Below are positions 1 through 20,000 of a stretch of 20,000 nucleotides of DNA, one piece after another (position 1 is the first letter of the stretch; each line of letters begins with the position of its first letter). This DNA comes from an uncultured virus (IMG/VR IMGVR_UViG_2061766007_000378) (lineage: Duplodnaviria; Heunggongvirae; Uroviricota; Caudoviricetes): the IMG/VR virus record IMGVR_UViG_2061766007_000378; one strand, written 5' to 3'. The position numbers and the translations under genes were made by a program. The notes beneath the pieces are model-generated. The model worked only from the letters and a program-made list of their open reading frames with translations. It did no database searches and was not told the origin of the DNA.

Positions 1-370
1 AAGCAACTTTTGCGCCGTCTTTAATGTTGGCCACAGTTGCGCCAGCATCAATACCGACAGCAATATAACCATTCAGCAGAAGGTTGATTGCTTCTCCGGG
101 TTTCGTAACAACTTCGTAAGACGGGCCAGCAGGATACTGCGTAGCCAGTTTTACATTTGTGCCGAGCAGAATGCCGGCGATATCAGAAACGGCAGAAATG
201 GCGGTAGTAGGAACAGCGTATTCACCCTGAGTTGCGCCATAGACAAGCACATCACCAAAATGAGCATCTGCGGAGCCACCAAGCAAGCCGCCCTGAACAT
301 TGTACTTATCAGAAACTGTCGGGTAACCTTTGATCAGTTTCCGAATACTTTTCTTAATGATCAGACCCAT
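1..370 (-). CDS. Head decoration/cement protein (Gp24-like), runs off the left end of the window
   Basis: Not in the ORF track. ATG at 370 with GGAGG RBS (GGAGGAAAATAACAATG); open to base 1: MGLIIKKSIRKLIKGYPTVSDKYNVQGGLLGGSADAHFGDVLVYG...IAGILLGTNVK...PGEAINLLLNGYIAVGID. The G-Y-P start, FGD motif, 'AGI' and 'L-x-G-Y-I-x-V' pattern, and the position after the scaffold fit cement proteins of DUF2213-type head modules. Confidence 0.7.
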   Translation of the reverse strand, partial: MGLIIKKSIRKLIKGYPTVSDKYNVQGGLLGGSADAHFGDVLVYGATQGEYAVPTTAISAVSDIAGILLGTNVKLATQYPAGPSYEVVTKPGEAINLLLNGYIAVGIDAGATVANIKDGAKVA

Positions 371-372
371 TG

Positions 373-930
373 TTATTTTCCTCCGTAATATTTTGCCCAA
401 GACTGAGCGATTTCATCATCAATAGCAATAGAATCATCTGTATCTACTGCTTTGGTTTCAATAGCACCAAAAGATTTCTTGGAATCATGAGTTTTGGCAT
501 CACCAATAACTTCTTCAGATTCTTCAATTTCTTCTGTTTTGTCATCTTCAGGAATTTCAAGCAGGTCTTCATCGGAATCTTTTTCTTTTGCGGGGAGACC
601 TTCGAGCTCTTCCTTTACTGACTTTTCATCCAGCTCTTCGTCGAGATCTTCTTCATCATCGTCTTTTTTGCCGGATTTCTTTTCGCCGACAAGTTCCAGA
701 AGAGCATCTGCTTTCTTCAGGAGTTTTCTAATCAGCTCAAGTTCTTTGTCAGACAGCGCCTTCGTAACAGCATCTTCACAGGATCCGTCTTTTGCACATG
801 TATCTTCGCAAGATTCGTCTTTTGCGCATGCTTCTTCGCCAGTTTTAAAACGAAGCTGCTGCGGATCTTCAGAATCTTTTGTACGACGGAGCGGTCTTTT
901 TTCATCAGTATTAATAATTCTGAATTTCAT
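373..930 (-). CDS. Putative capsid scaffolding protein (185 aa, very acidic)
   Basis: ATG at 930 just after the N-gap (MKFRIINTDEK...). Acidic low-complexity body with a short C-terminal helix (IDDEIAQSWAKYYGGK). Contains TKDS/THDS/TDDS motifs and lies directly upstream of the cement gene. The ORF track fuses it to the upstream gene through Ns. Confidence 0.65.
   Translation of the reverse strand: MKFRIINTDEKRPLRRTKDSEDPQQLRFKTGEEACAKDESCEDTCAKDGSCEDAVTKALSDKELELIRKLLKKADALLELVGEKKSGKKDDDEEDLDEELDEKSVKEELEGLPAKEKDSDEDLLEIPEDDKTEEIEESEEVIGDAKTHDSKKSFGAIETKAVDTDDSIAIDDEIAQSWAKYYGGK
772..831. repeat. Two imperfect 30-bp tandem repeats encoding ACAKDESCED / TCAKDGSCED in the scaffold
   Basis: atcttcacaggatccgtcttttgcacatgt (772-801) and atcttcgcaagattcgtcttttgcgcatgc (802-831). 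Confidence 0.85.
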
Positions 931-1076
931 TAGAANNNNNNNNNNNNNNNNNNNNNNNNNNNNNNNNNNNNNNNNNNNNNNNNNNNNNNNNNNNNNNNNN
1001 NNNNNNNNNNNNNNNNNNNNNNNNNNNNNNNNNNNNNNNNNNNNNNNNNNNNNNNNNNNNNNNNNNNNNNNNNNNN

Positions 1077-1530
1077 TTCTTAAATCATATAGATACTTAT
1101 TTTCATCATTAACCTGCAAGATATTTGAAAGAGTTGCATTTGAAATAAGCGTTATTTCTATCTGATTTTTAATGTGGTCTTCAATCGGAATAGACAATTT
1201 TTTCAATTTTTGTTCAATTGTTTTCTTTGTCCATCCTTTTTCAAAAACCCCAATAAACGCTTCGTCTATAAACTTATTAATCACTTCATTTGCCCATAGA
1301 ACGCATTGTTTTAAAATTGGCCGCGGAGGGATAGTCATCGTACCGAATTCCGTAAAGTACATAACTTCACCGAGAGTCATAGTAATTTTTGTTACTGTAT
1401 CGTCGGTATTTAAAATACTAACTTCTGCCGGAAGATGACTATCATTTAAAAGACCGAATTCTATTTTATAGTTATTGAGCGTATCAAAAACTTCAATTTG
1501 TTTAATCAAAGCTTTGATTTCATTAACCAT
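1077..1530 (-). CDS. Neck / tail-completion-type morphogenesis protein (HK97 gp10-like); 3' end lost in the N-gap
   Basis: Motifs 'KIEFGL' and 'LGEVMYFTEFGTMTIPPRPILKQ' match the EFG-x3-IPPRP signature of this family. The start abuts the protease stop codon. Confidence 0.7.
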
Positions 1531-3594
1531 TTATTTCGCCTTTCTCCACTGATCATATACGTATTCATAATCTGAACCGATTATATCAGCCAGCTTTTTA
1601 AAGCAGCGTTCACGAATGCCAGAGTCATTAACTCCAAGAGTTTTATAAACATCTTGACGAGCGTCAAGCGCATTAAAGAGATCCATAAAAGTTACGCCGT
1701 CTTTTATATCATTTCCAAGATCATCTGTCGGAAAAGTTTCGCAATACCATTCTTTGATCTTCATAGACGGGGTATCGTCATTAGAATCTTCAGTAAGCGC
1801 AGCTTTATCAATCGATTTTTCATATCCTTCAAGTTCTTCTTTAAGCGCTTCATAAAGTTTGCGGCGCTGTCTATTATAATCTTTCTTAAAAGGATTTTTT
1901 TCGATTGCATCCTCGTTTTCTCTCTTAATCCGTTTGATCTGTTTTTCGATCTCTTTCTTCCCTTCTTCGTAAAAATATTTAGAATAATCGGCATCTGACA
2001 GTTTTGCTTTTTCTACAATAGGATCAGAACCCATAACAACAATATCTTCACGATTAAGATCCGTATATTGGATCAAGTATTCAACGATTGCTTCAATAGA
2101 ATCGAAGTTATTAAAATTATTAATCAATCTTGCGTTCTGAATCTTCGCATTATAATTACCGATCGGCGTACCGTAATAAGAGTCGTTCTTTTTATAGATT
2201 ACGTATTTGTTTGCTGAATCAGTAACCGTAGGAGCAGTAAATTTTACTTTGATCCATTTATACTTGCCATCTTTGTTTTCTAATGCTTCAGCTTCTTCTT
2301 TTGAAAATTCAGGAGCATCTTTAGAATACATGTACTGAGCTTTGCCATTACCAATATAAAACAATGCTTTATTATCATCAGTCATTGTATCGTCGGCATA
2401 GATGATATATTTTTCATTGTCTTCAATTTTTACATCTCCAATATCATAACCTTCAACAAACGTAAGTGGCTCGCCATGGGATTCAATCGCTTCTTGGCAA
2501 TACGGACAGAGCCAACCAAGATTTACTTCTTTACGACAGTCTGATTTGGGATATTCTTCATCGCACCAAGCGCATTTTATAGTTTCTTCATCATTATCTG
2601 TTATACGGCTATCTTCAATGGGCTGCTTTCTTCCGATAAAATAAGCATTTACTTCGTTTACTTTCCAGTCATCAGTAGCATAGAGAGAAACCATAAACAT
2701 ATCGCTATAACCGTCAAGACTAAAATAATAATCTTTTCTATGTGCTCCGTCAACATCATACCATCCATCAATTTTCTCACGGATCGGTTCATATCCCATT
2801 GCTTTAATGGGATCAATAACTTCATTAATATCGGCGTCATGATCCATAAATTTAGATACGGCGCTGAGATATTTACTAAGTTTTCTTTTTTCAGCTGCGG
2901 GTAACATAGCAAGCTTAGTATCTTTCATATCTCGTTTCTCCCAATAAGAATTTGCAACGGCAAACCGCTGTTTTCTGTCAGGGTATTCTTTCTTAGTTTC
3001 TTTCATAAAACGAGCAAGAAAATCTTTTCTGTTTTCACCTTTACGAGGATTAACGTCTTCGATTTTTGATTTGCTATCAATTATCTTTGCAATTCCTGCT
3101 CGTCCTTCTTCGCATAATGCGATATGGTTACCACGGATATTAATCTGCTCGGGGTTATCTCCCTTAGTAATATCGCAATCATATCCGCAAGAAAGTTCGG
3201 TCCGAATTCCGTTTTCAATGTCATCTATTGTTTGAGCATCAGTGATAACAAGATCGCCGATCATTACGTCTTGCCCATTAAATTTTCCTTTACGAATATT
3301 TCTCGTATGACCAACGGCATATTCAGAATAATTATCCGGGCCGACGTTTTCATCGGGATGTTCGATCGTAATCGGTTTATCTTCAAATGACGCAAGAGCT
3401 TCTGTAGAGAATACCTGTTCGGGTTTTCTTTTCACTTTTATAAGTCTGTCTTCTCCATCAAAATCTTCATAGATTTCAGACATTAAATAATCCTGTTCAC
3501 CTGTACGAGCAAGGATTGCATCTTGACAAATCAAATATCCTTCTGGCGTCTTTGACTTATGCTCGCTAAGTTTTTCTTTAATAAGTATTCTCAT
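1531..3594 (-). CDS. DUF2213-type prohead protease with a long multi-module C-terminal extension (687 aa)
   Basis: aa 1-173 (3076-3594) carry TPEGYL, ARTGEQDY, VFS-x-EALASFEDKPITIEHP, ELSCGY and NHIALCEEGRAG, typical of DUF2213; likely catalytic His79/Ser135. GAGG RBS. The remaining ~510 aa are a string of unrelated small domains, including a CxxC...CxxC zinc finger. Confidence 0.9.
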   Translation of the reverse strand: MRILIKEKLSEHKSKTPEGYLICQDAILARTGEQDYLMSEIYEDFDGEDRLIKVKRKPEQVFSTEALASFEDKPITIEHPDENVGPDNYSEYAVGHTRNIRKGKFNGQDVMIGDLVITDAQTIDDIENGIRTELSCGYDCDITKGDNPEQINIRGNHIALCEEGRAGIAKIIDSKSKIEDVNPRKGENRKDFLARFMKETKKEYPDRKQRFAVANSYWEKRDMKDTKLAMLPAAEKRKLSKYLSAVSKFMDHDADINEVIDPIKAMGYEPIREKIDGWYDVDGAHRKDYYFSLDGYSDMFMVSLYATDDWKVNEVNAYFIGRKQPIEDSRITDNDEETIKCAWCDEEYPKSDCRKEVNLGWLCPYCQEAIESHGEPLTFVEGYDIGDVKIEDNEKYIIYADDTMTDDNKALFYIGNGKAQYMYSKDAPEFSKEEAEALENKDGKYKWIKVKFTAPTVTDSANKYVIYKKNDSYYGTPIGNYNAKIQNARLINNFNNFDSIEAIVEYLIQYTDLNREDIVVMGSDPIVEKAKLSDADYSKYFYEEGKKEIEKQIKRIKRENEDAIEKNPFKKDYNRQRRKLYEALKEELEGYEKSIDKAALTEDSNDDTPSMKIKEWYCETFPTDDLGNDIKDGVTFMDLFNALDARQDVYKTLGVNDSGIRERCFKKLADIIGSDYEYVYDQWRKAK

Positions 3595-3615
3595 ACCTTA
3601 CCTCATTTATAATAA

Positions 3616-5301
3616 TTATTTTTCAGATTCTTTTACAATAGAAAACTTATTTTTCGGTGCCTCTTCATGTTTATAAACTCTTCTAAACCCATCGCTATTG
3701 CTTTTAATGTTTTTAATCAATTCATCACAAAGCTTATATAAACGATCATAAGGACCAAATGCTTCTCCAGTATCTTTATCTAAAGCATAGAATCCGTCTT
3801 CATCAAAATCAATTTCAAATGGACCAATTTCATAAGTTTTATGATATTTAAAAAGCTTAGTAAGCCATTCGATATCTTTTAATTCATCAATCCATTTCTG
3901 CTTTACTTCATTTTGATGATTAATCGGATTTATATCTTTTGCTTTAGAATCAGCAAAATTATATGTATTATATTCATTAATCATAAAATTTTTAAGCTCA
4001 TCAATTGCTTCTTTATGATTATTAAAAAAGCTTTTAATGTGATTCCCATCATGATATACCCTTATCATGGTTTTTGGATCAATTTTTAAAATTTCAAATG
4101 CGAAATCTTCATATGGATTTCCGATCATAACAACTTTTTTTTCTGGAAAATCATATGTGTAAACAAAATCTAACCCTTCTGCTACAGTATCAAAATCATA
4201 TTGTTCATCCGATTTTAAAGGTTCAGAATCTCTAACTTTAGAATCCTGTAAGCTCTCATAATATTCATAATCATCCGGTTCTTCTTCACGCAGAGACGCT
4301 AACGGAATATCGTAAATATCGATCTGTTTATAACCGAGAGCGTTCAATACGCTGTCAAGGTTATCAGTATCATGACCAAGCTCTTCATCCTTATAAGTAA
4401 CGAGGATCGCCTGTTTACCGCCAATAGTTACTTTCATGATCTTAAAATCAGCGGGATCGTCGCCGTATTTTTCCCACTCTTCCTCTTCAATGACTTTGGC
4501 GTATTCAGGATCATCGGCCTTTAATTCAACAGCGTTTTCTTTAATATCATTAAGCGCTTCTTCAAAGCTGATATAGTCACCGGCCGGATCCATCCATACA
4601 TCGTCCGGATCGATTTCAAGATCGGTCCTATCAGAATATACTGCAAGTTCATAGCTTTCGGGATAGCTACCTTCCCAAGGACCGGTATAACGGCCGGGAT
4701 CATAACTAACGATTTTAACGGAATCTTTTGTCTGATTTTTTCTACGCATAGCGGTCTCCTTTTTATCTTCTTCAATTGTTTCTTCTGCTTCACTGTACGT
4801 ATCGGCAGATGCAAAGAACTTACGATTTTTCAGGATTTCAAAATGACCTTTAACTCTATTAATAATATAACTGTCTTCAGTCTCATCGATAGAATCTTTT
4901 GTTAAAATCTTTTTCTCATTCAGGTCAATTAATGCATGGCGTTCATACCTATCAAGAAGTCTCTTTGATTGATGCTTATCGGCGTCATCATATTCATCAA
5001 GAGCACATACACAAATGTTTCTAAAAACAACGTCATAGTATAATTTTCCGTCTGCGTTCTCGTCTTCAAAATCTCCTTGATCAATACCCTTCATAACGTC
5101 ATCTATTGTAAGATCAAAAATCTTATCGAGAAGCGGTTTTACGTCTTCAAAAGTTACATCTTTGTATTCCTTTTCAAGGCCGCAAAAATCAAGATAGTTA
5201 TTATTATATGTCGAAAGGTTTTCAACGACTTCATAACTTCCGGCAAAATACCTCCAACCGTTATTGTCAAACATAAATTCAACCACGGATTTGTATGCCA
5301 T
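3616..5301 (-). CDS. Acidic modular protein of unknown function, candidate internal head polyprotein (~561-563 aa)
   Basis: Long ORF. GAGG RBS spacing favours the ATG at 5301 over 5307. Repeated TKDS/TEDS/LQDS/VRDS/FADS linkers; directly upstream of the protease gene. Confidence 0.75.
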   Translation of the reverse strand: MAYKSVVEFMFDNNGWRYFAGSYEVVENLSTYNNNYLDFCGLEKEYKDVTFEDVKPLLDKIFDLTIDDVMKGIDQGDFEDENADGKLYYDVVFRNICVCALDEYDDADKHQSKRLLDRYERHALIDLNEKKILTKDSIDETEDSYIINRVKGHFEILKNRKFFASADTYSEAEETIEEDKKETAMRRKNQTKDSVKIVSYDPGRYTGPWEGSYPESYELAVYSDRTDLEIDPDDVWMDPAGDYISFEEALNDIKENAVELKADDPEYAKVIEEEEWEKYGDDPADFKIMKVTIGGKQAILVTYKDEELGHDTDNLDSVLNALGYKQIDIYDIPLASLREEEPDDYEYYESLQDSKVRDSEPLKSDEQYDFDTVAEGLDFVYTYDFPEKKVVMIGNPYEDFAFEILKIDPKTMIRVYHDGNHIKSFFNNHKEAIDELKNFMINEYNTYNFADSKAKDINPINHQNEVKQKWIDELKDIEWLTKLFKYHKTYEIGPFEIDFDEDGFYALDKDTGEAFGPYDRLYKLCDELIKNIKSNSDGFRRVYKHEEAPKNKFSIVKESEK

Positions 5302-5335
5302 GTTCATATACCTCGCTTATAAAGTTTCTATTTAT

Positions 5336-5341
5336 ATTGTA
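5336..5341 (-). promoter_or_regulatory. Possible -10 box (TACAAT) of a promoter for the head-gene block
   Basis: AT-rich intergenic region about 35 nt upstream of the 5301 start; the -35 position falls in the N-gap 5348-5402. Confidence 0.35.
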
Positions 5342-5402
5342 TATTAANNNNNNNNNNNNNNNNNNNNNNNNNNNNNNNNNNNNNNNNNNNNNNNNNNNNN
5401 NN

Positions 5403-5787
5403 AAGAAATATTAATTGTTTCATTATATACAGTATCAATATCTGCATAAAATGAATACACATGCGATTTCTGATCAACGGACGATTTATAATTAATAATC
5501 GATCTAACCGCTGGGTGAGCATTAATAATATTTACGATTGCCGCGTCATTAATAGCTTTATTTCTTATCTTATTAAATAACGGCAACCCGTAATTAATAC
5601 TATACCAAAGCTCACCCTGTATAATGCCAAGACGTGCGGTAAGCGATTTGCTCACCATTTCGGCATTATTTTCAATATAGTTTTCAGCCGGAAGTTTTCC
5701 GCCCGTTTCGGTATTCTTTCCACAGCTTCCGAACCAAACGATATTATAAGATCCGTCTTCCTGTTTAATAATATTCCTACACTTCAT
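5403..5787 (-). CDS. gp25/gpW-like baseplate wedge (sheath initiator) protein; stop lies in the N-gap
   Basis: 'EMVSKSLTARLGIIQGELWYSINYGLPLF' and 'HPAVRSIINY...IDTVY' match the family pattern. GGAG RBS; about 128 aa visible. Confidence 0.8.
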
Positions 5788-5797
5788 ATTTTACTCC

Positions 5798-6526
5798 TTA
5801 GGTAAATACGCCGTACCTGAATCCAGGTTCGTTCTGATGGCTATAATCCGGATCAAACGTATATTCATATTCACCCGTATATTCTGTATCGAATCTTATC
5901 GGGAAAGTAAACATACCGAGATGTTTAGAATATTGAATGCCAAGACTTTCGATTAATAATTTATCCGAAAGGAAAAGTTTAACGAGGTTACTGTTATATC
6001 CGTCTTGCCATTTTTCAAGTTCTTCCGATCCGCAGAAATATACGTCGCAGCTAAGAGAAGCGCTTCCCCAAACGTATTTAATTCCGGTAACTTGTCCAAT
6101 AATTGTATCGCTGCTATATAAATCGCGGATTTCTTTATTCGTGCCTTGATAATTTAATTTTGAAATACTTACCAAAATATAAATATATAAGTCGCGATTA
6201 TTAAGAGTGATTATTTCCGTTACCGTTCCGCCGTCTCCGGGATAAGTTACTTCAAGCGTTCTTTCTATCCCGAATATATCTGCGAGCATATCGAGGATCG
6301 CGTCTTCCGTACCGTCAGGATCAATATTATTTCTTGTAAAATAATCGATTTCGCTTGTAAGATTATAAAGATCAAAACGACTGACTAACCCGTCGGCAAT
6401 ATCGTTTATATTGTTTAAGATAGAAATATATCCGTAAAGTCTTTCTTTTATCCCATATGAATCTTTCATAAACATAGAAAGATTCTCAAGATAAAAATCT
6501 TTTGAAAGTAAGCGCTCTTTTAACAT
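5798..6526 (-). CDS. Baseplate wedge protein (DUF2612 / gpI-like)
   Basis: 'AILDMLADIFGIER' and 'LNNRDLYIYILVSISKLNYQGT' follow the LD-x2-G/A-x3-G-x2-R ... L-x-D ... N-x2-GT pattern; directly follows baseplate J. Confidence 0.75.
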   Translation of the reverse strand: MLKERLLSKDFYLENLSMFMKDSYGIKERLYGYISILNNINDIADGLVSRFDLYNLTSEIDYFTRNNIDPDGTEDAILDMLADIFGIERTLEVTYPGDGGTVTEIITLNNRDLYIYILVSISKLNYQGTNKEIRDLYSSDTIIGQVTGIKYVWGSASLSCDVYFCGSEELEKWQDGYNSNLVKLFLSDKLLIESLGIQYSKHLGMFTFPIRFDTEYTGEYEYTFDPDYSHQNEPGFRYGVFT

Positions 6527-6538
6527 ATTATTTCTCCG

Positions 6539-8005
6539 TTAAGAAAATACAAGAGTCCCCGTTGTAACTCCATTTGAAGTAGAATAGCTCAGCGAAACGT
6601 CGTCCTTATCATACTCAAAATAAGTAAGCGGAGCAACGAACCGTTTAACATGCTCGAAACCGGTATCGACATAGGAATCAGTCATATAAAACGTATGCTG
6701 TCCTTTATATAAGCTATCGGCATTTAAAATAACGGCCTGGAGATCGGATATAAGGATCGCTTCATTAAGACCGATATTTTTTAAGTAATCGAGCGCGCTA
6801 TCGATCATTGCGTTTTCAAGATCTGAGTATTCATACGTTCCGCCGGAAGTTTGTCCCGGAATAAACCCTTGCTGAGTAACAAATTGAACAGTGATTTCTG
6901 GATGTATCGGAGTGCATTTTTTCCATTTAATGCTCGTCGTAATGCCAGTTGCGATTTGCAGATCGACTGATTTATTTTCGCCGGAGTCTTCATCCGGAGC
7001 AGTTGCGGATAGGTATCCAGTGGTATTAACCCCGGGAGTTAATGAATTATAAATAAGATTTGCGATCTCATTGTCATCCGTCGGATATACGTCGCTATAC
7101 CGCAAAGCGATATAAATATCATGATTTGCAATCACAGTATCGTCTTTTGTATCGGACTCAGTTGTTCCCATAATCGTTTCAACCGCTTTTGAAGTTCCGG
7201 TTACATTATTAATAATATATACGTCATCGATCATGGGAGACTCATAAAGGTCCGCTTCAAGACCGGCCATAGTCGTAACACTGTTCTGACCGATATACGA
7301 GTAACGTCTTGATTTAAGGGAAGTATCCGTTTCTTCGTTATTTCCTATCACTGCGTCCCAATTTTGGTACACTTTAAAATAAACAGTATCCGGTCCGGCA
7401 AAATCAACGTGATAAATATCTCCGTTTATTTCTTCAAAATTTGCGGCGTTCCAGTTAATCGCGCTCGGATCAATGACTTGCGTAGCCGCTCTTGCCGCAC
7501 TGATCGCTCCTCTAATAGAACATGTAAATTCAATAACCTGCGGAACGTTCGGTTCAAACGTCGTAATAAGGTTTCCGACAAGATCCGTTGTATTATCCCA
7601 ATACCAGGTATTGTCAGATCTATCATGGAGTTCGATTCTTGCCGGCTGCTGACTTAACACCTGCGATACTCTTACGTAAAGTTTAGCTGTCGAAGGAGTC
7701 GCATCCTTACGATGAACATTCGTTAAGGAACAGAGAATATCAAGGTATTTGCCCGTTGCGGTAAACGGATTCACCTGCGTATAAAGATTATCGATCAATC
7801 TGTAAACGTTATTTAAAATCAGCGCTTCCATATTAATATACTGATTATCAACGCTCGCAGCGGATAAGTCGATATCGTTTCCGTAAATAGATTTCATCTC
7901 CTTGATGATCGCGTCTCTTATTTGCGGAAATTGCGCGGTTTCAATTCCGTTCTCCGTTATTTTTCCAAGTTCATCATAAGAGAAAGACAAATTGCTTAAT
8001 GACAT
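6539..8005 (-). CDS. Baseplate J / Mu gp47-like wedge protein
   Basis: 'ITENGI', 'IYGNDIDL', 'NPFTATGKYLDILCSLTNVHRKDATPST' and 'GNNEETDTSLKSRR' are baseplate-J hallmarks; GGGAGG RBS. Confidence 0.9.
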   Translation of the reverse strand: MSLSNLSFSYDELGKITENGIETAQFPQIRDAIIKEMKSIYGNDIDLSAASVDNQYINMEALILNNVYRLIDNLYTQVNPFTATGKYLDILCSLTNVHRKDATPSTAKLYVRVSQVLSQQPARIELHDRSDNTWYWDNTTDLVGNLITTFEPNVPQVIEFTCSIRGAISAARAATQVIDPSAINWNAANFEEINGDIYHVDFAGPDTVYFKVYQNWDAVIGNNEETDTSLKSRRYSYIGQNSVTTMAGLEADLYESPMIDDVYIINNVTGTSKAVETIMGTTESDTKDDTVIANHDIYIALRYSDVYPTDDNEIANLIYNSLTPGVNTTGYLSATAPDEDSGENKSVDLQIATGITTSIKWKKCTPIHPEITVQFVTQQGFIPGQTSGGTYEYSDLENAMIDSALDYLKNIGLNEAILISDLQAVILNADSLYKGQHTFYMTDSYVDTGFEHVKRFVAPLTYFEYDKDDVSLSYSTSNGVTTGTLVFS

Positions 8006-8006
8006 G

Positions 8007-8501
8007 TTAACCTCCCAATCTTGGCGCTCTATCTAATTTTATTGTGTATGTATAACCGTTATAAATAATTTCAAGATAATGATCCGATCCAGAAGGATAA
8101 TACCGTAATTTTATAAGATCTCCGCCTTCAACAATAACGGCAGATTGCTGAGTATGCAATGCTTCGGGGTTTACCGCCTGTACCGGAGTTCTATAATTGC
8201 CGGTAAGATTTTGTATAAATACGAGATCAGTATACGCAAGGACTACGATCTGATCTTTTTTAAACGCCCGACAATCTAGCACATACGCTTCGATCGAATA
8301 CTCTTCTTGCCCTTCTCGTAACGGAAACGGATTGACTTTTACAATGCCGTATTTTTTAGTATCGTCGTATTTTTGAACCGTTTCTTTATATAAAGCAAGA
8401 CTTGAAGAATTAATACCGTTTACGATATTATTTTTTAATAAAGATAAAATAGAAAGAAGGGAATTATTTTGGTCTATTTTATAAATGCTATTATAATCCA
8501 T
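8007..8501 (-). CDS. Baseplate spike protein, Gp138-like N-terminal OB-fold, unusually short (164 aa)
   Basis: Located between hub and J. 'VQKYD...VKVNP', 'KKDQIVVLAYTD' and 'HTQQSAVIV' parallel Gp138-type spike N-domains. Confidence 0.65.
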   Translation of the reverse strand: MDYNSIYKIDQNNSLLSILSLLKNNIVNGINSSSLALYKETVQKYDDTKKYGIVKVNPFPLREGQEEYSIEAYVLDCRAFKKDQIVVLAYTDLVFIQNLTGNYRTPVQAVNPEALHTQQSAVIVEGGDLIKLRYYPSGSDHYLEIIYNGYTYTIKLDRAPRLGG

Positions 8502-8517
8502 AAATAATCCCTTCTTT

Positions 8518-9600
8518 TTAATTTACTTTATATTGGCCGTTTACCTGCATCTTTTTAATAATATCAAGCGCTCTTGCTTGAATATCAAAATCAAATGCGG
8601 ATCCTCGATTCTGTAAATGATAATGTATTTCAATTATCATATACATACCGTTTTGATCAAGGTAGTTTGTATTAAACGTATCTTTAACGGATTCCGCATC
8701 CTTTATCGATACGTTTATCAACGAGTTATCCAGAATAAGAATATCGCCCGGTTTAAAATTCATTACCGGTAAAACAGACATCTGAAGACCGGCCGAAGTA
8801 ACGGTCGGGTTTCCGGAAGTAATATTGATAATATTCGGATCGATTTTTATCTTGCGTTTCTCATTGATCGTCGTAACGTCGATCAATAATCCGTCTGACG
8901 AATCTACGGAAAGATCGTATTTACCGCTTGTAGAAGTAAGGTTATCGAACACAGTCGCACAGGTTCCGTAATTATTATAGATATTCTGGAGCAGTTCTTT
9001 TTTAAGCTCCGGACTTATCCTATAATTTTCACTGCGGATCCCGCTTAATTTACACACGTAATTCAAAGCAGAATAAATATTTATCGAAGAGTTTAAATTA
9101 AAGTTTATTCTTGACTGCGAATACCTTGCAACGAGCGTGCTCGCATAACAGAAATACGTTTCCGTATCGTGAGCCGAATGGATCTTCTGGGAAATATAAC
9201 TGATCTCGCCTTTAAAGATCGTCGGCAAAGTTCCCATAGACTGATATCCGGCTTGGATCTCGATCGTAAAATATTCGTTGATAAGTATCTCAGAAATTTT
9301 ATCGTATTCGAGATTATAGATCGTAAACGTTCCTTTATCTTCGTTAAGCGAAACCTTTTTCTGTCCGGCAAGATCCATCGTAAATTGAGATTTTGGGTCA
9401 AAGTTATTAAACGACATTGACCGTCTTGCTTTTCTTGAAGTAAGGATAACGTTTATCTGCCGCATCCAGCAGATCTTTTCCTTATTGATTTCTATCGCGT
9501 CTGATGAATCGTTAATTACTTTTTGCGCTTCATCCGGAGTCACAGCTGAAGCGTAGCTGTCTTCAAGAATCACAGCCTGCCTATCGACCATTAACGGCAT
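8518..9600 (-). CDS. Baseplate hub protein (gpD/gp27-like)
   Basis: 'WMRQINV', 'FTIYNL', 'IEIQAGY', 'IFKGEI' and C-terminal 'NGMYMIIEIHYHLQNRG' are typical. TAATG stop/start overlap with the upstream gene. Confidence 0.8.
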   Translation of the reverse strand: MPLMVDRQAVILEDSYASAVTPDEAQKVINDSSDAIEINKEKICWMRQINVILTSRKARRSMSFNNFDPKSQFTMDLAGQKKVSLNEDKGTFTIYNLEYDKISEILINEYFTIEIQAGYQSMGTLPTIFKGEISYISQKIHSAHDTETYFCYASTLVARYSQSRINFNLNSSINIYSALNYVCKLSGIRSENYRISPELKKELLQNIYNNYGTCATVFDNLTSTSGKYDLSVDSSDGLLIDVTTINEKRKIKIDPNIINITSGNPTVTSAGLQMSVLPVMNFKPGDILILDNSLINVSIKDAESVKDTFNTNYLDQNGMYMIIEIHYHLQNRGSAFDFDIQARALDIIKKMQVNGQYKVN

Positions 9601-11171
9601 TAGTCATATCCTCCGGCGCGAATCGCGCTATCGATCGCATCGTATATCTTTTTTACGTTATCCTGTATATTCCCTCTACTAACAACGATATAATACCCGC
9701 ACAGTAATTTTCTTACAACGGAAATCGCTCTTGCTTCTTCTTCTGTTGTTTTCCCGCCTTGGATCTTAATACTTGGATTATATAAATAAACTTGATATTC
9801 TCTCGTTGCGTCTTTAAAAATACAATTTGTATGGTAATCCATTTCATCAAACGACGTGCACGGACACCAAGAATTATTTATCATAGTTCCATTAATTCCG
9901 TCAAGCGTCACGGCAGTACCGACATTATTAGGCGTACTAACGTTCATTTTCCATCCGAATACTGTAGAAGTATCTTCTGCAAATTCGAGGTAATACGGAC
10001 GATTTCCAATATTTAATACGACTTCTCTCGGGCTGTTATCGTCTTGGCCGTTGCTAATACTATAAAACATACAGTCGGATTCGATCGCAAGGATATTATC
10101 TTTTACGTCAATAAGAAGTTTATTAAGGCGGTTTACTTCAGATTCATTAACACTAATATTATTAATATTAGCCATTAATTTAGCTTCGTCAAGCGTTCCG
10201 TCTTTAGTAACGTATTCTTCAAATTTATTAATTAACTTAAACGCTTTGGCGCGTCTTTCTTTTTCTTTTACCCTTGAAACAATCGTCCAAATAGTAAGGC
10301 CCATACCGATCGCAATCGCGGCTACCGTGGCAATGACCGTGCCTACCGGAACGACCGGAGTAAGCGCTGCCGATGCGCCAAGACCCGCGGCGATGGCAGT
10401 GCCGATATTTGCGGCAAGAATACCGGCGCCTATAATCAAAGAAGCGGCAACGGCAGAGATTAGCTCTCCAACTAGCGCGCCGACAATAATCGTGCCTACG
10501 CGGGCCATGATTCTTAATACATCGTTTTCAATATATCCGTTAGCGGCAAGCGCCGTAATAACGATCCTTGCATACGGGCTGTCTTCTTCGGATTCGCCTA
10601 TCATAATCTGTCCGAGCGTTCTTGCCGGCGGCATTACGATATTAGGCAGATCTTCGTCGTCTTTAACTTCATACTCTTGGATCTTTACGGTAATGATCTC
10701 TTTAAACGAAAGACTATACTGCATCGACGTCTGATTTTCGATCCAGCTGACGCGCTCGAGCGCCATATTTTCGCGGATCTTAAATCTCGTTTCAGATGAA
10801 CCGGCACTTGTAGTGCGTATAGTCGTCAGCGTGCAAAGGATCCCGTTGTCTTTAATATATTCAAACACGGACTGGATTTTTGCGAGTCTTCCGGGATCCG
10901 ACTCAATATCTATGCTGTCGTAATTTTTATCGTTTGCGTATTTACCGAACATACCGAACGATCCGGAGACGCTGAAAGTATCCGGATTTCTATACATATG
11001 ATCCGCCATCGTATTACCGTTCTGTAACGGATGGGTAGGAATTGTCGAGCTGCCTTCTACATGTTTTTCATGGCACGTATCGAGAAACAGATACGTTGGA
11101 CCGCCTTCGTTTCCAAGATCGCAGCTTATTACAAGAGCAAACCCGCGGTCGTCGTTTATACTGCTTGCCAT
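9600..11171 (-). CDS. Dit-like tail-tube initiator/baseplate protein with an internal hydrophobic segment and a C-terminal extra domain (523 aa)
   Basis: N-terminal 'STIPTHPLQNGNTMADHMYRNPDTFSVSG...RENMALE...LSFKEI' is the Dit-like pattern found right after tape measure genes. aa 225-299 are almost uncharged. Confidence 0.75.
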   Translation of the reverse strand: MASSINDDRGFALVISCDLGNEGGPTYLFLDTCHEKHVEGSSTIPTHPLQNGNTMADHMYRNPDTFSVSGSFGMFGKYANDKNYDSIDIESDPGRLAKIQSVFEYIKDNGILCTLTTIRTTSAGSSETRFKIRENMALERVSWIENQTSMQYSLSFKEIITVKIQEYEVKDDEDLPNIVMPPARTLGQIMIGESEEDSPYARIVITALAANGYIENDVLRIMARVGTIIVGALVGELISAVAASLIIGAGILAANIGTAIAAGLGASAALTPVVPVGTVIATVAAIAIGMGLTIWTIVSRVKEKERRAKAFKLINKFEEYVTKDGTLDEAKLMANINNISVNESEVNRLNKLLIDVKDNILAIESDCMFYSISNGQDDNSPREVVLNIGNRPYYLEFAEDTSTVFGWKMNVSTPNNVGTAVTLDGINGTMINNSWCPCTSFDEMDYHTNCIFKDATREYQVYLYNPSIKIQGGKTTEEEARAISVVRKLLCGYYIVVSRGNIQDNVKKIYDAIDSAIRAGGYD

Positions 11172-11183
11172 TTCCTTTCCCCC

Positions 11184-12751
11184 TTATGAATTTTGAATCG
11201 CGCTCGCGATCTCCTGACTCGATCTCTTCATCGCTTCGTCGAAGAAGTTCTGAAGCGATTCCTGACTCGATAACACCCCGGTCGCCGTATTAGACTGATG
11301 CACGTTAATCGTTACGTTACGGCTGTTACTGATCGATCTTCCGTTTATATAATCCGACATCGAGCCGGAAAGCGTTCCGCCGTAATTATTCCAAGAACTC
11401 CCGGTATGAAAAACGCTAATAAGATTCATCAGCGCCTGCAGGATCCAGGTCGTAGCTCTCGCAATAGTTTTGATCGAATCGAATAGGAGCGTTTTATTAT
11501 CCGCGAACCATTTCATAAAGTCCATCGCGAGCTCTTGCTTGAACATCGCGAAATCAAGCTGGAACTGCTGTACGGTTTGCAGCACGCCGGACGATTCGAG
11601 TTGATCGTACCAACGGCTGTATTTAGTCATAAAGTTAGTGAACAGCTGCCGCTGGTTCTGATTCATATACATCAGGTCTTCGTCGTTTTGCAGATTGAGT
11701 AACGACATCGTACGAGTCAGCGCCCAGTTCTGAGAGTTCGAAAGACCGTATTTCATTTGCTGACGTCTCGCCTCGGCGTTCATGATCAAAGACGTCGAAG
11801 TTCCGTAAGTCGCGGCGCCAGTTCTCATATTAAGGATCGAGCCGACTTCGGTAAGAATCGACATGAAATTGTCTTTGATAGAAACGCTTATACCGAGCAG
11901 ATTATTCGAGACGGAATTGATCGTGCGGAAGACGTTCCTGATATTCTGCGCGGCGGATTTTATTCCGCTTATGACTTGTTCGACTTTGAACGATTTCTTA
12001 TCGGCGTCCAGATCCGCTTTTTGCATAGCGAGATTCGCCGCTCCTTCAAGCTCCGTGATCTCTTGCTTTTTATCGGACTCTATCTGCTGTAATTGCGCCT
12101 TAGCTTTATTAATGCTGGTTTCTTTTCTGCCGATGCGTTCGCTCGCGGCTTTCGCTTGCTCGTGCTTTTCGGCCATCATTGAGGCGTAATCTTCCGGTTT
12201 AATGGCTCCGCTTTGGAGTCCTTTCGAAAGATCTTCTTCGTCTTGTTTTAACGCGGCGATAAGATTGCGATCCGCGACGATCTCCGTTTCTCTGCGAGTA
12301 ATCAGTCTTCGCGCTTTAGTAATTTTATCTAAATCGCGGTCTTCTATCGCGCGCCGCCGTACGAGTAGATTATCCTGAATCGCGCGTTTTTCTTCTTCCG
12401 CCGTTTTAGCGAACCTCGCGTTTAAGGCGCTTTTTACGATCCCGCCGAAGTCTTTAACGGCGGCCNNNNNNNNNNNNNNNNNNNNNNNNNNNCCCACGCG
12501 CGCTTCATATCGGCCGCTTGTCTTGCATAAGACGTAGATATATTCTCTATGACTCTCGCGCGCTCTTTATCGATCCGTAAAAGATTTTGCGCGGCCGTAT
12601 ACTGTCTCATCATCGTCTGTACGACTTTATTATTGGCTTCTCTCTGATTCGACGTTACGGTGGCGAACTCTTTTAACAGTTTATTAAGCTTGGTGATCTG
12701 ATCCGTATTAACGCTCAGATCTATGTCTTTTTGAATATGATCTACAGACAT
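11184..12751 (-). CDS. Tail tape measure protein (~520 aa), interrupted by N-gap 12466-12492
   Basis: ATG at 12751 with AAAGGAG RBS. Coiled-coil/helical Ala-Gln-Lys-rich sequence with C-terminal 'SRNVTINVHQSN'. Lies between chaperone and Dit-like genes. The two track ORFs (12434-12751 and 11184-12497) join across the gap. Confidence 0.8.
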
Positions 12752-12766
12752 TCAACGGCTCCTTTC

Positions 12767-12805
12767 ATTTATACCGGCAAGAGTAACGCTCTCACCGGTA
12801 TAAAT
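12767..12805 (-). promoter_or_regulatory. 17-bp RNA stem-loop immediately before the tape measure RBS
   Basis: Minus strand ATTTATACCGG-TGAGAG-cgtta-CTCTTG-CCGGTATAAAT. Two G-U pairs form only on the minus (mRNA) strand. No U-tract follows. Confidence 0.7.
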
Positions 12806-12808
12806 AGT

Positions 12809-13026
12809 TTATCTCCGGTTCTCTATCGCCAGATTTTTGTTATACAGATTAACGAGACAGATCTCGTAAAGGTCGAGCATCTCGTCTATATCCAAATCGT
12901 TTTTCAGCTCGCTGTACGTAACAAGCTTATTCGTGATCAGCATATAAAGAATATCGGAGACTCGTTTCGGACTGTGATATCCGGTAGCTCCGTCTGAATC
13001 CGTCGAATAAATGTGATGCTCGTCAC
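12809..13026 (-). CDS. Tail assembly chaperone extension (gpT-like), -1 frame relative to the upstream chaperone
   Basis: Not in the ORF track. The frame is open from about 13149 to TAA at 12809-12811: ...GYHSPKRVSDILYMLITNKLVTYSELKNDLDIDEMLDLYEICLVNLYNKNLAIENRR*. No RBS before the internal ATG at 12943. Confidence 0.75.
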
Positions 13027-13341
13027 TTATTCTTCGGATTTCGGAAAAGCCGGCATAATGATCTCGCGCAAGAAATACTCGATGATCTCGTTCAACGACG
13101 CAAGATCGTCTTCTATCTCCGACGGCATATACACTTCTCTTTCCGGATACTTAACGGGGAACCATTTTTCTCCGACCTTGATCTGCGTATGCTCGAGCGC
13201 GAAATTATAGAACACTTTCGTAGGCTCGTAAGATTCGAAGTCCATCTGCGTCGTAAGAGCGAGAATATCTACCGGCGAGACTTTCGGTATCATCAGCTCG
13301 TAATCCGGCCGCGTCTTGATCCTGAATTCTCTCGGCTGCAT
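13027..13341 (-). CDS. Tail assembly chaperone (gpG-like), 104 aa
   Basis: GGAGG RBS upstream of the ATG at 13341 (MQPREFRIK...; the track start at 13359 is too early). Size and position upstream of the tape measure fit; ends in 'PAFPKSEE'. Confidence 0.7.
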   Translation of the reverse strand: MQPREFRIKTRPDYELMIPKVSPVDILALTTQMDFESYEPTKVFYNFALEHTQIKVGEKWFPVKYPEREVYMPSEIEDDLASLNEIIEYFLREIIMPAFPKSEE

Positions 13342-13355
13342 AAGTTCGCCTCCGA

Positions 13356-13748
13356 TCAATAATTGGTATCGGACTCGGCGGCGTTAGTCGCCTGAGGATC
13401 TTCCTCAGTCTCTTTCTTTATCTTCTTGTACTTCTTGATCTCGTTATTCAGCTTAGTCTTTTCAGCGGCGGCTTTCTTAGCGGTTTCCGCGTCGTCGGCG
13501 ATCTCGTCGACCTCTTCGCCGATAGTAAGGACTTTGTCTTTCGCCAGCGCTTTAACGGCGTCCCACTGCGCGATCTCCGCCGGATAGTAGCTCGTACCCT
13601 TACGGATAAGGATCCTCGTTCCGACCCACGCGGATTTAACGTTCAGACGATCGGCGACGTGCGCGTCTTTATTAGTCATGTTAATAGACTGCAGACCCGC
13701 GGAAACCGTAACGTCCATTTCGCTTGTAATGCGAACGTAATTTTTCAT
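13356..13748 (-). CDS. Hypothetical protein (130 aa), possibly virion-associated
   Basis: GGAGG RBS; globular N-terminal part with a charged C-terminal tail; in an operon with structural genes. Confidence 0.7.
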   Translation of the reverse strand: MKNYVRITSEMDVTVSAGLQSINMTNKDAHVADRLNVKSAWVGTRILIRKGTSYYPAEIAQWDAVKALAKDKVLTIGEEVDEIADDAETAKKAAAEKTKLNNEIKKYKKIKKETEEDPQATNAAESDTNY

Positions 13749-13764
13749 TTCTTTTTCCTCCAGT

Positions 13765-14031
13765 TTATTCTCCGTCTTCGACGGTATCTATTAAGTATAC
13801 ATGCATCAAGCGGCCGTTGAGCATCCACGTACAATGATCCGACCGCTTTAACGCTCTGTATAATTCTACTTTTATTAACGTGTAGTTTTTCTTATTGAAC
13901 TCTTTATTCTTATACGTACAGATCTCTTTAATGTTATCGAACAACGCAATCAGCTTTTCGTCCGAAGAATCGTAGAAGCTTATCATGTAGCGGCCTTTGA
14001 AATACCGCGGCGAGCTTTCTTTTTTACTCAT
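13765..14031 (-). CDS. Hypothetical protein (88 aa)
   Basis: GGAG RBS within the end of the portal gene; fills the gap between neighbours. 'LIALFDNIKEIC' is loosely reminiscent of small NUMOD1-like DNA-binding domains (weak). Confidence 0.65.
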   Translation of the reverse strand: MSKKESSPRYFKGRYMISFYDSSDEKLIALFDNIKEICTYKNKEFNKKNYTLIKVELYRALKRSDHCTWMLNGRLMHVYLIDTVEDGE

Positions 14032-14036
14032 ACGGT

Positions 14037-16618
14037 TTATTCTCCTTCCGATGCGGCCGGAGTTTCTGCCGTATTTGCCTCCCGATTCATCTCAGGCGCT
14101 TCGTGGCCTTGCGTATATTGTTCTCTCATTTCAGAGGTTTCTACTTCTTCCGGACTCGCGTTAGGATCGAGATACGAAAGGTTTTCCGGTAATACTGATT
14201 CTTTTTCGTTTCCTCCCGGGCTTCCGAACTGACTCTGCAGGATCGACTTCGCGGTCTTCGAGCCTTTGCCGAAATTCTTGAGCGCTTCGAGGATCTGGAA
14301 CTCTTCTTCGATACGCAGGCGGTTAAGGTTCTCTTCGGAGAAGTTAACGGACACCGCGCCGTTTTCAAGGAACCCTTTCAGACTGGACGCGACCTGATAC
14401 TTACTGATAATTCCGCGATCCAGCATCGAACCTAACACGCGGTCGTAATTCTCGAGGGCTTCCATTTTGATCTTATTCCTTTCGTTCGCAACGAGCGAAT
14501 TGAACTCGAAGTCAACGGGAGCGTCTATTCCGTGGATCGCGAAAATGACCATAAGCAGCTTTTGCAGCACCGGACGATAATAGGTGTTACAGCGGTTTTC
14601 GATCGTCGTCGCGTATTTTTCCATGGATTCGGTCTCTTGCGAAAGTCCTCCGCGCAGCTCGCCGAATAACACGCCCGGCATTTCGAGCGCGGCTGCAACG
14701 AGCCACATGTTAGATTCGATCAGCTGCGAGAGACCGGTCAAGCCGGAAAACTCTCTCTGTTCGTACTCGTCGTCCTTATCNNNNNNNNNNNNNNNNNNNN
14801 NNNNNNNNNNNNNNNNNNNNNNNNNNNNNNNNNNNNNNNNNNNNNNNNNNNNNNNNNNNNNNNNNNNNNNNNNNNNNNNNNNNNNNNNNNNNNNNNNNNN
14901 NNNNNNNNNNNNNNNNNNNNNNNNNNNNNNNNNNNNNNNNNNNNNNNNNNNNNNNNNNNNNNNNNNNNNNNNNNNNGAGCTGCGGAGCGGTTCTATGTTC
15001 GTAGCGCAGCACGTACGAATGGTGTACGCGGAAACTCTTACCGTCGGCGAACGTAATATTGTACATCGTCGGCTTACCGAAATCTATATCGCGCATATCC
15101 GAAACNNNNNNNNNNTCGCAGCTCGCCGAATAACACGCCGGGCATTTCGAGCGCTGCTGCAACGAGCCACATGTTAGATTCGATCAGCTGCGCAAGACCG
15201 GTCAAGCCGGAAAACTCTCTCTGTTCGTACTCGTCGTCCTTATCGAGGAAGGTAAGCGAGTTGTACGTTCTGCCCCAGTTGACCATTTCGAGGCGCTTGC
15301 GCAGCTGTTCCTCATTGCCTTTATCCGTACCCATAAAGACACCGCGCATGCCGGACATCTTAATGACTTCGATAAGGGACTTGTTTACGAGGGAAGTAAT
15401 NNNNNNNNNNACGCTTGCGCAGCTGTTCCTCGTTGCCTTTATCCGTACCCATAAAGACTCCGCGCATACCGGACATCTTAATGACTTCGATAAGGGACTT
15501 GTTTACGAGGGAAGTAATCGAACTCTTGAGCTGGTCGTCGCGGCTTAACTCGTTCAGAATATGAGCGCCTTCCGCGTATCCCCAACCTTGGAGCTGACCG
15601 GTTTTCACAAGCTGCGGAGCGGTCCTGTGTTCGTAACGCAGCACGTACGAATGGTGTACGCGGAAGCTCTTACCATCGGCGAACGTGATATTGTACATCG
15701 TCGGCTTACCGAAATCTATATCGCGCATATCCGAAACGGTGTCCGAACCTTCCGTGCTTACTCCGTACCAGCGGTCCGTAACGTATAAACGCATGCGAGC
15801 GCCTTTGATTTTCGCGAGCTTTATCGGATTCTGCATCTCTTCGTCCGGCACGGTGTCGAACATCATGACCGCAACGGATCCTCCGAATAACGCTCCCCAC
15901 ATGAGCAGACGGATCATATCGGACTTATAGCGTCCGAAGGACTTATACGCTTTCGAAAAATCAAGGTCTCCGAACAGCGTGAATCCGCAGTTCACTTCGT
16001 CTTGCGCGGGCTTATCGATCGCGCGTCTGAACACCCAAGAGTCGTTATACAGCGCGAGCCATAACGGCCAGTTCAGCGTATCGTTGTTGAAGCCGTACTG
16101 GCTGAACGATTCTACCTTATCGGCAGTACCTGTCGCGGATAGCGTATTACGATAATGGTCTTTTATCGCAACGGAGGTTTTCGCGCCGTCGAGAAGCTTG
16201 TTTACAGTGTCTTCAAGTGTAACGTCTAACGACACGCAGTGAAACTTTTTATCGGTTCCGAGCGAAAGCCGCAACATATCCGTGTCTAATGANNNNNNNN
16301 NNAGCGAGACCCGTTACGGTGAACGTAACGGAATCGTCTGGGGTTTCCGAAGCTCCTCCGGATACGGAAACGTAAGCGGATCCTGTGGTAACGCTTGCCG
16401 AGATGTTTACGTAATTTCCCGCTTCAGCTTCAAAGTTTGCTATAAGCGACGCCGTACTTCCGACCGTAACGGACATACTGCCGGAAGGAATCAGCGTCAG
16501 GTCTAATCGTTTTGCCATCGGCTTAACNNNNNNNNNNGAGCGTAACGTCTAACGACACGCAATGGAACTTTTTATCGGTTCCGAGCGAAAGCCGCAACAT
16601 ATCCGTGTCTAATGACAT
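14037..16618 (-). CDS. Portal protein, DUF1073 / HI1409 family; one gene of ~558 aa fragmented by assembly
   Basis: True start is ATG 16618 with GGAGG RBS (MSLDTDMLRLSLG...). Main pieces are 15411-16292 and 14037-14780, bridged by the variant copy 15116-15400. Motifs 'LYNDSWVFRRAIDKPAQD', 'WGALFGGS', 'GKPTMY', 'VHHSYVL', 'GWG', 'FSGL...VAAALEMP...LFG...GGL' and 'FEFNSL' are DUF1073 portal hallmarks. Confidence 0.88.
14977..15400. other. Two redundant allele fragments of the portal gene (assembly artefact)
   Basis: 14977-15105 duplicates ~15610-15737. 15116-15400 overlaps both ~15413-15519 and ~14652-14780. Differences are almost all synonymous, and the fragments are bounded by N runs. Confidence 0.85.
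16303..16527 (-). other. Redundant allele fragment of the 5' end of the adhesin gene (assembly artefact)
   Basis: Matches ~17647-17871 with about a dozen substitutions and an identical translation over 72 aa; flanked by two 10-N spacers. Confidence 0.88.
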
Positions 16619-16632
16619 GCTTATTTCCTCCT

Positions 16633-17862
16633 TTACGACTTAATGTATATTTCGGCCGGAACCCACGTATTGCCGCCTAAGCAAACGTAAGGAGTGGCTT
16701 CCAGCATCTGTGAGCCGTCATCGATATAGACCGTACTTTTAAGCCAGTCGCTTTGCTGCGAAACGACCGTGATCGTGGTCGTCTTATTAACGTATGCTAT
16801 ATTGCCGTTGCGTACGACCTCGATACCGCGCAGCATAAGCTTGAACGTATACGTCGCGGGAGACGTCGACTTAAACGCAATACGGATATTGGAGTCGAGT
16901 CTATGGCTCGTTATAACGGCTGTCGCAGGACTTTGATCGGATATCTCTATATCGTTTATGTCTCCGATCGTTCCCGTGCTCGGGCTTAAAGTAATAATGA
17001 AATTCGTCTGGGCGTTATTTAACGCCGTGAACGACGTTTGGCTTAACGAAACGGTAGGAGGAGTGATCGTCCACGTTTTGGTCTTGTTTCCCGTTTCCGT
17101 TGGAACCGTATCCCATACGCGGTTTCCGGGATCGATCAGTGAATACGTAACGACGTACGTTCCGGGATCGATCGCGCTCGTCGTACCGCTTACGTTCATC
17201 TGGCTAGAAGCCGGAGTCACGGTAGGAGTCTTGGTTTGGCCGTTCCAGCTGTATGTCTGCGCGGTCGTGTTCGGAAGAGCGACCTTATCGACCGCGATAC
17301 TCGCGGAGATCGTGTACACGTCCGAATCGGCGTATGTCGTTCCGCTCGCGTCCACGTAATACTGTATATCGTACGAACCTGCGTTTTTCGCTTGAATCGC
17401 CGTATAATCAGAATCCCAATATCCGGAGGATCCGATACGGTACATAAGCGTTCCGGCGTTCGCGAGAGCGGGAATACGCAGCAGCCGTTGATCGCTACCG
17501 TTATATGTAAGGGAAGGATACACCTGCGGATGGTTCGTAATAGTCGCTTTCGGCTTACTGACAGTAACCGCTATATATTCTGTATCCTCAACGATCGGGC
17601 TTCCGCTCGTACGGTAAGCGTACACGCGAATGGTTGCCGTTCCTGCGGCGAGACCAGTTACGGTAAACGTAACGGAATCGTCCGGAGTTTCCGAAGCTCC
17701 TCCGGATACGGAAACGTAAGCGGAACCCGTGGTCACGCTTGCCGAGATGTTTACGTAATTTCCAGCTTCAGCTTCAAAGTTTGCTATGAGCGACGCTGTA
17801 CTTCCGACCGTAACGGACATGCTGCCGGAAGGAATCAGCGTCAGGTCTAATCGTTTTGCCAT
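16633..17862 (-). CDS. Tail-fibre-associated adhesin with Ig-like (Big-2-like) and MBG-like beta-sandwich domains (409 aa)
   Basis: Thr/Ser/Val-rich. 'SMSVTVGSTASL...VTGLAAGTATIRV' is Ig-like. 'LTYNGSDQ...AKNAGSYDIQY' and 'YSWNGQTKTP...AIDPGTYVVTYSL...W' are MBG-like repeats. C-terminal 'VYIDDGSQMLEATPYVCLGGNTW'. Confidence 0.7.
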   Translation of the reverse strand: MAKRLDLTLIPSGSMSVTVGSTASLIANFEAEAGNYVNISASVTTGSAYVSVSGGASETPDDSVTFTVTGLAAGTATIRVYAYRTSGSPIVEDTEYIAVTVSKPKATITNHPQVYPSLTYNGSDQRLLRIPALANAGTLMYRIGSSGYWDSDYTAIQAKNAGSYDIQYYVDASGTTYADSDVYTISASIAVDKVALPNTTAQTYSWNGQTKTPTVTPASSQMNVSGTTSAIDPGTYVVTYSLIDPGNRVWDTVPTETGNKTKTWTITPPTVSLSQTSFTALNNAQTNFIITLSPSTGTIGDINDIEISDQSPATAVITSHRLDSNIRIAFKSTSPATYTFKLMLRGIEVVRNGNIAYVNKTTTITVVSQQSDWLKSTVYIDDGSQMLEATPYVCLGGNTWVPAEIYIKS

Positions 17863-17866
17863 CGGC

Positions 17867-19084
17867 TTAACTCCATCCGTTCACTACGAATACGACGTCG
17901 CCTTTTGTTCCTGCAGAAGTCGGAACAGAAGCGACGCACATGCTGGCGACATTCGCTGCGCTCAGCGTAGCTTTCGCGATAGCCGTCTGACCGAACGAGC
18001 TGCTGCCTGAAATGGAGAAGGTTTTGCCGGACGGCATGGTGACTGCAAAGTCATCCGCAGGCGTAAGACCTGTATCGGAATAAGCCGTGGTTCCGTCGAG
18101 CCCGTGAATAACAAACTGGTCGGCTTGCTGCTCCGTATCGACCGTTCCGTCCGTAACGACGAGCTTTGCTCCAGATCCGCGAACGTGCAGACCGTTCGTA
18201 GCGAGCAGCATTCCGTCGTTACTGTCGGACGAGCTGCTGTGACTTCCAGAATAAAAAGTGCTTGTTCCGATCGTCCAGTTAAGTTCCCAAGAAGGCGCTC
18301 CGTTCGGACCGGATTTCAGAAGCTTGCCGTTTAAGAACGTGCTGCCGCTTTTCGGCTGCGGAAGGAACGAAGTCGTTCCGCTGTTCTGCTGATAAGGAAT
18401 TGCTCCGGCTTCGCCTGCGGCAAGAGCCGTTGCAGTATCGGCTTTCTTTACGGTATCGGACCATGTGATTCCGGAACCGTTCCATACGAGAGCCCACTTA
18501 TTAGCGATGCCTGAAGGAACGGCGACAAAGGCCGTCGTGTTCGTTGCGCTCTGATACGCGATCTGGTTCGCCGCTCCGCCGACGAGATTCTGCGCGTTCT
18601 CCGCGGTCGTAGAAACGGGAAGATTCGTAGGATTGTCCCAATACGGAGCGTTCGCTCCCATGCGGAGAACGTATCCGTTGTTTCCTTTTGCGAGGAACGT
18701 CGTAGTGCTTGCGGCGGCTTGATACGGAAGACTACCGGCAGAACCTCCGGCAAGATTAGTCGCCGTTCCGGATGTTCCTCCGCCTCCGCCGGTTTGCATG
18801 CCGTTCAGGATAGCCGCGATCGCTCCGGACAAATCAGATACGGACGTCATCGCGTCGACGTCCATTGTGATCCCAGCCGTTGTGTTAAGAGACGCTAAGG
18901 CGTTCACAAACGACTTCGTAACGAGAGAGGTTTCACGGAGAATTCCGTTAAAGATGCTGGAAGGAAGATCGTCGTTACGCTGGAATCCTGTTTTACACTG
19001 TGTGCTAAGTCCAAGTCCTTCGGATGAAATGACGTTATCGTCTGTATCCGAAGACCAGATGTTTAGTTGATTTGTTATAGACAT
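17867..19084 (-). CDS. Tail fibre protein (405 aa)
   Basis: AAAGGAGG RBS before ATG 19084. N-terminal 'NQLNIW...NVIS...GFQ...SSIFNGILRETS' resembles baseplate-anchoring domains of myovirus fibres. Three Gly/Ala/Thr-rich repeats; C-terminal 'PTSAGTKGDVVFV'. Confidence 0.8.
   Translation of the reverse strand: MSITNQLNIWSSDTDDNVISSEGLGLSTQCKTGFQRNDDLPSSIFNGILRETSLVTKSFVNALASLNTTAGITMDVDAMTSVSDLSGAIAAILNGMQTGGGGGTSGTATNLAGGSAGSLPYQAAASTTTFLAKGNNGYVLRMGANAPYWDNPTNLPVSTTAENAQNLVGGAANQIAYQSATNTTAFVAVPSGIANKWALVWNGSGITWSDTVKKADTATALAAGEAGAIPYQQNSGTTSFLPQPKSGSTFLNGKLLKSGPNGAPSWELNWTIGTSTFYSGSHSSSSDSNDGMLLATNGLHVRGSGAKLVVTDGTVDTEQQADQFVIHGLDGTTAYSDTGLTPADDFAVTMPSGKTFSISGSSSFGQTAIAKATLSAANVASMCVASVPTSAGTKGDVVFVVNGWS
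18287..18763 (-). repeat. Three ~55-aa protein repeats in the tail fibre (A-x2-L-x2-G-x-A-x2-[LI]-x-YQ...TT-x-F...W)
   Basis: ATNLAGGSAGSLPYQAAASTTTFL..., AQNLVGGAANQIAYQSATNTTAFV..., ATALAAGEAGAIPYQQNSGTTSFL... Confidence 0.85.
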
Positions 19085-19108
19085 ACGGAATCCTCCTTTA
19101 TTACTTTT

Positions 19109-19137
19109 ATTATACGATACAAAAATATTTTTGTAAA
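19109..19137 (-). promoter_or_regulatory. Sigma-A/70-type promoter for the structural operon
   Basis: Minus strand TTTACA (19137-19132), 17 nt, TATAAT (19114-19109); lies just upstream of the tail fibre RBS. Confidence 0.8.
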
Positions 19138-19142
19138 TACTA

Positions 19143-19171
19143 TTTACAAAAAATTTTTTATATGATATAAT
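19143..19171 (+). promoter_or_regulatory. Divergent sigma-A/70-type promoter with extended -10
   Basis: TTTACA (19143-19148), 17 nt, TATAAT (19166-19171), with TG at 19163-19164. Confidence 0.85.
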
Positions 19172-19177
19172 ATATTT

Positions 19178-19317
19178 AAATTGAGACGATGCGTGTTGGC
19201 TTGTCCTCATATTCCATAACCTCCCTTTCTAAGCGGATCGCGACGGTAACGCGTGAAGCTGCAAGCGGCTTAAATCCGGTTTTCTCCTTTTCCCGGGTTT
19301 TGGCCGCTTGTTTTTTA
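19178..19317 (+). ncRNA. Candidate ~140-nt small RNA with anti-Shine-Dalgarno segments
   Basis: Lies between a consensus promoter and a strong terminator, with no RBS-led plus-strand ORF. Contains CATATTCCATAACCTCCCTTTC and a TTTTCTCCTTTTC loop. Confidence 0.6.
19262..19316 (+). terminator. Intrinsic terminator
   Basis: CAAGCGGCTtAAATCCGG / CCGGGTTTtGGCCGCTTG stem (G-U pairs valid on the plus strand) followed by TTTTTT. Confidence 0.85.
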
Positions 19318-19364
19318 TCTATCCGTTGGCTTACAAATTTTTAGAAACTGTTTCATCTTTTTAC

Positions 19365-19528
19365 TAAGCCGTGTGCAAACGCTTAAAGTACACGATAAGC
19401 CGAAGTCCGCGCTCGCGCGCGAATCGACGCTCGGCTTACTCGCCGATCGACGGAAAGCTCGTCGGCTTACTTATCGACGGCTCAAAGTCTTCCGCTAAAA
19501 GCTCGGCTTAATATTTAAATTAAATATT
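19365..19528. repeat. Phased CGGCTTA/TAAGCCG repeats plus an AT-rich palindrome
   Basis: TAAGCCG at 19365 and 19396; CGGCTTA at 19432, 19463 and 19504; AATATTTAA-A-TTAAATATT at 19510-19528. Confidence 0.7.
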
Positions 19529-19593
19529 GTATACGCGTGCAGGCAGACGCAAGCGGGCAGGTACAACGGCCAAAATCTATCAAAACCGTCGGC

Positions 19594-19621
19594 TTGGAAG
19601 TTCGTCGATATATGGTATAAT
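19594..19621 (+). promoter_or_regulatory. Sigma-A-type promoter (extended -10) for the rightward ORF
   Basis: TTGGAA (19594-19599), 16 nt, TATAAT (19616-19621), preceded by TG-n. Confidence 0.6.
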
Positions 19622-19726
19622 AATCACGTACGATGAAACAAGGCAATCCACCAAGTCCGACTTGAAAGGCCTCGGACTTCGCTTCGGCTTCGTCGAAAAA
19701 TTTTCAAAAAAAGGAAGAATGAAAAA

Positions 19727-20000
19727 ATGGCAGACTTCACAACACGCAAAACCACAAACGGAGGCGTCATGAGCATTCATGACGGCGCACAACTCACAAC
19801 AAACATTTGGTCGTCCGGTTGGTATGTCGTAGACGACGCAGATGCGATTGCTCGGCTTAAAGAGATCGCAAGCTTCATCAAACGTAGTCTGGATGCCGCG
19901 GCGGACGTCAAGGCAGACAGTTTCTTGACCGACTATCCGACACCCGCAGGGATCGCGCATCCATACAGGCGGGGCGGGGGGGCCCCCCGTGTGGTAAGAC
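19727..20000 (+). CDS. Hypothetical protein, runs off the right end (>=91 aa)
   Basis: Not in the ORF track. AAAGGAAG upstream; open frame MADFTTRKTTNGGVMSIHDGAQLTTNIWSSGWYVVDDADAIARLKEIASFIKRSLDAAADVKADSFLTDYPTPAGIAHPYRRGGGAPRVVR. Alternative start at the second Met, which has a GGAGG just upstream. Confidence 0.55.
   Translation, partial: MADFTTRKTTNGGVMSIHDGAQLTTNIWSSGWYVVDDADAIARLKEIASFIKRSLDAAADVKADSFLTDYPTPAGIAHPYRRGGGAPRVVR

Follow-up and report, generated by a model that had tools for sequence, protein, structure and literature searches.

What is a phage head-maturation protease doing at the front of a chain of 687 residues, and what becomes of the small units strung behind it? The locus lies in a stretch of 20,000 nucleotides from an uncultured member of the Caudoviricetes (IMG/VR IMGVR_UViG_2061766007_000378), hereafter the window. 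The best explanation as a whole, and one that we consider probable, is that the ORF encodes a DUF2213 head-maturation serine protease with a T4 gp21-like fold heading a polyprotein, which is cut after Asp into small internal units. We found no published description of such a protease-module polyprotein in the literature on DUF2213, prohead and head proteases, and internal and polyvalent proteins. The ORF and its neighbours are as follows (a slash marks a cleavage position, predicted in this virus):

1531..3594, minus strand: whole ORF (P0001), protease plus seven modules, 687 aa with an ATG start; stop codon at 1531-1533
3076..3594, minus strand: DUF2213 serine protease domain (PF09979), residues 1-173, ending AKIID173/S
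3616..5307, minus strand: adjacent upstream gene, a second module array of 563 aa that is protease-less, with the linkers TKD/SIDETED/S, TKD/SVK, LQD/SKVRD/S and FAD/SKAKD/I
376-933: separate acidic scaffold-like ORF, just downstream of the protease ORF
2..400, minus strand: capsid cement/decoration protein, running off the window (PF22758 at E 6.3e-6, its 26.8 bits narrowly missing the 27-bit cut-off; phrog_563)

The gene order is that of a head block, in which the protease ORF precedes the decoration gene; the capsid gene lies beyond the end of the window, and in one relative (L001) a PF09950 capsid gene comes next. The first-pass annotation of this DNA left the strand unnamed; the ORF reads on the minus strand.

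The identity of the N-terminal domain is clear from its profile matches. Residues 14-168 match PF09979 with an E-value of 1.2e-42 (146.2 bits, where the family cut-off is 22), and the domain also matches PHROG head maturation protease families (E 4.7e-49 and 2.7e-38). In structure, residues 11-169 of the model align with T4 gp21 (5jbl_B) at Z 8.4 and rmsd 3.0 over 125 of 164 residues; Foldseek on its own is weak for this fold (E 0.13), and the whole AlphaFold model returns nothing by Foldseek at E ≤0.001. H79 (TIEHPD) and S135 (ELSCGY) hardly vary in the alignment of relatives and by analogy are the putative catalytic pair; for a T1-like homologue the literature names the catalytic Ser. Directly after the protease domain, an [IV]-x-D site is recovered by pattern in 45 of 55 relatives, and nine more have variants of it. 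The domain ends at IID173, as the first-pass annotation had placed it, and AKIID173/S is the predicted self-release site of the protease.

The same annotation had listed ten Asp motifs as putative self-cleavage sites at domain borders (IID173-S, IED180-V, MKD225-T, IED328-S, ITD333-N, IGD387-V, IED392-N, VTD459-S, LSD534-A and TED603-S), and every one of these positions is exact. The bare motif is not in excess. The count of [ILVMT]-x-D in the 687-aa protein is not above chance (23 vs 17.3 ± 3.4 in 2000 shuffles), that of [ILVM]-x-D is 18 vs 14.3 ± 3.3 expected from shuffles, and per gene within the window the simple motif is unspecific, with 7 in the 360 aa of the baseplate hub gene (8521-9600) vs 11 in the 687 aa here. 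Since such counts, per protein or per gene, do not separate this gene from others, they were dropped as evidence. Hydrophobic-x-Asp followed by a small residue does occur more often than expected (13 vs 4.3 ± 2.0, with 1 of 2000 shuffles reaching 13), in a pattern picked post hoc. The excess over chance is in the placement of the motif, not in its number.

Placement was judged on an AlphaFold model built from a 59-sequence alignment (mean pLDDT 83.7), in which pLDDT falls below 50 at residues 174-178, 222-226, 327-335, 374-392, 455-460 and 523-532. Nine of the ten named motifs lie in low-confidence linkers of the model; D603 is outside the pLDDT <50 segments, and the residue two before it is T, not hydrophobic. 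Half of the [ILVM]-x-D motifs (9/18) are at most two residues from these segments, which hold 13.4% of the residues (binomial P 2e-4); for all Asp together the figure is 13/73 (P 0.17). Motif Asp are found near linkers far more often than other Asp (9/18 vs 4/55, Fisher P 2e-4), an enrichment beyond that of an Asp-rich composition, and the motifs sit at domain borders rather than inside folds. The seven module ranges first proposed also match folded blocks of the model. The modelling shows seven units of 45-103 aa, predicted to fold independently and joined by short linkers of poor structure, each with one or two hydrophobic-x-Asp sites and a small residue after the Asp. Homology to proteins at most 70% identical also breaks off near the claimed Asp: of 132 starts, 40% lie no more than five residues away, and so do 56% of 72 ends, where uniformly placed positions would give 17%. 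A blind profile of Asp and Ser around the endpoints of every pairwise homology match among 54 proteins yielded only a weak Asp enrichment (0.15-0.16 vs a background of 0.097), the endpoints being too noisy. From the N-terminal side, the units and the spacers between twin sites are:

3055..3075, minus strand: spacer SKSKIED, residues 174-180, between twin sites D173/S and D180/V; pLDDT <50 at 174-178
2920..3054, minus strand: module 1, residues 181-225, basic two-helix unit (helices 189-199 and 207-220), ending MKD225/T
2611..2919, minus strand: module 2, residues 226-328, alpha+beta unit of two helices and a four-stranded sheet (pLDDT about 96), ending IED328/S
2596..2610, minus strand: spacer SRITD, residues 329-333, between twin sites D328/S and D333/N; pLDDT <50 at 327-335
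2434..2595, minus strand: module 3, residues 334-387, four-Cys zinc-ribbon-like unit (CAWC...CPYC; Pfam zinc-ribbon matches sub-threshold), ending IGD387/V
2419..2433, minus strand: spacer VKIED, residues 388-392, between twin sites D387/V and D392/N; pLDDT <50 at 374-392
2218..2418, minus strand: module 4, residues 393-459, small beta-rich unit (alignments and AlphaFold), ending VTD459/S
1993..2217, minus strand: module 5, residues 460-534, ending LSD534/A; pLDDT <50 at 455-460 and 523-532
1786..1992, minus strand: module 6, residues 535-603, long helical hairpin (helices 534-559 and 568-602), ending TED603/S
1534..1785, minus strand: module 7, residues 604-687, six-helix domain that accounts for most of the phmmer matches (pLDDT 94.7 when modelled alone)

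None of the seven units reaches threshold with a Pfam or PHROG family, enzyme and LPD models of Pfam included; the ORF as a whole matches no Pfam family beyond DUF2213, and its large relatives are likewise without other Pfam families. What defines the units is their behaviour among relatives. Module 1 (VNPRKGE..FLARFMKET..EYPD..QR.AVA.SYW) varies in location, and in its 27 occurrences it is preceded by Asp 27 times, with I, V, L or M three residues before the cut in 25. Module 2 occurs in 34 proteins, and relatives end it with YFTDS[IV]KD; its fold matches are weak (AFV1 ORF-99 at Z 5.4, AcrID1 at Z 4.8, NTF2-like proteins at about 4.5). Module 3 stands alone or is placed elsewhere in P0061, P0156, P0081 and P0131, and a different module substitutes for it in P0003. 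Module 4 forms the C-terminus of P0056, while DS[VL]K comes after it in other relatives. The terminal site of module 6 reads VED/S in P0002 and P0003. Its helical character, noted in the first annotation, is upheld by the modelled hairpin, and a structure search gives generic coiled-coil matches (Z 6.5-9.3 over 531-605); its role as cargo fares less well, and a candidate scaffold-type helical hairpin or coat-binding element is more likely. Module 7 is widespread as free proteins of 75-105 aa and within polyvalent proteins, and is present in P0041 and P0044 alongside ArdC-N and MPTase. It has no fold match in the PDB (Foldseek best E 1.6, VIA best Z 4.3), a result that does not show a new fold, and a sequence-profile search of the PDB returned nothing. 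The ESM Atlas held no usable match for residues 604-687 or 176-330.

With residues 174-687 as query, phmmer returned 1780 matches, to single modules at varied positions and with free-standing forms included. Relatives of 653-1211 aa permute the modules, and swap, move or lose them at linkers, so that the C-termini of homologues are modular, as had been proposed. All ten Asp are retained in P0002 (84% identity) and P0003 (79% identity). In a tblastn search P0001 matched only by its protease part, with 0 of 921 records covering at least 80% of it, megablast of the entire window gave no match among cultured phages, and the C-terminal modules, module 7 among them, were not found in any cultured phage. 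In viral contigs, a single-protein query yielded no locus and an alignment-based query yielded 21.

Across the family the linkers follow a code. In 54 related proteins we count the five-residue pattern D-S-[IVLM]-x-D 114 times; shuffling leads one to expect 4.3 ± 2.0, and none of 200 shuffles exceeds 13. Four control patterns are at chance level in the same proteins. In 75 of the 114 linkers, I, F, V or L stands two positions ahead of the first Asp. The polyproteins have 2.5 such linkers per 1000 aa, compared with 0.25 for the remaining same-strand ORFs of these phages. The strict form, DS[IVLM].D, is absent from P0001 and its nearest kin, so that the tie of P0001 to the family code rests on the looser pattern. 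The upstream 563-aa array has modules in common with the DUF2213 polyproteins; its homologues exchange modules at DSK linkers and gain a zinc-ribbon module after VKDSDKR, which is its end point here.

Cleavage after Asp also has support from outside the polyprotein. The twin arrangement of the linkers recurs in the capsid protein, where [VI]-x-D-[SA]-x-[IVM]-H-D/[ASTM]-N-F stands at about residues 45-60, before the mature part, in 11 of 11 sequences from close relatives. The cultured phage TLS encodes a DUF2213 protease, and the N-terminus of its mature capsid protein by Edman degradation is ASDMGIW, right after Asp27; the site there is K-N-D/A, so the position two before the cut varies with the lineage. 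In E217, also cultured, whose gp23 is a DUF2213 protein, the cryo-EM model of the capsid protein begins at residue 66, after AMD64-S65. Profile alignment of the relatives' capsid proteins has a low formal probability with TLS (3%) and fails with E217 (19 columns), where the D-S-N-F likeness is by eye only. Taken together, the capsid motif of the relatives and maturation after Asp in TLS and E217 make processing after Asp a well-supported prediction, and the linker Asp sites of P0001 are most likely cut points of its protease.

How might such a chain work? The polyprotein would join the procapsid, perhaps via the helical-hairpin unit 535-602. The activated protease would then cut after Asp at its own release site D173/S and at every linker, with the loss of 5-7 residue spacers at the twin sites, and could also cleave the capsid-protein propeptide and the protease-less array at 3616-5307. 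At the end the head would contain equal numbers of the 19.5 kDa protease and of seven products, each of 5.6-12 kDa. The phage probably packs this variable set of units into its head; at the equivalent gene position in Pa193 there is a protein detected in virions by LC-MS, a hairpin of which lies under the vertices. That the mini-proteins, once folded, remain associated with the DNA and pass into the host during infection, like the internal proteins of T4, is a tentative proposal by analogy. Their role as ejected anti-defence effectors is speculative, an idea prompted solely by the recurrence of module 7 within polyvalent proteins of the ArdC/MPTase kind and as stand-alone small genes. The array may even be a plug-and-play cassette by which a lineage of uncultured phages delivers early anti-defence or takeover factors, in which any small fold between Asp sites is packaged, released at the copy number of the protease and injected, with the second array sharing the pool of units; this, too, is possible but doubtful.

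The chain might also be cut to yield units that serve capsid assembly (scaffold, core or size control) and are degraded or expelled by the end of packaging, with no delivery to the host. Ordinary DUF2213 proteins are indeed protease-scaffold fusions in T1-like phages, E217 (gp23) and Pa193 (gp24), the long hairpin 535-602 resembles coat-binding scaffold elements, and no unit matches an enzyme, toxin or anti-defence family in Pfam or PHROG. However, units are swapped between phages 79-84% identical and between two genes, whereas assembly parts are normally conserved; module 7 recurs in the non-capsid contexts of ArdC-N/MPTase polyvalent proteins of mobile elements and of free genes; and a distinct acidic scaffold-like ORF is at hand at 376-933. 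We regard this reading as rather unlikely. It is improbable that the motif is a mere favoured linker, or a binding or metal site, and that the protein remains uncut, acting in one piece as a large head or internal protein with many domains, even though the bare motif is not enriched in P0001, acidic, Ser-rich linkers are common, and the virion RNA polymerase of N4, a polyvalent protein, is packaged unprocessed according to PMC5512222. The 114 five-residue linkers with controls at chance are unlike a merely flexible linker, the motif recurs at the capsid propeptide boundary, where cleavage after Asp is established for TLS, and such a site comes directly after the protease domain across the family (45 of 55 relatives by pattern, with variants in nine more).

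A long ORF could also be an artefact, either a chimera of the assembly or a read-through of several small genes, and the window does contain masked stretches. None of these is in the ORF, which has 687 open codons with zero N; a 688-aa protein, 81% identical, and collinear relatives come from other records, the linkers carry no stop or start signals, and 45 relatives retain the protease fusion. We therefore reject an artefact as extremely unlikely.

As a putative Asp-cleaved polyprotein, the ORF can be set beside several known systems. It shares with the T4 prohead core the protease fold and, as predicted here, a hydrophobic residue two before the acidic residue at the cut and the freeing of small proteins within the head by a maturation protease. 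In T4, gp21 acts with the internal proteins IPI-III and Alt, which bear a capsid-targeting sequence cut at [L/I]-x-Glu; the internal proteins leave the head together with the DNA, and one or more of them counteract a host defence. The present system differs in its sequence family (PF09979), in the predicted Asp in place of Glu, in sites that are often twinned, and in cargo that is strung and fused in cis instead of encoded by separate leader-bearing genes; on reading the alignments no targeting leader is seen, the cargo being tethered to the protease. Giant-phage head proteases recognize S/A/G-x-Glu. According to PMC5694885, phiKZ gp175 and SPN3US gp245 process numerous internal and ejection proteins in a motif-directed way; they differ from the protease here in the Glu at the cut, separate cargo genes and another protease family.

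Also comparable are TLS gp33 and its T1-like kin, E217 gp23 and Pa193 gp24, which have in common with P0001 the PF09979 domain, a location ahead of the decoration and capsid genes, an [IVL]-x-D after the protease domain and, as predicted here, a capsid protein that matures after Asp. Their tail is one acidic or helical scaffold of about 200-300 aa, whereas the tail here is seven unrelated units over 514 aa (up to about 1040 aa in relatives); only the 534-602 hairpin is scaffold-like, and the other six units are separate and globular. Polyvalent proteins, as described in Iyer et al. 2017 (PMC5512222), combine unrelated domains in one chain, and an embedded peptidase is proposed to free them. 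They are likewise mosaics of domains that also occur solo, and module 7 is found in true ArdC-N/MPTase/LPD25 members. P0001 has several unrelated domains in its chain, also solo and reordered elsewhere, and shows no known effector, enzyme or LPD domain by Pfam; it differs in its N-terminal protease, its tiny units and its conserved linker code.

If borne out, these observations would give a cleavage rule for a large, little-studied family of head proteases, namely after Asp with a lineage-specific residue two before, and such a rule would permit sequence-based prediction of the proteins packed in a phage head. Should the units travel into the host with the DNA, the array would offer phages a compact means of shuffling factors that act early, and would lend itself naturally as a design for filling capsids with small proteins of choice. 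The arrays are also rich in small proteins that fold on their own, with hundreds of residues per phage lacking a family match. Module 7, for one, has about 1,800 relatives and no fold match found; its one match on plasmids is in an SNF2-related protein.

The first-pass annotation described a prohead protease followed by small units delimited by an Asp motif, and this observation is confirmed; the reading of the protein as a polyprotein with predicted Asp cleavage sites draws support from four lines of indirect evidence. Two genes of the window are central here:

1531..3594, minus strand: probable polyprotein ORF, 687 aa (product P0001)
3616-5307, minus strand: protease-less unit array, 563 aa, with the same D-S-x-x-D linkers as the protease-fused chain

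ORF 1531..3594 sits inside a tight minus-strand operon, with the stop of the 563-aa ORF 21 bases upstream of it and a further ORF beginning directly after its own stop. Residues 14-168 of P0001 score 146 bits with Pfam DUF2213, whose cut-off is 22 (E 1.2e-42), and also hit PHROG families with the annotation head maturation protease. A second-look structural alignment matched the modelled protease domain (11-169) to the T4 gp21 protease (5jbl_B; Z 8.4, rmsd 3.0, 125 residues aligned), and among relatives His79 and Ser135 are almost invariant. The neighbouring genes (cement protein, baseplate hub, Dit-like protein, portal) indicate a contractile-tailed phage with tail and decoration proteins reminiscent of those of E217, Pam3 and XM1; no close DNA relative of the window was found among cultured phages.

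All ten hydrophobic/T-x-D motifs listed by the first-pass annotation (ending at D173, D180, D225, D328, D333, D387, D392, D459, D534 and D603) lie exactly where it placed them. As a count, [ILVMT]-x-D is unremarkable in P0001 (23, against 17.3 +/- 3.4 in shuffles), and the baseplate hub gene of the window is equally rich in the simple motif; what is remarkable is the position of the motifs. The AlphaFold model (59-sequence alignment, mean pLDDT 83.7, pTM 0.33) consists of well-folded blocks, between which pLDDT drops below 50 at 174-178, 222-226, 327-335, 374-392, 455-460 and 523-532; these segments together make up 13.4% of the chain. The expectation that domain edges would coincide with the motifs held in this model: 9 of 18 [ILVM]-x-D motifs lie within 2 residues of such a segment (P 2e-4). 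Asp overall shows no such enrichment (13 of 73, P 0.17), and motif Asp (9 in linkers, 9 outside) differ from other Asp (4 in, 51 outside; Fisher P 2e-4). The tenth site, D603, lies outside the low-confidence segments, at the end of a long helix that terminates at 602.

Across the family the linker takes a stricter form. We counted 114 copies of D-S-[IVLM]-x-D in 54 DUF2213 proteins (36,117 residues), where 200 shuffles gave 4.3 +/- 2.0 (maximum 13). Four control patterns remained at chance level: E-S-h-x-E 3 (3.4 expected), D-T-h-x-D 6 (3.5), S-D-h-x-D 3 (4.0) and the reversed pattern 6 (4.1). One copy lies 50-110 residues from the next, and the strict motif is tenfold denser in the polyproteins (2.5 per 1000 aa) than in the remaining same-strand ORFs of those phages (0.25). 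Since I, F, V or L stands two positions ahead of the first Asp in 75 of the 114 copies, the linker amounts to two overlapping hydrophobic-x-Asp sites, which are the motif pairs described earlier. P0001 and its nearest kin have no strict copies, with looser versions instead; all ten Asp are retained in the related proteins P0002 and P0003, and P0002 keeps the [IVM]-x-D-small form at all ten sites.

The units behave as independent modules. A phmmer search of the full library with residues 174-687 returned 1780 proteins at E <=0.001, matching single units. The last unit (about 610-685) occurs both as free proteins of 75-105 aa and within proteins as long as 2187 aa, the zinc unit is present in proteins of 75 and 146 aa, and units 1 (176-227) and 2 (223-330) take many different positions. 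Of the homology breakpoints of P0001, 40% of the 132 starts and 56% of the 72 ends fall within 5 residues of one of the ten Asp, where uniform positions would give 17%. Module gain or loss at the linkers of related phage proteases had been proposed as a check, and in the comparison run units were indeed gained, lost and reordered there. Relatives with a P0001-type protease span 653 to 1211 aa: in P0003 (79% identical) the zinc unit is replaced by a different one, P0006 has an insert with DSKPVK repeated on its flanks, and P0007-P0009 carry unit 1 far downstream. No unit of P0001 matched a Pfam or PHROG family, and Pfam found nothing beyond DUF2213 in the relatives of 1011-1211 aa.

The hydrophobic-x-Asp sites are probably where the DUF2213 protease cuts. 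All 11 close relatives whose fetched locus includes a capsid gene share a capsid-protein motif at about residues 45-60, [VI]-x-D-[SA]-x-[IVM]-H-D and then [ASTM]-N-F, and have an additional F-x-D-[SA] near residue 20; two distant capsid proteins of the same alignment do not. Coliphage TLS also encodes a DUF2213 protease (E 4.4e-23), and PMC11447400 gives the N-terminus of its capsid protein, by Edman degradation, as ASDMGIW, which comes after K-N-Asp27 in the capsid record. The relatives' and TLS capsid proteins are both PF09950 members; a profile alignment of low formal probability (3%) begins 6 residues after the TLS cut and 4 residues after the cut predicted for the relatives. The TLS paper infers removal of 45 residues from the capsid protein; the current record (15087-16061 of the TLS locus, L023) has ASDMGIW from residue 28. 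In E217, where gp23 is a DUF2213 protein, the capsid model is described in PMC10329688 as beginning at residue 66, the first 65 residues being unseen, and the sequence there reads A-M-Asp64-Ser65-Asn66-Phe67; the likeness to D|S-N-F of the relatives was judged by eye, profile alignment to E217 having given no usable alignment. Directly after the protease domain, 45 of 55 family members carry hydrophobic-x-Asp by pattern and 9 more carry variants (R-I-S-D, K-I-L-D), one sequence being truncated; this is what a self-release cut would predict.

In the head block of relatives L001-L009, L020 and L021, ORFs that come right after the capsid gene have one to four strict linker motifs (e.g. L008 15775-17652, L002 14881-16293, L020 14419-15639), and these may encode further substrates.

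The 563-aa upstream protein had no family match. We regard its gene as a second, protease-less array because its linkers and units are common to the protease-fused chains: its residues 137-179 recur in P0083, P0162 and P0011 share a unit (69% identity), and the L001 upstream ORF contains unit 1. Among its homologues, units are exchanged at D-S-K linkers, and a zinc-ribbon unit follows V-K-D-S-D-K-R, the exact endpoint of the window's protein. Having no protease of its own, this array would need to be cut in trans.

Other genes of the window deserve mention. The 385-aa ORF at 373-1530 (minus strand), read across an N run (936-1076), is probably two genes; its N-terminal part gives a hit to a Neck1/tail-completion PHROG (E about 1e-7), and its C-terminal 186 aa are very acidic (14.5% Asp) and scaffold-like, with four D-S pairs. 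The Dit-like tail protein (9600-11171, minus strand; PF21821 at residues 32-169) has a very hydrophobic Ala/Gly/Ile-rich stretch of ~80 residues (about 225-305) resembling several membrane spans. The portal gene (PF06381; 14037-16277, minus strand) appears in two pieces, 15360-16277 and 14037-14741, with masked stretches between. Tail and baseplate genes lie between portal and protease, an unusual order for a head module.

The logic is the same as that of T4 gp21 with its internal proteins and of giant-phage head proteases, but the P0001 system differs in its predicted cut after Asp, cargo fused to the protease, twin sites and protease family. Iyer et al. 2017 (PMC5512222) describe embedded peptidases in polyvalent proteins, the assemblin-like peptidase being rare and always C-terminal, and a Tn-seq paper lists Pfam architectures of DUF2213 with NUDIX, LPD3 and DUF1073 without interpretation. 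In the literature outside subscription journals, we found no account of an Asp cleavage rule or of such protease-unit chains.

An effector role for the units, as first proposed, is possible but less likely than not. Unit 6, a long helical hairpin in the AlphaFold model and fold comparison, may instead be a scaffold or coat-binding element of the kind carried by ordinary DUF2213 proteins; in T1-like phages the DUF2213-type protein has a helical scaffold tail, and Pa193 gp24, itself detected in virions, has a hairpin that was seen under the capsid vertices. Unit 7 alone gives a confident model (pLDDT 94.7) with no match among solved structures. It directly follows the MPTase domain in two ArdC-N/MPTase/LPD25 polyvalent proteins and also occurs in a RadC-JAB protein and, on a mobilizable plasmid, in an SNF2-related protein; 30 of 37 unit-bearing proteins scanned had no Pfam family. 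Fold matches to unit 2 are weak (AFV1 ORF-99, Z 5.4; an archaeal anti-CRISPR, Z 4.8; NTF2-like, about 4.5). Such links would be compatible with a possible role in conflict with the host.

Unit 7 (604-687; window 1534-1785; in proteins P0017-P0156) is a six-helix unit of ~75 aa that accounts for most of the 1780 library hits and had no match in Pfam, PHROG or PDB; D21, D54, S55, R58, F62 and W80 are invariant in 45 sequences. Unit 1 (181-222; window 2929-3054), a small basic two-helix unit with the pattern PR.GES..DF..RFM.E...EYPD..QR.AVA.SYW, recurs more widely than any other non-protease unit (27 occurrences, each bracketed by Asp sites). It is also found in protease-less proteins (P0010, P0140 and the L001 upstream ORF) and might be a targeting or binding element.
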